64,000 nt of DNA. It comes from Planctomycetota bacterium (lineage in GTDB: Bacteria > Planctomycetota > Planctomycetia > Pirellulales > UBA7805). Below, one piece after another: positions 1 to 64,000 of the stretch (position 1 is its first letter; each line of letters starts with the position of its first letter). Under the pieces are notes generated by a model. The model made no database searches. It was not told where the DNA came from and saw only the letters and a program-made list of their open reading frames with translations. The translations under genes and the position numbers were made by a program. The DNA is taken from assembly GCA_003389215.1 (NCBI GenBank), contig QQVP01000064.1, positions 1,468-65,467 on the forward strand. The letters are read 5' to 3'.

Positions 1-347
1 CCCTGGGCGAACCCCGCGCCGACGGACAACGCGACGTCTTCTTCGAACTCAACGGTATTCCGCGTTCGGTGGTCGTGACCGATAACGCCCTGGAACCGGA
101 GACGCGACGGACCGAAAAGGCCGATCCCAAGAACCCGGCCCACGTCGCCGCGAACATGCCCGGCATGGTCGTGATGCTCGCCGTGCAGACGGGCGATTCG
201 GTGCGCAAAGGACAAAAGCTGCTGGTCATCGAAGCCATGAAAATGCAGACGACCGTGGTCGCCGAACAGGGCGGCAAAGTCGTCGACGTGTATGCCAAAG
301 CGGGCACGCAGGTCGAAACGGGCGATCTCTTGATGATCGTCGAGTAA
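1..347 (+). CDS. pyc: Pyruvate carboxylase, C-terminal part (5' truncated by window edge)
   Basis: Frame from nt 3 reads LGEPRADGQRDVFFELNG...; biotinylation motif EAMKM; followed by birA. Confidence 0.9.
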   Translation, partial: LGEPRADGQRDVFFELNGIPRSVVVTDNALEPETRRTEKADPKNPAHVAANMPGMVVMLAVQTGDSVRKGQKLLVIEAMKMQTTVVAEQGGKVVDVYAKAGTQVETGDLLMIVE

Positions 348-416
348 TCGTCGCCTGCGCGAGTTTTCCGCGGGCGCTGGCCTGGCCGGTGACCCATTCG
401 GCCCCGTGACACTGCC

Positions 417-1205
417 ATGTTCGACCCCGCACGCATCCAGCGCGAGACCTTCGTCGCCGACGTCGAGTTGTTCGAGTCGCTCCCCTCGACCAACGACTAC
501 GCCGCCGGTCGGGCCGCCGCAGGATTTTCGGGCAGGCCGCTGCTGGTCGTTGCCGAACAGCAAACCGCCGGTCGTGGACGGGGGGCCAATCGCTGGTGGT
601 CCTGCTCGGGCGCGCTCACCTTCTCGCTGCTGCTCGACGAACTCAGCAACGCGCCGGTGGCGCGGCTCTCGCTCGCCGCGGGCCTGGCCATTTGCGAAGC
701 GCTCCGCGCGCTCGATCCAAGGCTCGAGACGCGGCTCAAGTGGCCCAACGACGTGTACCTCGACGAGCGCAAGGTCGCCGGCATTCTCATCGAACGTATC
801 GCCTCGGCGCCCGAGACTCTGATCTTGGGCGTGGGGCTGAACGTCAACAACCGGCTGGCCGACGCCCCAGACGAAGTTCGCAGCCGGGCCATGTCGCTGG
901 CCGACGCAACGGGTGCCGAGCTGTCGCCCGAGCAAGTGCTGATTGCCGTGCTGCAGCATCTCGAGGCGGCATACGCCGTGCTCGACGAACATCCCTGGCC
1001 GACGCTCGATCGCTGTCGCGAGCTCTGTCTGCTCCGTGGTCGACAAGTCGTCATCGATGTCGGCGAGCAGCAACATGCCGGACGCTGTCTGGGCATCGAC
1101 GACGACGGGGCTCTCGTGATCGAGACACCGGCGGGACAGTCGCGTTGTGCCACGGGGGTCGTGACCTCGTTCGACAGGTCGGCATCGGCAGCCGATCGCC
1201 GTTAG
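417..1205 (+). CDS. birA: Biotin-[acetyl-CoA-carboxylase] ligase
   Basis: STND, QTAGRGRG, LKWPND, KVAGILIE and GVGLNV motifs. Confidence 0.95.
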   Translation: MFDPARIQRETFVADVELFESLPSTNDYAAGRAAAGFSGRPLLVVAEQQTAGRGRGANRWWSCSGALTFSLLLDELSNAPVARLSLAAGLAICEALRALDPRLETRLKWPNDVYLDERKVAGILIERIASAPETLILGVGLNVNNRLADAPDEVRSRAMSLADATGAELSPEQVLIAVLQHLEAAYAVLDEHPWPTLDRCRELCLLRGRQVVIDVGEQQHAGRCLGIDDDGALVIETPAGQSRCATGVVTSFDRSASAADRR

Positions 1206-1218
1206 CGGGCGTGGCACC

Positions 1219-1387
1219 GAGTTTTTTTCGTGATCGGCGTATTTCGGACTGAGTGCACAAAAACTCGAACTGCTTTCCGCGACGTGACTTAGCGACGCGC
1301 GAAGCGGGGCAAAGTTGGCTCCGAAGTGCTGGGCCGCGTTGGTGTTAGGTTCTTGCTGCCCTTCCCGCGAGTGGACGGTAAAAAACT
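1219..1387. repeat. Dispersed ~170-bp non-coding element, copy A
   Basis: Motifs GAGTTTTTT, AAAAACTCGAA, TTAGCG, TGGCTC, GTTAGGTT, AAAAAACT occur in the same order and spacing as at 42762-42931. Confidence 0.75.
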
Positions 1388-1415
1388 CCCTCGTTTGGAA
1401 TGGGGTGGCCATCCC

Positions 1416-1491
1416 GGGGTCGGGTCCAATTTTCGGCCGCTCGATCGTTCTTGCGGGAAAGCTCACTGACCGAAAACTTGGACCGGACCCC
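1416..1491. repeat. REP-like long inverted repeat
   Basis: GGGGTCGGGTCCAATTTTCGGCC ... GACCGAAAACTTGGACCGGACCCC, ~23-bp imperfect stem with ~30-nt loop. Confidence 0.65.
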
Positions 1492-1737
1492 TTCGTGGCC
1501 ATGGGCGATATCCGCATGATGGCCGGACGCGTGAGCGAGAGCAACCGAGCACGCTTGCCTTGAGGGCAAGCGAGCGCAGGGCGGTAGACGAAGTGCCTGT
1601 CCCTACACGTCCCACTGCCGTTTCGGGCTATCTTTGGTCTGTCGCACAGGCACTGGCGTAGCTCGTGTCACCCGTCGCTCGTCAAACCTACCAAACAGGC
1701 GTCCTATTCCCAAACGAGAATGAGACAGCGGCCGCGA

Positions 1738-1765
1738 TGCCATGGCCACGCTTGCGCGGTCATGC
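1738..1765. repeat. Short REP-like imperfect palindrome
   Basis: TGCCATGGCCACGCTTGCGCGGTCATGC. Confidence 0.4.
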
Positions 1766-1936
1766 TCGGCAACCGCGCCATAGCCCGACGCGTGCCGTTG
1801 CCCTTCGTCTTGCGATGCCGGAGGCGGTCGACCGCTGCCGGTCGGCCGTTACCACGACGGCAATCACGTTGCCCATGTTTCTTGTGGCTTCGCGAAACGG
1901 ATTGTCGAGACGACGGTCCATGGCATTCGCGTCCCG

Positions 1937-3475
1937 CTACCACTCCGTCGTCAATTCCACGGTCTCAACCCACTCGAGAGCCTTCAGTCGACCGGCTGAT
2001 CCCCCAAGTCCCAGGCGCAGTTTCGCTGCGGGAGCCAAGATTTCATCTTGGCGAAGCTCCGCGGCGACGCCCTTCGCCTTCAGCCATGCCAGAACGTGTT
2101 GCTGAGGCATGAACATCAGATCGGTACCATCGTCAGCAACGGCTCGGTGAATGCCAGCATACAACGTTATGCTTTCTACACGCCGAGATGCTTCGTTCAG
2201 CTCAATCACAAATGGTGCTTCGGGGTAAAACGCAGTGACGCGACCCTCGTCGCGTCCCCAATCAGGAATCTCCGGCTTGCCCCAGCGCTCATCGAGTATC
2301 TCTTGTGGCATGCCAAGACGTACATCTCCAAACTGCTTTCCAAAGATCAGCTTCTGGTCGAGGTTGACGTCGGGTCGTAGCTTCTGACTCGCCTCTCGCA
2401 TCGCCGTCCAAAACGCCTCGCGAAAGTCGCGAGTGATCGGCGCAAGCTGTATCATTCTCTTGCCAGCCGACGCATACGGATCGACGCCGGTCTCCTTGAT
2501 CCAATTCTGGAGCTCCTCCTTTGCACGGGTGAACCTGTAGCTTAGCTCTTCTTGATCTGTTGACGCGACGAGCGCGAGAAAATCATCCGCCGACTCGCCC
2601 AATACACCAATAAACCCTTCGGACGAGAAGTAGACGACGGCGGCGTCTTCGAGATCGCTGTGGCCTGCCACATCGAGAGCGAGTAGTCCACCCGACCCAT
2701 CGCCGGCAAAGACCCTAAATCGCGAATCGAAGGTGTGAATCAGCGGCGCAAGTTCTTCCGGAAAGAGCGTATCGAGAGGGCCGGCGCGCGAAAATTCGAA
2801 GTCGAGGAAGAGGAAATCGCCCGTCGCTCCCAAGTGTTCGTTGAGCAGTCGGAGGCGGCGGGGAAGCTCGTGGTCGGACTGCGGCAAGACCGTACTTCGT
2901 AAAGCGTCCTCATTAGGAAGCTTGCGCTCCTCTTCTCCTGCGGCAAAGCCTCGGAAAATCCCATCTTCGTCAACGCTGTCGGCGAACTCTCGAAAGTCCA
3001 TGTTGGCAATCGAGAGATTGTTTTCGACGCCCCACATCTCCGAAGGAATGACACGAAACGTTCGGCCAATATCGTCAAACAAGTCAACAACGAGAATCGG
3101 CCGATCGGCGTGCGTCAGCGATTTTGAATCAACGATGAACAAGACCGTGTGCGTTGTTTCCTGCGAGACCAGCTGTTCGACCGTGGCGCCAGAGAATTGC
3201 GGATCGGAAACGCAGTCGACGTACGCGCGGAACCCTCCCGCCGGCGACTCGATGGCCGCGCAGATCGCTTCCCAGGCCGCGTCATCGGAGAAGTCGGTGC
3301 GAAGGACCAGCGACGTGCCTTCCTTTGGCGAAGGCAACATCGGCAGTGGGACCTGTTCTTGCAACACCTGCCCCGGGGTCTGCTCGGGCACCGACTGCCG
3401 ATTCGGCTGCCCTTCAGAGTTGTTGCAGCCCGTGATTAGCAGACACAGCGCGACGAATAGGATTCCGTGACACAT
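1937..3475 (-). CDS. Putative lipoprotein with DUF6924-like domain, SUKH/SMI1-KNR4-like domain and an unknown C-terminal domain
   Basis: Lipobox LLITGC; LVLRTDFSDDAAW...NNLSIANMDFREFADSVDEDGIFRGF; FAGDGSGG...VVYFSSEG...LGESADDFL; start uncertain (3475, 3490 or 3526). Confidence 0.7.
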   Translation of the reverse strand: MCHGILFVALCLLITGCNNSEGQPNRQSVPEQTPGQVLQEQVPLPMLPSPKEGTSLVLRTDFSDDAAWEAICAAIESPAGGFRAYVDCVSDPQFSGATVEQLVSQETTHTVLFIVDSKSLTHADRPILVVDLFDDIGRTFRVIPSEMWGVENNLSIANMDFREFADSVDEDGIFRGFAAGEEERKLPNEDALRSTVLPQSDHELPRRLRLLNEHLGATGDFLFLDFEFSRAGPLDTLFPEELAPLIHTFDSRFRVFAGDGSGGLLALDVAGHSDLEDAAVVYFSSEGFIGVLGESADDFLALVASTDQEELSYRFTRAKEELQNWIKETGVDPYASAGKRMIQLAPITRDFREAFWTAMREASQKLRPDVNLDQKLIFGKQFGDVRLGMPQEILDERWGKPEIPDWGRDEGRVTAFYPEAPFVIELNEASRRVESITLYAGIHRAVADDGTDLMFMPQQHVLAWLKAKGVAAELRQDEILAPAAKLRLGLGGSAGRLKALEWVETVELTTEW

Positions 3476-3718
3476 GTCTGAAACAAGCATGAGAACATTG
3501 TACTCGTCTGTTGTTACCGTCAGCAACTACGTTTCTCGGTTGCGTTCTCAACCATCGGCTCGCCAGATGCCACTGGCTGCTTGCCAGGTGAGTGATAGGC
3601 GCTGTCTTTAACGAGAAGGGGAGCCGCCCGGCGAGCCGAGAGCCACGAAGAATTCTGCGGCTCAGCAGGAGCTTCGCCCCTCGCGACGGACGTTCGGAAA
3701 CGCGTTTTGAGACAAGGC

Positions 3719-4318
3719 CTACCGCGCGCGGAGTTCGTGCAGCGGGACCTCGAAGAACTCGGCAAGTCGCTTGCCTGCCCGCGCGATGTAGCGTTTCGGG
3801 TCATCGATCGCCACGGGCAAGTACTCGAACGCATTCTCGGGGCTCCGGCGAAGTACGCTGAGTTCGTGCGAGAGGACACTTTCCTGTTCGATCTTGACCG
3901 GACCCTGGAGGAGCACGAAGTGGACGACTTGCGAGCGAGGTAGCACCACCTCGACGCGCGGAAGCGACAACTCGCCCTGGGCCGTGTCGAGGATGAAGAA
4001 CGGCCCCCGCGACCTGAAGTGCCTGTTCAAGAGGTGCAAAATCGTGAGGAGTCCCGGTCCGGCGAGAATGAAGATTGCGAGCCCGATCGCTACCAAGGGA
4101 TCGTCGATCCCCTGGGACAGTTCGCGGTAGAAATACCACGCGCCGACGCCGTAGGGCGCCAGCAAGCAGAGGCTGACGAACCTTAGCGAGAACGTGCCTG
4201 GCTCGCCCCGCAAGAGCGGCGGCTCTTCCACAAGTTTCAAGTGAGTCGAGCGTCCACTCGGATCGAGAATCTCGGTCGGGCGAGGCGCTCGCTGGGGTTC
4301 GTGCCGGATGCTCGTCAT
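3719..4318 (-). CDS. Hypothetical membrane protein (2 TM segments)
   Basis: 199-aa ORF with two hydrophobic segments and protein-like composition. Confidence 0.6.
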   Translation of the reverse strand: MTSIRHEPQRAPRPTEILDPSGRSTHLKLVEEPPLLRGEPGTFSLRFVSLCLLAPYGVGAWYFYRELSQGIDDPLVAIGLAIFILAGPGLLTILHLLNRHFRSRGPFFILDTAQGELSLPRVEVVLPRSQVVHFVLLQGPVKIEQESVLSHELSVLRRSPENAFEYLPVAIDDPKRYIARAGKRLAEFFEVPLHELRAR

Positions 4319-4375
4319 CGATCGGATCCCGTTTTCTGAAATTCGTTCCGTCGCCCGACACGGCCCGACTCTTCC

Positions 4376-4999
4376 CTACTCACCCGGCGGCAAGATGGCC
4401 GGCTCGGGCATGATCTTCCGCATCCACCAGAACGACGCGACCCACTTCTCGCCCGCCGTGACCGGCTCGCCGGCGTGCAGTGACAACGCGTGAGGGCGAT
4501 TGCCGCCGAGGATCGTGTTCGACCAGAGCACCAATTGTCCCCGTCGCGGCGCCACGGTCAGGCCAATCTTCGGGAACACCGTGGCCCCGCCCTCGAAGTC
4601 ATCGTTCAGGTACATGATCGACGTGTAGTACCGCTGCCCAAACGTCCGCAAGCGCTCCGGGATCTCCGTCTCGTCGAAATTCCAGGCATCGAAGTGCGCC
4701 CCATATTCCTGCTCCGGCTCGTAACGCAAGATTGCCAGCGGCTCGGCAAACTCGGGCGGAAACCGCACCAGCAATCCGATCCGCGCGCAGAGCTCGCCCA
4801 GGATCGGATCGCTCCGCTGATCGAGATTGCAGTGCGAGTTGCTCCGTCCCTGCGACACGATGTCGCCGGAGGCGCCCATCCTCGCCCGCTCGAATCTCCC
4901 CTGAGCTTCACTGCGAATGTGATCGATCGTCGGCGTGTCCAGAAAATTGTCGATCGTGACGATCAAGGGATTCAGGCTCAGTACGTGGGGCTCGTTCAC
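4376..4999 (-). CDS. 2OG-Fe(II) oxygenase, prolyl 4-hydroxylase-like
   Basis: LRY..EQEYGAHFD, YLND..GGATVFP, SLHAGEPVTAGEKWV; GTG start behind AAGGAG RBS. Confidence 0.88.
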   Translation of the reverse strand: MNEPHVLSLNPLIVTIDNFLDTPTIDHIRSEAQGRFERARMGASGDIVSQGRSNSHCNLDQRSDPILGELCARIGLLVRFPPEFAEPLAILRYEPEQEYGAHFDAWNFDETEIPERLRTFGQRYYTSIMYLNDDFEGGATVFPKIGLTVAPRRGQLVLWSNTILGGNRPHALSLHAGEPVTAGEKWVASFWWMRKIMPEPAILPPGE

Positions 5000-5018
5000 G
5001 AGTCTCTCCTTGGCTTGC

Positions 5019-6113
5019 TCAGTCGGCGATCGATCGCGGCAGGGGCGCGCAAACCGCATCATCGGCGGTGATGGCCTGGAGGAGCTCCACACCTTCGGCC
5101 AGCGGACCCTGAAACTCCGCTTCCCAACGCGATCGTTCCAGCCGCCGCGCGTCCGCGTCGAAGGCGGTCCCTGGGAACTTGGCGTGGCCGCCCAGCCGAC
5201 CGCTCCTTTCGATCTCCATGATATGCTCTTCCGCAAGACCAAGCTGGAAAAACTCGGCGACTTTTTCCACGATCGGCAGCGGCTGCGCGAAGAACACCGC
5301 CGCGTCGAGCGAACGGGCATCGAGATCGGGATTGTTCAGGACGTCGCGACAGTGGCCCATCATGGCCAGCCAGACGACTGCCGCGGCCTGCCCGTCGCTC
5401 AGATTGCCGCTGGGCAAGGGCGCGGCCAGGTCGCGCTGCCGCAGGTCGATTTCCGCCCGGGGAAGATTGCCACGCAGATATTGCCGCGCCGCCTCCGACT
5501 TGAGCATCGAGATTAAGAACGCCTCGAACGGCTCGTAAAGAAACAGGGCCTTCGCGTCCGGCTGATGCTGCAACAGTTCGCCGGCAACGTTCGAACAGGA
5601 ATCGGTCGGTTTGACGACCGCCACCTCCGCCGTGCCATAGGTCTTCTGAATCGAGGCCCACACGAGATCGAGCAGCGACGGATCTTCGAGCGAGGCCGCC
5701 AGTTGCGGAGCGCACTGGCGTCGAATTGCGCTGTACGTGTGCAGTACGAAGGGCTCTTTGTAGGCGAGCACCAGGCCCTCGGTGTCGAGGCATCGGCAGA
5801 GCAACGTCGAACCGCAGAAGGCGGTGTGAAAGATGAACCGCAGCGGCCGCAGTGCCGGTCGGGCGGCGCGAAACTGCTCGATCATCTCGCCGAGCGGCAC
5901 CCTCCAAACCAAATCGTCGAGCGTGGCGATGCGGTGATCGAGAAACACCGACTCGGTGTAGCACGATCGGTCCATGCGGACGACGTAGCCCGTGGAGTCG
6001 GCAACGCGAATCGCGTCGGTGTCGGTGCCCTGCAGTTGCAGGTTGCGGACGAACAGGTCGGGCGTTTCGAAGAGCCGCCGCGCGTCGTTATCCCTGAGCA
6101 GTGGCACGGCCAT
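5019..6113 (-). CDS. Sulfotransferase-like protein
   Basis: FIFHTAFCGSTLL resembles the PAPS-binding loop, followed by a KEP motif. Confidence 0.6.
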   Translation of the reverse strand: MAVPLLRDNDARRLFETPDLFVRNLQLQGTDTDAIRVADSTGYVVRMDRSCYTESVFLDHRIATLDDLVWRVPLGEMIEQFRAARPALRPLRFIFHTAFCGSTLLCRCLDTEGLVLAYKEPFVLHTYSAIRRQCAPQLAASLEDPSLLDLVWASIQKTYGTAEVAVVKPTDSCSNVAGELLQHQPDAKALFLYEPFEAFLISMLKSEAARQYLRGNLPRAEIDLRQRDLAAPLPSGNLSDGQAAAVVWLAMMGHCRDVLNNPDLDARSLDAAVFFAQPLPIVEKVAEFFQLGLAEEHIMEIERSGRLGGHAKFPGTAFDADARRLERSRWEAEFQGPLAEGVELLQAITADDAVCAPLPRSIAD

Positions 6114-6169
6114 GTTTCCGTTTGCTACTCCGTGTCTACGCGGTGGGCGACGAAGGGCGCGATTTCCCG

Positions 6170-7969
6170 CTACCGCATCACGTCGGCGAAGGCCTGCTGC
6201 AGGCACTGCAGCGCCTCGGTACCTCGCGCGCCGTCGACGATCACGTTCACCCGCACCTCGCTGGTGTTGATCATCTCGACGTTGATGCCCGCCTCGGCCA
6301 AGGGCCGGAACATGCGAATTGCCACGTCGGCGTGGGTCCGCAGGCCGATGCCGGAGACGGACAGCTTGGCCACCTCCGGGCTGCTGGTCACCTTGGCTCC
6401 GCCGATCGACGCGGCCACTTCTTCCGTCCGGGCCAGGGCCGCTTCGAGCTGCCCTCGCGGCACCGTGAAGCTCATCGCCGCCCGACCGCCGGCCCCGTCG
6501 CCTTGCACAATCATGTCGACGAAGATCTCGCCCGCGGCAATCTCTTCGAACACCGTCGCCGCAATGCCCGGCTTGTCGTCAACCTCGCTGATCGTAATGC
6601 GGGCTTGCGACTCGTCGAGCAACACCTCCTCGATTCTCAGGTCCTCCATGCCGGCCAGGTGCTCGACCACCGCCACCGCATCGGCGTCGCTCGGCTCGGC
6701 GTCGCTTGGCTCGGCGGGGCTCGGCGGGGCGAGACGAAACGGCCTGGCATCGGCCGGCGGCCGCTGGAGTTCGAACACGTCGTGCACCGCCTGAAGTGCC
6801 TCGAGCGCCCGCGACTCTTCGACCAACACCGAAATCTTGATCTCGCTGGTGGTGATCATCCGCAGATTGATGCCCGCGTCGGCCAGGGCGCGAAACATCC
6901 GCATGGCCACGCCCGACTGCCGGGCCATGCCGAGACCGACGACCGAGACCTTGGCGACGTCTTCGGCGATCGTGTAGCGCTCAGCCCCAATCTGCTCGAC
7001 CACCGCGGCCACCGCGGCCTGCGTTGCCGAGAGATCGCTTTGCACCACGGTGAAGGAGACCTCGGCCCGTCCCTCGGCACCGACGTTCTGCACGATCATG
7101 TCGATGGGGACGTTCGCCTCGGCCATCTTCGTGAAGATCTGCAGACTCGAACCGGGACGATCGGGCACACCACTGAGCGTCACGCGGGCTTCGTTCTTGG
7201 TCAGCGCCGCGCCGGAGACGGGATTCTGCAGCGACTCTCCCTCGGGCAGCACCATCGTGCCAGGCTCGCCGGTGGCGCTGCTCCGCACGTGAATCGGCAC
7301 GCCGAACTTCTTGGCGAACTCGACCGAGCGACTGTGCAGCACGCCGGCGCCCAGGCTGGCCAGTTCGAGCATCTCGTCATAGCCGGCTTGCCGCGTGCGT
7401 CGGGCTGCGGGCAGCTTGCGCGGATCGGTCGTGTAGACGCCGTCGACGTCGGTATAGATGTCGCACGAGGCGGCCCGCAGCACCGCGGCCAGTGCGACGG
7501 CCGTCGTGTCGCTGCCGCCGCGGCCGAGCGTGGTGATGTTGAAGTCTTCGTCGATGCCCTGGAAGCCGGCGGCGATGACGATGTTCCCCTCGTCGAGCAG
7601 GGTCTGCATCCGCTCGGTGGAGATCGACTGAATGCGGGCCTTGGTGTGCGAGCTGTCGGTGCGAATGCCGATCTGGGCCCCGGTCAGGCTGACCGCCTTG
7701 CGGCCGAGGGCGTCGATGGCCATCGCCATCAAAGCAACGCTCACCTGCTCGCCGGTGGAGAGCAGCATGTCCATCTCGCGTGCCGGGGGACGCTCGCTCA
7801 GTTGCCCGGCCAGGTCGACCAACATGTCGGTGTTCTTGCCCATCGCGCTCACCACCATGACGACCTGGTTGCCTTCGTCCTGCGCGGCAATTGCCTTGCG
7901 GGCCGCGGCCATGATCTTCTCGGCGTCGGCCACGCTGGTGCCGCCAAATTTCTGCACGATGATGGGCAT
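6170..7969 (-). CDS. lysC: Aspartate kinase with four ACT domains
   Basis: VQKFGGTSV, TLGRGGSDTTA, YTDVDGVYTTDP; duplicated ACT pair. Confidence 0.95.
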   Translation of the reverse strand: MPIIVQKFGGTSVADAEKIMAAARKAIAAQDEGNQVVMVVSAMGKNTDMLVDLAGQLSERPPAREMDMLLSTGEQVSVALMAMAIDALGRKAVSLTGAQIGIRTDSSHTKARIQSISTERMQTLLDEGNIVIAAGFQGIDEDFNITTLGRGGSDTTAVALAAVLRAASCDIYTDVDGVYTTDPRKLPAARRTRQAGYDEMLELASLGAGVLHSRSVEFAKKFGVPIHVRSSATGEPGTMVLPEGESLQNPVSGAALTKNEARVTLSGVPDRPGSSLQIFTKMAEANVPIDMIVQNVGAEGRAEVSFTVVQSDLSATQAAVAAVVEQIGAERYTIAEDVAKVSVVGLGMARQSGVAMRMFRALADAGINLRMITTSEIKISVLVEESRALEALQAVHDVFELQRPPADARPFRLAPPSPAEPSDAEPSDADAVAVVEHLAGMEDLRIEEVLLDESQARITISEVDDKPGIAATVFEEIAAGEIFVDMIVQGDGAGGRAAMSFTVPRGQLEAALARTEEVAASIGGAKVTSSPEVAKLSVSGIGLRTHADVAIRMFRPLAEAGINVEMINTSEVRVNVIVDGARGTEALQCLQQAFADVMR

Positions 7970-8003
7970 GGGAGGCATCGTTGCTGGCAAGAAGAAGCGC
8001 GGG

Positions 8004-8049
8004 GTTGAGCGGCCGCGGCTTTCTCTGTTGAGCGGCCGCGGGTTTCTCT
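8004..8049. repeat. 23-bp tandem duplication (2 copies, 1 mismatch)
   Basis: GTTGAGCGGCCGCGG(C/G)TTTCTCT x2. Confidence 0.85.
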
Positions 8050-8110
8050 GTTGCGTGGTCGAGGGTTGTGGGTGGGGCTGCGGCGGGCGTCCGCGTGTCG
8101 TGGCGGCTCG

Positions 8111-9316
8111 CTAGGACAGACCGAGGAAGTAGCGCATCAGTTTCCAGCCTTCGGGAAAGCTGAGCGACGACGCGCCGGCCGTGACTTCGTCGTAGCTGGT
8201 GAATTCGTCGGCGGTCACGTCGCTGCCGGCAATCGTCAGCGGCACCGCGCCGTGGCTGTGGGTCTTGGTCCGCAGCGGCGTGGGATGGTCGGGGGTGATC
8301 AGGATGCGGTAATCGCCCTGGCTCTTTAGCGCCTCATGCAGCGGAGCCACGATGTGCCGGTCGATTTCGGCGAGGGCCTGGATCTTCGCTTCGGCGTCGC
8401 CTTCGTGCGAGGCTTCGTCGGTCGCCTCGACATGCACGCAAATGATGTCGGTCTTCGGCAGGGCGTCGACCGCATAGCGACCCTTGGCGGCGTAGTCGGT
8501 GTCGGTGTAGCCGGTCGCTCCCGGCACCTCGATCCGCTCCCAGCCGAGCAAAGCGGCGATGCCTCGCAGCAGGTCGACCGCGGTGATCATCATGCCCCGC
8601 TTGTCGTATACCTCGGCAAACGGCGCAAGCGCCGGCGAGCGGCCCTGGCCCCACAGCCAGACGTTGGTCGCCGGCAACTTGCCCGCCGCGATGCGGGCCG
8701 CGTTGACCGGGTGGTCGGCGAATACCTTGACGCTGGCGTTCATGTGCTGGATCAAGAGGTCGCTACCCGGTCCGCGGGGATAGTCGTCGAGCACCGGCGA
8801 ATCGGTCAGGTCGTGCGGCGGCGCGGTACGCGTATCGTTGCTGAAGGGCGAAGGTCGACCCGCGCCGCGGTAGAGCAGCAGATTGCGATAGCTGACGCCC
8901 GGCACATACTGAAAGGCCTCGTCCTCGACCACGTCTTGCAGATCGCCGAGCAGCTGACGGGCTTCATCGGTCGAAATGTGATCGGCCGTGAAGTCGCGCA
9001 TCTCCTGGTTCTCGATCGTCACCAGGTTGCAGCGAATCGCCCAATCGTCGGCAGCCAGTTCGATTCCCTGCGCGGCGGCCTCCAGCGGCGCGCGGCCCGT
9101 GAAGTTGGCCACGGGGTCGTAACCCAGCAGGCTCATGTTGGCCACGGCCGACCCGGCGGGCAGGTGGTCGGGCACGTGGTTCGCGCGCCCGACGACCCCG
9201 GCGGCGGCCACGGCGTCCATCGCAGGGGTTTCGGCCGCCTGCAGCGGTGTCTTGCCGCCGAAGGCTTCTTGCGGTTCGTCCGCACACCCGTCGGGGATGA
9301 TGATCGCGTATTTCAT
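8111..9316 (-). CDS. apgM: Cofactor-independent phosphoglycerate mutase family (ApgM type, proposed homoserine kinase subfamily)
   Basis: PDGCADEP..GKTPL, GSAVANMSLLGY, HVEATDEASHEG, PDHPTP; lies between hom and lysC. Confidence 0.88.
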   Translation of the reverse strand: MKYAIIIPDGCADEPQEAFGGKTPLQAAETPAMDAVAAAGVVGRANHVPDHLPAGSAVANMSLLGYDPVANFTGRAPLEAAAQGIELAADDWAIRCNLVTIENQEMRDFTADHISTDEARQLLGDLQDVVEDEAFQYVPGVSYRNLLLYRGAGRPSPFSNDTRTAPPHDLTDSPVLDDYPRGPGSDLLIQHMNASVKVFADHPVNAARIAAGKLPATNVWLWGQGRSPALAPFAEVYDKRGMMITAVDLLRGIAALLGWERIEVPGATGYTDTDYAAKGRYAVDALPKTDIICVHVEATDEASHEGDAEAKIQALAEIDRHIVAPLHEALKSQGDYRILITPDHPTPLRTKTHSHGAVPLTIAGSDVTADEFTSYDEVTAGASSLSFPEGWKLMRYFLGLS

Positions 9317-9330
9317 GACGGTGTTACTTT

Positions 9331-9402
9331 CACAGCGCTGTTACTTCCACAGCGCTCCTATTTGCACAGCGCTGTTATCGTCACAGCGCTGTTCCCACAG
9401 CG
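9331..9402. repeat. Tandem array of ~17-bp units with palindromic core ACAGCGCTGT (5 units)
   Basis: CACAGCG starts at 9331, 9348, 9365, 9382 and 9396. Confidence 0.85.
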
Positions 9403-9418
9403 TAAATCTCGTTGTCGG

Positions 9419-10732
9419 TCAGTCGGCCACTCGCATCCGAACACTCGTTGAGCGGACCGCGTCAAGTTGGTCGATCGCTGCGGTCGCGCGCTGGGCCGCC
9501 CCCTCGGTCGTCTTGTGAGTCATCAGCACGATCGGCACCGAGTCGCTCCCTTCCTCGCCCGTCTCGTGCTGAATCACCGACGCGATCGAGACGTCGAATC
9601 GTCCCAATACGCTGGCGATTTCGGCCAGCACGCCCGAGTCGTCCTTGACGCTGAAGCGAAAGTAATAGCGACTCTCGACCTGCTGGTGATCGCGCGGTGA
9701 AACCCGCGGCGGCCGCTGCGACCAAAGCTCAAGCGTGCGAAAGGTAATCGCACTGCGCCCGACAACCGTATCGATCAGGTCGGCCACGACCGCCGAAGCG
9801 GTCGGCATCTGGCCCGCACCGAGTCCGTGGAACCACACCCGCCCCACGGCGTCGCCAACGACGCGCACGGCGTTGTAGGCACCGTGAACTTCGGCCAGCG
9901 GCGCGTCGCGACGGACCAACTGCGGCGAGACGTACAACTCCAAACCCTCGGACATCAGTTCGGCGACGGCCAGCAGCTTGATGCGGTAGCCCAGCTCTGC
10001 GGCAAAGTGAATGTCGAGCGGTTCGATCCGCTCGACGCCTTCGCGAGGAATTTCGTGCCAGGCGACCCGCGCCCCGAAGGCAAGATGGGCCAAGATCGCC
10101 AACTTCTGCGCGGCGTCGCTGCCATCGACGTCGAGCGTCGGATCGGCCTCGGCGTAGCCGAGTCGCTGAGCTTCGGCGACGGCGGTGGCGTAGTCGGTCT
10201 CCTGCTCTTCCATCTCGGTGAGAATGAAGTTGCAGGTTCCGTTGAGGATGCCGTGCAGCGACTGGATTTCATTCGCCGAAAGGCACTGCGCGATGTTCGT
10301 GATAATGGGGATGCCGCCGGCCACCGAGGCCTCGAAGGCGATCGAGCGACCCAGCTCCCGCGCCCGATCGAACAGTTCCGGCCCGTGCTCGGCCAGCAGG
10401 GCCTTGTTCGCGGTGACGACGTCCTTACCGGCCTCGAGCAGCTCGAGCATGATCGAGCGGGCCGGCTCCAAGCCGCCCACCAGCTGCACGACCGTCCGGA
10501 TGCTCTCGTCGCCGGTGACGCTGGCCAGATCGTCGGTGAGCACGCCGTCGGCAAGCTTCACCTCGCGCGGACGCGCCACATCGCGCACCACCGCCCGCGT
10601 CAGCCGCAGCGGGCGACCGGCATGGCGCGCCAGTCGATCGGCCTGCTCGGTCAACAGACGGGCCACACCGGCACCGACCGTGCCAACTCCGACGAGAGCG
10701 ACGTTGCTCGGCGTAGTATCACTTAACTGCAT
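9419..10732 (-). CDS. hom: Homoserine dehydrogenase with C-terminal ACT domain
   Basis: GVGTVG, VVTANK, FEASVAGGIP, GILNGTCN, GYAEADP, GAGQMPTASAV; start approximate. Confidence 0.95.
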   Translation of the reverse strand: MQLSDTTPSNVALVGVGTVGAGVARLLTEQADRLARHAGRPLRLTRAVVRDVARPREVKLADGVLTDDLASVTGDESIRTVVQLVGGLEPARSIMLELLEAGKDVVTANKALLAEHGPELFDRARELGRSIAFEASVAGGIPIITNIAQCLSANEIQSLHGILNGTCNFILTEMEEQETDYATAVAEAQRLGYAEADPTLDVDGSDAAQKLAILAHLAFGARVAWHEIPREGVERIEPLDIHFAAELGYRIKLLAVAELMSEGLELYVSPQLVRRDAPLAEVHGAYNAVRVVGDAVGRVWFHGLGAGQMPTASAVVADLIDTVVGRSAITFRTLELWSQRPPRVSPRDHQQVESRYYFRFSVKDDSGVLAEIASVLGRFDVSIASVIQHETGEEGSDSVPIVLMTHKTTEGAAQRATAAIDQLDAVRSTSVRMRVAD

Positions 10733-11041
10733 GCTACCACTCGACGGCATGACGAGGTTCACGTCTAAGCGGGGCCTACGTCTACGCGGGGTCCCCAGGC
10801 GGCCTGCGACGGTCGCGACCGAATCTGACATCGTAGGTCTGCGTGGCGGGACTCGTCAACCGTTACACCGCTCGCTAAGCTTGGTTGCAACGCCCGTAGG
10901 GTCGCAGCTTTGCGCTCTCCATTTACCGCTCTCGATTTGCCAAGGAGGCCGTGTCCTGCCGTCGTGTTGCCTGCGACCTCAATCTCGTCGCCGGTTTCAC
11001 CCGCGACTCGCCATTCACCAATCCTCCCCAGCCGTCATGCC

Positions 11042-12100
11042 ATGAACGATCAAGCCCACAAGTTCTTCAAGGATCTGCTCGAAACCCCCAGTCCCTCCGG
11101 CTACGAAAAGCCGGTTCAGGACGTCGTGCGGGCCTATGCCGGCGAGTTTGCCGACGAAGTGCGAACCGATACGCACGGCAATGTGATGGCGATCAAGAAT
11201 GCCGACGCGCGGCCCCGGCTGATGTTCGCCGGCCATTGTGACCAGATCGGCCTGATCGTCCAGCACATCGACGACGACGGCTATCTCTATTTGCAGCCGA
11301 TCGGCGGTTGGGATCCGTTGCAGCTGATCGGCCAGCGACTGACCGCCTGGACCAGCGACGGCCCGGTGCACGGCGTGATTGCCCGTAAGCCGATTCATCT
11401 GCTGTCCGATGAGGAACGCAAGCAGGTGCCCAAAATGAAGGATCTGTGGCTCGACATCGGAGCGAAGGACAAGGAAGAAGCAAGCGGCCTGGTCCGCGTC
11501 GGCGATCCGGTGACGTTGCAGCTCGGCTATCAGGAACTGCGCAACCAGCGGGCCAACTCACCCGGCATGGACGACAAGACCGGTTTGTGGGTCGTCATCG
11601 AGGCCCTGCGTCGCGCGGCCGCCGAGGGACTCAATTGTGGTGTCTATGCCGTCTCGACCGTGCAGGAGGAGATCGGACTGCGGGGAGCCCGCACCAGCGC
11701 CTACGGAATCGACCCCGAGGTCGGCATCGCGGTGGACGTCACGCACGCCACCGACTGCCCCACGATCGACAAAAAGGCCGAAGGCGACATCAAGCTGAGC
11801 GGCGGTCCGGTGATCTATCGCGGACCGAACAACAACCCGGTGGTCGTCGACCGATTGATCGAAGTCGCCGAAAAGAGGGAGATTCCCTACCAGCTCGGCG
11901 CCATCGGGCGGGCCACGCCCACCGACGCCAACTCGCTACAGGTCACCCGGGCGGGCGTCGCGACGTCGTTGGTGAGCATTCCGAACCGCTACATGCACAG
12001 CGGCGTCGAGACGATCTCGCTGGAGGACATCGATCGGGCGGCCGACCTCTTGGCCGGCTTCGCCTTGAGTCTCTCGGAGAGCGACGACTTTCGGCCGTAG
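11042..12100 (+). CDS. M42 family metallo-aminopeptidase
   Basis: PSPSGYE, AGHCDQIG, MDDK, QEEIGLRGA, RYMHS. Confidence 0.93.
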   Translation: MNDQAHKFFKDLLETPSPSGYEKPVQDVVRAYAGEFADEVRTDTHGNVMAIKNADARPRLMFAGHCDQIGLIVQHIDDDGYLYLQPIGGWDPLQLIGQRLTAWTSDGPVHGVIARKPIHLLSDEERKQVPKMKDLWLDIGAKDKEEASGLVRVGDPVTLQLGYQELRNQRANSPGMDDKTGLWVVIEALRRAAAEGLNCGVYAVSTVQEEIGLRGARTSAYGIDPEVGIAVDVTHATDCPTIDKKAEGDIKLSGGPVIYRGPNNNPVVVDRLIEVAEKREIPYQLGAIGRATPTDANSLQVTRAGVATSLVSIPNRYMHSGVETISLEDIDRAADLLAGFALSLSESDDFRP

Positions 12101-12360
12101 CTGGTGCGGCGAGCGGCGCTTTTCGGTCGTAGCTGCTGTGGTATCCGGAGTGGCACTGGCTCCGCCAGTGCTTCCTACGGGAGGGGGAAAGCGCCCGCTG
12201 AGCCATGAACGCCGGTGGTGCCGCGGCTCGGCAGGCTTCGGTCGTGAGCTCAGCCGAACGGAGCCTCACCCTCCCGATTCTTGTGGACGCGGGTGCCAAA
12301 ATGGCAGGGTGGCGGGCGATCCGGATCCTCCTGTCTTGGTGTCTGGGCCTACCGGCGATT

Positions 12361-12391
12361 CTCGCAAGATATATCGCTGTAACGTCTTAGG
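12361..12391. promoter_or_regulatory. 31-bp IHF-like box upstream of the groEL sigma-54 promoter
   Basis: CTCGCAAGATATATCGCTGTAACGTCTTAGG; same AAG-N18-TTAG geometry as the boxes in the 170-bp element. Confidence 0.45.
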
Positions 12392-12406
12392 GCGTTTCCA
12401 GCCAGC

Positions 12407-12422
12407 TTGGCACGGTGCTTGC
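12407..12422 (+). promoter_or_regulatory. Sigma-54 (-24/-12) promoter for the chaperone operon
   Basis: TTGGCACG-GTGC-TTGC matches TGGCACG-N4-TTGC exactly. Confidence 0.7.
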
Positions 12423-12584
12423 CTTTAGTGCCGCGAAGCTGTTTCCGCGCCTGCCAAAACGGCCGCGGTCGGCGTACGGGCCGAGTTGGCTGCCGGCGTT
12501 TCTGGCGACCGCTCGCGGAAGCCGCCGCCACCAACGAAGGGCCGCCCCCGACAAAGGGCCGCAGCCCAACGACCCACCCGCAAA

Positions 12585-12616
12585 CAACCTCTTTCCAACG
12601 CAATCTCTTTCCAACG
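12585..12616. repeat. 16-bp tandem duplication in the groEL leader
   Basis: CAA(C/T)CTCTTTCCAACG x2. Confidence 0.75.
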
Positions 12617-12704
12617 ACTATAAGGCCGCCCCGATCGGGCTGGGCCATCTCTCGAATCAACTCGAACCAAGACGTTTCACACTGCCTCTAGGAGGATCTC
12701 GATC

Positions 12705-14435
12705 GTGGCAAAGCAGATGGTATTCGAAGACGAAGCACGGCAGCCGTTGGCAGCCGGCGTGAGCAAACTGGCCAAGGCAGTTGCCACCACGCTCGGCCCC
12801 CGCGGTCGCAACGCGGTGCTCGACAAAGGCTGGGGCTCTCCCAAGGTGACCAAGGACGGCGTCACGGTGGCCGAGGACATCGAACTCGACGATCCGTTCG
12901 AGAACCTGGCCGTGCAGCTGGTCAAAGAGGCTGCCACGAAGACTAACGACGTGGCTGGCGACGGCACGACGACCGCCACCGTGTTGGCCGAAGCGATTTA
13001 CCTCGAAGGCCTCAAGATGATTGCCGCCGGCGGCGATCCGATGGCCCTTTCGCGCGGCATCGGACGGGCCAGCGCGGCGATCGACGCGGCCCTGCAGAAG
13101 ATGGCCACGATGATCGACGCCAAGAGCAAGAAGGAAATCACCCAGATCGCCACCATTGCCGGCAACAACGATTCGTCGATCGGAAGCGTGCTGGCCGATG
13201 CCTTCCTGAAGGTCGGCAAGGATGGCGTGATCACGGTCGAAGAGGGACGCGGTGCCGAGACGACCGTTGAGGTGGTCGAGGGCATGCAGTTCGATCGCGG
13301 TTTTCTCTCGCCGCACTTCGTCACCAATGTCGACGAGCAACTCGTCGAGTTGGAAAACTGCCTTGTGCTGATTCACGAGGAGAAGATCACCAACGTCAAA
13401 AAGCTCGTGCCGTTGCTGGAAGAGGTCAGCAAGGCTGGTAAGCCACTGCTGATCATCGCCGAGGACGTCGAGGGCGAGGCCCTGGCGACCCTGGTGGTCA
13501 ACAAGATGCGCGGCATCCTGAATGTCGCGGCGGTGAAGGCGCCCGGCTATGGCGATCGCCGCAAGGCGATGCTGGGCGACCTGGCAACGCTGACCGGCGG
13601 GACCGCCATCTTCAAGGATCTCGGCATTAGTCTCGACGCCGTGAAACTCTCCGATTTGGGCAAGGCCAAGAAGATCATCATTTCCTCGGGCGACACGACG
13701 CTCGTCGGGGGCGGCGGCAAGAAGGCCGATATCGAGGGTCGTGCCGAGCAGATTCGCCGCGAGATCGACGTGACCGATAGCGATTACGATCGCGAGAAGC
13801 TGCAGGAACGCCTGGCCAAGCTGGCCGGCGGCGTGGCCCAGATCAACTGCGGTGCCGCGACCGAAACGGAAATGAAGGAGCGCAAGGCCCTGATCGAAGA
13901 CGCCAAGAACGCGACCGCGGCCGCCCTGGAAGAAGGCATCGTGCCGGGCGGCGGCGTGGCTCTGATTCGCGCCGAGAAGGCCCTCGACAAGGTCGAAGCG
14001 ACCGGCGACGAGGAGTTCGGCGTGCAGATCGTTCGCAAGGTGCTCGACTATCCGCTGCGTCGCATTGCCGAAAACGCCGGCACCGACGGTGCGGTGGTCG
14101 TCAATCGCGTTCGCCAATTGAAGAACAAGAACGAAGGCTACAACGCCGACAACGACAGCTACTGCGACTTGGTCGAGGCGGGCGTTATCGATCCGGCCAA
14201 GGTCGTGCGAACCGCACTGCAGAACGCGGCCAGCGTGGCGGCTTTGCTGCTGACCACTTCGTCGCTGGTCACCGACATCCCCGAGCCGGAAGAGGAAGGT
14301 GGCGATCACGATCATCACCACCACGACCATGGCATGGGCGGCATGGGCGGCATGGGCGGCGGCATGCCTGGTATGGGCGGTATGGGTGGCATGGGTGGCA
14401 TGGGTGGCATGGGTGGCATGCCCGGCATGATGTAA
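12705..14435 (+). CDS. groL: Chaperonin GroEL with His-rich plus GGM tail
   Basis: [27 protein letters not shown]; C-terminus DHDHHHHDH(GMG)n. Confidence 0.97.
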
Positions 14436-14514
14436 GCCGGCGTTGCCAAGCCTGCGAACCGTACCCCCTTCACCACGAACAGAATCGCGAATCACGCAAA
14501 GGAGTTGGAACATC

Positions 14515-14814
14515 ATGGCGAACGAAAAACTGCGACCCCTGGACGATCGAGTCGTTGTCGAGCCGGTCGAGGCGGAAGAGACCACTGCCGGCGGCATCGT
14601 GCTGCCCGATTCGGCCAAGGAGAAGCCGCAGCTCGGCACGGTCGTGGCGGTCGGTCCCGGTCGGCTGTTGGACAACGGCAACCGCGGCGAGTTGTCGGTG
14701 GCCCTTGGCGATCAGGTTTACTTCGGCAAGTACGGCGGCGTCGAGCAGGAGCTCAACGGTCGCGACGTCAAGATTCTCCGCGAGAGCGACATCCTGGCCA
14801 AAGTCGTCAGCTAA
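14515..14814 (+). CDS. groS: Co-chaperonin GroES
   Basis: [32 protein letters not shown]; AAGGAG RBS. Confidence 0.96.
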
Positions 14815-14902
14815 ACGTTCCGCCAACTTCGAATATCAGACAGAATTCCATCGCGGCTCGCGGCGACGGGCCCCTTTCAAGACAACATAAGGAACCACAC
14901 AA

Positions 14903-16522
14903 GTGGCCAAGCAACTGCTTTTTGAAGACCAAGCCCGGGCCAAGATGCTGCGTGGCGTCGAGAAACTGGCCGACGCGGTGGCCGTCACCATGGGCCCCAC
15001 CGGTCGCAACGTAATCATCGCCAAGAGTTTTGGCGGACCCACGGTCACCAAGGACGGCGTTACGGTCAGCAAAGAGGTCGAACTGGAAGACCGCTTCGAG
15101 AACATGGGCGCGAAGCTGGTGAACGAGGTCGCTTCGAAGACGTCGGATCTGGCCGGCGACGGCACCACGACCGCCACCGTGCTGGCTCGTGCAATCTTCA
15201 AGGAAGGTCGCCGCAACATCGTGGCCGGCAGCAACCCGATGGCGGTTCGCCGCGGCATTGAGAAGGCCGTCGACGCGGCGGTCGAGGAGTTGCTCTCGAT
15301 GGCCAAGCCGGTTGCCAGCAAGGAAGACGTGGCCAATGTCGGCGCGATCAGCGCCAACAACGACATGGAAATCGGCAACCTGCTGGCCGATGCCCTCGAG
15401 AAGGTCGGCAAGGACGGTGTGATCACCGTCGAAGAAGGCAAGACGATGGAGACGACCGTCGAATTCGTCGACGGCATGCAATTCGACAAGGGCTTCATCT
15501 CGCCCTACTTCATCACGCGACCGGCCGAGCGCGACTGCGTGCTGGAAGATGCCTACATTCTGATTCACGAAAAGAAGATCAGCAATCTCCGCGACCTGGT
15601 GCCGCTACTGGAAAAGACGAGCCAGACCGGCAAGCCGCTGTTGATCATTGCCGAAGACGTCGAGGGCGAGGCCCTGGCCGCGCTGGTCGTCAACAAGCTC
15701 CGCGGCGTGCTGAACATCTCGGCGGTCAAGGCACCCGGCTTTGGCGATCGCCGCAAGGCGCTGTTGGGCGACATCGCCACGCTGACCGGCGGCACGCTGA
15801 TCAGCGAGGACCTCGGCGTGAAGCTCGAGAACGTCGAGGTGTCGCAGCTCGGTCGCGCCAAGCAGATCACGATCGACAAGAGCAACACGACGATCGTCGA
15901 AGGCGCCGGCAGCTCGGCGGACGTGCAGCAGCGGATCGGTCAGATTCGCAATCAGATCGAGCAGAGCGACAGCGACTACGATCGCGAGAAACTGCAAGAG
16001 CGGCTGGCCAAGCTCACCGGGGGCGTGGCCATCGTTTCGGTTGGTGCCGGCACCGAAGCCGACATGAAACAGAAGAAGGCCCGTGTCGAAGACGCCCTGC
16101 ACGCCACCCGCGCGGCGGTCGAGGAGGGAATTCTGCCGGGCGGCGGCGTGGCCCTGCTGCGTTGCACCGAGGCGGTTGAAGCGGCTCGCAAGTCGGCCAA
16201 GGGGGACGAGAAGATCGGCGTCGATATCGTGCTCAAGGCCCTGGCGGCTCCGCTCACGCAAATTGCCAACAACTCGGGCGTCGACGGTTCGGTGGTGGTC
16301 GACACCGTGTTGGGCAAACCGACCAACGTCGGTTACGAAGCCAACACGGGCGAGTATGTCGACCTGGTCAAGGCGGGCGTGATCGATCCGGTGAAGGTCG
16401 TTCGCACCGCACTGGCCAACGCCGCGAGTATCTCCGGATTGCTGCTGACCACCGAGGCGTTGGTCACGAATCTGGAAGAGGAAGATAAGGACAAGCAGCG
16501 CGTCGAAGGTAGCGTTCGCTAA
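14903..16522 (+). CDS. groL: Chaperonin GroEL, second paralog without GGM tail
   Basis: [25 protein letters not shown]; ends [15 protein letters not shown]. Confidence 0.97.
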
Positions 16523-16551
16523 CGTCGCCGTCGTCTGCGATCGAAAAACGG

Positions 16552-16588
16552 GCGGGCCACTTTTGTCGCCGACAGAGGTGGCCCGTTT
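16552..16588 (+). terminator. Hairpin between groEL2 and dnaJ (terminator or mRNA stabiliser)
   Basis: GCGGGCCACTTTTGTC-GCC-GACAGAGGTGGCCCGT followed by short T run. Confidence 0.55.
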
Positions 16589-16687
16589 GCGGCGCAGGCG
16601 ACGGCGCAACCCAACGTTTGCATCCGCAGGGGCGTCGGCCCCCGCGGCCGACAATTGACATACTCCCGTTTTTGGGAGGCTCATATA

Positions 16688-17848
16688 ATGAGCACGATGG
16701 CCGGTAAACGAGATTATTACGAAGTCTTGGAGGTCGAGCGGACCGCGACCGACAAGACGATTGCCGACAGCTACCGCAAGCTGGCGATCCGCTTCCACCC
16801 CGACAAGAACCCCGGCGACGACGAGGCGATCGGGCGTTTCAAGGAAGCGGCCGAGGCCTTCGAGGTGCTCAGCGATCCGCAGAAGCGCGAACGCTACGAT
16901 CGTTTCGGCCACGCGGGCCTGGAAGGCAACGGCAGCCACTTTGCCGACGTGGGCGACATCTTCGAGGCCTTTGGCGACATCTTCGGCGGGGGTGGCATCT
17001 TTGGCGACATCTTCGGCGGGGGCGGTGGTCGCGGCGGACGGCGCGTGCACAAGGGTGCCGACATCCGCTGCGAAGTGACCATCGACCTCCTGGAAGCCGC
17101 CCGCGGCGTCAACAAAGAAGTCGAGCTATCGCGGCATCGCGTCTGCGAAGATTGCGACGGCAGCGGGGCCGAGCCGGGTAGCGAGCTGGAAGCGTGTCGC
17201 TATTGTGGCGGCCGCGGCCAGGTCGTTCAACAGAGCGGGATCCTCCGCGTGCAAACGACCTGTCCTTCCTGTCGCGGCGCCGGAGAGATGGTCAAGGTTC
17301 CCTGTCGCGCCTGTCGCGGCGAAGCTTATGTGGCCGAGACGGTTACCAAATCGGTCACGATTCCCGCCGGGGTCGACGACCAGATGCGGGTTCGCATCAC
17401 GGGCGAAGGTGAGCCGAGCCCCGACGGCGGACCGCCGGGCGATTGCTACTGTTTCATTCACGTGACCGAGCACCCGCTGTTTCGCCGCGAGGGGAGTCAC
17501 CTGATCTGTCGCGTCCCGCTCAGCTATTCTCAGGCGGCCCTGGGCGCGACGATCGAAGTGCCCACGCTCGACGGCAAGGAGCCGATGGAAATTCCCGCCG
17601 GCACCCAGCCGGGCGAGGTGTTCACGCTCAAGCGACGCGGTATGCCCGATCCGCGCGGCGGCGTGGGCGGCGACCTGCACGTGCAGGTGCAGATCGAGGT
17701 TCCCAAGCGGCTCGATCGCGAGCAGGAAGACTTGATTCGCCAGCTGGCCGAACACGATCACGTGAACGTGACGCCCCATCGCAAGACCTTTACCGAACGA
17801 CTTCGCGAGTTCTTCATACCGGACGACGATGACGACGAAACCAGATAA
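16688..17848 (+). CDS. dnaJ: Molecular chaperone DnaJ
   Basis: HPD motif, G/F-rich region, CxxCxGxG zinc-finger repeats. Confidence 0.96.
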   Translation: MSTMAGKRDYYEVLEVERTATDKTIADSYRKLAIRFHPDKNPGDDEAIGRFKEAAEAFEVLSDPQKRERYDRFGHAGLEGNGSHFADVGDIFEAFGDIFGGGGIFGDIFGGGGGRGGRRVHKGADIRCEVTIDLLEAARGVNKEVELSRHRVCEDCDGSGAEPGSELEACRYCGGRGQVVQQSGILRVQTTCPSCRGAGEMVKVPCRACRGEAYVAETVTKSVTIPAGVDDQMRVRITGEGEPSPDGGPPGDCYCFIHVTEHPLFRREGSHLICRVPLSYSQAALGATIEVPTLDGKEPMEIPAGTQPGEVFTLKRRGMPDPRGGVGGDLHVQVQIEVPKRLDREQEDLIRQLAEHDHVNVTPHRKTFTERLREFFIPDDDDDETR

Positions 17849-18410
17849 TGACGACATTGATTCGGCCCGTGCGGCGGACGAGGCGCCGACCGACGATTCG
17901 CTTGCGGAAGAGCTGACCGAGGCCTCGGATGCCGGCGGCGCTGCGAGCGAGATCGACGTGTTGCGCGCGGAACTCGCCGAGGCGAAACAGCGGTTGGTCC
18001 GCGGACAGGCCGACCTGGACAACTTTCGCAAGCGGGCCGCCCGCGAGCTGGAGAGCGAGCGGCGCTACGCGGCTTTGCCGCTGCTGGCCGATTTGTTGCC
18101 GGTGGCCGACAACATTCAGCGGGCCATTGCCGCGGCCGAAGAGAGCGAGCACGAGGCCGGCTTGCTCGAAGGGTTCCGCATGGTGGCCGATCAGCTCACC
18201 TCGGTGTTGGAGAAGCACCACTGTCGCGAGATCGTCGCCCACGGCGAGACCTTCGATCCGAACCTGCACGAGGCGATCTCGCTGCTGCCCAGCGCCGAGC
18301 ACGAACCGAACACGGTCATGGAGGTGACCTCGACCGGGTACACGTTGCACGATCGTGTGGTGCGGCCCTCGCAGGTCGTGGTGGCCGCCGAGAAGCCCAA
18401 GGAAGCGTAG
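17829..18410 (+). CDS. grpE: Nucleotide exchange factor GrpE
   Basis: ADLDNFRKR, FDPNLHEA, GYTLHDRVVRPSQV. Confidence 0.94.
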   Translation: MTTKPDNDDIDSARAADEAPTDDSLAEELTEASDAGGAASEIDVLRAELAEAKQRLVRGQADLDNFRKRAARELESERRYAALPLLADLLPVADNIQRAIAAAEESEHEAGLLEGFRMVADQLTSVLEKHHCREIVAHGETFDPNLHEAISLLPSAEHEPNTVMEVTSTGYTLHDRVVRPSQVVVAAEKPKEA

Positions 18411-18486
18411 CGCGCGTAGTCGAGCGCGTAATGGAAGAGCGCGTGCCGCGCGAGCGTCGTGCGGCCAGCCAGGAGCGACCCGCGTC

Positions 18487-18819
18487 ATGCCGACCTACGA
18501 CTACGTTTGCGACGGTTGCGGCCACGAGTTCGAACTGTTTCAATCGATCTCGGCGCCGGTCGAAAAGAAGTGCCCCGAGTGCAAGAAGAACAAGTTGCGC
18601 CGGCTGTTCGGCACCGGTGCGGCGGTCGTCTTCAAGGGCTCGGGCTTCTACGAGACCGACTATCGCAGCGAGTCGTACAAGAAGGGGGCGCAGGACGCCC
18701 AGAAGGCCAAGGACAGCGCCCAGAAGGCCAAGGACAGCGCCACAGGGGATGCCAAGGAAAGCAAGTCGAAGAACGACGGAGCCTCGAGCGGCAAATCGGC
18801 GGACAACAAGTCGGACTGA
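18487..18819 (+). CDS. FmdB family zinc-ribbon protein
   Basis: MPTYDYVCDGCGHEFE...CPEC...FKGSGFYETDY; 21-bp in-frame duplication (AQKAKDS x2) in tail. Confidence 0.9.
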   Translation: MPTYDYVCDGCGHEFELFQSISAPVEKKCPECKKNKLRRLFGTGAAVVFKGSGFYETDYRSESYKKGAQDAQKAKDSAQKAKDSATGDAKESKSKNDGASSGKSADNKSD

Positions 18820-18858
18820 TTGCCTCCACCGCCGCCACCCGCGCGGCGAGCCAACGCC

Positions 18859-19038
18859 ATGGCGATGTTGATCTGCCCCACCTGCGAACTTGCCTTCGAC
18901 ACCGAGACGAGCCTGGCTTTGCCGTTCTGCTCGTCGCGATGCCGCGAGATCGACCTCGGTCGGTGGATGAACGAAGAGTACGGGCTGCCAATCGAAGACG
19001 GCGACGAGCTGTCGGAATTCGAGAACGACTCGGCGTAA
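18859..19038 (+). CDS. yacG: DNA gyrase inhibitor YacG
   Basis: CPTC...PFCSSRCREIDLGRW..EEY. Confidence 0.9.
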   Translation: MAMLICPTCELAFDTETSLALPFCSSRCREIDLGRWMNEEYGLPIEDGDELSEFENDSA

Positions 19039-19077
19039 CCCAGGGCGACTCAAGGTTCTGCGTGCGGTCGTTTTCTC

Positions 19078-19105
19078 TTGCACGCTTCTTCTCTGGTCGT
19101 ATAAT
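19078..19105 (+). promoter_or_regulatory. Sigma-70-type promoter
   Basis: TTGCAC-N16-TATAAT upstream of the 19147 gene; AGGAG RBS follows. Confidence 0.55.
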
Positions 19106-19146
19106 TACGCCCAATCTGTGCAGTCTACCCCATTAGGAGCGGTGTC

Positions 19147-20397
19147 ATGGCGGACGATCCGTCGATTCAGGACAACGGCTGGGGTTCTTACCTCCCGTGG
19201 CTCATTCTGGTTCGTTGTTTCCGCATCGCAACCAGCGTGAGGATGTTGCTGCTCGGTGCCGGGGGCGCGGTTGCCAACGCGGCGGGTTGGCGGATCCTCT
19301 GGAACCTGCTCGGCGGGAGCCAGGACCCCGTGATCTCGGATCTTCGTGACGGGATCGGCCCCGACACCCCTTGGCCCGAATGGCCGTGGCAAATGTGGGA
19401 AGGGGTCTACGCGTCGAATCTGCTGGCCAGTCCCTGGACGACGATTCAGTATGCCGTCGACGCCGCCACGGCAACGGTGATGCACTATGCGACGCCCTTC
19501 ACCATGATGTTCGACGAAGAGTCGGGCTTCGTCGGTTTCACTTTCGGATTGCTCTGCCTGCTCTGGTCGCTGTTGGTTTGGTCGTACATCGGATCGGCCA
19601 TGACCCGCACGGCAGCGTTGCGTCTGTGCCGCGATGAGATCGCGACCTGGACCGATGTTTCCAACTTTTCGATCGCCAAGTTCCCGTCTTACTTTGCGGC
19701 CCCGCTCTTTTCGGGCCTGGGCATCCTCTTGGCGGCCCTGCCCGTGTTGATCGTCGGTTTCGTAGCCCGGTTGGATATCGGGTTGTTGCTGGCCGGTTTG
19801 CTGTGGCCGCTGGTGTTGCTGAGCGGTCTGTTCATGATGATCATCGCGGTCGGTTTCATCTTCGGCTGGCCGTTCATGTGGGCCACCGTAAGCACCGAAG
19901 GTTCCGACGCCTTCGACGCGCTCAGCCGCTCGTACGCCTATGTCTATCAACGGCCGCTCAAATACCTGTTCTACGCCGTCGTCGCCTTGCTGCTGGGTGG
20001 ACTCGGGTTCATCGTCGTCGGCTACTTCGTCGAGGGCGTTTCGTACTTCGCCTATTGGGCCACGGACATCGGGGCCTCGCACGAGCGGGTCGAGCTGATG
20101 CGGGCCTACACCAACCAGACGGGCGTGATCCCGGACAATCCCGGCGGCATGGCGGGTGCGGGGCTCTCGTTGGTGAGCTTCTGGGTCAGCTGTGTGCGGC
20201 TGCTGGGGGCCGGCTACGTGATCAGCTATGTCTGGACCGCCATGACGGCAATCTATCTGTTGCTGCGACGCGACATCGACGCGACCGAGCTGGACGAGAT
20301 CTACCTGACCGACGCCGAAGCGACGTACGGTTTGCCGTCGCTGGCCGCGGACGAAGGGGGCACGGCCGGCGTGCCCGGCGAGAGCGACGTCGAGTAG
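19147..20397 (+). CDS. Hypothetical multi-pass membrane protein
   Basis: 416 aa, several TM segments, DAFDALSRSYAYV and IYLLLRRDID segments; clear RBS. Confidence 0.85.
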   Translation: MADDPSIQDNGWGSYLPWLILVRCFRIATSVRMLLLGAGGAVANAAGWRILWNLLGGSQDPVISDLRDGIGPDTPWPEWPWQMWEGVYASNLLASPWTTIQYAVDAATATVMHYATPFTMMFDEESGFVGFTFGLLCLLWSLLVWSYIGSAMTRTAALRLCRDEIATWTDVSNFSIAKFPSYFAAPLFSGLGILLAALPVLIVGFVARLDIGLLLAGLLWPLVLLSGLFMMIIAVGFIFGWPFMWATVSTEGSDAFDALSRSYAYVYQRPLKYLFYAVVALLLGGLGFIVVGYFVEGVSYFAYWATDIGASHERVELMRAYTNQTGVIPDNPGGMAGAGLSLVSFWVSCVRLLGAGYVISYVWTAMTAIYLLLRRDIDATELDEIYLTDAEATYGLPSLAADEGGTAGVPGESDVE

Positions 20398-20413
20398 CGT
20401 GGCACAGACGCGA

Positions 20414-20773
20414 TCAGTCGGCGTATTGGCCGAACCGCTCGCCCGCTTCGCGGAACATCTGCCCGCGACTGAGCACCTCATCGCAGCCGGCGGCCTGGGC
20501 GGCAGCGAGCCTCTGTTCGTGAACGTGCGGTCCGAAGGCCAAGATCTGCGGCGGCGGCACGCTCGCTTCCTCGCCCAAGGCGCGAACCACGGCCGCGCAA
20601 TCCAGATTCGCCGCGGTCAGGTCGAGCACGACCAGGGCGGCGGCCTCGGCACGCCACGCGTCGATGAGCGCTTCGGAACTGGCGACCGTGTGCAGCGACG
20701 TGCCTGCCTGCTGGGCCGCCGCGCCCAGCTGCGACGAGGTCATCAGATCGGTCGAAAGAAGTAGAATCGACAT
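20414..20773 (-). CDS. Atypical single-domain response-regulator receiver protein
   Basis: ILLLSTD...LVVLDL...AAGCDEVL CheY-like pattern; conserved Lys not evident. Confidence 0.7.
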   Translation of the reverse strand: MSILLLSTDLMTSSQLGAAAQQAGTSLHTVASSEALIDAWRAEAAALVVLDLTAANLDCAAVVRALGEEASVPPPQILAFGPHVHEQRLAAAQAAGCDEVLSRGQMFREAGERFGQYAD

Positions 20774-20984
20774 GCGACACGAAGCTCATCGAAGCGGAAA
20801 TCGGACGCCGCTCTCCGTGCGGGATTAGACCGCTTCTCATTTTCCTGTAGCGTCTCGGCAGGCTACGACCGCGTTTGACGTCGTCGACCTGCATCGACGA
20901 ATCTCCTGGATTCGCCTGCTTCGGTCTCCTTGTCAAACTTGCCTCGCTATCCGCCGAAGACGCTACGTCAATCTGAAAAACGGT

Positions 20985-21332
20985 CTAGACCGCCTCGGGG
21001 CCCCGCACCGGACCGTTGAGGTTGATCGTCTCTTCCATCGGCATCACGAAGATCTTGCCGTCGCCGATATGCCCTTCCGGACCGGTCCGCGCGACGCTGC
21101 TAATGGCCTCGATCGTCCGCTCGACGAAGTCGTCGTTCACGGCGATCTCCAGGGCGATCTTCCGCAGCAGGTCGGTCTTGTACTCGTGCCCGCGAAACGT
21201 CTGGGTCTGGCCCCGCTGCTGCCCGATGCCCTGCGCATCGCAGACCGTCAGGCGTTCGACCGCGACCGCCGCGAGGGCTTCCTTGACCGCGTTCAGCTTG
21301 GTCGGCTGAATGATCGCGTGGATCAGCTTCAT
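20985..21332 (-). CDS. glnB: P-II family nitrogen regulator
   Basis: MKLIHAIIQP, GIGQQRG, FRGHEY, ARTG..GHIGDGKIFV. Confidence 0.92.
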   Translation of the reverse strand: MKLIHAIIQPTKLNAVKEALAAVAVERLTVCDAQGIGQQRGQTQTFRGHEYKTDLLRKIALEIAVNDDFVERTIEAISSVARTGPEGHIGDGKIFVMPMEETINLNGPVRGPEAV

Positions 21333-21545
21333 CCGCCCATTCTCCTTGGGGTTTTCCGCTACCGCGCGCCGTTTGCCGCGACCGCGCGCCACTTGCCGGG
21401 TCCGCCTGCCGCTGGGGGCGCTCTCCGGGCGTCAGGATACCCGCCTCCGCCGGCCGACGAAAGACCGAAGCCGCCCGGCCGAGAACCCACAATTCCCGCG
21501 TCGCACGGCTTGGCGGAGCGGCGCCGGTGGGCGACGATAGAACGC

Positions 21546-22568
21546 ATGTCCCAGCGCGATGTCGTACGCAGTGTCTTGCGAAGCTACGGCGCGAGTCTCG
21601 CCGACGAGCGGATCGAGTCGCTCGGTTCCGCGGGCGGGTTCAGCGGCGCGCGGTTCTGGCGGCTGACGACCGACTCGGGCACGCTCTGTCTGCGGCGATG
21701 GCCGCAGGGACATCCCTCGCCACCCCGGCTCCTGTTCATTCACCAGACGTTGCGTCACGTCGCGGAGCGGGCCGAGTTGCCGTTGGCATCGCCTCGCTAC
21801 ACGGACGAGGGCTTGACCTTTCTGAGCATGGCCGGGCACCTCTGGCAGCTCGAGCCGTGGCTGCCCGGCGTGGCCGATTATCGTCAGCGACCGAGCGACC
21901 GTCGCCTCGTTGCGGCGATGGAGATGTTGGCCACGTTTCATCGCGCCGCCGCGAGCCACTCGGAAACCGCCGGTCGGCGCGGCCCCCCACCCGCGGTCGC
22001 CGATCGCCTGAAGCGGATCGCCCACTGGACGCCGCAGCGGTTAGCCGATCTTGGTGAGCGCACGGCGGCCGACGCCGACCCACGACTCGCGGCGATCGCC
22101 GAGCGTGCCGCGCCACTCGTGATGCTCTACCGTCAGGCGGCACCAGGCGTCGAGAGCGAGCTTCGACAAATCGCCGACGTTGAGCTACCGCTGGCGCCCT
22201 GTCTGCGCGACATCCACGACGAGCATGTCCTGTTCGTCGACGAGGCAGTCAGCGGCGTGATCGACTTCGGTGCCCTGCGCGTCGACCACACGGCGATCGA
22301 CGTTGCGCGGCTCCTAGGTAGCCTGGCCGGCGATGACGAGGACCGTTGGCGACGCGGCTGCGATGTGTACGATACCTCACGCGGTGACCTCGCCCCGCTC
22401 GATCGCCCGCGGGTACGTCTGCTCGATCGGGCGACCACGTTGCTTTCCGGGCTGAACTGGCTGGAATGGGTTTTCACAGCGGGCCGTCAGTTCGAAGATT
22501 ACGACGTCATCACCGAGCGATTGCGACGCATCGAGCGGCGGCTGCGCGTCGCCGCCGAGGCTTGCTAG
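21546..22568 (+). CDS. APH/choline-kinase-like phosphotransferase (type II homoserine kinase-like)
   Basis: GGFSGA, LRDIHDEHVLF, GVIDFG. Confidence 0.8.
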   Translation: MSQRDVVRSVLRSYGASLADERIESLGSAGGFSGARFWRLTTDSGTLCLRRWPQGHPSPPRLLFIHQTLRHVAERAELPLASPRYTDEGLTFLSMAGHLWQLEPWLPGVADYRQRPSDRRLVAAMEMLATFHRAAASHSETAGRRGPPPAVADRLKRIAHWTPQRLADLGERTAADADPRLAAIAERAAPLVMLYRQAAPGVESELRQIADVELPLAPCLRDIHDEHVLFVDEAVSGVIDFGALRVDHTAIDVARLLGSLAGDDEDRWRRGCDVYDTSRGDLAPLDRPRVRLLDRATTLLSGLNWLEWVFTAGRQFEDYDVITERLRRIERRLRVAAEAC

Positions 22569-22651
22569 CCTCGCTGGCGAGCGTACCAGTCTGCGTTGCC
22601 GCGGGGCGGCGAAGCACCTAAAATCAGGGCGCTTCCGGAGCGGTCGGCGCG

Positions 22652-22690
22652 GAGTGCGGCAGAGTGCAGAGTGCGCAGAGTGCAGAGTAC
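22652..22690. repeat. Short degenerate tandem repeat (GCA)GAGTGC
   Basis: GAGTGCGGCAGAGTGCAGAGTGCGCAGAGTGCAGAGTAC. Confidence 0.6.
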
Positions 22691-22765
22691 GACAGCGTCG
22701 AGTACGGAAGTGGAGAAATTGGTAGGAAGCAAGCAGATCCAACGCGAACCGAGGAATTCTGAGAG

Positions 22766-23281
22766 ATGAGCATGATCGTGAAGATGCCAAGACGAACTTG
22801 GAGCGTCCTTGCCGCTGTCCTCGTAGCCGGTAGCGTGCTGCTCGCCGGAGCGCCGGCCGAGGCCCAATTCGGGAACGCGTCGCAGGTCGAGTTCAGCGCC
22901 CAAGTTTTGCCGGCCACGGACAAGTTGCCCGTGCGGCTGGCGATTACCGTGGACATCGAAGAGGGCTGGCACATCTACTCAATCACGCAGGCGAAGGGAG
23001 GACCGCGACCGACGCAGCTGCTGCCCGCCGCCTCGGACGACTACACATTGGCCGGTGAATTCACCCCCAGCGTGGCCCCGGTGATTCACGTTTACGAGGA
23101 CATCTGGCCCGACCTGAATGTGGAAGAACACACCGGCACGGTCACCTGGACCGTGCCGCTCAAGCTGGCCGACGGCGTCGACGCGGCGAGTCTGCTCATC
23201 GAAGGGACGGTCCGCGGCCAGGTCTGTAACGAGGAACAGTGCAACAATTTCGCCAAGGAATTTGAGGCCGAGTTGGAGTAA
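22766..23281 (+). CDS. Stand-alone secreted DsbD N-terminal domain protein
   Basis: Signal peptide; GWHIYS; GQVCNEEQC. Confidence 0.8.
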   Translation: MSMIVKMPRRTWSVLAAVLVAGSVLLAGAPAEAQFGNASQVEFSAQVLPATDKLPVRLAITVDIEEGWHIYSITQAKGGPRPTQLLPAASDDYTLAGEFTPSVAPVIHVYEDIWPDLNVEEHTGTVTWTVPLKLADGVDAASLLIEGTVRGQVCNEEQCNNFAKEFEAELE

Positions 23282-23686
23282 TCCGGCGGCCCGTTGCGCT
23301 CCCCCCGATGGGGCCCTGGGCGGCCTTGGCCGCTGAACCCGCGGCCACCCTCGCCGCGCGACCCACCGCGGCCTGCTCTGCGTAGTAGTTGATAGCGTTG
23401 CCGCCGCCGGCTAACGGTGTGCGCTTCCGCGCTGGCTGCAGGTGGCGTAGTTCACATGCTTTTCGCTCCCGCGGGCCGATAATATTGGGCATGGAAGCGT
23501 GGCCCCGGCGAGCGAACGCCATGCCGATTGCCGCGGTCCGCGGCGGCTGCGGCGTCGGCGACATTCCCGCGTCGGCAATCACCCCGCTTCGGCGATGACC
23601 CCGCGGACGCGAGTCTCTATGATTTGCCCCCTCCAATTCGGCTCGAATACAATCCGAGCGTTCCCAAAAGCGCCTAGGAAATAGCG

Positions 23687-25672
23687 ATGAGCGGACCCTT
23701 TCGACGCATCTCTTGGCCGGCCTGGCTGATCGTGCTGACCGTGACGAGCCTGCTGGTGTTGCCCACGACCAGCGAGGCAGGATTCGGCGATGATCCGGCC
23801 AGGCACACGCAGTTCTCCGCGAGGATCGTGCCGGCCACGGGCGAACACCCGCCGCGGCTGGTGATCTCGGTAACGCTCGACGATCACTGGCACATCTACT
23901 CGATGAGGAAGTACGAGAAGGGCGAGAGTGCCCCACAGGCCACGGTGATATCGCTCGACGAGTCCTCGGCGGTTGAGTTTGCCGGTCCGTTTGAACCAAC
24001 CCAGGCACCGCTCGTCCGACCGCCCGGCGAGACGGGGTTCGATGTCCCGACCGAGGAGTTTTATGACAGCTTCATGTGGGTCGCTCCGCTGAGCGTGCCG
24101 GAGGGGACCGACCTGGAGACGGTCACCCTTAGCGGAACGATCACGGGTCAGGAATGTGATCCGCACAGTTGCAATCCCTTTACGAATCGTTTCGAGGCGG
24201 AGCTCGACCGCCAGCTCGCAGTGCCGGCTACGGTCAAGGTCGCGTCTCTGGTCGCGGCCAGCTCGGGAGGGAGCGGACTTTGGGCCGCGCTTGGCTTGGC
24301 CTTCCTCGGCGGTATCGTGCTCAACGTGATGCCCTGCGTGCTGCCGGTCATTGGGCTTAAGGTGATGGCCTTCATCGAACAGGGGGGCCAAAGCCGCTCG
24401 CGGATCTTCCTGCTCAACTTCTGGTACTCGCTGGGCGTGATCGCGGTGTGGATGGCCCTGGCCGTGTTGGCCACGATCTTCCAGATCGGCCTGGGCGAGC
24501 TCTTTCAGACGCCCGAGTTCAGCATCGTCATGGCGTCGGTGATCTTCGCCATGGGACTCAGCTTCCTGGGCGTGTGGGAGATTCCGATTCCCGGTTTCAT
24601 CGGCACGCAGAACGTCACCAAGCTTGGCGAGCGCGAGGGTTACGAAGGCGCTTTCGCCAAGGGAACGATCACCACGGTGCTGGCGACGCCCTGTCTGGGA
24701 CCCTTCATGGGGGGGCTGTTCATCAGTCTGCTCGATCGCCCCGCGTTCGAAATCTATGCCATCTTCTTCGCGATCGGCCTGGGGATGGCGTCGCCCTACC
24801 TGGTGCTGGGCATGGTGCCGCAGGCGATGCGATTCCTGCCGAAGCCGGGCGCGTGGATGAACACCTTCAAGGAGATCATGGGCTTCTTCCTGATCGGAAC
24901 GACCGTCTACCTGATGACGATTCCGCAGACCTATCTGCTGGTGCCGACGCTCGTGTTGCTGATCGGTCTGGGCGTGGTCTGCTGGTGGATTGGCCGCGTA
25001 CCGTCGACGGCCGATCCTTCGCGTCGCTGGCGAGCCTTGGGCGAGGCGATGCTGGCCGGCGTGCTGATCGGCGTGACGGCCTTCTACGTCATCGCCCCCG
25101 AGATGCGGTCGCGGATGAAGTTCGACAACTGGGAGTACTTCGACTACGAGATCGAGCGGATGGTGGCCGACGGCGAGTTGAAGGTCGACGGCGAGTTGCC
25201 CGTCTTCAACCGGCCCTGGCAGCCCTATACGACGCGGAAGTTCAAGTGGCTGGTCGAGAACAACAAGCCGGTGCTGATCGACTTTACGGCCGACTGGTGC
25301 CAGACGTGCAAGTGGAACGAGAAGTTTGTGTTGAAGACCCGCGCTACGCGCGAGTTGCTCGAGGAACACGACGTCTATACGCTCGTGGCCGACCTGACGC
25401 ACAAAGATGTCGGTCGTGAGGGGGCGGCGAAGCTGAAGGAGTTGCGGGCCGACGGCATTCCGCTGATCGCGATCTATGCGCCGGGCGAGGTGGACCAGCC
25501 AACGCTCATCCCCGGCACCTTTACGCGGGCCGATCTGGCCGCGGAGATTCGCCGCAAGATTCCCAAGACGGTCGTGGTGGATGACGCGACCCGCGATGAT
25601 CGGCAAACCACCCGCGAGGCGTCCCGCGAAGAAGCGGGCGGCCGGGAATCGGCGGGACTTCGGGCGCGTTAG
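23687..25672 (+). CDS. dsbD: Protein-disulfide reductase DsbD (nDsbD-CcdA-thioredoxin)
   Basis: HWHIYS, GQECDPHSC, NVMPCVLP, LATPCLGP, DFTADWCQTCK. Confidence 0.9.
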   Translation: MSGPFRRISWPAWLIVLTVTSLLVLPTTSEAGFGDDPARHTQFSARIVPATGEHPPRLVISVTLDDHWHIYSMRKYEKGESAPQATVISLDESSAVEFAGPFEPTQAPLVRPPGETGFDVPTEEFYDSFMWVAPLSVPEGTDLETVTLSGTITGQECDPHSCNPFTNRFEAELDRQLAVPATVKVASLVAASSGGSGLWAALGLAFLGGIVLNVMPCVLPVIGLKVMAFIEQGGQSRSRIFLLNFWYSLGVIAVWMALAVLATIFQIGLGELFQTPEFSIVMASVIFAMGLSFLGVWEIPIPGFIGTQNVTKLGEREGYEGAFAKGTITTVLATPCLGPFMGGLFISLLDRPAFEIYAIFFAIGLGMASPYLVLGMVPQAMRFLPKPGAWMNTFKEIMGFFLIGTTVYLMTIPQTYLLVPTLVLLIGLGVVCWWIGRVPSTADPSRRWRALGEAMLAGVLIGVTAFYVIAPEMRSRMKFDNWEYFDYEIERMVADGELKVDGELPVFNRPWQPYTTRKFKWLVENNKPVLIDFTADWCQTCKWNEKFVLKTRATRELLEEHDVYTLVADLTHKDVGREGAAKLKELRADGIPLIAIYAPGEVDQPTLIPGTFTRADLAAEIRRKIPKTVVVDDATRDDRQTTREASREEAGGRESAGLRAR

Positions 25673-25726
25673 CTGGCAGGCCAAGGGTCGCGAGAGCCCG
25701 CAACGTACACTTAGCGCAGTCCGGAC

Positions 25727-26788
25727 CTACGCCCACTGCACGCCGCGGGGTCCCTCGGCGACGCTGCCGATGACCCAGCTTGTCAGTCCGCAGTCGGCCA
25801 GCTGACTGCGAATGCTCTCCGCGTAGTAAGGGCTGACGACCAGCGCCAGGCCGATACCCATATTGAAGACCGTTTCCATCTCCTCGGCTTCAATCTCGCC
25901 CAGCTCCTGCAGCCAGGGAAACACGGGCGGCACTTCCCAGCTGTCGCGCTCCAGCGTCACGGCCGCCTGGGCGGGAAGGATTCGCTCCAGGTTTTCGCGC
26001 AGTCCGCCGCCGGTGATGTGGGCGATGCCATGCACGACGTTCTTCACTCGGTAGTGATTCAGGATCTTTCGCACGGGGCGAACGTAGATCCGGGTCGGCT
26101 CGAGCAGCACCTCGCCGACGGTCTGCTCGAGCGCCTCGACGTGGTCGTCGACACTCAGCCCGGCGATCTCGAAGACGACCTTGCGGGCGAGGCTGAAGCC
26201 GTTCGAGTGCAGCCCGCTGGAGGCGACGCCCAGCACGAGGTCTTCGGCCGCGATCAGGCTGCCGTCGAGGAGTGACTTGCGTTCTGCCACACCCACGCAG
26301 AAACCGGCCAGGTCGTAGTCGCCCCGGGCGTAGAGATCGGGCATGATCGCCGTCTCGCCGCCAAGCAGCGAGCAGTCCGCCTCGATGCACGCCGCCGAAA
26401 TACCCGACACGACGCTCTCGAGCAGGTCGGGGTCGTCGTGCGACATGGCGATGTAGTCGAGAAAGAAGAGCGGTTCGGCCCCGCAGCAGATCGCGTCATT
26501 GACGCTCATCGCCACCAGGTCGATGCCCACCGTGTCGTGTCGGCCGACGAGGGCGGCGACCTTGAGCTTCGTGCCGACCCCGTCCGTGCAGGAGATCAGC
26601 ACGGGATCTTCGTAGCGGCGGGCAAACAACTCGCTGGCAAAATCGAGCTGAAACAGGCCGGCAAAGCCGCCCGGATTCTCCAGCACCCGTGGCGTGTGGG
26701 TGCGGCGCATCAGGCCCCCGAGTCGCGACATCGATTCGCGATAGACGTCCAGATCGACGCCCGCATCCTTGTATGTCGCCTTGGCCAT
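25727..26788 (-). CDS. purM: Phosphoribosylformylglycinamidine cyclo-ligase
   Basis: [40 protein letters not shown]. Confidence 0.97.
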
Positions 26789-26998
26789 CCGGGTCACTCG
26801 AAGAGGTGGGAGAGCGCCGTCGATTCTACGGCTGCGGAATTGCAACTGTCAACGATCGCGAAATGATGCTCGCGAGCCGTCCTCGACGCCGCTGGCCAGC
26901 CTCGCCCACGACGTGTTATGGTCGTACGTCGCTTGAGTCGTCGGGACGCGTCCGCTGTCCGCCCGAGCCTGGCCATTGACATGCCCGCCAGTACAAAC

Positions 26999-28297
26999 AT
27001 GACCAGCATGCCCAAGAGTCACGCCGCGTTCGCCCGCGCTCAGCAAGTCATTCCTGGTGGCGTGAATAGTCCGGCACGGGCCTTCGGCGCTGTGGGGGGC
27101 GAGCCGCTGTTCATCGAGCGGGCCGAGGGGGCTTACCTCTACGACGTCGACGGTCGCCAGCTGATCGACTACATCGGCTCCTGGGGTCCGATGATTCTCG
27201 GGCACGCCCACCCACAAGTGTTGGAGGCGATTCGCGCGGCGGCCGAGCGTGGTACCAGCTTTGGCGCCCCGACGGAGGCCGAGAGTGAACTGGCCGAACA
27301 GATCGTCGCCTCGGTCGACTCGATTGAAAAGGTCCGGCTGGTCAATTCGGGCACCGAGGCCACGATGAGCGCGATCCGCCTGGCTCGCGGCTTCACGGGG
27401 CGCGACAAGATCATCAAGTTTGCCGGCAACTACCACGGCCACGTCGATAGCCTGCTGGTCGCGGCGGGCAGCTCGGCCGCCACCTTGAGCCAACCCGACT
27501 CACCCGGTGTCACGGCCGGTACGGTCGCCGACACCATTGTGCTCGAGTACAACGACGTAGCCGGCTTCGAGGCGGCCATGCGCGAACAGGGCGACGCCCT
27601 GGCCGCGGTGATTCTCGAACCGGTCGTCGGCAATATGGGCTGCGTGGTGCCCACGCCCGAGTTTCTTACCGCGGCCCGCGGCCTCACCGAGAAGCACGGG
27701 GCGCTGCTGATCTTCGACGAGGTGATGACCGGCTTCCGCGTTGCCTTGGGGGGCGCTCAGTCGCTCTTCGGCGTACGTCCCGATTTGACGACACTCGGCA
27801 AGATCGTCGGAGGCGGACTGCCGGTGGGCGCCTACGGCGGTCGGGCCGACGTGATGAACCACATCCTGCCGGCCGGTCCCGTGTTTCAGGCCGGCACACT
27901 CAGCGGCAATCCGCTGGCGACGGCCGCGGGCAACGCCACACTGAAGCGGCTCCGCGAGTCGCCGCCCTACGAGCGCTTGGAAGAGCTGGGCGCCCGACTG
28001 GAGGCCGGTCTGCGCGAGGCCGCGGCGACGGCCGGCGCGCCGTTTTCGCTTGTCCGCGTGGGCAGCATGATGACGTTGTTCTTTGCGACCGAGCCGGTGC
28101 ACGGCTGGCGACAAGCGAGTCGCGCCGACACGGCGGCCTTTGGTCGCTACTTCTGGGAGTTGATCGAGCGGGGCGTTTACATGCCTTGCAGTCAGTACGA
28201 GGCCCTCTTCATTTCCGCGGCCCACACGTTCGACGACATCGACGCCACGATCCGCGCGGCGGGCGAGGCGCTCGCGCTCGTCGAGGTTGCCGATTAG
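26999..28297 (+). CDS. hemL: Glutamate-1-semialdehyde 2,1-aminomutase
   Basis: PGGVNSPARAF, NSGTEAT, FDEVMTGFR, GKIVGGGLPVG; start 26999 or 27008. Confidence 0.96.
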   Translation: MTSMPKSHAAFARAQQVIPGGVNSPARAFGAVGGEPLFIERAEGAYLYDVDGRQLIDYIGSWGPMILGHAHPQVLEAIRAAAERGTSFGAPTEAESELAEQIVASVDSIEKVRLVNSGTEATMSAIRLARGFTGRDKIIKFAGNYHGHVDSLLVAAGSSAATLSQPDSPGVTAGTVADTIVLEYNDVAGFEAAMREQGDALAAVILEPVVGNMGCVVPTPEFLTAARGLTEKHGALLIFDEVMTGFRVALGGAQSLFGVRPDLTTLGKIVGGGLPVGAYGGRADVMNHILPAGPVFQAGTLSGNPLATAAGNATLKRLRESPPYERLEELGARLEAGLREAAATAGAPFSLVRVGSMMTLFFATEPVHGWRQASRADTAAFGRYFWELIERGVYMPCSQYEALFISAAHTFDDIDATIRAAGEALALVEVAD

Positions 28298-28629
28298 CGA
28301 AGCTCTGCGGCGTGCGTGGGCCTTGACTGCCCTCGGGCGAAGGTGGCGAACGGTTATGTGGCCGTGCTGCTACGTGCGGTGTCAAACACTGCGCTTTCGG
28401 CAATCTTTCGACCACCCTCAGGTGCCGAAAAATAGTTTAGAGCCGAACGAACGACGTAGAAAACGACCTGTGATTCGTGCTCCTTGCCGGGTCTGTTCTA
28501 GGTCGCCTGTCGGCACCCGCGTATAATGTCGCCAGGCATTCGTGCGCGCCCTTTCGTTGCCGAGGGAGTGCGTGTCGCCGCTGTCAGGTCGCAGAAGAAA
28601 TTGACGACGTCCCGAACCGCTCCGCCGTT

Positions 28630-31203
28630 ATGAAATTGTCCGGCACCACATTCTACGATCGCTGGTATTGGCTGATCTTGTTGGCGTTCGTAGCCGGCTT
28701 GCCGGTGATCGGCTGGGGTGCGTTTCAGGCGGGCCAGACGCATAACAACAACATTCAAAAGTGGTTGCCCGACGACTTCGAAGAGTCGATCAACCATCGA
28801 CGCTTTCTCAGCTACTTCGGTTCCGACGAATTCGTGCTGGTCAGTTGGGAAGGCTGCACGCTCGACGATCCGCGGATTCCGAGTTTCGCCGAGCTGGTCC
28901 GGCGGCATACCGTTCCCGAAGAAGAGGGCGCGGAAATCGCCGCGGACAACGAGCAGCTCTTCGCCCGCGTGACGACCGGCCCGGAACTGCTGGACGATCT
29001 CATGGCGGAGCCGCTTGAGTTGCCGCGCGAAGAGGCACTGGAACGGCTTTACGGATTGATCGTGGGCCGCGAGTCGCGGATCACCGGCACGATCGTCGTG
29101 CTCTCGGAAAAGGGCGACGAAGACCGCGTTGCGACGGTGAAGCGACTCGCCGAGTTGGCGGTCACCGAGCTGGGCATTCCCGCGCCCGATCTGCGCATGG
29201 TCGGCGACGCCGTGACCAACGCGGCCGTCGACCTGGAGAGCGAGAGCGCGATCCAGGGCCTGTTGGCCGCGGCGGGGTTGATCGCGCTGACGATGGCCAT
29301 TCTCAGCCTCCGCAGCTTCCGCCTGCTCACGGTCGTGCTGGTCGTGGCCATCTTCTGCTACGTCTGGTCGGAAGCGATGGTCTACTACCTCGACTTCTCC
29401 TCCTTCTCGCGGTTCTTCGGCGGCAAGATGAACCTGGTGCTGGTCGTCATGCCGGTGCTGGTCTATGTATTGACGATGTCGGCGGGCGTGCATCTGGTCA
29501 ACTATTACCGCGACGCGGCGGCCGAGTCGTCGATGTTGGGGGCCCCGGCCGAAGCGATTGATCACGGTTGGATTCCCTGCACGCTGGCCGCCGGCACGAC
29601 CGCGGTGGGCGTCGGCTCGCTGGCCGTCAGTAGTATTCAGCCGGTGCGCGATTTCGGCAGTTACTCGGCCGTCGGTATTCTGATCAGCCTGGCGGCGCTG
29701 TTCTTGCTGCTGCCGGCCCTGTTGGTGTTTTTCGACAAGCTGTGGATTCGCCTCCGCGGCGGCCGCGTTCCCAATTGGCCCCACGGTGAGGGCGAGTTGC
29801 TCTCCGAGCGGAGCAGTTGGGTCGACCGCATCGGTGCGGCGCTCGTCCATCGCCACACGGTGACCTCGACGGTCTGCCTGCTGGTGTTGCTCTTCTTCGC
29901 GGCCGGCGCCGCCCAGGTCCGCACCGATTTGAACCCGCGGAAGTTCTTCGACGCCAAACACCGCCTGAACTTGGACTACGCCTGGCTGGGGGAAAATATC
30001 GGGCCGCACACGCCGATCGAAATCGTCGTCGAGTTCGACGCCGCCGAATCGCGGCTGAATCTGTACGACCAGTACGAGCTGGTGGCCGAAGTCGAAGAGC
30101 GGGTCCGTCAGACCGACGAGATTCGCGCCACCCTGTCGCCGACGACGTTTCGACCTTCGCGAGACAAAGTCGACTCGGAGCTCGAAGAGGACCGCGTGGT
30201 GCTCCGCGGCGTGGCCAACAAGCGACTCGACGAGAACCGAACCCGCCTGGCCGATTCGCTGCTGCTCGCCGAGGACGGCGATGTCCGCCTGTGGCGCATC
30301 TCGTGCCGTTCGCGGGGCCTGGAGGGCAACGAAGGCTTCGACGAAATCTATAAGGCGGTCCGCGGCGAGGTGGAAAGATTCTTCGCAGAACGAACCCGCC
30401 AGTATGAGGAGCGCAAGCGGTTGATCGCCGAGAAGTCGGCCGAGAATCGCCGCAAACTGGAGACCTGGTTTGCCGAAAAGCAGCAGACGCTGGCCGACCA
30501 GCCGGACGAGTTGGCCAAACACGCCCGGCAACGCGAGCTGTCGCTGGAGGACATCGCCCGTCAGGAGCGGCTGGCCTTGGCCGACTTGGACAACCCCAAC
30601 ACCGGCATCACGCACATGGTGACCGGCATGGTCCCGCTCTTTTATGTCGCTCAGAACGAGTTGTTCGAAAGCCTCGTCTACAGCTTCGCGCTGGCCTTCG
30701 GTCTGATCGCCGTGCTGATGGTGATCTTACTCAAGAGCACCCGGGCAGGCCTGCTCTCGATGCTCCCGAACGTCTTTCCCGTGGCCGTGATTTTCGGGGC
30801 CATGGGCTGGTGGGGTCGCACGATCGACATCGGCTCGATGATGACCGCCAGCGTCGCGATGGGCATCGCGGTCGACGACACGGTTCACTTTCTCACCTGG
30901 TTCCGTCGCGGCATGCACGACGGCATGACACGGCCCGCCGCGGTGCGACACGCCTATCGGCGTTGTGCGATGGCCATGATTCAAACCACGGCCATCGCGG
31001 GGCTCAGCCTGTTGGTGTTCGGCATGAGTCACTTCCAGCCCGTCTCGCAGTTCGGCACGCTCATGTTTCTGCTGCTGATTGGGGCCCTGGTCGGCGACCT
31101 GGTGTTTCTGCCCGCATTGTTGGCGGGTCGAGCCGGCAGTCTCTTCGAAGAGAAGCATTCCCAGGCGACCGTCGCGCCTCAGCCGCAACCGGCCGAGGTG
31201 TAG
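28630..31203 (+). CDS. MMPL/RND family transporter
   Basis: Two TM-repeat halves; GIAVDDTVHF; coiled-coil insertion in second extracytoplasmic loop. Confidence 0.88.
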   Translation: MKLSGTTFYDRWYWLILLAFVAGLPVIGWGAFQAGQTHNNNIQKWLPDDFEESINHRRFLSYFGSDEFVLVSWEGCTLDDPRIPSFAELVRRHTVPEEEGAEIAADNEQLFARVTTGPELLDDLMAEPLELPREEALERLYGLIVGRESRITGTIVVLSEKGDEDRVATVKRLAELAVTELGIPAPDLRMVGDAVTNAAVDLESESAIQGLLAAAGLIALTMAILSLRSFRLLTVVLVVAIFCYVWSEAMVYYLDFSSFSRFFGGKMNLVLVVMPVLVYVLTMSAGVHLVNYYRDAAAESSMLGAPAEAIDHGWIPCTLAAGTTAVGVGSLAVSSIQPVRDFGSYSAVGILISLAALFLLLPALLVFFDKLWIRLRGGRVPNWPHGEGELLSERSSWVDRIGAALVHRHTVTSTVCLLVLLFFAAGAAQVRTDLNPRKFFDAKHRLNLDYAWLGENIGPHTPIEIVVEFDAAESRLNLYDQYELVAEVEERVRQTDEIRATLSPTTFRPSRDKVDSELEEDRVVLRGVANKRLDENRTRLADSLLLAEDGDVRLWRISCRSRGLEGNEGFDEIYKAVRGEVERFFAERTRQYEERKRLIAEKSAENRRKLETWFAEKQQTLADQPDELAKHARQRELSLEDIARQERLALADLDNPNTGITHMVTGMVPLFYVAQNELFESLVYSFALAFGLIAVLMVILLKSTRAGLLSMLPNVFPVAVIFGAMGWWGRTIDIGSMMTASVAMGIAVDDTVHFLTWFRRGMHDGMTRPAAVRHAYRRCAMAMIQTTAIAGLSLLVFGMSHFQPVSQFGTLMFLLLIGALVGDLVFLPALLAGRAGSLFEEKHSQATVAPQPQPAEV

Positions 31204-31205
31204 GT

Positions 31206-31239
31206 GGCCGCCTGTAGATAGGCCGCCTGTCGATAGGCC
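31206..31239. repeat. 15-bp tandem duplication between convergent genes
   Basis: GGCCGCCTGT(A/C)GATA x2 plus GGCC. Confidence 0.75.
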
Positions 31240-31278
31240 ACGCACCGTCACGTCGGTGCGTTGGAAACTAAACGCGCT

Positions 31279-33219
31279 CTAACCGTCGTGAAAGGCCCGC
31301 CGCGCCTCGAACGCTTCCAGTCGTTGCCGATAGTCGCTCGACTGCTCCGGCGCGGCAAGCTCGACGGCCCGCTGGGCGAAGTCGATTGCCTCGTCGAAGT
31401 CGCCCGCCTCGGCTCGGGCACAGGCCAGCACGTCGAGCCAGGTCGGCGAGTTCCAGCCGGTCGCTTGGCAGCCGGTTCGCGCAATGTTCGTGGCCGCCGC
31501 GCCGTCGCGGTAGCGGGCGTCCGGGGCCGTGGCGCGAATCCAGGCCAGCTGGCGATGGGCCTCGCCGAGCCGCGGGGCCAATTCGAGGGTCCGCGCGAGG
31601 TCGGCCAGGGCGGCGGGATAATCGCCCAGCTGGCGAGCCACAATCGCCCGCTGCAGATAGCCCTGCGTCAGCGGGTTTGCGGTCGCCTCGGCCAGGTCGA
31701 TCGCCGTCGAGAAGTCGGCCCGCGCCTGAGGCAAGTTTCCGAGCGCCCGGTGGGCGAGGCCGCGATTGAAGATCGCCCGCAGATCGTGCGGGTCGATGGC
31801 GAGGGCGTCGCTGAAATCGCGCTGGGCGCGGCGGAAGTCGCCGCTTCGGGCATACACCCGACCGCGATTGTTGAACGCCCGATTGCGTTGGGCGGCGGCT
31901 TCCGGGAACGCGTGCGGATTCTTGGCCAGGACGTCGTTCCACAGCCCGATCGGATCGCGCCAGACGTCGTTGCGCAGATGCGTGGCGGTGGCCAATAGGA
32001 GGAGCGTCGCCACGACGAGCCCCGTGGCGGTTCGCGGCCACCATGAAGCGCCGCGTACGACGCCGTATCCGCCGAGGAGCGCGAACCCGAACAGCGGCAG
32101 GTACAACCGGTGCTCGTAGATCATCTCAAGCGGCAACACGGTCGACTCGATCGCCAGGTGTACCAGGAACCAGGCGATCGCGAAAGAGAGCCATCGCCAG
32201 CGGCGGGCCGACATCACGGCCATCGCGGCCAGGGTAATGACAAAGAGTAGGGCGGCGGCAGTGGCGGGTTCGTACAACGAACGCGACGTCTCGATCGAGT
32301 GCAACAGGTTCAGGCGGGCCGGCGAGGGGAAGACGATCAGGCTCAGGTAGTGCACGACGACGCGCGGTTGCGTCATAAGCCGCTCGCCGAGCGTGAAGTC
32401 GCGCAGGGCGTAACCCCGTTCGAGTCGGCTCCCCAGGTCGCCGTCGACGTAGTAGGCCGCGACGACGCCCAGCACGGCGGCCGCCGGCACCAGCAGCCAG
32501 GCCAGCCGGCGACGCGATCGTTGCCAGGAGAGCTCGCGGAAGAAATAGAGTTCGTAGAGCAAGATGGCCACCGGCAGCGTGGCGGCGATCTGCTTGCTTC
32601 CCAGGGCCAGGATCCAGGACACAAGTGCGACCAGCCACAGCACGACGCGGACGGGGCGATTCTTCTGTTGGCGTCCCACGGCGTAAAGCAGCAGGGCCAA
32701 GAGGTAGAACAGCGCCGCCATGCTCGTCATCCGCTGCACGGTGTAGGTGACGGCCTGGGTCTGTAGCGGATGGACCAGGAACACCGCCGCCGCGACCAAG
32801 GCACCCCAGCGGGAGAGCCGTCGCGAGTCGTTGCTCTGGTCTGAAGCGACACCTAGGCTCAGCGTTACGAGCGTGAGGAAGTAGACGACGATTCCGGCCG
32901 CCAGGTGAATGCCGATGTTGACCACGTGATAGGCGGCGAGGTCGCGACCGAAAAGGGCGTGATTGAGCGCGAAGCTCGCATAGGCCAGCGGCCGATCGTT
33001 ATCGCGGCTTCCCCACGCGGCCTCGGCGAGCTCCGACCACGAAAGGGTCTCGACGTCGAGTGCCGCATTCTGCTCGATGTTCGCCACATCGTCGAAAACC
33101 AACGGTACATCGAGCGTATGTCCGTAGATCGCCACGGTCGCCAGGCACAACAGCGACAGCGCCATCCAGTGCGCCGGCAGGGCGTGCCGAGGTTCGTTCG
33201 ACCCGAGGTGGGAATTCAT
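31279..33219 (-). CDS. TMTC-like membrane glycosyltransferase with C-terminal TPRs
   Basis: FDD..NI..N, RPL...SFALN, HPLQTQAVTY..QR, EHRLYLP, RN.VW; TPR repeats. Confidence 0.85.
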   Translation of the reverse strand: MNSHLGSNEPRHALPAHWMALSLLCLATVAIYGHTLDVPLVFDDVANIEQNAALDVETLSWSELAEAAWGSRDNDRPLAYASFALNHALFGRDLAAYHVVNIGIHLAAGIVVYFLTLVTLSLGVASDQSNDSRRLSRWGALVAAAVFLVHPLQTQAVTYTVQRMTSMAALFYLLALLLYAVGRQQKNRPVRVVLWLVALVSWILALGSKQIAATLPVAILLYELYFFRELSWQRSRRRLAWLLVPAAAVLGVVAAYYVDGDLGSRLERGYALRDFTLGERLMTQPRVVVHYLSLIVFPSPARLNLLHSIETSRSLYEPATAAALLFVITLAAMAVMSARRWRWLSFAIAWFLVHLAIESTVLPLEMIYEHRLYLPLFGFALLGGYGVVRGASWWPRTATGLVVATLLLLATATHLRNDVWRDPIGLWNDVLAKNPHAFPEAAAQRNRAFNNRGRVYARSGDFRRAQRDFSDALAIDPHDLRAIFNRGLAHRALGNLPQARADFSTAIDLAEATANPLTQGYLQRAIVARQLGDYPAALADLARTLELAPRLGEAHRQLAWIRATAPDARYRDGAAATNIARTGCQATGWNSPTWLDVLACARAEAGDFDEAIDFAQRAVELAAPEQSSDYRQRLEAFEARRAFHDG

Positions 33220-33452
33220 GGTAAGGGGCAGGTGGGGCGTTCGCGGCCATCGCGGCGGCACGGACGCAGGAGGTAGGGAACTTCGCAGCCAAAGCGTACC
33301 TCACGGTGCCCGTCCGAGCGGTTCGGTCTGCGACGATTGCAGCGATTTGGCCGGTCGCCGTTCCGGCCGGTCGTGCTGCTGAGTGAGAAGCGGGGGCACG
33401 AACTTCAGATCGTCGGAGCAGACGGTTGGAAGTTCGCCCCACCTGCCGCGCT

Positions 33453-33878
33453 TCAGATGTAGTACATCGAGAGCTGATCGCTGGCCGCGGCCTCGACCAG
33501 ATCGGCGAACCGGATCTGCGCCAGTTGGTCGCCCCGGGCGCGGTCGGCCTGCTGCCAGGCGGAGTAGAGGGCGCAACAGAGCGGGTCGACGCGGTCGCCC
33601 GGCTTCTCGCACACGGGCGGGCCGTCGATGACCTCGACGACATCGGCCAGGGTGATCTCTTCGGGCGAGCGCGCCAGGCGATAGCCGCCGCTGGCCCCCC
33701 GCGTGCTTTCCACAAGCCCCGCCGCCTTGAGCTGCAAGAGAATCTGCACGAGGAACCGCGACGGAATCGCGTGGGCCTCGGCGATATCGCGAATTCGCAC
33801 CAGGTCCTCCGCGGCGTACCGGGCGGAGAGCTCGAGCATCGCGATGCAGGCGTATTCGGTCTTGGCAGAGATCTTCAT
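33453..33878 (-). CDS. Rrf2 family transcriptional regulator (CymR-like)
   Basis: MKISAKTEYA, FLVQILLQLK..GLVESTRGASGGYRLA, C-terminal MYYI. Confidence 0.92.
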   Translation of the reverse strand: MKISAKTEYACIAMLELSARYAAEDLVRIRDIAEAHAIPSRFLVQILLQLKAAGLVESTRGASGGYRLARSPEEITLADVVEVIDGPPVCEKPGDRVDPLCCALYSAWQQADRARGDQLAQIRFADLVEAAASDQLSMYYI

Positions 33879-33968
33879 GTGGGGTTCGGTGCGCGACGGG
33901 CTTTGCATTCCGAGCGCCGCGCGGGCCGCCCGGCGCCAGGGAACTACTTATCGCGTTATCGCGCGCAA

Positions 33969-34739
33969 CTACTTATTGTCGCCCAGGGCGTGCAGCCCGC
34001 ACTCGGTCTTGGCGGTGCCCGACCAGCGACCTGCCCGTTCGTCCTCGCCGAACATGACACTGCGGGTGCAGGGCCAGCAGCCGATGCTGGGATATCCCTG
34101 GTCGTGCAAGGGGTTGTAGGGAACGTCTTCGTCCGTGATCCGCTTCCAGACGTCGGCCTTCGTCCAGTTGGCCAGCGGGTTGATCTTGACGAGATTGAAC
34201 TTGCTGTCCCAACCGACAATCGGCGCCTCGGCCCGGTCGGGACTCTGGTTGCGGCGGATGCCGGTCAGCCAGGCGTGCATGCCGACGACCGACTCGCGCA
34301 AGACCTTCACCTTGCGGTGAAAGCAACACTGATCGGGATTGGTCTTGTAGAGCGGACCGCCGTTGGCGCGCTCAAATTCCTCGACACTTTGTTCGTGACT
34401 GTGGTAGGCCACCGTGAGGCCGTACTTCGCGGCGAGGCGATCGCGGAGCTCCAACGTCTCGCGAAACTGATAACCGGTTTCCAGGTTGAAAACATAGACG
34501 TCTTTGTTGATCTTCGAGAGCATCGAGAGGATCACGCAGCCTTCGGGGCCGAAGGCGGTGGCCATCGTCAGCTTCGGAAAGAACCGCGCGACGGCGTAGC
34601 GGAGAATCTCCTCGGGCGGGGCCGTTTCCAGCCGCGCGCTCGCCTCGGCCAACTCCGCCAGCAGCTCGTCGGTCGGTTCCAGGTGCGGTTCGTCGCGGAA
34701 CATTGCCGGATTGGGTTTGAGAGCGGTGTCCGTAGCCAT
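33969..34739 (-). CDS. cysH: (Phospho)adenylyl-sulfate reductase
   Basis: LETGYQF, CC...KV, GYPSIGCWPCT, ERAGRW, ECGLH. Confidence 0.95.
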   Translation of the reverse strand: MATDTALKPNPAMFRDEPHLEPTDELLAELAEASARLETAPPEEILRYAVARFFPKLTMATAFGPEGCVILSMLSKINKDVYVFNLETGYQFRETLELRDRLAAKYGLTVAYHSHEQSVEEFERANGGPLYKTNPDQCCFHRKVKVLRESVVGMHAWLTGIRRNQSPDRAEAPIVGWDSKFNLVKINPLANWTKADVWKRITDEDVPYNPLHDQGYPSIGCWPCTRSVMFGEDERAGRWSGTAKTECGLHALGDNK

Positions 34740-35158
34740 GGTAGTCAATGTTTAGTAAGTTGGTAATGAAAGTCAACATTATGCCCTGTATCTAGATTCG
34801 GTCACTGCCCGCGGAGTTCTGCAATCTGTATCGATTTTGCCGGCAATTTGCGGGGTTTGGGAGGCACTTGCGGGCCTTTGGCCCCTGCAGATCAATCGGC
34901 GAATGCTTATGCGATAGGGCCGCGAGGGTCAAGATCTTGAATTCGGAATTATTGGGGAAAGAATGCCCCTGGCGGGCAGCGATCGACGCGGTCAGCTGCG
35001 GCTTCGCCTGGCATAACTGCTGTGGCGGGTTCGAGTCGCTCGACTGGCGCACGTCATTTTCGCGCTACCACAGGTGGCAATCGTCAGAGGCCGAGCCCCC
35101 TGGCGCGACCTGAATCGGCTATTCGGCCTGGGCAAGCAAAAACTTCGTCGGCCGGTTT

Positions 35159-35187
35159 TTGACCCGCGCCAGAACGTGACCTATATT
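35159..35187 (+). promoter_or_regulatory. Sigma-70-type promoter
   Basis: TTGACC-N17-TATATT upstream of the S41 protease gene. Confidence 0.55.
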
Positions 35188-35351
35188 GAACTGGCTGGAA
35201 GACTAGACCCGTCTTTTGCCGGTTCGTCCGCGGCGGCCATTTGGCCACGGCGGGACGACGTAAGCTCAGCGAGGGACTGTTGAGCCAGGCGATTGGAGTC
35301 GCACGGAGAGCGACGACCAATCCACGCGCTTTTCCTCACTGGGTCCTAGTA

Positions 35352-37046
35352 ATGCAGCCTTCGCTTCTCGTTCGCGACTCAATTCGTATCGCGGTATCCC
35401 GACTGGCCCTGCTGGCCGTCACGGTATTCCCCCTCGGTTTGGTCCCCGCGCCCGCGATGGCGCAAGTGCGGATCGTCGAGCCCGGGACGACTTCCAGCCC
35501 CGCGGCGGAAGCCGGCCTCGAGGCGGTCTATCAGCAAGGGCGTCAGCTCGAAGAGGCCCAGCAGTGGGGCGAGGCGGTCTCGCACTACGAAGACGCCCTC
35601 AAGCAGAATCCACAAGATCGGCAACTGCGCCGCCGGCACGACGCGGCCAAGATGCACTACGACCTGGGTCGCCGGTACAACGATCGCAGTTTTCGTCAGA
35701 CGCTCACCGCGCTCGACCAGCGGCAGGTGCTCGACCTCTATGACGAGGTGCTGCTGAAGATCGACACCCATCACGTCGACGAGCCGAACTGGCGCCGGCT
35801 CGTGGCCCGTGGTGCCGAGTGTCTCTCGGTGGCCCTGGACGAGAAGCCGTTCCGCGATCGCCACCTGGCCGGGGTCAGCGACGCCCAGATTGCGGCGCTG
35901 CGACGCGACTTGCAACAGTCGGTAGCCGGTCGGGTCATTCGCACGCGACGCGACGCCCGCCACGCCGTCGTCACCGCGACGCAGTTGGCCCGACATCACG
36001 CAGGCTTGCCTGCCGCCGCCGTGGTGATGGAATTCGTGAGCGGAGCCGTGGGCGGACTGGACACCTACTCCGCCTACCTGACCGGCGATCAGCTGCGTGA
36101 CGTCTACTCGCAGATTGACGGTAACTTTGTCGGACTGGGCATCGAGCTGAAGTCGGACGGCGAAGGCCTGCTGATCATGGGCGTGATCGGCGGCAGCCCG
36201 GCGTCGCAGGCCGGCATCGTGGTCGGCGATCGCATCACTTCGGTCGATGGACAGAGCACCCAGGGCCTCTCGACGGACGAAGCCGCCAATCTGCTGCAGG
36301 GTCCGGAAGGGAGCTCGGCACGACTGGTCGTGCTGGGTGCCGACGGCGTCAATCGTCTGCTGAACGTCGAGCGTAAGCATGTCGACGTGCCCAGTGTCGA
36401 CGACATTCAGATCGTCGACGAGCAGCACGGGGTGGGATATCTGCGTTTGGTCGGATTTCAGCGGACGACGAGCCGCGACCTCGATCGGGCCTTGCTGCAG
36501 CTGCACCGCCAGGGGATGCGCAGCCTGATCATCGACCTGCGCGGCAACCCGGGCGGCTTGTTGACCGCGTCGGTGGAAGTTGCCGATCGGTTCGTCAATC
36601 GCGGCACGATTGTCTCGACGCGTGGCCGCAGCAAGCAGGAAGATTACGACTACTCGGCCCGTCAGGTCTCGACGTGGCGCGTGCCGCTGGTCGTGCTGAT
36701 CGACGAGAACAGTGCCAGCGCCAGCGAGATTTTCGCAGCGGCGATTCGCGATCATCGCCGCGGCACGATCGTCGGGCATCGCAGTTACGGCAAGGGCTCG
36801 GTGCAAGGCATCTTCCCGCTCAGTGCCACCGGCGCGGGACTGCGACTGACGACCGCCAAGTTCTACTCGCCGACGGGCAAGCCCATCAGCAACATCGGCG
36901 TCTCGCCGGACGTCGTCGTTCGCGAAGCCGCCCGACCGGTCATGCAGCAGGCGACGCAGGTCGATCCGACGGCCCCGCGGGTTGCCTCCGACGTGGTCCT
37001 CGACGCCGGCATCGAGGCGGCCCAGCAGCTGATCGCCAAACGCTAG
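35352..37046 (+). CDS. S41 family carboxyl-terminal protease (TPR-PDZ-peptidase)
   Basis: FVGLGIE PDZ, IDLRGNPGGLL, SASASEI, SYGKGSVQ; signal peptide. Confidence 0.93.
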   Translation: MQPSLLVRDSIRIAVSRLALLAVTVFPLGLVPAPAMAQVRIVEPGTTSSPAAEAGLEAVYQQGRQLEEAQQWGEAVSHYEDALKQNPQDRQLRRRHDAAKMHYDLGRRYNDRSFRQTLTALDQRQVLDLYDEVLLKIDTHHVDEPNWRRLVARGAECLSVALDEKPFRDRHLAGVSDAQIAALRRDLQQSVAGRVIRTRRDARHAVVTATQLARHHAGLPAAAVVMEFVSGAVGGLDTYSAYLTGDQLRDVYSQIDGNFVGLGIELKSDGEGLLIMGVIGGSPASQAGIVVGDRITSVDGQSTQGLSTDEAANLLQGPEGSSARLVVLGADGVNRLLNVERKHVDVPSVDDIQIVDEQHGVGYLRLVGFQRTTSRDLDRALLQLHRQGMRSLIIDLRGNPGGLLTASVEVADRFVNRGTIVSTRGRSKQEDYDYSARQVSTWRVPLVVLIDENSASASEIFAAAIRDHRRGTIVGHRSYGKGSVQGIFPLSATGAGLRLTTAKFYSPTGKPISNIGVSPDVVVREAARPVMQQATQVDPTAPRVASDVVLDAGIEAAQQLIAKR

Positions 37047-37128
37047 AGCTGAGCCGGCCGGCACGTCTTCGATATCCTGACGGTGGTAGCGACCGCGACG
37101 CGTCTCGACGCGTCGTGACCCACAGCCG

Positions 37129-37160
37129 AGAAACCCCGGAATCCACACCGGGGTTTCTTC
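37129..37160 (+). terminator. Intrinsic terminator
   Basis: AGAAACCCCGG-N8-CCGGGGTTTCT. Confidence 0.7.
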
Positions 37161-37287
37161 GCGCGCGGGCGGGCTGGTTGCTTCGCCGCCGGTCGCGGCC
37201 CGCTCACGTTCTTGCCGCAGGCCCGCAAAGTCTCATTGTCTCGGCCACCTTGCCGGCACCGCGTTGGCGGCCGCGGTTTGGCGCCAA

Positions 37288-37315
37288 TTGCAAAACGGGG
37301 CCAATGCCCTATGAT
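37288..37315 (+). promoter_or_regulatory. Sigma-70-type promoter candidate for glnA
   Basis: TTGCAA-N16-TATGAT. Confidence 0.45.
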
Positions 37316-37471
37316 GCTAGTTTCCAGATGGCGGACGGCATCCTTGGGGATGCCGCTGGAAAGTCGAAGCGCGACGGCGCGTTTGGCGGATTGCAGGAAG
37401 CCGAAGCTCAACTCCCGTCCGTGACTGTGAATGTAGGTTGTTTCGGACCGTAGTTTTGAGAGGAGCTTGCT

Positions 37472-38908
37472 GTGAAACCCAAAACACCCAGCGAAGTCTT
37501 GGCCATGTGCCGAGAAAACGACGTGAAGTCGGTCGACTTCCGCTTCATGGACTTTCCCGGTCTCTGGCAGCATTTCACCATTCCGGTGAGCAAGCTGGAG
37601 GAGAGTCTTTTCGAGGACGGTCTCGGCTTTGACGGCTCGAGTATCCGCGGCTGGCAGGCGATCAACGAGAGTGACATGCTCGTCATTCCGCAGGCCGACA
37701 CCGCCTTTCTCGATCCGTTTACCGAGTTGCCGACCGTCTCGATGATCTGCAACATCCAGGATCCCATTACCCGCGAGGACTACACCCGCGACCCTCGCAA
37801 TGTGGCCCGCAAGGCCGTCAACTACATGAAGAGTAGCGGCGTGGCCGACACCTGCTACATCGGCCCGGAAGCTGAGTTCTTCATCTTCGACGACGTCCGT
37901 TTCGACCACACCGCCAACGCCGGTTTCTATCACCTCGACAGCATCGAAGGTCAGTGGAATCGCGGCAAAGATTACATGGCCGTGGGCGAAGGGCCGAACC
38001 TCGGTTACAAGCTGCGTCACAAGGAAGGTTACTTCCCGGTGCCGCCGGCCGATCAGTCGATGGACATCCGCAACGAGATGATGCAGACGATGATCGACTG
38101 TGGGCTGGACGTCGAATGTCAGCACCACGAAGTCGGCACCGCCGGCCAGGCCGAAATCGACTTGAAGTTCGACGAGCTGGTCAACATGGCCGACTCGTTG
38201 ATGATCTATAAGTACATCGTCAAGAACGTGGCTGCCCAGCGGGGTCGCACCGTGACGTTCATGCCCAAGCCGCTCTTCGGCGACAACGGCTCCGGCATGC
38301 ACACGCACATTTCGCTCTGGAAGGGCGAAGAGCCCCTGTTCGCCGGCAGCGGCTATGCCGGGCTGAGCGAAACGGCCTTGCACGGCATCGGCGGCATCTT
38401 GCGACACGCGCCCGCGATTCTGGCCTTCACCAACCCCACCACCAACAGCTACAAGCGACTGGTGCCGGGCTACGAAGCGCCGGTCAATCTGGCCTACTCG
38501 CAGCGGAACCGCAGTGCGGCTTGTCGCATTCCGATGTATAGCGCCAGCCCCAAGGCGAAGCGCGTCGAGTTCCGCTGCCCCGATCCGAGCTGCAATCCGT
38601 ACCTCGCCTTCTCGGCGCTGTTGATGGCGGTTCTGGACGGGGTGCAGAACAAGATCGACCCGGGCGAGCCTCTGGACAAGGATATCTACGACCTCAGCCC
38701 CGAAGAGGCGGCCGAAGTGCCGACCACGCCGGGCTCGCTGGGCGAATCGCTGGCCGCGCTGCGTCGCGACCACGAGTTCCTGCTCAAGGGCGACGTCTTC
38801 ACCAAGGACGTCATCGACACCTGGATCTGGTACAAGACGGCGAACGAAGTCGAGGCCCTCGCCTTGCGTCCGCATCCGTACGAGTTCTGCATGTACTACG
38901 ACATTTAG
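37472..38908 (+). CDS. glnA: Type I glutamine synthetase
   Basis: [44 protein letters not shown] adenylylation loop. Confidence 0.97.
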
Positions 38909-38948
38909 TCGACTACATCCGTGCTCACTTTAATGTGCCGAAACGAGT

Positions 38949-38984
38949 GCGGGCCGCTTCGCATTGGGAGCGGCCCGCCTTCTT
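38949..38984 (+). terminator. glnA terminator hairpin
   Basis: GCGGGCCGCTTC-N6-GGAGCGGCCCGC followed by CTTCTT. Confidence 0.65.
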
Positions 38985-39056
38985 GCGCCTCGCGAGCTCT
39001 AGATTCCTACTGGTCGCGCGGCGGCCAGTCGTTCGCCAATCGCTTGGTGTCGTCAA

Positions 39057-39479
39057 ATGCACTTGGGCCATTTCTTGGATTTCAAGTCCGAGCCGTCAAT
39101 GGTACTTCTCGGCTGTACTAGCAGGGAGCTCGTTTCTCTCGCGGATCGCTTGAGATCCCTTTCAACGGACGAGGCGATCAACTTGAGCGAGCATTTTGAC
39201 GTCCGATCCGTGGACGACATCGCGCCGCAAATACGTTTTGGATCTCAGGATCGTATTGCGCGTCGCGGTGGTGCCGGTTTCGTTTGGGAATTGACCCGCG
39301 ACGCATTGGCGGAAGCGGTGGACAAGGTCGATGAGCTCTCGAGGACGGATGGCGGTGGCCATCAGTATTTCTCGGAAAGTTGTGCAGACGACGCAGTCAT
39401 CATGATTTCCATTGGCGAATACGACAGCACATGGTGGAGTCGAGCCAGCACTCAGGCGCGAAATCGTGAGCCAAAATAG
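39057..39479 (+). CDS. Hypothetical protein (possibly immunity-like)
   Basis: 140 aa, visibly lower GC than flanks, GHQYF and ISIGEY...WW segments. Confidence 0.65.
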   Translation: MHLGHFLDFKSEPSMVLLGCTSRELVSLADRLRSLSTDEAINLSEHFDVRSVDDIAPQIRFGSQDRIARRGGAGFVWELTRDALAEAVDKVDELSRTDGGGHQYFSESCADDAVIMISIGEYDSTWWSRASTQARNREPK

Positions 39480-39485
39480 TAGAAA

Positions 39486-39773
39486 TCAAATGCGGTCCAG
39501 ATCGCGCTCGCCACGCACGATCCGCACGATCTCTACCCCGTCGGCAACGGGACGAAAGAAGAGGACATAGTTGCCCGAAACGAAGCTTCTGCAACGGCCA
39601 CCACTGCGCGTCATGCGCGGCTGACCCATCTCGGGATTCGCGGCCAACAACTCGCAAGTCGCTTCGATCTTCTCGATCCAGCGGTAAGCCACATCGGGTT
39701 TGTCGCGGGCGATATACTCGGCGTTAGCGGCGAGGTCCGTCGATGCTGACTTCGAGTAATGGACCTTGGCCAC
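39486..39773 (-). CDS. parE: RelE/ParE family type II toxin
   Basis: SKSASTDL...YIARDKP, NPEMG, NYVLFFR, VRIVRGERD. Confidence 0.9.
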   Translation of the reverse strand: MAKVHYSKSASTDLAANAEYIARDKPDVAYRWIEKIEATCELLAANPEMGQPRMTRSGGRCRSFVSGNYVLFFRPVADGVEIVRIVRGERDLDRI

Positions 39774-39775
39774 GG

Positions 39776-40021
39776 CTACTGCCCGCGTTGCTCCTCGATG
39801 GCTCGCACTCTCGCTCGGGCCGCCTCGTAGGCCTCGCCCGCCTCGACACGCCGCCCCGTTTCGAGATCGTCCAAGCCCGCCTGAATCTCCGCGTCCAGCT
39901 TCTCCTGCTGCACGACCAACCGTAGCCCTTCGGCGATCACCTCCGACTCGTCGCGAAACTTACCTTCCGCGATCAAACGCCGCACAACCGGATCGTAGTC
40001 GCTGGGGATCTCGAGGCTCAT
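39776..40021 (-). CDS. parD: ParD family antitoxin
   Basis: GKFRDESEVIAEGLRL...IQAGLDDLETGR; directly upstream of parE. Confidence 0.88.
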   Translation of the reverse strand: MSLEIPSDYDPVVRRLIAEGKFRDESEVIAEGLRLVVQQEKLDAEIQAGLDDLETGRRVEAGEAYEAARARVRAIEEQRGQ

Positions 40022-40170
40022 GTCGTAGATTCCGAAGAAGAAGAATCGATCTTCGATCGAGTGGGCTACTGCGTCCGTCACTCTATTCTAGGAACTCGAT
40101 GGACCGGGAAGCAATGTTGGCAATCGGCCGCGGTTCGGACTCTCGCGGGCGGCCGCAGGATTTCGCCGTT

Positions 40171-41223
40171 TCAGCCCAACGCTTCCCGAATTCGCTCCGC
40201 GGTGACCGGTTCGATGATACCCCGCTCGCAGACGATTGCCCGTATCAGCCGCGCCGGCGTGACGTCGAACGCCGGGTTGTAGACGTCGATGCCCTCGGGG
40301 GCCGTCGCCGGACCAAAGCCTGCGGTGATCTCCGCCGCGTCGCGCTGTTCGATCGGAATCGCCTCGCCCGAGGCGAGCGACAAGTCGAAGGTGCTCGAGG
40401 GCGCCGCCACGTAGAAGGGGATCTCGTGAGCGGCCGCCGCCAGGGCAACCTGATAGGTGCCGATTTTGTTGGCCACGTCGCCGTTGGCCGCGATCCGATC
40501 GGCCCCCGTGACGATCGCCTGCACGCGACCCTCGCGCATCAGCTGGGCGGCTGCGGAATCGCAGATCAAAGTCACGTTGAGCCCCCGCTGCTGCAGTTCC
40601 CACGCGGAAAGTCGCGCCCCTTGCAGCAGCGGACGCGTCTCGTCGCAATAGACCCGTAGTCGCTTGCCGGAATCGTGCGCCGCGTAGAACACGGCCAGCG
40701 CCGTGCCGTTGCCGCCGGTTGCCAGCGCTCCCGCGTTGCAGTGGGTCAACACGCCGCAATCGTCCGGCAACAGCGCCGCGCCGAGGCGGCCGATCTCCGC
40801 GCACATCTGCCGATCTTCCTCATGAATCGCGCGGGCTTCGGCCAAGAGGGCCTCGGCAAGGTCGTCGCCGGTGGCCTCGCCTCGCAGCTCTGCCGCCCGC
40901 TCTCTCATCCGCTCGAGTGCCCAGAACAGGTTGACCGCCGTGGGCCGACTTGTGGCCAGATAGTCGGCCACCTCGTCGAGCCTGGCCAGCCGTGCCGCCT
41001 CGTCGCTCGCGGCGACCGTTTGCAGTCCCAGGCAAACTCCGTAGGCCGCGGCGATGCCGATTGCCGGTGCCCCGCGCACCCGCAGCGAACGAATCGCCTC
41101 CCAGACGCCCTCGACCGTGTCGAGTTCGATCTCGACCAGCTCGGTCGGCAAGCGGGTCTGGTCGATCAACACCAGGCGGCCGTCGGCCTCGCCGTTCCAG
41201 CGGAGCGTTTCGAAACTTGTCAT
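40171..41223 (-). CDS. mtnA: S-methyl-5-thioribose-1-phosphate isomerase
   Basis: VRGAPAIG, SRPTAVNL, LTHCNAGALAT, DETRPLLQGARL, ANKIGTY, NPAFDVTP. Confidence 0.96.
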   Translation of the reverse strand: MTSFETLRWNGEADGRLVLIDQTRLPTELVEIELDTVEGVWEAIRSLRVRGAPAIGIAAAYGVCLGLQTVAASDEAARLARLDEVADYLATSRPTAVNLFWALERMRERAAELRGEATGDDLAEALLAEARAIHEEDRQMCAEIGRLGAALLPDDCGVLTHCNAGALATGGNGTALAVFYAAHDSGKRLRVYCDETRPLLQGARLSAWELQQRGLNVTLICDSAAAQLMREGRVQAIVTGADRIAANGDVANKIGTYQVALAAAAHEIPFYVAAPSSTFDLSLASGEAIPIEQRDAAEITAGFGPATAPEGIDVYNPAFDVTPARLIRAIVCERGIIEPVTAERIREALG

Positions 41224-41304
41224 CGGATTGCCTTGTCTTGGTTGCGAACTCGGTCGACCTGCGATACTCACAGCACTGATTCGCCGCGGCGGTCATCACC
41301 GGGC

Positions 41305-42657
41305 TCACATGAACGCCGCCGCTTCACCGCCCTCGCTCGTGTCGCCGCGTGCCAGACGATCGAGGGCCGCCTCGCACTCGAGCAGGGCCCGTGCCACATG
41401 GTAACCTGCCTGCCAGTGGCGTCCGCTGCGCGTGCGGGCGCGGCGAAATCCCCAGGCACTTCGATACGGCAGCCAGGGTCCCTCGGTATCGGGCACCAGA
41501 TGGCGGAACGTCCAATCGCGGATTGCCTCGAACGTGCGATAGTAGCGAACCGTGCCGGTGAGCTCATAGGTCCTCAGGAAGGTCACCATCATTTCGGCCT
41601 GGGCCCACCAAAACGAGTCGAGTGCCGCCGGTCGTCCGCGATAGTCGCCGGCCGAGTAGGCGGCGCCGTGGCGGCTGATGCCATGTTCGAGCAGGGCGTC
41701 GGCCACGCGAGTGACCCAGGCGGTGAAATCGTCTCGCACGATATTCAAGGAACGCACGATCTTGGTCGCGTACCAGATCGCCTCGGCCGAATGTCCGAAA
41801 AAGGTCCGGGCCACGTTCGACCCGTCCGGCGGTAGCGGCTGCCAATCGAAGGCCAGCCCGTTGTACATCAGGCCGCTGCGATCGCCTATTTCATACTTCT
41901 CGATCAGCAGGTCGAGCAACGTGTCGATTTCGGTGCGTTGCCGGTCATCGGGCGCCACCTGGTGCATGCGAAACAGTCCCAGCGTCGCGTGAATGTGATC
42001 CTGTAGCGGTTTAACGGCGTTGCGCGGATGATCTGGCGGCAGTGCGAAGAAACTCAGATAGCCTCCGAATCGCTCGTCGCGGGCCTGCTCGCGAAGCAAC
42101 GCGACCGCGCAGCGGGCCAGGTCGAGGGCCTGCGGACAACCGATCAGGCGATGCACCGAGGCGAGCAGATACAGGGCGTGAATCTGCACGCGGGTTTCCA
42201 TGTCTTCGCGGGCCGCGGCCGAAGTTTCGTCGGGGAGCGTAAAGAAGCCGCCCGTGTCGTCGTCGCGATAGTGATCGACCAGGAAGCTCAGCCGTCGTCG
42301 ATACTGGCCCCGCAACTCCGTCTGGCGCGATGCGTCCTTCGCACGGGCAATCGCAATCGCGTGCGTATACAGCAGCCGCAGCTGAACGATGGCGCCCCTT
42401 TCCGTCTCGCCAGTGAACCGCAGGCGGCGATCGAGGTGCGGCACGAAACCGCCGAAGCGTTCGTGATTGACCGCCGGCGAGACCCAGAACGGCAGGATCT
42501 GCCCGTCGAGGTGCGTGGCCAGTGCTGCGCGCGTGGCGGCCAGTTCCTCGGGCGTGGGCGCCGCTTGCGGCAGACGATCGCTGCAACAGCCCGCCTGCAG
42601 CCACAGGGTAATCGCGTTGCGCCAGCGCGCCAGGAGCCTTCTCATGCGAGAGAACAT
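41305..42657 (-). CDS. AGE family epimerase/isomerase (cellobiose 2-epimerase-like)
   Basis: ILPFW, DHIH, FGHSAE, WWAQAE, GYHVAR; start uncertain. Confidence 0.82.
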   Translation of the reverse strand: MFSRMRRLLARWRNAITLWLQAGCCSDRLPQAAPTPEELAATRAALATHLDGQILPFWVSPAVNHERFGGFVPHLDRRLRFTGETERGAIVQLRLLYTHAIAIARAKDASRQTELRGQYRRRLSFLVDHYRDDDTGGFFTLPDETSAAAREDMETRVQIHALYLLASVHRLIGCPQALDLARCAVALLREQARDERFGGYLSFFALPPDHPRNAVKPLQDHIHATLGLFRMHQVAPDDRQRTEIDTLLDLLIEKYEIGDRSGLMYNGLAFDWQPLPPDGSNVARTFFGHSAEAIWYATKIVRSLNIVRDDFTAWVTRVADALLEHGISRHGAAYSAGDYRGRPAALDSFWWAQAEMMVTFLRTYELTGTVRYYRTFEAIRDWTFRHLVPDTEGPWLPYRSAWGFRRARTRSGRHWQAGYHVARALLECEAALDRLARGDTSEGGEAAAFM

Positions 42658-42761
42658 ACCGCGATCGCGACGCTGTTCCCAGGCGTTTTCACGGCCATCA
42701 AGTCAAGCCGCGAGAGCTTGCCGCGCGTCGGTTCGCCCGCGAAGCCGAGCCGAACAGCCGT

Positions 42762-42931
42762 GAGTTTTTTCGCGCCAGGCGGGAAATTCGCGTTGGCAGG
42801 CAAAAAACTCGAAGTCCCTTGTCGCGTTCGATTTAGCGGCGCGCGAACCTGCGTCGACCTGGCTCGCAAGATCCGCCGGTCACAGACGTTAGGTTTCTTG
42901 CCAGGGGATTTCGGACGAGGCGCAAAAAACT
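42762..42931. repeat. Dispersed ~170-bp non-coding element, copy B
   Basis: Same ordered motifs and offsets (+1) as 1219-1387. Confidence 0.75.
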
Positions 42932-42960
42932 GGCGCCTGGGCGCAGCTCAACACGCCAGG
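42924..42960 (-). terminator. Hairpin plus U-tract on minus strand downstream of boxA
   Basis: Minus strand CTGGCG...CGCCAG-TTTTTT. Confidence 0.45.
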
Positions 42961-42982
42961 TCGTCATTCACCAAAGTGCATT

Positions 42983-43002
42983 ATCAGATTGTCAAAGAAC
43001 GA
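42983..43002 (-). promoter_or_regulatory. boxA-like Nus antitermination signal
   Basis: Minus strand TCGTTCTTTGACAATCTGAT versus rrn boxA TGCTCTTTAACAAT. Confidence 0.5.
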
Positions 43003-43186
43003 TGTCGCCGAAGCACGACGTGGCCGTAAGCGTGTAATCGCTGCCCTGCGTCAATCTTGCTTGGCGGCGCTGATGTGAACGACTCAGCAGACCGCGCAGC
43101 GGCGACCGGCGCGCGAAGTGGCGCCAACTTCAAGCTACCGGAAGCGCTGGCAAATTCAAGCGCGGGAATGTGCCACCCACGGGCAC

Positions 43187-43462
43187 TCATTCCGCCAGCG
43201 GGGTCGAGCGCTCGGTAATCGAGGGAGTCTTCCGCGACATCTCGGCGTTGAGCGCGACGAACTCCCGCCACGGCTTGGGGACTTCGTCTTCGTGAAAGAT
43301 CGCCTCGACCGGACATTCGACCTGGCATGCCTGGCAATCGACGCACTCGTCCGGGTCGATGTAGAGCATCTTTTCGCCCTCGTGAAAGCAATCACAAGGG
43401 CAGACGACAACGCAGTCGGTGTATTTGCAGCCAAAACAAGGGGCGGTAACGACGAAGGCCAT
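43187..43462 (-). CDS. fdxA: FdxA-type ferredoxin
   Basis: CFGCKYTDCVVVCPCDC, IDPDECVDCQACQVECPVEAI; strong RBS. Confidence 0.92.
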   Translation of the reverse strand: MAFVVTAPCFGCKYTDCVVVCPCDCFHEGEKMLYIDPDECVDCQACQVECPVEAIFHEDEVPKPWREFVALNAEMSRKTPSITERSTPLAE

Positions 43463-43673
43463 GAGCGACTCTCCTTTCGAGTCTGAAGGGAATGGGCTGG
43501 TTGCGCGGGGATCCCGATCCGCGGGGACGGTCGTCCGCGCGCTGGGCTGTGTCTCTACGGGTTGATCCGATTTGGCGGTAGAATTGGTCAGGGAGATTCC
43601 AAATTTCGCACGATTTTCTTGGACGGCTCGGCGTGTGCCTTTTGGGTCGAGCCGCCCAAGGCGTGAGGGGCCC

Positions 43674-45047
43674 GTGTCAAATCCGCAGTCCGAGCAGCTC
43701 TTGCGGCAACTTGAGGCCGGCCAGAGTGAAGCCGCCGCGGCCGTTTTCGACCGCTATGTCGGGCGGCTCGTTGAATTGATCCGCAGCCGCATGGGGGCCT
43801 CTCTGCGCCGACGCATCGACGCCGAGGACGTCGTCCAATCGGCCTATCGCAGTTTCTTTCGCCGCGCGGGCGATGGCGATTTTCGCACGTCGCAGCAGGA
43901 CGACTTGTGGCGACTGCTGGCACGCATTGCCCTGCACAAACTTTACGGGCAGATCGAAAAGCACACGGCGCAGAAGAGGAACATTGCCCGCGATCGGCCG
44001 CTCGACGAAACGCTGGAGCGTGCGCGGGCCGAACCACCGGTAGTCGAGGCCATCGCTTTGGCGGAAGAGTTGCGCCTGGTCCTGGAAGATCTCTCGGACG
44101 AGGAGCGAGGCGTACTCGAGGCGACCTTGAGGGGCGAGCCGCTCGACGAAATCGCTCGCGTGCTCGGGCGTTCGGAGAGAACGGTGCGTCGCCTGCTGGG
44201 GCAATGTCGCCGCCGGATGGAAGACCGATTCGAGTGCGGTCCCACCGCGCCGCGCGACCTCCGGCCACTTGTCGACGAGGCTGCGGCCCCCCTGAAGTTT
44301 GCCGACTACGTGCTGGAACGACTAATTGGCGCTGGCGGTATGGGTAAGGTCTTTCGCGCCCGTGAGGAACCGACCGGCCGGATCGTGGCCGTCAAGGCAC
44401 TCCACAAGGCGCGCCAGGGCGACGCGCGGGCCGTTACACGATTCGTGCAGGAATCGCAGATTCTCTCGCAACTGCATCATGGGCATCTCGTGCGCGTCGA
44501 AGGATTGGGCCGCTTCCCCAGCGGTGGTCTGTTCATGGTGATGGAATATATCGAGGGTTCGGACTTGCAGCGACGCTTGGAACTCGGTCCGTTTCCGCTT
44601 GCCGAGGTCGTCCGCCTAGGCAGCGAGGTCGCCGAGGCCGTGCGACATGCCCACCGCCACGGAGTCGTGCACTGCGACCTGAAACCGGCCAATGTGCTGC
44701 TCGACGTGCACGAGCGGGCCCACGTCACCGACTTCGGTTTTGCCTGGATGACGAGCCGAGCGGTGACAGCCGACCGATCGTTGATCGGGGGGACGATCGG
44801 CTACATGGCGCCGGAACTCTTGGCAAGCAACACGACGCCGACGCCGGCGGTCGACGTCTATGCGGTTGGTCGACTGGTGGCTGCCATGGCCACGGGACGA
44901 TCAGACGGCGAGTGGCAGCCCGACGTCGACGATGATCCGCGGCTGCAGCCGCTTCGCGAGCTGTTGGACGGATGTCTCGCCGTTGATCCGCGGCAGCGGT
45001 TGGCCACGATCGATCGGGTGCTGGAATGCTTCGCCGCGCTGCGGTAA
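43674..45047 (+). CDS. ECF sigma factor fused to Hanks-type Ser/Thr kinase
   Basis: sigma2 DAEDVVQSAYRSF, sigma4 EIARVLGRSERTVRR; kinase GAGGMG, VAVK, HCDLKPAN, DFG, GYMAPE in one ORF. Confidence 0.9.
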   Translation: MSNPQSEQLLRQLEAGQSEAAAAVFDRYVGRLVELIRSRMGASLRRRIDAEDVVQSAYRSFFRRAGDGDFRTSQQDDLWRLLARIALHKLYGQIEKHTAQKRNIARDRPLDETLERARAEPPVVEAIALAEELRLVLEDLSDEERGVLEATLRGEPLDEIARVLGRSERTVRRLLGQCRRRMEDRFECGPTAPRDLRPLVDEAAAPLKFADYVLERLIGAGGMGKVFRAREEPTGRIVAVKALHKARQGDARAVTRFVQESQILSQLHHGHLVRVEGLGRFPSGGLFMVMEYIEGSDLQRRLELGPFPLAEVVRLGSEVAEAVRHAHRHGVVHCDLKPANVLLDVHERAHVTDFGFAWMTSRAVTADRSLIGGTIGYMAPELLASNTTPTPAVDVYAVGRLVAAMATGRSDGEWQPDVDDDPRLQPLRELLDGCLAVDPRQRLATIDRVLECFAALR

Positions 45048-45069
45048 AGGTCGGCCATCCGCGCCGCCA

Positions 45070-45096
45070 CCTCGCACGCACAATGTGCGTGCGAGG
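45070..45096. terminator. Perfect inverted repeat after ECF-kinase gene
   Basis: CCTCGCACGCACA-A-TGTGCGTGCGAGG, no U-tract. Confidence 0.5.
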
Positions 45097-45186
45097 AAGG
45101 TTCGCGCGTGCGGGGCTTCGACCTGCTATGATGCGGCGGCTGCCGTCGTGGCCGCCATGTTCTCTTGCCGATCTTGAGGTTGTCCT

Positions 45187-46644
45187 ATGATCCTGCGTCG
45201 TCGACTTACGCCCCGAAGACTCTCCGTCGCTCTTTCCGCACAGGCGACGCTTGCCCAACTCGTACTCACCGCGTTGTTGGCCGCGGTCTTGCTGCTGGCA
45301 ATGCCGACGACTGCCGCGGCCGATCATCAGCTCGCCTTCAAGGCCGGGGCCGCGCAGCGGGACATCACCCCGCCGGTCGGTTACCAGATCACGCACTACG
45401 AACGAATCAGCATCGGGGTGCACGATCCGCTTTTCGCGCGGGTGCTTTACCTGGAAGACCACCAGGGCAACCATGTGGCGATCGTCGGTCTCGACCTGAT
45501 CGGAGCCGGCTTCGAGGCCTGCGACCAGTTGCGGGCCGAGATCAAGGAGAAGTCGGGTGTCGAGAACACGCTGCTGGCCTTCAGTCACAATCACTCGTCG
45601 GTTTCGCTGATGCCGCGGCCGGAGAAGATTGTCGACACCGTGACCGGCTGGAACCACGTCACGCACGACGCGATTGTCGAGATCGTCCGCGAGGCCAAAG
45701 CAAAGGCCGAACCGGTCACGCTGCGGATGGGTCGGGCCGAGGCCCAGGTGGGGTTCAATCGCCGCCTGGTCCACAAGCCGAGCGGCAACGTCTACATGGG
45801 CGTGAACAAGGAGGGGCCGGTCGTGCCGTGGGTCAACGTGTTGGTAGCCGACAGTCGCAAGACAGGTAGGCCGATCGCGGTGCTCTTCGAGCATGCGGCC
45901 CATCCGGTGATCGTGCCGCATACTTCGCAGCTAACCAGCGCCGATTATCCCGGGGCGGCCGCGGCGCGGATTAGCGAGGTGCTGGGCGACGACGTGGTGG
46001 CGGTATTCGGTCAGGGTGGCGGCGGCAACATCAACGGCTATCCGCTCCGCTCGACCCACGAGCTGGCCGACGCGGCGGGTCGCAAGCTAGGCGACGCGGC
46101 ACTGGCGGCTGTGGAAGCCGCGGAGACGATCGAAAGCCACGAGCTGACGGTGAAGTTCGCCCAGTCGTGGCTGCCTTCGAATCCTCCGCCCACGAGGGAG
46201 GTGTGGCAGCAGTGGGTCGACACGGCCAGAACGCGCGACGGCCAGGTCGACCAACGGAAGGTCGATCACCTGAACAAGCTGCGGGCGTTGATGGAGGCAG
46301 GCGAGAACCCGCCACCGCGCAGGTTCGACGCCTATGCGGTGATGATCGGGCGGGAGTGGTGCCTGGTGACGATGCCGCACGAGATGTTCTGCCAGTACGA
46401 GTTGTGGATCGACGAGAAGGCACCTTTCCGGCGGACGATGACCTTCGCCTACACCAACGGCGGCCAAGGCTACGTCGCCGTGGACGAGGCGTGGAAGCTG
46501 AAGGAGAAGGGGGGCTACGAGGCGGGCTCGCTGCCGAACTGGGGCGGCAACGGGTCGTTTTCGGAGTTCTTCGGCCCGCCGGCCGTCGGCAGCGAGAAGA
46601 TTATCAAGGACACGATCGCCTCGCTGTGGCCGCGGGAAGAATAG
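45187..46644 (+). CDS. Neutral/alkaline ceramidase-like secreted hydrolase
   Basis: DITPP, HDPLFAR, SHNHS, AAHP, SADYPG, GGYE; signal peptide. Confidence 0.8.
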   Translation: MILRRRLTPRRLSVALSAQATLAQLVLTALLAAVLLLAMPTTAAADHQLAFKAGAAQRDITPPVGYQITHYERISIGVHDPLFARVLYLEDHQGNHVAIVGLDLIGAGFEACDQLRAEIKEKSGVENTLLAFSHNHSSVSLMPRPEKIVDTVTGWNHVTHDAIVEIVREAKAKAEPVTLRMGRAEAQVGFNRRLVHKPSGNVYMGVNKEGPVVPWVNVLVADSRKTGRPIAVLFEHAAHPVIVPHTSQLTSADYPGAAAARISEVLGDDVVAVFGQGGGGNINGYPLRSTHELADAAGRKLGDAALAAVEAAETIESHELTVKFAQSWLPSNPPPTREVWQQWVDTARTRDGQVDQRKVDHLNKLRALMEAGENPPPRRFDAYAVMIGREWCLVTMPHEMFCQYELWIDEKAPFRRTMTFAYTNGGQGYVAVDEAWKLKEKGGYEAGSLPNWGGNGSFSEFFGPPAVGSEKIIKDTIASLWPREE

Positions 46645-46776
46645 GTGAGCCAATCGACCTGCATTGGCTCGTTGCCTCGGAAACTACGTTGCCGGGGACG
46701 CAGTGAATGAGATGCGCGACGCGGTCCCGTATATCCCCTATATTTTGCCCGGCGAGGGGTGCGGATGCCCGCCGAG

Positions 46777-47910
46777 TTATTCGCTCCGCCAGCGGAGGCA
46801 GTAGCCGCAGCGGCGAATCGCGATCAAGGGCACCAGCAGCATTGTCAGGTAAAGGCCAACGCAGAGGAGGGGAAGGCTCGCCGTCCAAAGCAGGGCGAGG
46901 AGCTGCTCAAAGCCCTCGCTTGCATGCACGGCCAGACTCGTTGCCAGGGCGACATACAACAACGTTGGGACCAGGTGGAGACCGATCACCAGCAACAGAC
47001 GATACTTCGCCGGCGGCCAACGCAGACCGGCCCACAGACAGGGCACGACGGAAAGCACCGTGCCGATCGTGACGAACAAGCCGTACATAAACAGCATGCC
47101 CATGATCAGCCCTCCCCAGCCGTCCAAGGCCGTGACCGCCAGAAACCGGACCAGCCCCAGGGCGACGGCAATGACCGCCGTCACGATCATGATATCGAGG
47201 ATCGTCAGGCTCGGGCGGTCGCCAGCGGACGACCTGGCGATCGGCTCGATGCGCCAACCGAAGCAGGCGATCAACAGCCAGAGCGGAATGGCGAATGCGA
47301 CGAACAGCGCGGGCAGACAGGAAACCGTGATCAGGATGATGACGAACCCGCTTTCCATATCGACGTATTCACTTAGAGAAAGCAGGGCGGAGAGAAAGAA
47401 ACACCCCAACCACAGCAGCGCCACGGCCAGCCCGACGCCGATGCGGGGAATCCCCCGCAGAGGAGCAAGGACGAGCCACAGCGATACCGCAGTGAACTCG
47501 AGCAGAAGGAGTGGGTAGAAGAGCGAAGCAGCCGTCATGATCGCCAAACCCTTGATCGGATCGCTCTCGAAATCCATCTCGTCGACTAAACCGAAGACGG
47601 GGAAACGCACAAGATTCGCGACCGCCCCCACCAGGACGACGGTTACCAGCACTCGATGGACGTTCCGTGGCGGCGCGTCGTACTCGTGGCAGGCCACGAT
47701 CTGGTGGGGAACGACCGGCGACACCTCGTCCGAGGTCGGCGGATCGGAGACAACCGGTGGCGCGTCGCGATGAGGTCCGGCGACGGCAGGGGGTGCTTCG
47801 TTGGAGTCGACCGGAGTCACTGTGAGATCGCCCTCCGGCAACCCGCCGCAGGCGGTGCATACCGCGGCCCCGGCATCCATTTCCGAACCACATTGCCGGC
47901 ACCTTGCCAT
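46777..47910 (-). CDS. Zinc-ribbon multi-pass membrane protein, paralog 1
   Basis: N-terminal CRQC...CTAC, many TMs, C-terminus RRCGYCLRWRSE. Confidence 0.8.
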   Translation of the reverse strand: MARCRQCGSEMDAGAAVCTACGGLPEGDLTVTPVDSNEAPPAVAGPHRDAPPVVSDPPTSDEVSPVVPHQIVACHEYDAPPRNVHRVLVTVVLVGAVANLVRFPVFGLVDEMDFESDPIKGLAIMTAASLFYPLLLLEFTAVSLWLVLAPLRGIPRIGVGLAVALLWLGCFFLSALLSLSEYVDMESGFVIILITVSCLPALFVAFAIPLWLLIACFGWRIEPIARSSAGDRPSLTILDIMIVTAVIAVALGLVRFLAVTALDGWGGLIMGMLFMYGLFVTIGTVLSVVPCLWAGLRWPPAKYRLLLVIGLHLVPTLLYVALATSLAVHASEGFEQLLALLWTASLPLLCVGLYLTMLLVPLIAIRRCGYCLRWRSE

Positions 47911-47947
47911 AGCTCACCGTTTCCAAGTTTCCCTGTCGCGTCTGCGC

Positions 47948-49138
47948 TCATTCGCCCCGCCAGCGGAGGCAGTAGCCGCACTGACGGGCGAGGAGCAATG
48001 CTGTCAGCAGCAGCGCGTAGTAGACCGCCACCGCTTCCACAGCGACGAGAAAGAACCAAATGCGCGGACCGAAGTATAGAAGAGCGTCGCTAAAGTAAAC
48101 GTACATAACCACCACCAGCAGTAGGGCGATGCCGGCGTGAATGGCTGTGGCCGTGACAAGGCGCGTAACGGCCGGCGACGGTCGCAATGCGGCCCAGAGG
48201 CAGGGAACGATCGTAAGCGTCGAGGCGATCACAATGGCACCGCCCCAGATCGACAGTGTTAAGTACAGTTCAGCAGTATCCGGCGGCGTCTCGTCGAGTG
48301 GAATTTGGACGAGTCCCAGGGCCACGGCGACCAGGCCGGTGGCGATTAGGATGTCGACAATCCGCAGCGGTCGCCGGTTGCTCTCGTCGCCGTCCTCATC
48401 GATCGGCTCGATGCGCCAGTGGAGCCAGGTACGCAGACACCACAGCGGCAGAGCGGCGGCGAGCAGCAAGATCGGCAGGCAACACGTAATCTGGACAAAT
48501 TCTCGCGTACGGAATGCGGATTCGAGCGCCCCGATGTTCAGCAACCCAAGGGCGACGGAAACGTGCCAAACGAAAGCGGTGGCCGCCCCGTAGCCCAGTC
48601 GTCGTGCCAGGCTGACCGGCGTCAGGACCCACCATACGGACAGCAGGGCCACCTCGGCCGCAACGGTTGCCACGCCGGCACTGATGAGGACGATGATGAG
48701 GAAGTCGTCGACGGAACCGCGGAATGTGCTGTCAACGGCATCGACGACAGGAAATAACGAGAGATTGGTGAACACCCCCAGCAAGATCACGATCCGGATC
48801 AGGACCTGAGCTCGCCGCTGTCGGTCGGCGGCGCGGAGCGCGGGCGACGGGCCGGCAGTGGAAAAGCGTTGGGGGGCCGCAACGGCCGTGGCGACGCTCT
48901 CGGCGAGCGCGTCCTGCGACTGGCCGCCCTCCGACTCATGGCCCTCCGACTCATGGCCCTCCGACTCATTGCCCTCCGACTCATTGCCCTCCGACTCATT
49001 GCCCTCCGACTCATGGCCCTCCGACTCATGGCCCTCCGACTCATGGCCCTCGGGCGCGCTGCCCGAAGCTTCACCGCACGCGGCGCAAAGACCCTCGTCC
49101 GGACTCCGTTCGCTGCCACAAGCGGGACACGTCGCCAT
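47948..49138 (-). CDS. Zinc-ribbon multi-pass membrane protein, paralog 2, with EG(H/N)ES repeat linker
   Basis: CPAC...CAAC, many TMs, C-terminus RQCGYCLRWRGE. Confidence 0.8.
   Translation of the reverse strand: MATCPACGSERSPDEGLCAACGEASGSAPEGHESEGHESEGHESEGNESEGNESEGNESEGHESEGHESEGGQSQDALAESVATAVAAPQRFSTAGPSPALRAADRQRRAQVLIRIVILLGVFTNLSLFPVVDAVDSTFRGSVDDFLIIVLISAGVATVAAEVALLSVWWVLTPVSLARRLGYGAATAFVWHVSVALGLLNIGALESAFRTREFVQITCCLPILLLAAALPLWCLRTWLHWRIEPIDEDGDESNRRPLRIVDILIATGLVAVALGLVQIPLDETPPDTAELYLTLSIWGGAIVIASTLTIVPCLWAALRPSPAVTRLVTATAIHAGIALLLVVVMYVYFSDALLYFGPRIWFFLVAVEAVAVYYALLLTALLLARQCGYCLRWRGE
48926..49050. repeat. Coding 15-bp VNTR, 8 copies plus partial
   Basis: GCCCTCCGACTCAT(G/T) x8. 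Confidence 0.95.
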
Positions 49139-49228
49139 CGTGCTGCCCCCGGGAACCACAACCTCGGGCAATTCGCCCTGGCGCTCATGGTACCAGAGTA
49201 AGCCGCACGCGAGCCAGCCGGCGAGCGG

Positions 49229-49687
49229 CTACTCGGCCGCGGCGCGTCGACCGCCGCCGTCGAGGCTCCAGGGGCCGGAGCCGTTGGCCATGATCATCAG
49301 CATCGCGCCCATCAAGGCGGCGTTCTTCATGGCATTGATCATTTCGACTTCGACGTGCGGCCTCTCATAGCCGGGGAACTGCACGACCGCCTCGGGCGAG
49401 AGCGCCCAGAAGTTGTGAAAGTAGTAGGTGGCCAGCACCAGGAAGATCAGCAGCAGCAGGGCCCCGATACGGGCCTTGTAGCCGACCAGGATGGAAACGC
49501 CGCCGGCGATCAGGAAGACGATGGCCCCGACCAGCATGATCTTGGGCTGGGGAATTCCCTTGGCGGCCATTGCGCCGGCCACCGCGTCGAAGTTTTGGAT
49601 CTTGTTGCCCAGGGCACTCGCCAGAAAGATGCCGACCAACAGCAGTCGCCCCAACACGGTGAGAACGCCTTGAATTGGGTGGGCCAT
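49229..49687 (-). CDS. DoxX family membrane protein
   Basis: LGRLLL, GYKARIGA, FHNFW, MKNAALMG, GSGPWSLD. Confidence 0.9.
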   Translation of the reverse strand: MAHPIQGVLTVLGRLLLVGIFLASALGNKIQNFDAVAGAMAAKGIPQPKIMLVGAIVFLIAGGVSILVGYKARIGALLLLIFLVLATYYFHNFWALSPEAVVQFPGYERPHVEVEMINAMKNAALMGAMLMIMANGSGPWSLDGGGRRAAAE

Positions 49688-50055
49688 GGGGGGCTCCTTT
49701 CGGAAGGAAGAAGGGGGGCACCGTGCCGGGAAAGGAACGCGGGCCTGCGAGCGAATCGCCAAGCAGCACGGCCTGTGGCTGCCCTGTTTGTAACCGAGAC
49801 GCGATGTCGGCGGCTAGCCGAATCGGCCCGGACGTGGGTCGACGGCACACGAGGCGCATCTTCTGCCGCCGTGGCGAGATAGGTCGCCGCGGTCGCGAAG
49901 CGCCCCACTCTCCCGGGGCCAGATCTTAAGAAAAATTGGCGAAACGTGCGGGCTGGGCAATTATCATGATAGCGCCACCGCGTCCGTCGACGTCGGGGTC
50001 CATCGACGTTGGGCCGCGGCAACTACGATTCGACCACCTCGACAAGGAGCCTGAC

Positions 50056-50669
50056 ATGTCTTCCGATGCCCCGTCGCCGCCGAGGCGGCCTCTCCGCGCC
50101 ACGAACTGCACGAACTGAGGAGTCAGTGGTGGTGCTTCCTGCTGCTGGGAATTGCCCAGGTCGTGCTGGGCACCTTTGCCTTGGGATCGTCGTTCTACAT
50201 CGGCGTGTTCGGCGTGCTCACGATCGGAGCGCTGTTGCTGATCAGCGGCGTGATTCAGCTTGTCAGTTCCTTCTGGGCCGGCAAGTGGAGCGGGATGTTG
50301 CTGAACCTGATGATCAGCATCTTCTACATCGTAGTGGGCTATTTCATTCTGGAGAATCCCGGCAAGGCGGCCGCGGTGTTGATGGTGCTCACCTCGGCGA
50401 TGTTGCTCGTCTCGGGCATCTTCCGCTGCGTGGTGGCGATGACTTCGCGATATCAGGATTGGGGTTGGGTGCTGCTCAACGGCATTATCTCGATCGCCCT
50501 GGGCGTGTTGATCTATCGCTTCGTCGAGGACCGCAGCGTCGAGGCGATTACCAAGAGCCTCTGGCTGATCGGGTTGTTCATCGGCATCGAGCTGTTGTTC
50601 AACGGCTGGACCTGGATCATGCTTTCGCTCGGCTTGCGGGCTGCGGGCGACGAAGACGCGAGCGAGTAG
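50056..50669 (+). pseudogene. hdeD: HdeD/DUF308 family membrane protein with apparent 5' frameshift (or sequencing error)
   Basis: RBS and ATG at 50056 are out of frame with ...HELHELRSQWWCFLLLG...LIGLFIGIELLFNGW; one extra C in the C4 run at 50069-50072 would restore the frame. Confidence 0.7.
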
Positions 50670-50859
50670 CTTCGAAAGGTCGCGACTGCCGGACCGGTCG
50701 ACTTGCGGAATAGGGAATACGGAATGCGGATGGCGGCCACGCCGGCGCCCGCGGTGCGTCGCCGTTGTTTGCCGCCGCCGGCTGACCTATACTCGAACGC
50801 CACGCCGCGGCTCCTTCGGTGGGCGGCGACTTGGAGTTCGCACCTCAAGCTTGCGGGTC

Positions 50860-51927
50860 ATGTCGGCGAAGCAGCGCATCAAACTCGCTTTGTTATGGTT
50901 GATGCGCAGCGTGGGCCTGTTCGCCTTGGCCCGCTGGAAGACGCGGCACGGGTTTGCCGTGCTCGGCTGGCACGGCGTGAGCCTGCTGGACGAGCACACG
51001 GTGCTCGATGCCTACTTCGTCTCGCCTGAAGTACTGCGTCGCCGGCTGACCTTCTTGAGCAGGCACTTTCGGATCGTGCCCCTGGCCGAGTTGATCGATC
51101 AGCAGGCTCGTGGCCAGATCGAACCGCGTCAGGTAGCCCTCACCTTCGACGACGCGATGTACAACTTCGGCGGGGCGGCCGTGCCCGTGTTGCGCGAGTT
51201 CGACGCGGCAGCCACGGTCTATGTGATTTCGTCGACGCTCGAGCGGCCGAGCCGGGCGGACATGCTGCTGCTGCAGTATGTCGTGGTGGCGAGCCCGCTC
51301 GGTCAAACGCCCGACAACACGCCGGGCGTCGAGACACCGCTGCCGATGACCTCGCTCGCCGAGCGGCACGACGTGTTGCGCAAGCTTCGCGCGGTCGCCG
51401 CCGAGATGGCTGAGCGTGGAGAACCGATCGGAGAGTTCGTCGAGCAGATGGCCGAGTTGTTCGGCGTCGACCTGGCCGAGCAGCTCGAGCGACGGGTGTG
51501 GGATTATCTGACGGCCGACGAGGTGTGCGAATTGGCTGCGGCGGGTTACGACATGCAGCTCCACTCGCATCGGCATCAGTATGCCACCGAGAATCTCGAA
51601 GACCTGGCCGAGGATACCCGCATCTGCCGGCAGGCGATCGAAGCAGTGACACAGCGCGAGGCGGTGCACTACTGCTATCCTGCCGGCCGGTGGAATCGTC
51701 GCGCCCGCGAGATCTTGGCCGAAGTCGGCATGCGCAGCGGCGTGACCTGCGGCCCCGGTCAGAACGATGTGGCGACGAATCCGCTGTCGCTCAAACGGCA
51801 CGTGACGGGCAACAACTTCACGCAGTTGGAGTTCGAGTATGCGGTCTCCGGCGTGCAGGCGTTGATCCACTGGTTCACGCGACCGGCCTACCGGCACGAA
51901 CCGCCGGAGATTTCCGGCGCCTTCTAG
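50860..51927 (+). CDS. Polysaccharide deacetylase (CE4) family protein
   Basis: LTFDDA, HSHRH, YCYPAG. Confidence 0.88.
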   Translation: MSAKQRIKLALLWLMRSVGLFALARWKTRHGFAVLGWHGVSLLDEHTVLDAYFVSPEVLRRRLTFLSRHFRIVPLAELIDQQARGQIEPRQVALTFDDAMYNFGGAAVPVLREFDAAATVYVISSTLERPSRADMLLLQYVVVASPLGQTPDNTPGVETPLPMTSLAERHDVLRKLRAVAAEMAERGEPIGEFVEQMAELFGVDLAEQLERRVWDYLTADEVCELAAAGYDMQLHSHRHQYATENLEDLAEDTRICRQAIEAVTQREAVHYCYPAGRWNRRAREILAEVGMRSGVTCGPGQNDVATNPLSLKRHVTGNNFTQLEFEYAVSGVQALIHWFTRPAYRHEPPEISGAF

Positions 51928-51931
51928 CGCT

Positions 51932-53101
51932 CTAGTCGACCTTTCGCCAGGCGGCGCCTTGCTTGCCGAACATGAAGGCGTAGAAGCCGAACAGCGAGCC
52001 GACGTTGGCCGTGACGAAGTAGAAGGGAATCGCCGTGCCGGGCAGGTTCAGCCGCGACCGCTCCGAAATCAACCCCAGCAGGGCGGTCAGGTAGAAGGCT
52101 CCCTGCAGCGCCATGAGCACCTGGTAGACGATCGCCGGCACCACGGTCGGCGTGACGAACATCAGGCCGATGTTCGCGAGCAGCGTGACGACCATCAGCC
52201 AGGGCACCATGACCGGCATCACGGAGTGGGACAGGTAGATCCAAAACCGCACGGGCGGCCAGGGGCGAAACATGTAGGGAAAGCGGAGGAAGTTCTGGTA
52301 CTTGCCGGCCTGGGAGCGGATCTTCTGGCGGAAAAAGCGGCGCGTCTCTTTGAGCACTTCGCCGCGAGCCACTGCCTCCGCCTCGAAGATGACGCGGCGA
52401 CCCTGGCCGATGATGCCCAGCGGCACAGCCACATCGTCGTTGATCGTGTTGTCGGCCGGCGAGGGATAGAGTTCACGTCGACAGGCGTAGATCGTGCCGT
52501 CGCACATACAGATCGTATGGAGCCGGCTTTCGATTGATTGCAGGAAGCGCTGGAACTTCCAGTAGAAGCTCGTGCCGGCGCTCATGCCCGACTTCTCTTT
52601 GTGATAGATGTGGTTGCCGGTGACGGCGCCGATCTGCGGATCGGCGAAGTGGCGGACCAGTTTCAGGAGCGCGTCGCGATCGAAGAGCTCGGAGATATCG
52701 GAGAAGACGCAGATCTCGCCGGTGGCCTTGCCGACGACCCGGTTGACCGTGGCCATCTTGCCGCGACGGGGGCTGAACTCGAACAGTTCGACGCCGCGGT
52801 CGCGAAACTCGGCGGCGATTTCGTTGGTGCCGTCGTCCGAGCCGTCGGAGCCGACCAAGATCTGCAGCTTGTCGGTCGGATAGTCGAGCCCCAGGCAGTT
52901 CTCCAGCTTCTCGCGGATGCAGGAGGCCTCGTTGTACGCGGCCAGCACGATCGAGATTGTCGGCCGATACTCGTCGTCGGCCTGGCTCGCCCTGCGGCGG
53001 GCGAAGGGATGGCAGAGGACGAGCAGCAGGGGATAGCCGAAGTACGTGTACAGCAACAGCAGCAACGCGACCCAAAAGATGATTTCGAACGCCAGCGCCA
53101 T
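51932..53101 (-). CDS. GT2 glycosyltransferase
   Basis: AAYNE, SDGSDD, RRGK, NDD; N- and C-terminal TMs. Confidence 0.9.
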   Translation of the reverse strand: MALAFEIIFWVALLLLLYTYFGYPLLLVLCHPFARRRASQADDEYRPTISIVLAAYNEASCIREKLENCLGLDYPTDKLQILVGSDGSDDGTNEIAAEFRDRGVELFEFSPRRGKMATVNRVVGKATGEICVFSDISELFDRDALLKLVRHFADPQIGAVTGNHIYHKEKSGMSAGTSFYWKFQRFLQSIESRLHTICMCDGTIYACRRELYPSPADNTINDDVAVPLGIIGQGRRVIFEAEAVARGEVLKETRRFFRQKIRSQAGKYQNFLRFPYMFRPWPPVRFWIYLSHSVMPVMVPWLMVVTLLANIGLMFVTPTVVPAIVYQVLMALQGAFYLTALLGLISERSRLNLPGTAIPFYFVTANVGSLFGFYAFMFGKQGAAWRKVD

Positions 53102-53131
53102 GGAACCTCCGGCCGTCTACAGGCCGCGTCG

Positions 53132-54835
53132 TTAGGGGGTCTTGAGCAGTTTGCGACGTTGGCCGGACTTGACGCCTTCGAGCGCCATGGCCAGTGCCGC
53201 GTGGTCCGCGCCGGGATCGAGCCGGTCGGTGCCGCGGCCTCGGAAGGGGCTCTTCCGGGTGAGCTGGAAATTTCCGCTGGCGGGATCGCCGAATCCGACG
53301 GCAGCCAGATTGACCGCCTCGAAGTTGTGGGGGGGAAAGGCGCGAAAGCGGTTGGGGCTGATGAAGACGTTCCCGCGAATCTGGTGTCCACGAAAATAGC
53401 GCTTCACCGTCTCCATGCCGGGTGCGGCGCTGGTGCCAATGATGCCGTAACGACCACAGGTGGTAATGTTATTGCGAAAGACGAAGTTCTCGGCGAAGAC
53501 GGGGTAATCGCCTGTGCTGATCAGCGAGTTGCCGATGCCCCCGTGGAGAAAGGTGTTGTTCTCAATGACCACGGCCTTGGCCGGTTCGCAGTCGGCGCGG
53601 GCCGACAATTCTAGAATGCGGCTGCGGGCCTGATTCGAGCCGGTGGCAATGTTCCAGAAGATGTTGTCCTGAATGTGAATTCGGCGAAGCACGGTGGTGG
53701 TAAGTAGATTCCCCTGGGCGTCGGTGCGGCGATGCTGGTTGGCCATCTGGATGCCGGAGGCACTGTCACGGACGAGGTTCTTCTGGAACGTGATGTCTTC
53801 CACGGCCCGACGCGGATCAATCCCCGGTTCGGTGCGGGGAGTGAAGAGAATGGCGAAGCCGGTCTGACCGTGGACCCAACAGTTCTCGAAGATGTTGCCC
53901 TCGATCACCGCGCGGCGGCCATTCTTGAATTCCAGGAGATTCTTGACGACCCAGGCGGTACCGGCGAAGTCCTTGTGGCCCTTTTGCCAGGACCGCGGCT
54001 TGTAGAAATAGTTGAAGCGGATCTCGATGTCGGAGGGAATCACCTTGGGAATTGTCGTTTTGCCACCACCGAAGAGGACGTTCTCGCCGGCCGCTTCCAG
54101 GTAGTTGTTGACGATCTTGAAGGGCCCCGATCCGTTCCAGGCGCAGATCGCCTGCGAGTCGGCCCCCTTTTCGTGGAAGTCGGAAAGGTAGCAATCCATG
54201 ACGGTCGCATTCCGCGCGTTCAGCGCGATGCCCCGCCGGATGTTGCCTGTGGGGTTGCCGTGAATGTAGCAGCGGTCGAAGACGAGATGGTTGGGCAGCT
54301 GACTCATCTTCGTGGCGGGGCTGCTGTTGCGCAGGCCGTCGTAGCCGAAGAGGATCACGTTGTAGCAAACCTGATTGCTGGCGGTGAACTCCAGGCCAAG
54401 AAAGTGGTAGCGACTGGCTCCGAAGTCGGCCGACAGGGCCGGGCGGTCGTTGGCGCTGACGATCTTCGGCATGTGCTTGGCGTGGGCGGGCTGCACGCGG
54501 TCGCCCCGCTGGGGCAGCTTTTCGTGCTCCGTCGAGCGAATCGTAATCCAGTCTTCGTCCGTGAACCGACGCCGCGGCCGCTCGAGTGCTCGTAGGATGA
54601 AGTTGCCCTGGAAGGTGGCCCCCGCCTCGAGCTCGACGACGTCGCCAAACTCAACGCCGTCGAGGGCCCGCTGAAGGTCGTCGCCCGCGGCGACGGTAAT
54701 CGTCTTGGCGGAAGCGGCCGAAGTGGCCGAGGCGGCCAACAGCGCAATCAGCAACCGCACCGTGGCATGGCGGCCGAGCCGGGGCACGCGCGCCGTCCCG
54801 CGAAATGGCCCGGGCAGGTGAGATGTGTTCGACAT
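53132..54835 (-). CDS. Secreted right-handed beta-helix (pectin-lyase fold) protein
   Basis: Signal peptide; DDLQRALD..GDVVELEAGATF; repeated I.I.NN/GN strands. Confidence 0.75.
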   Translation of the reverse strand: MSNTSHLPGPFRGTARVPRLGRHATVRLLIALLAASATSAASAKTITVAAGDDLQRALDGVEFGDVVELEAGATFQGNFILRALERPRRRFTDEDWITIRSTEHEKLPQRGDRVQPAHAKHMPKIVSANDRPALSADFGASRYHFLGLEFTASNQVCYNVILFGYDGLRNSSPATKMSQLPNHLVFDRCYIHGNPTGNIRRGIALNARNATVMDCYLSDFHEKGADSQAICAWNGSGPFKIVNNYLEAAGENVLFGGGKTTIPKVIPSDIEIRFNYFYKPRSWQKGHKDFAGTAWVVKNLLEFKNGRRAVIEGNIFENCWVHGQTGFAILFTPRTEPGIDPRRAVEDITFQKNLVRDSASGIQMANQHRRTDAQGNLLTTTVLRRIHIQDNIFWNIATGSNQARSRILELSARADCEPAKAVVIENNTFLHGGIGNSLISTGDYPVFAENFVFRNNITTCGRYGIIGTSAAPGMETVKRYFRGHQIRGNVFISPNRFRAFPPHNFEAVNLAAVGFGDPASGNFQLTRKSPFRGRGTDRLDPGADHAALAMALEGVKSGQRRKLLKTP

Positions 54836-54942
54836 ACGAGGCCCTCGTTTTGCTTGCTTCCCCCACCCGAACATTTCATTCTAAATCGGCTCGGCAAGGC
54901 TGCAAGCAAGCGTGCTGGGCCATCGCCATCCGCCGCGGAAAA

Positions 54943-56013
54943 TCAGGGGATGCCCCGCACGATGGACGGACCGATTTGCCGACTTAGCCACAGCGGCAGC
55001 CGTTGCCAGGCGGCGATGAAATAGCCAAATTTGCCGCTCTCGCGGCGCACGTCCGTGACCCTTCCCTTGCGCGGGTAATATTGCCAAACGGCCGGCTCGG
55101 GCACCGCTCCCCATTGTTTCTTGAAGCGATACGTGCTGCTGTCTTCGCTGCTGCGTCCGAAGTCGAACCGTCGCTGGCCGCGCTCCACTGAACGACAGAG
55201 CAAGTTCCAATACATGAGCATGTTCACGTTCGACGAGTTGTACGCCTTGAGCGAACTGGCACTGGGCACCTGGGTCATGTCGGGTCCGTGGGCCAACAGG
55301 GCCGCCGCGATCGGCTTCGCCCCATCGAACACGGTGCAGAGTTCGGCCTCGTCGGGAAACTGTTCGAGAATCTGTCGGAACAACTCGCGGGAAAACACAG
55401 GCGTGCCCAGGTCGCGCATGTTTTCGCTGAACACGGCATAGTAGTTGTCGAGCTCGTCGAGCCCGCCCCAGCGGACGGTGAACTCTTGCTTTTCGCCCTT
55501 GCGAATCTGGTTGCGGACTTTGGGCTTGAAGGTCTTCCACAGCTCGTCGCTCGATTCGGTCAACTCGAGCCGCATGTGGACCTTGGTCGTCAGTTTCTCG
55601 GTCAATGCTGGATGCTCGAACTCGGTCTCGTGACGCAGCTCCAAATAGCGGACGTCGAGCGTGTCGGCGAGCCGTTGGGCGTTGCCGATTAATTCGCTCG
55701 CCGCCTCGGAATCTTCGCTCACCACGCCCGAGGTATTGACGTAAGGCAAGGAAACGAGAAACCGCCCGAACAGAAACGTGTTCATCGAGGCCAGCGGCAG
55801 CACGCCGACAATCTGCCCCTCGCGGCGGGCGAGGAAGCCGTAGGGTCGATGGCCCAGTCCGCGGCACAGCGCCGTGAGCCAGCGGGGATCGGACCAATAG
55901 GCGCCGTGGCGGGTGGTGAAGTCTTGCCACTGGCGGAGCCTCTCCGCCTGGGCCGGCGCGTACCAGGCGTCGGGCGAAATCTCCTCGATGACTACGTCCG
56001 TCGCCGTGCTCAT
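54943..56013 (-). CDS. FemAB/GNAT family protein, PEP-CTERM/exosortase system-associated type
   Basis: GVLPL, LVSLPY, KVRNQIRK, NMRDLGTPV, FDFGRS, FKKQWG. Confidence 0.88.
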   Translation of the reverse strand: MSTATDVVIEEISPDAWYAPAQAERLRQWQDFTTRHGAYWSDPRWLTALCRGLGHRPYGFLARREGQIVGVLPLASMNTFLFGRFLVSLPYVNTSGVVSEDSEAASELIGNAQRLADTLDVRYLELRHETEFEHPALTEKLTTKVHMRLELTESSDELWKTFKPKVRNQIRKGEKQEFTVRWGGLDELDNYYAVFSENMRDLGTPVFSRELFRQILEQFPDEAELCTVFDGAKPIAAALLAHGPDMTQVPSASSLKAYNSSNVNMLMYWNLLCRSVERGQRRFDFGRSSEDSSTYRFKKQWGAVPEPAVWQYYPRKGRVTDVRRESGKFGYFIAAWQRLPLWLSRQIGPSIVRGIP

Positions 56014-56142
56014 GAGACTCGTCGATTTCGGTCGTGGGGGAGTGCCGAGTGCGGAATGCGGAAGACGAGTCAAGCGGAAAGTGGAAGTGACAATCGTCGC
56101 GACGCGAAACGAGGACGGGGCCCAAAGCGATCGAGCAACGGG

Positions 56143-57444
56143 TCAGCTCACCGCCGCGCCCGGCTGGTCGGCCACCACGAGGCTGCGTCGCAGGTCGATC
56201 AGGTTGTCGTCGAAGCGGGAGGGGATCTCGATTTCGTCGGCGATGTCGTTGCCGAGGATCAACAGCGAGGCGTGGTCGAATAGCTCGCTCGTCTCTTCGA
56301 CCAGCAACGCCGCCAGGTGGGGCAGGTGCTGGTCGACATAGGCCAGGTTTCGCCCGGTGAGCCGACTGATGGAGATGCCCGGATCGTAAATCTTGATGTC
56401 GTAGCCGCGACCGACGAGCGTCTCGACGAGGGTCACGTAGGGGCTTTCGCGCAGATCGTCGGTGCCCGCCTTGAAGCTGAGTCCGACCATGCCGACCTGC
56501 TTCTGCCCGCTCTCCTCGACCATCCGAATGGCTCGTTCGAGGTGCTCCTGGTTCGAGGGCATAATCGCCCCCAGCAGGCTCACGCGGACCGCCTGCTCTT
56601 CGGCATAGCGGGTCAGGGCCCGTACGTCCTTGGGCAGGCACGAGCCGCCGAAGGCGAAGCCGGGCCGCAGGTAGGCCTTGGAGACATTGAGCTTCGTGTC
56701 GCGGCAGAGCATGTCCATGACCTGCTGTCCGTCGGCTCCGAAGGTCTTGGCCAGCGATCCCATCTCGTTGGCAAAGGCGACCTTCAGTGCGTGGTAGGCG
56801 TTGCAGCCGTACTTGAGCAGGGCCGCCGTGCGCGTATCGGTGACAAACTTGTCCGCGTCGATCGTGCTGTAGAGTTCCAGCACGTCGTCCGCCTCGCCAC
56901 CGTCGAGCGTGCCCACCACGACATAGGGTGGAAAGTCGTAATCGCGAATGGCAATGCTCTCGCGCAAGAATTCGGGGTTGTTGCAGAGCCGCAAGCTGCC
57001 GCCCAATTCGCGCTCGGACGCAGCGGCCAGCAGCGGGGCGAGACGATCTTCCAAAATGCCCGGCAGCAGCGTCGAGCGGACGACCACGTTGTAATTCTGG
57101 TCGCTGCCGCGAAGTGCCTCGCCGATCGACTGGATGACCTTCTCGACCGCGGCGGTGGAAACGGCGCCGGTGCGATCGGACGGCGTGCCGACGGCGATCA
57201 TCGCCATGTCGGTCTCGGCGATGGCGGCGCGGAAGTCTTCGGTCGCCCGCAGCCGGCCCGAGGCGACCTGCTCTTGGACCATTTCGCCCAGACCTGGCTC
57301 AGCCACGGGGGCCTGGCCGGCGTTGAGCGCCGCGACCTTGTCGGCGTCGATGTCGACGCCGATCACCTGATGGCCGTCGCGGGCCATGCAGGCACCCGTC
57401 ACACAGCCGACATATCCGGTCCCGAACAAGGCAACTCGCTTCAT
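56143..57444 (-). CDS. Nucleotide-sugar dehydrogenase (UDP-glucose/GDP-mannose family, AlgD-like)
   Basis: GTGYVG, NPEFLRE, PGFAFGGSCLPKD, FKAGTDDLRESP. Confidence 0.92.
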   Translation of the reverse strand: MKRVALFGTGYVGCVTGACMARDGHQVIGVDIDADKVAALNAGQAPVAEPGLGEMVQEQVASGRLRATEDFRAAIAETDMAMIAVGTPSDRTGAVSTAAVEKVIQSIGEALRGSDQNYNVVVRSTLLPGILEDRLAPLLAAASERELGGSLRLCNNPEFLRESIAIRDYDFPPYVVVGTLDGGEADDVLELYSTIDADKFVTDTRTAALLKYGCNAYHALKVAFANEMGSLAKTFGADGQQVMDMLCRDTKLNVSKAYLRPGFAFGGSCLPKDVRALTRYAEEQAVRVSLLGAIMPSNQEHLERAIRMVEESGQKQVGMVGLSFKAGTDDLRESPYVTLVETLVGRGYDIKIYDPGISISRLTGRNLAYVDQHLPHLAALLVEETSELFDHASLLILGNDIADEIEIPSRFDDNLIDLRRSLVVADQPGAAVS

Positions 57445-57607
57445 CTTCGCCGTCTCGTTTCTTGCTTCCTAAAGATCGGGTTTCCGCCTCCGCGCTTTGG
57501 CGGCTCACGCCCCGTCACGCCGACACGGGCGGACCTTGCTCGATCACGTGTCGGGAGGGAGGGCCCGCCGGAGGGAGCCCGCCCGCCGGACACGTTCTTG
57601 GAGCGAC

Positions 57608-58807
57608 CTAGGCGATCGTTTTCTGACAGACGGCTTCGAACTGTCGGGCAACTTGTTCGGCCGTGAAATTTTCACGCACCAACTGGCCGGCGGCCTTGCC
57701 GATGCGGTGTCGCTCCTCGGGATTCTCGAGCAGACGGCGGACCGCCTCCGCACACGCCTCGACCGTGTCAGCTAATAGTATGTCCGTATCGTGGGTAACT
57801 TTCAAACCTTCGGCCCCGATGGTGCTGCTCACCACCGGCTTATTCATGGCCATCGCCTCGTAAATCTTGATGCGGGTCCCCCCACCTACCAGAAGCGGCA
57901 CCACGACCACCGCCGCCTCGGCCAAATAGGGTCGCACGTCGGGCACCGTGCCGAGCACCTCGACCCCGTCTGCCTGGGCCAGGTTGCGGACCATCGGCGA
58001 GGGATTGCGGCCGACAATTTGAAAATTCAGATCGGGAAAGTCCTGCCGCAGCAGCGGCCAGACCCGCTCGACGAACCAGGCCGCGCCGTCCTGATTGGGA
58101 AGCCAGTCCATCGAAGCCACGAAGGCGACGCGGTTGGCGACCTCGGCCTCCGGACGTGGATCGAAATAGTCGACGTCCACGGCCGTGTCGATCACGTCGA
58201 CGTGGTTCCAGCCGTACTCGCGTTCGAAGAACTCGCGGTCCTGATCGCTTACGGCGATGGCCCGATGAAACTTGTCGCCGGCGGCTGCTTCGTACTTGAG
58301 CATCTTCTGCCACTGGCGGTACATGATCTGGCGACGCAGCCAGGTGCGATCGGTCTTGGCGTGCCGCTCGAAGATCTGGGCCTCGACGTTGTGCTGAAAC
58401 AACAGGTGACGGCGACACGGCAGATCGAACGCGGCCGGTCCCATCAACACGAAGTCGCAGATGACCAGGTCGAACGAGCCGTCGGCCAGCAACTCTTCGG
58501 CCCGCTGACGCAAGGCCGGATTGAAGTCCTTCGTCACGTTGAAGGGCGTCTTCTGGAAGCAGGTGTTGATGGCCAGATCCCAATAGAACTTCAGGTTGTC
58601 GTGAGTCGTGCCGCGAAACGGAATCGGTTCGAGCTTCATGCCCACCGCACGCATCTCGTCGAAGTGAGGCTCGTCCTTCGGCTCGACGCTGCAGATGTAC
58701 GTCACGTCGTGCCACCGGCAAAGATGGCGCAGGATGTTCAGCGTGCGGATGCGCCCGCCCGTGTTCGTGGGGAAGAGGATGCGATTTTGAATGAAGAGGA
58801 TCTTCAC
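57608..58807 (-). CDS. GT4 glycosyltransferase
   Basis: PTNTGGRIR, FQHNVE, GGGTRIKIYEAMA; GTG start. Confidence 0.9.
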   Translation of the reverse strand: MKILFIQNRILFPTNTGGRIRTLNILRHLCRWHDVTYICSVEPKDEPHFDEMRAVGMKLEPIPFRGTTHDNLKFYWDLAINTCFQKTPFNVTKDFNPALRQRAEELLADGSFDLVICDFVLMGPAAFDLPCRRHLLFQHNVEAQIFERHAKTDRTWLRRQIMYRQWQKMLKYEAAAGDKFHRAIAVSDQDREFFEREYGWNHVDVIDTAVDVDYFDPRPEAEVANRVAFVASMDWLPNQDGAAWFVERVWPLLRQDFPDLNFQIVGRNPSPMVRNLAQADGVEVLGTVPDVRPYLAEAAVVVVPLLVGGGTRIKIYEAMAMNKPVVSSTIGAEGLKVTHDTDILLADTVEACAEAVRRLLENPEERHRIGKAAGQLVRENFTAEQVARQFEAVCQKTIA

Positions 58808-58914
58808 GCGGGCGGCTGGCGATCGTGTGACTTGGAGACGGGCGTTTTGTCGTGTGTCGGGGAAGCGGACGTGGTGAGGGAGTGTGGTCGGGCGTGGCGA
58901 TGCCGCGGGTGCGA

Positions 58915-60135
58915 TTACTGCGAGCCGGAAGATTCTAACGGAACCGACTCGACGTCGGCACTCCCGCGGGCGGCGTCGGGTTGGTCGTCTTCGGTGTGGT
59001 TGTCGGCGTTGTCGGCGCGGCAACGGGCGGCGGCCGGTTCGCCCAGCGAGGCGGCGATCAGCACGTCCGCCTCGTCGGCCACGGTGTCGCGGACCGGCGG
59101 TTTGACGATCGCCTGGCAGACCGCCTCGTGATTCTCCAGCACCTGGCAGACCTTTGCACAGAGATCGTCAGGATCGTCGTGCGTGTAGGTCACGACGCTC
59201 TCGGGTCGCGTGCCGTTCTCGGCGGCCACGACCGGCACGCCCATCGTAAGGGCCTCGAGCACCGACGAGCATTCGCCGTCGGAAGTCGGCGTGCGGAGGT
59301 AGAGCTTCGATCGCCGGGCAAGCGTGAGAAACTCGTCGTGCGACAGATCGCCGGCGAAGCAGATGTGGTCGCCGACGTTCAGCTCATCGATGAGCCCCAT
59401 GATCTTTTCTCGCATCGGACCTTCGTAGTCGTCGGTCGAACCGGCGGTGGCCACGCCGAACTTTGGATAGCGGTCGGCGAGCCGCCGCACGCCTGCCACG
59501 AACGTCTCCAGATGGAAGCCCTCGCGGAGAAAGATGTAGGAGTAGACGACCGGCTCGCGGGCGGCGAAGAATTCCTCGACGTGCGCGGGTAGCGGCACGT
59601 GGTCGCCCTCGACATAGGCGGCGCTGAAGGCCTTGATCGGCACGATCTTGTCGGCCGACACACCGTATTCGACGATCTTCTCCTTCACCGCGTTGTTGTT
59701 GCAGATGATCTTCTTGGAGAGTTTGAACATCAGCTTGAGCAGCAGCAGATACTTGCCGCGGCTCCGCTCGCGGGGAAAGTTCTGCTGATCGACGCCGGCA
59801 TGAAAGCTGAGCACGATTCGGCGTCCAAAGAAACAACCCCACACTGCGGCGATTACGGCCAGGGCCATGCCAACCGCGCCGTCGCCGTTGGCGTGGGCAT
59901 GCATTGTGTAGCCGCGCATCGCGAAGCGAAACGTCTTCCAGATGTAGTCTCGCCCGCTGAGCACCGTGACGTAGTCGTCGCTCGGCACGGCCCGATTCTT
60001 GCCGATGTTGAGTGCCTGGCAATCGTGGCCCTGGCGAAGCAGGAATTCGCGCACGACCTGAATTCGCATCGACCAACCGGCCAACGGCGGTGGATAGGGT
60101 CCGACTTCGACAATCTTGGCGACGGGCGACTTCAT
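58915..60135 (-). CDS. GT4 glycosyltransferase
   Basis: VGPYPPP, DGECSSVLEAL..GVPVVA. Confidence 0.85.
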   Translation of the reverse strand: MKSPVAKIVEVGPYPPPLAGWSMRIQVVREFLLRQGHDCQALNIGKNRAVPSDDYVTVLSGRDYIWKTFRFAMRGYTMHAHANGDGAVGMALAVIAAVWGCFFGRRIVLSFHAGVDQQNFPRERSRGKYLLLLKLMFKLSKKIICNNNAVKEKIVEYGVSADKIVPIKAFSAAYVEGDHVPLPAHVEEFFAAREPVVYSYIFLREGFHLETFVAGVRRLADRYPKFGVATAGSTDDYEGPMREKIMGLIDELNVGDHICFAGDLSHDEFLTLARRSKLYLRTPTSDGECSSVLEALTMGVPVVAAENGTRPESVVTYTHDDPDDLCAKVCQVLENHEAVCQAIVKPPVRDTVADEADVLIAASLGEPAAARCRADNADNHTEDDQPDAARGSADVESVPLESSGSQ

Positions 60136-60166
60136 CGAAGGGCGTCTTCCGCGAAGGGGGACTTTA

Positions 60167-62128
60167 TCAACAGACGGCCGGAGCGGCGACGGGAAGCAGC
60201 GAATGGTCCGGCTCGGTCGGCGCCAAGGCCGGATCGACGAACGTGCGGTGCCACAGCTCCAGGCAGAGTAGTGTCCAGAGCCGGTGGCTATGATCCCAGG
60301 CTCCGCTCTGATGCTCGGAAATCAACGTGCGCACGGCCGCTGGCGAAAAGTAGCCGCGATCGAGGCTCAAGGGGTCGAGCAGATGATCGAGGAGAAAGTC
60401 GTGCTGGCCATCGCGAAACCACTCGTCGATCGGCACGCAAAAACCCATCTTGTGACGCCGGGCGATCCGCGGCGGAATCAGTTCGGAGAAGGTCTCCTTC
60501 ACGATGTGCTTGGTGTCCGTGCCGACGACCTTTTGCGCAAAGGGAATGCCGATCGCCAGCTCGACCACGCGGTGATCGAGAAACGGACTGCGGCACTCCA
60601 GCCCATGGGCCATGCTGGCGATGTCGACCTTGGCCAGCATGTCGCAGGGTAGCCGCGTCTGCACGTCGGTCAGCATGGCGCGCGAGCCGCCGCCACGGCG
60701 GGCGCAATTGGCCATTGCGGCGGCAAACACCCCTTCGGCATCGGCGTCGCCCAGCTCCGCGCGAAAGGCATCGGAGTAGGTGGCCTGGCGCCGGGCACGA
60801 TCGAACATGGTCACAAAGTTGGCAAAGCGCCGGTCGGACGGCTCGCGAAGCAGCATCATGCGGCGGCGAATGCGTCGCAGCACCGAGTCCTGGCGATTGG
60901 CCGTCGGCATCCAGTCCCAAAGGCGATTGCCGAGCAACGCCCGCGCCAGCGGCGGCAAACGATCGAACTTGCTGAACTTGTCGACGGTTTGATAACGCTC
61001 GTAGCCCCCGAAGAGTTCGTCGCCGCCGTCGCCGGTGAGCGCGACTTTCACGTGTTCGCGGGTGGCCTGCGAAACGTAGTAGGTCGGAATCGCGGAGCTG
61101 TCGGCGAACGGTTCGTCGTAGTGGTAAACGAGCGTCGGCAAGATGCCCAGCGAGTCGGGCTCGACGAACAGCTCGTGATGATCGGTCTTCAGGTGGGCGG
61201 CAATTTCCCGGGCGTCGGCCGATTCGTCGTAGTCGTCGGCCTGAAAGCCGATCGTGTAGGTCTTGGTCGGCTGACTGGCATGTCGCTGCATCAGACCTAC
61301 GATGACTGTCGAGTCGATGCCGCCGGAGAGAAACGCCCCGAGCGGGACGTCGCTGCGAAGCCGCAGTCGCACCGCTTCCATCAGCTCCGCTTCGAGCGCC
61401 TCGCGCATCTCGGCGGGCGAGAGCGAAGTGCACTTGTTCAAATCGGGCGACCAGTAGCGATCGACCCGCAGCTCGCCGTTCTCGTAAACGGCGTAGGAGC
61501 CCGGTTCCAGCTTGCGGATGCCGCGAAACATGGTGCGGGGGTGCGGCACATAGAGATAGGCCAGGTACTCGTCGAGCGCCACGGGATCGAGTTCCCGCGG
61601 CACGCTGGGAACCTGCAGGATCGATTTGATTTCGCTGGCGAAGAGGAACTGGCCCGGCACGTGGCGATAGACGATCGGCTTTTGGCCGAGCCGGTCGCGG
61701 GCCACGACGAGCCGCCGTCGCGGACCGTCCCAAATGGCCAGGCCGAACATGCCCCGCAGGTCCTGCAGAAAATCGATGCCCTTCTCTTCGTAGAGATGGA
61801 CGATCGTTTCCGTGTCGGAGTTGGTGCGAAACTGGTGACCGGCCGCTTCCAGAGCGGGCCGCAGCTCGCGATAGTTGTAGATTTCGCCGTTGAAGGTGAC
61901 CCAGACCGTGCCGTCTTCGTTCGACATCGGCTGAGTGCCGCCGGCCAGGTCGATGATGCTCAGACGGCGATGGCCCAGGGCGACGCCCGATCCGTCCGAC
62001 TGCTGGTCCCAATGTTCACCCTGGCCATCCGGTCCACGGTGGGCCATGACGCGGGTCATGCGCACCAGCGTTTCCAGCGAGACAGGCTCGCCGTCGGCGG
62101 TCCAGACAGCGCCGGTGATTCCACACAT
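60167..62128 (-). CDS. asnB: Asparagine synthase-like glutamine amidotransferase (EPS modification)
   Basis: MCGI, HRGPDG, GHRRLSIIDL, FNGEIYN, LSGGIDS, GDGGDELFGGY. Confidence 0.94.
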   Translation of the reverse strand: MCGITGAVWTADGEPVSLETLVRMTRVMAHRGPDGQGEHWDQQSDGSGVALGHRRLSIIDLAGGTQPMSNEDGTVWVTFNGEIYNYRELRPALEAAGHQFRTNSDTETIVHLYEEKGIDFLQDLRGMFGLAIWDGPRRRLVVARDRLGQKPIVYRHVPGQFLFASEIKSILQVPSVPRELDPVALDEYLAYLYVPHPRTMFRGIRKLEPGSYAVYENGELRVDRYWSPDLNKCTSLSPAEMREALEAELMEAVRLRLRSDVPLGAFLSGGIDSTVIVGLMQRHASQPTKTYTIGFQADDYDESADAREIAAHLKTDHHELFVEPDSLGILPTLVYHYDEPFADSSAIPTYYVSQATREHVKVALTGDGGDELFGGYERYQTVDKFSKFDRLPPLARALLGNRLWDWMPTANRQDSVLRRIRRRMMLLREPSDRRFANFVTMFDRARRQATYSDAFRAELGDADAEGVFAAAMANCARRGGGSRAMLTDVQTRLPCDMLAKVDIASMAHGLECRSPFLDHRVVELAIGIPFAQKVVGTDTKHIVKETFSELIPPRIARRHKMGFCVPIDEWFRDGQHDFLLDHLLDPLSLDRGYFSPAAVRTLISEHQSGAWDHSHRLWTLLCLELWHRTFVDPALAPTEPDHSLLPVAAPAVC

Positions 62129-62137
62129 ACGAAGTCC

Positions 62138-64000
62138 CTAGGGTCCGGCCTGCATCTGCTCGGTGGCAGCTTGGGCCGTCTCGCGAGGAGCCGATGGGGC
62201 GGCTTCGTTGCGCGTGCAGCTCAAGCAGAAGGACATCGAGGCCGGCAATTTCAGCTGCCCAAAAAAACGCACGACCGCCGCCCGTTGGCGGTGGCCGTAA
62301 GCCGTTCCGACCCAGCCTCCCGCGGGTCCTTCACGATTTTCGACAACTTCCCACTGCAGATCTTTGTTGTCGAGCAACTCGAGCGTTGCCGTGTGACCCG
62401 ACTTGGTACTCATTGTAATCCGTTGCGGCGAATCTGTCGCCACGGTGGCGCCCGGCGCGACGTGGAAGAACACCTCGACCAGGTGACTCCCCTGCCCCGT
62501 GAGTCGATCGAGTATGAGAAAGTTGTCGGCCCGGTCCCAATAGACGGCCCGACGATGGCGCACCGGCGGCGCGAGGCCGTAATAACCGTCATGACCTGAC
62601 TGAACGTACTCGAACAGCGGTGTCGATTCCGAGTTGAGCGGCTCGGCCTGGGCCACGCACGACCAGGCGTTCGAGGCGTAGAACTTGGCGTGCGAGGCCC
62701 CGTCGACGAGCACCGTGTTGTGCGCCGAGGCCTCGCGAAAGTAGCGGTGCCAGAGCGGGTCCTCGTCGTAGGTGTAGAAGCCGCCGTCGACCAGCAGCGG
62801 CTCGCCGAACACGGACAGCACCACCGACATCAGGTCGCTATGGCCATGGCACGACGACGGCACGTCGGCGGTGAACAGGCCCGCGGCGATCGGCCCCGCG
62901 TCGAAGACCAGGTGATGCGCGTCGCGGTCCCAGCCGCTGCGCATCACGTAGTAACCGCTTTGCGGAAAGGCCCGCGCGGTCTGCTCTGGCGGCTGCGCGG
63001 AGAGCTTTTCGTAGGCCGCGAGCCCCTCGGCGCCGTAGAGCCAAAGCGCGTCTTCGCTGAGCTCGCCGGCGACTGCCTTCATGTCGCCGCGGGAAAAGAG
63101 AATCGCCCCGATGCTGAGCAGATTGCGAAAGTCCCACAGCGGCAACTCGGCGAAGCGAATCGAGCGGGCGTTGTCGACGTCGCCGATCCGCGGCACGCGG
63201 CCGTCGCCACGGGTCATCCACATCGTGAATTCGAGCGCCCGTTCGATGCGTTCGAGCATCCGTCGCGGCACTGGTTCGCCGCGTCGTTGTCGGGTAAGGA
63301 CCGCGAGCAGCAAGAATCCGAGACAGTAGTTGTGGTAGAAGGTCGCCTGTTCGGTGCTGCCGCCGTCTTCGTAGTACTGGTCGCGGTAATACTCGGTCAG
63401 GGCTCGCCAACCGTGTTCGCGCCAGGCGGCAGCCTCGTCGAACTCGGGCAGGAAGCAGCCGATCAGATAGAGGGCCGCGGCCTCGCCGATCAGGTGATTG
63501 TTCGGGCTGAAGTAATACGACAAGTGCCGATGCAGATAGTGCCCGTTGTGGTAGAGGGCCTTGATCCAGTCGAGGTGCGCGGTCGCGGACAGCGATTCGA
63601 GTGGCCGGCAGAACTGGTAGCACCACAGCCAGACGAAGGAGCGGATGGCGACTTCCAGGGCGCTCGACCAGTTGATGCCGTCGAGATACGGATTCGCCGC
63701 GACCCACGAGGCGAAGACCTCGGTGACGCGCTCGCGATAGCGCTCGTCGCCGGTGATCCGCGCCGCCTTGGCGCAGTCGAGCAGGGCCTCCTGGCGGCTC
63801 AGTTCCCAGACATACTTCACGTCGCCGCCCCCTTCGCGGCAGAACGAGAAATCGAGATCGGCGTGAAAGGCCCGCTGCCAGACGTAGCCCGACTTGGGAT
63901 CGGTGTGCCAGTCGATCGTCGGATGTTGTGTCGACTCGATGCCGAGAAAGGCGAAGTGCCCTGCCACGGCGCGGTCGGCCTGGTGGCGCAACGTGTCGAG
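62138..64000 (-). CDS. Heparinase II/III family (alginate-lyase-like) protein, 5' end outside window
   Basis: DVKYVWELSR, NP..GINW, NNHL, EQATFYH, HGHSD, AHNTV. Confidence 0.88.
   Translation of the reverse strand, partial: LDTLRHQADRAVAGHFAFLGIESTQHPTIDWHTDPKSGYVWQRAFHADLDFSFCREGGGDVKYVWELSRQEALLDCAKAARITGDERYRERVTEVFASWVAANPYLDGINWSSALEVAIRSFVWLWCYQFCRPLESLSATAHLDWIKALYHNGHYLHRHLSYYFSPNNHLIGEAAALYLIGCFLPEFDEAAAWREHGWRALTEYYRDQYYEDGGSTEQATFYHNYCLGFLLLAVLTRQRRGEPVPRRMLERIERALEFTMWMTRGDGRVPRIGDVDNARSIRFAELPLWDFRNLLSIGAILFSRGDMKAVAGELSEDALWLYGAEGLAAYEKLSAQPPEQTARAFPQSGYYVMRSGWDRDAHHLVFDAGPIAAGLFTADVPSSCHGHSDLMSVVLSVFGEPLLVDGGFYTYDEDPLWHRYFREASAHNTVLVDGASHAKFYASNAWSCVAQAEPLNSESTPLFEYVQSGHDGYYGLAPPVRHRRAVYWDRADNFLILDRLTGQGSHLVEVFFHVAPGATVATDSPQRITMSTKSGHTATLELLDNKDLQWEVVENREGPAGGWVGTAYGHRQRAAVVRFFGQLKLPASMSFCLSCTRNEAAPSAPRETAQAATEQMQAGP

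Follow-up and report, generated by a model that had tools for sequence, protein, structure and literature searches.

What kind of element lies twice in the intergenic DNA of the window, the whole stretch of 64,000 nucleotides analysed here, with its motifs at fixed distances and the bases between them free to differ? The two copies are on the forward strand: copy A (172 bp) occupies positions 1219 to 1390 and copy B (173 bp) positions 42762 to 42934, and we refer to the element as E171. An earlier note on this DNA had described six motifs that follow in the same order and at matching offsets in both copies, and on a base-by-base reading every one of these offsets is right. The motif GAGTTTTTT starts at 1219 in A and at 42762 in B, and its distance to AAAAACTC is 48 nt in A and 49 nt in B; TTAGCG follows at +70 and +71, TGGCTC at +97 and +98, GTTAGGTT at +125 and +126, and AAAAAACT ends at +168 and +169, respectively. 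The element does not end with this last motif, as had been thought; its real end is about 3 nt further, at ...CTCCC (1390 in A, 42934 in B). The single indel said to separate the copies describes the net offset of 1 nt correctly, but the best alignment carries 13 gap positions. This global alignment scores 21, with identity in 107 of 179 columns. The score for 500 dinucleotide shuffles is -35.1 +/- 6.9 with a maximum of -14, and 500 random intergenic 172-mers of the same genome give a mean of -37.5 and a maximum of -11. The likeness of A and B is thus beyond chance, standing at z = 8.1 against the shuffles and above all 500 random intergenic sequences.

The repeat observed in the window is real, and its scope is wider than first stated, since it comprises a family and a composite unit. 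The source genome of the window (G000) is a draft of 5.55 Mb in 135 contigs with 62.6% G+C. BLAST with copy A against this genome gives many matches, partial and full, and five rounds of nhmmer give 38 matches that resolve into 25 loci, the leftovers being reverse-strand echoes of the palindromic part. Of these loci, 24 are full or near-full length and one holds model positions 1-103 only; A and B are among them, with the diverged copy B picked up from the second iteration onward. The profile scan for more copies, for which the earlier note had allowed the outcome of none, is in this way answered with 25 loci. From a MAFFT alignment of the 24 copies (A2, 62% mean column identity) a covariance model (R1) is built, which recovers all 25 loci of the source genome, the half copy included. 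Copy A, found by both nhmmer and the covariance model, matches model positions 1-173 with 155.6 bits and a sharp left boundary, and copy B matches the same positions of the covariance model with 125.8 bits. In the sole other genome of the genus searched (G001, a draft in 580 contigs), the model finds 37 full-length copies (E <= 2e-6) and one partial copy.

Outside the genus the family fades out. Among 39 relatives the covariance model gives eight single weak matches (17-19 bits, E about 1e-3), which are taken as noise, and 2 of 20 genomes of the taxonomic family match at E <= 1e-4. A search for the exact pattern GAGTTTTTT-N26-38-AAAAACTCNAA finds 19 sites in G000, one in G001 and none in the 39 other relatives, and the reversed-pattern control finds zero. 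A scan of genome contigs with the pattern gives at least 115 rows, nearly all of them chance matches in AT-rich genomes; when 123 loci (L026-L148) are re-scored with the profile, the only one retained among the matches listed, besides a G001 locus, is L117 from an uncultured Planctomycetaceae MAG (E 4e-4, model positions 1-81). The same scan of metagenome contigs gives at least 117 loci, and 22 of them carry a full-length copy by the covariance model among the matches listed. Because 19 of these 22 bit scores are identical to that of a G000 or G001 copy (the other three are 53.4, 38.3 and 61.2), no third lineage for a second co-variation test is found among the metagenome matches listed. The plasmid and phage sequence libraries contain no match to E171. 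Rfam gives nothing at gathering level for the window, nothing at E <= 10 for copy A, and two chance-level matches alone (E 1.2 and 4.5) for six whole units, so that the description of an unannotated, non-coding repeat holds with respect to Rfam families. E171 is therefore a family of dozens of copies, restricted to one planctomycete-like genus. We call the genus planctomycete-like because the window carries an ECF-sigma/Ser-Thr-kinase fusion gene, of a type typical of planctomycetes, and because the L117 match comes from a Planctomycetaceae MAG.

We turn to the anatomy of the element. The length of full copies is 171-173 bp with a single exception of 185 bp, and conservation sits in about 45 positions, nearly all of them A or T, with GC-rich spacers that are free to vary. 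In the information profile the conserved positions are GAGTTTTTT at model positions 1-9, CGAAATTCG at 21-29, AAAAACTCGAA at 42-52, TTA at 72-74, AA at 107-108, TTA at 128-130, TT.TT at 133-137 and AAAAAACTCCC at 164-173. The fixed motif spacing with free spacers, proposed from two copies, is thus seen across the family. The same is true of the AA(G/C)-N18-TTAG boxes, two of which are found at a spacing of 56 bp in both A and B. In copy A, box 1 (AAC-N18-TTAG) lies at 1268 to 1292 on the forward strand, and its AA and TT columns (51-52 and 72-73) are among the most conserved of the family; box 2 (AAG-N18-TTAG) follows 56 bp later at 1324 to 1348 on the same strand (columns 107-108 and 128-129). 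The left terminal inverted repeat of copy A, GAGTTTTTTT (1219 to 1228, forward strand), pairs with the right one, AAAAAACTC (1380 to 1388, forward strand). An internal inverted copy of the terminal motif, AAAAACTCGAA (1259 to 1269, forward strand), closes a 48-nt imperfect hairpin, H1, with positions 1219-1228. Across the family this hairpin takes the first 48-49 nt, where GAGT6-7 pairs with A5-6CTC around a loop region that is CCGAAATTCGG-like. With the terminal 9-mer present again in inverted form at the 3' end, each element has three such sites (forward, reverse, reverse). The motif GAGTTTTT is intact in 19 of 24 G000 copies, where the median pairwise identity is just 0.53; outside the copies it has 76 occurrences, near the 46 expected from base composition.

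The inverted termini of 9-10 bp read GAGTTTTTT...AAAAAACTC in the source genome and GACTTTTTT...AAAAAAGTC in the second genome, whose copies have GACTTTTTTTGCC at the 5' end, AAAAAACTCCAA at the internal site and GCCAAAAAAGTC at the 3' end. For the comparison of the two species we use a model-guided alignment (A3) of 24 G000 copies, 35 G001 copies and two reverse-strand echoes (61 rows). Over the 59 copies, 93.9% of the 537 cells compared between the 5' and 3' termini are complementary, a value reached by 0 of 500 shuffles, and when the partners are slid against each other the complementarity is at most 71.9%. The inverted T-tract and A-tract arms noticed at the ends of A and B are accordingly a property of the family. 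At the third position from each end the pair is C-G in 30 copies, G-C in 26 and something else in 4; the state GAG/CTC is found in 18 of 24 G000 copies and GAC/GTC in 27 of 35 G001 copies. The 5' end and the internal site (column 4/50 of A3) form a GC pair in 29 copies and do not pair in 32. The two termini have changed together, and the internal copy of the motif has not. This co-variation is one evolutionary change common to many copies, not many independent events, and an RNA helix would explain it equally well.

In most copies the 171-173 bp are not the whole element, as the earlier description of about 170 bp had implied, but the left module of a composite unit of 0.3-0.9 kb. The left boundary is sharp and the repeated DNA runs on rightward; unit lengths range from 302 to 889 bp, and the seven shortest align end to end. 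Composite unit A (510 bp, 1219 to 1728, forward strand) contains E171, a palindromic element that we call PE, more repeated segments and a right terminus ...ACGAGAATGAGACAG (1714-1728). PE is a REP/REPIN-like palindromic element of 88 bp (1410 to 1497), in the source genome the main one of the palindromes that often interrupt such units, and it belongs to a separate family of about 45 copies: the BLAST depth of the PE region is 42-46 other places in the genome, its motif counts are 43 and 40, and it lies at most 110 nt downstream of E171 in 10 of 25 G000 copies. Composite unit B (about 416 bp, 42762 to 43177, forward strand) lies between the start of the epimerase-like gene (41305-42657, reverse strand) and the end of the ferredoxin gene (43187-43462, reverse strand). 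Its middle module TTGTCAAAGAACGA (42989 to 43002, forward strand) is read directly, and its right module, GCGCGAAGTGGCGCCAACTTCAAGCTACC ... GGGAATGTGCCAC with a diverged right terminus (43110 to 43177, forward strand), is aligned with six other short units. Of the 13 occurrences of the middle motif RTTGTCAAAGARCG in G000, 8 come after a same-strand E171, and the motif is also downstream of 16 of 37 G001 copies. The right terminus is ...CTTCAAGCGAGAATGTGACAG in G000, where 9 of 11 strict matches genome-wide follow a same-strand E171 and a looser motif finds it in 15 of 25 copies; in G001 it is CCCTACCACAGGTGCCGGGTTCAAAACAAACAAAA, downstream of 22 of 37 copies.

Two loci of the source genome depart from this architecture. 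At the half copy C2:76773, E171 position ~103 is joined straight to the right terminus, and this copy is thus an internal deletion; at C25 there is a tandem triplication. The target-site duplications proposed as a check are absent: no direct repeat flanks E171 or the unit as a whole in either species, and no conserved target sequence is seen, the left flanks of both species having just a C/G preference in common. In contigs from four sequencing runs, breaks fall at about 1222-1815 and the summed depth rises there 2-18-fold, which shows repetitiveness alone; no contig of the four runs joins across an empty site. The source genome has six Y1_Tnp (IS200/RAYT-like) loci, one of them flanked by REP palindromes related to PE. 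No E171 terminal motif is found within 1.5 kb of the six loci, and the nearest E171 copy is 14 kb off. The locus with the PE-related palindromes explains the REP companions of E171, not E171 itself.

The genomic context is assessed with gene calls from our own rough codon-usage finder (4012 calls, 83% coding). All 25 G000 copies lie between genes, with two of them overlapping an uncertain ORF call. The copy shares its strand with the upstream gene in 12 cases and lies on the other strand in 13; for the downstream gene the counts are 9 and 13, with three copies facing a contig end. Convergent, divergent and tandem gene pairs around the copies number 4, 4 and 14, similar to the background of 732, 693 and 2452, so no bias in gene arrangement appears against this background; there is also no bias to the G-rich strand by GC skew (8/23). 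The earlier statement that A and B are intergenic and next to accessory-looking genes is right in its first half only, since the genes near them encode a biotin ligase, a DUF6924 protein, a GlcNAc-2-epimerase-like protein, a ferredoxin and an ECF-sigma/Ser-Thr-kinase fusion. In both species the DNA upstream is unique to each copy as far as the first base of E171, and therefore no shared promoter precedes the element. A scan for promoters and terminators finds nothing of either kind in unit A and chance-level sites only in unit B. As a candidate promoter we have considered TTGTCAAAGA, whose reverse complement has TTGACA, yet it lacks a -10 hexamer at 16-18 nt in both species and is rejected. 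A small ORF or type I toxin is dropped as well, the alignments having no conserved start codon.

The history of the copies can be followed by comparing their sites, for which the DNA flanking each of the 37 G001 copies is searched against G000 with tblastx and the matches are then mapped pairwise. Four pairs of copies share both site and orientation between the two genomes (C16:16719 of G000 with L162 of G001, C1:323815 with L178, C7:19262 with L165, and the half copy C2:76773 with L169), their positions agreeing within about 40 nt; by our own estimate about 0.3 chance coincidences are expected with about 3000 intergenic regions. Leaving out the half copy C2:76773, the three other pairs have an identity of 0.47-0.51; when each of these G000 copies is compared with all 37 copies of the other species, its same-site partner comes 8th to 14th. 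The median identity is 0.53 within G000, 0.64 within G001 and 0.47 between the species. The same-site pairs are no closer than random cross-species pairs, and the free positions are therefore saturated. At the shared sites the motifs, the length and the species' own terminus state are all retained. Two other sites are filled in G001 and empty in G000: the L172 site, with about 600 nt between two genes against 76 nt, and the L173 site, with about 1420 nt against 205 nt. Copies have therefore been gained or lost since the species split, and the short empty spacers (76 and 205 nt) are what we have to judge the direction from, be it gain or loss. Both shared and empty sites are undercounted because G001 lies in 580 contigs.

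Within G001 there are mosaic pairs in which two segments differ in identity (L171/L181 with 0.58 and 0.93, L183/L186 with 0.89 and 0.58), and the nearest relative differs between thirds of the element in 28 of 35 copies. This pattern hints at exchange between copies, and part of the pattern could be noise, given how diverged the sequences are. In G000, at a median identity of 0.53, recent movement is not visible save for one trio at about 92%. Copies that share a site and carry species-specific termini require one of three processes, namely sequence exchange among copies, more than one insertion at the same spot, or selection that tracks a changed binding protein.

What is E171, then? Our best reading, which we hold tentatively and with confidence somewhat short of even, is that E171 is the left end, 171-173 bp long and bounded by terminal inverted repeats (TIRs), of a genus-specific, non-coding, non-autonomous interspersed element whose unit measures 0.3-0.9 kb. 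It would be an old, vertically inherited MITE/BIME-like element that is read in trans by a candidate protein, with a putative function. This reading follows from the many copies in one genus, their intergenic location in either orientation, the co-changed inverted termini, the filled and empty sites, the deletion and tandem derivatives and the composite build colonised by REP-like elements. We infer recognition by a protein, a mode of movement and copy exchange as follows. A protein encoded elsewhere would read the three GA(G/C)T6-7 sites (forward, reverse, reverse) and probably the two AAS-N18-TTAG boxes too, as double-stranded or hairpin DNA, and it may have moved the unit into intergenic DNA without target duplication. 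The copies would be old and inherited vertically, with GC-rich spacers that presumably drift to saturation; selection, possibly aided by copy exchange, would hold the recognition positions and the exact length, and the right side of the unit would then gather REP-like palindromes. No autonomous relative with E171 ends is found by profile and covariance model in the draft assemblies, where all matches to the hairpin part fall in known copies and where an IS may be unassembled.

This bears on the three options that had been offered, a recombination or insertion site, a chromosome-organising site and a non-autonomous mobile element. The last fits best, since E171 is multi-copy, intergenic, in either orientation and restricted to a genus, with co-varying inverted termini and filled and empty sites. 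The analogy with attP/res sites is not supported, because 25 and 37 dispersed copies are not one site beside a recombinase; no recombinase lies beside A and B, whose adjoining genes are housekeeping-like. The suggested resemblance to an IHF site finds no support either, as no match to WATCAANNNNTTR (with up to one mismatch) occurs within A or B, and the whole window has 10 matches where 9.4 are expected.

The fixed architecture could also come from RNA, and the evidence for RNA structure in E171 is weak. The 25-37 copies would then form a paralogous family of small structured RNA genes, or be RNA modules transcribed together with their neighbours. Pairing of 5' GA(G/C)U6-7 with 3' A6(C/G)UC would close a domain of 170 nt, for which the internal A-tract would be a second possible partner, and the conserved A/U positions would correspond to loops or to sites where proteins bind. 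A strictly kept length, A/T positions conserved amid variable GC-rich stretches, the compensatory change of the termini (C-G in 30 copies, G-C in 26) and copies that persist at shared sites despite saturated divergence would all suit such an RNA. The covariation analysis proposed for telling RNA from DNA gives a divided answer, in that the termini co-vary but the signal in the hairpin is weak on the 59 copies. In G000 alone the hairpin does show some covariation (score 0.146; shuffles give 0.103, and 1 of 500 attains the observed value), with pair 12/40 being CG in 9 copies, GC in 8 and GU in 2; over 59 copies the value is 0.104 against 0.093, which 33 of 500 shuffles reach, and in G000 the G-U cells (26) are in balance with the A-C cells (23), where an excess of G-U would speak for RNA. 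The hairpin of the forward strand is more stable than that of the reverse strand in 36 of 37 G001 copies, but these copies are related, and hence not independent, and they are G/T-rich. Against dinucleotide shuffles, the mean z-score of the minimum free energy (MFE) is -1.05 in the inner hairpin, lies near zero (-0.5 to +0.1) in the middle and 3' parts and comes to -1.6 over the whole element, with both strands alike. With the 24 G000 copies as input, RNAalifold returns the T/A stem alone, and with the 61 rows of A3 it returns nothing. Against an RNA stand also the flanks that are unique to the first base, with no conserved promoter upstream, the promoter and terminator sites that are absent in unit A and at chance level in unit B, the missing Rfam match and an orientation that is random relative to the neighbouring genes. 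We consider an RNA origin of the pattern unlikely.

The same conserved positions could also belong to immobile host DNA sites, that is, to architectural, chromosome-organising or regulatory platforms where a host protein binds phased A/T motifs and where old duplications are held by selection. The A/T clusters at fixed spacing (including the two bipartite boxes 56 bp apart), the retention of sites common to both species and the species-wide motif variants, as expected when sites track one binding protein, agree with such platforms. These would have to coexist, however, with sites that are filled in one species and empty in the other, with a GC skew that gives no strand bias (8/23), with the lack of a tie to any type of gene arrangement and with the lack of a match to the IHF consensus; the internally deleted C2:76773 and the tandem triplication at C25 resemble the decay of a repeat, and changing 25-37 sites in step with a protein is hard by point mutation. 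Host sites are thus an improbable account of E171. Less probable still is that E171 is the relic end of an IS200/IS605- or REP/RAYT-type element, which one of the Y1 HUH transposases of the genome has moved in the form of single-stranded hairpin DNA. The lack of target duplication, the sharp left end that starts with a hairpin, the close association with a REP-like palindrome (PE within 110 nt in 10 of 25 copies) and the six Y1_Tnp loci of the genome, one flanked by PE-related REP palindromes, would be accounted for. IS200/IS605 ends, however, lack the true inverted termini that E171 has, no conserved target of 4-5 nt precedes the left end, no Y1_Tnp gene is flanked by E171 motifs and the hairpin stems are poorly conserved in G001. 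Such a relic would be a narrower version of the non-autonomous element that we prefer.

Taking E171 as an old non-autonomous element, we can compare it with systems that are already described. MITEs bounded by terminal inverted repeats include ERIC/IRU, YPAL and Correia/NEMIS. Like them, E171 is non-coding, 100-200 bp long, multi-copy, intergenic in either orientation and lineage-restricted, and it has short inverted repeats; its termini are complementary in 93.9% of the cells of the 59 copies, and two sites filled in G001 and empty in G000 give evidence of movement. It differs from MITEs in having no target-site duplication and no parent IS with its ends in the draft assemblies, in copies that are far more diverged (median 0.53) and yet keep about 45 positions and the exact length, in a third, internal copy of the terminal motif, and in forming the end of a larger unit whose right terminus is different.

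With REP elements the likeness lies in the history of the copies. Gilson et al. reportedly described in 1987 that palindromic units at the same site follow the own consensus of each enterobacterial species. The species-specific termini of E171 at shared sites parallel those palindromic units and also what is described for the REPIN-RAYT system. Vertical persistence is seen here in the four same-site pairs of G000 and G001, and REP/BIME elements (PMC2817692) and REPIN-RAYT systems (10.1101/2021.07.10.451892, 10.1101/2022.05.22.493013, 10.1101/2024.10.14.618302) resemble E171 in being vertically inherited and long-lived, in their shared sites, in their mosaic composite arrangement and in their species-specific variants. 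The E171 unit of 171-173 bp is, however, neither a palindrome of 20-40 nt nor a hairpin doublet of about 100 nt, its hairpin takes the first 48 nt only, and no RAYT flanked by E171 is found among the six Y1_Tnp loci; the REP-like families of the genome (PE and others) are separate elements beside E171. To the PATEs derived from IS200/IS605 (PMC6006769), E171 is similar in its lack of target duplication, its hairpin-forming ends, its non-coding nature and the presence of Y1 transposase genes; it differs from them in its inverted termini, and it lacks both a conserved target tetranucleotide and a related IS copy. E171 is therefore outside every family tested, being neither a classic MITE, nor a REP/REPIN, nor an IS200/IS605-type PATE, nor a member of an Rfam family.

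Interspersed extragenic repeats have been little charted outside the proteobacteria, and to our knowledge no family of this kind is known in planctomycetes. A general literature search on repeats, as distinct from a dedicated one, finds no such planctomycete family, and a search for four motif strings returns unrelated primers alone. What the family unites is a fixed length, conservation confined to motifs, and a species-wide joint switch of the termini at loci that seemingly predate the species split. A bolder interpretation, which we regard as possible but doubtful, is that E171 may be a new, long-lived and vertically inherited intragenomic replicator, analogous to REPINs in a different architecture, all copies of which are kept in step with a candidate genus-specific protein that binds or processes DNA. 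The replicator would be a 172-bp TIR-bounded module with three recognition sites and two bipartite boxes, the copies at shared sites included.

For work on the source organism, E171 units and their REP-like companions break its assemblies, and the units could pass wrongly for regulatory or recombination sites. If the replicator interpretation is true, it would explain the joint switch from GAG/CTC to GAC/GTC over dozens of loci amid saturated spacers, it would predict a specific protein partner for E171, and it would give, beside REPIN-RAYT, a second system for how genomes keep, or are colonised by, non-coding replicators.

We begin with the ~172-bp intergenic repeat E171, which varies in both the draft genome containing the window (G000) and its sister species (G001), the only other genome of the genus. 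A subtype in which CAGGGGGGCCCCAGG replaces CCGAAATTCGG in the first hairpin is present in both species, at C7:19262 (contig:position; locus L025) in G000 and at L177, L197 and L198 in G001, where L177 retains the G000-type ends, TAG...CTC. At C10:976-990 (L014) in G000, an E171 copy is directly preceded by a tandem duplicate of its own initial 13 nt (GAGTTTTTTCGCC). At C25:58167-59842 (L003, L159), downstream of another E171 copy, lie three tandem repeats with a period of ~583 bp, made up of the composite unit's right part together with the palindromic element PE. Downstream of unit B and the ferredoxin gene in the window, the plus strand carries a fusion of an ECF sigma factor (PF07638) and a Ser/Thr protein kinase domain (43572-45047).

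Around the G001 copies, a conserved GGCGAACATTTGTGGAACAAATGTTGAAC motif lies ~60-90 nt past the GGGTTCAAAACAAAC module at eight loci (L168, L173, L176, L181, L184, L186, L189, L196), preceded upstream by a GGCGGTCGGCCGCC hairpin. The motif contains the word GAAC(A) three times, spaced by ~11 nt, with an 8-bp palindrome within, and no consistent ORF follows it at these eight loci. E171 in G001 is also adjoined by that genome's own REP-like families, for example GTGGGGCGGTCTCCCGACCGCCCCAC and GGTGCCATGCCCACGTTCACGTGGGCATG, in the flanks of L164, L168, L171, L174, L181 and others; these families are unlike the PE of G000.

We turn our attention to the interior of unit A. A stretch of ~65 nt at 1523-1587, bearing the hairpin GCTTGCC-TTGAG-GGCAAGC, has at most one other copy in G000 versus at least 10 matching places in G001 (79-86% identity), so this repeat family has expanded in the sister species only. 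PE itself, an 88-bp palindrome (GGGGTCGGGTCCAATTTTCGG...CCGAAAACTTGGACCGGACCCC) at 1410-1497, recurs at about 45 places elsewhere in G000. Its arms are similar to the REP palindromes (AAACGGGACAGGTCTAATTT...) on the flanks of a RAYT-like Y1_Tnp gene of 227 aa at C1:297763-298074. PE and this gene probably constitute a REPIN-RAYT system of G000.
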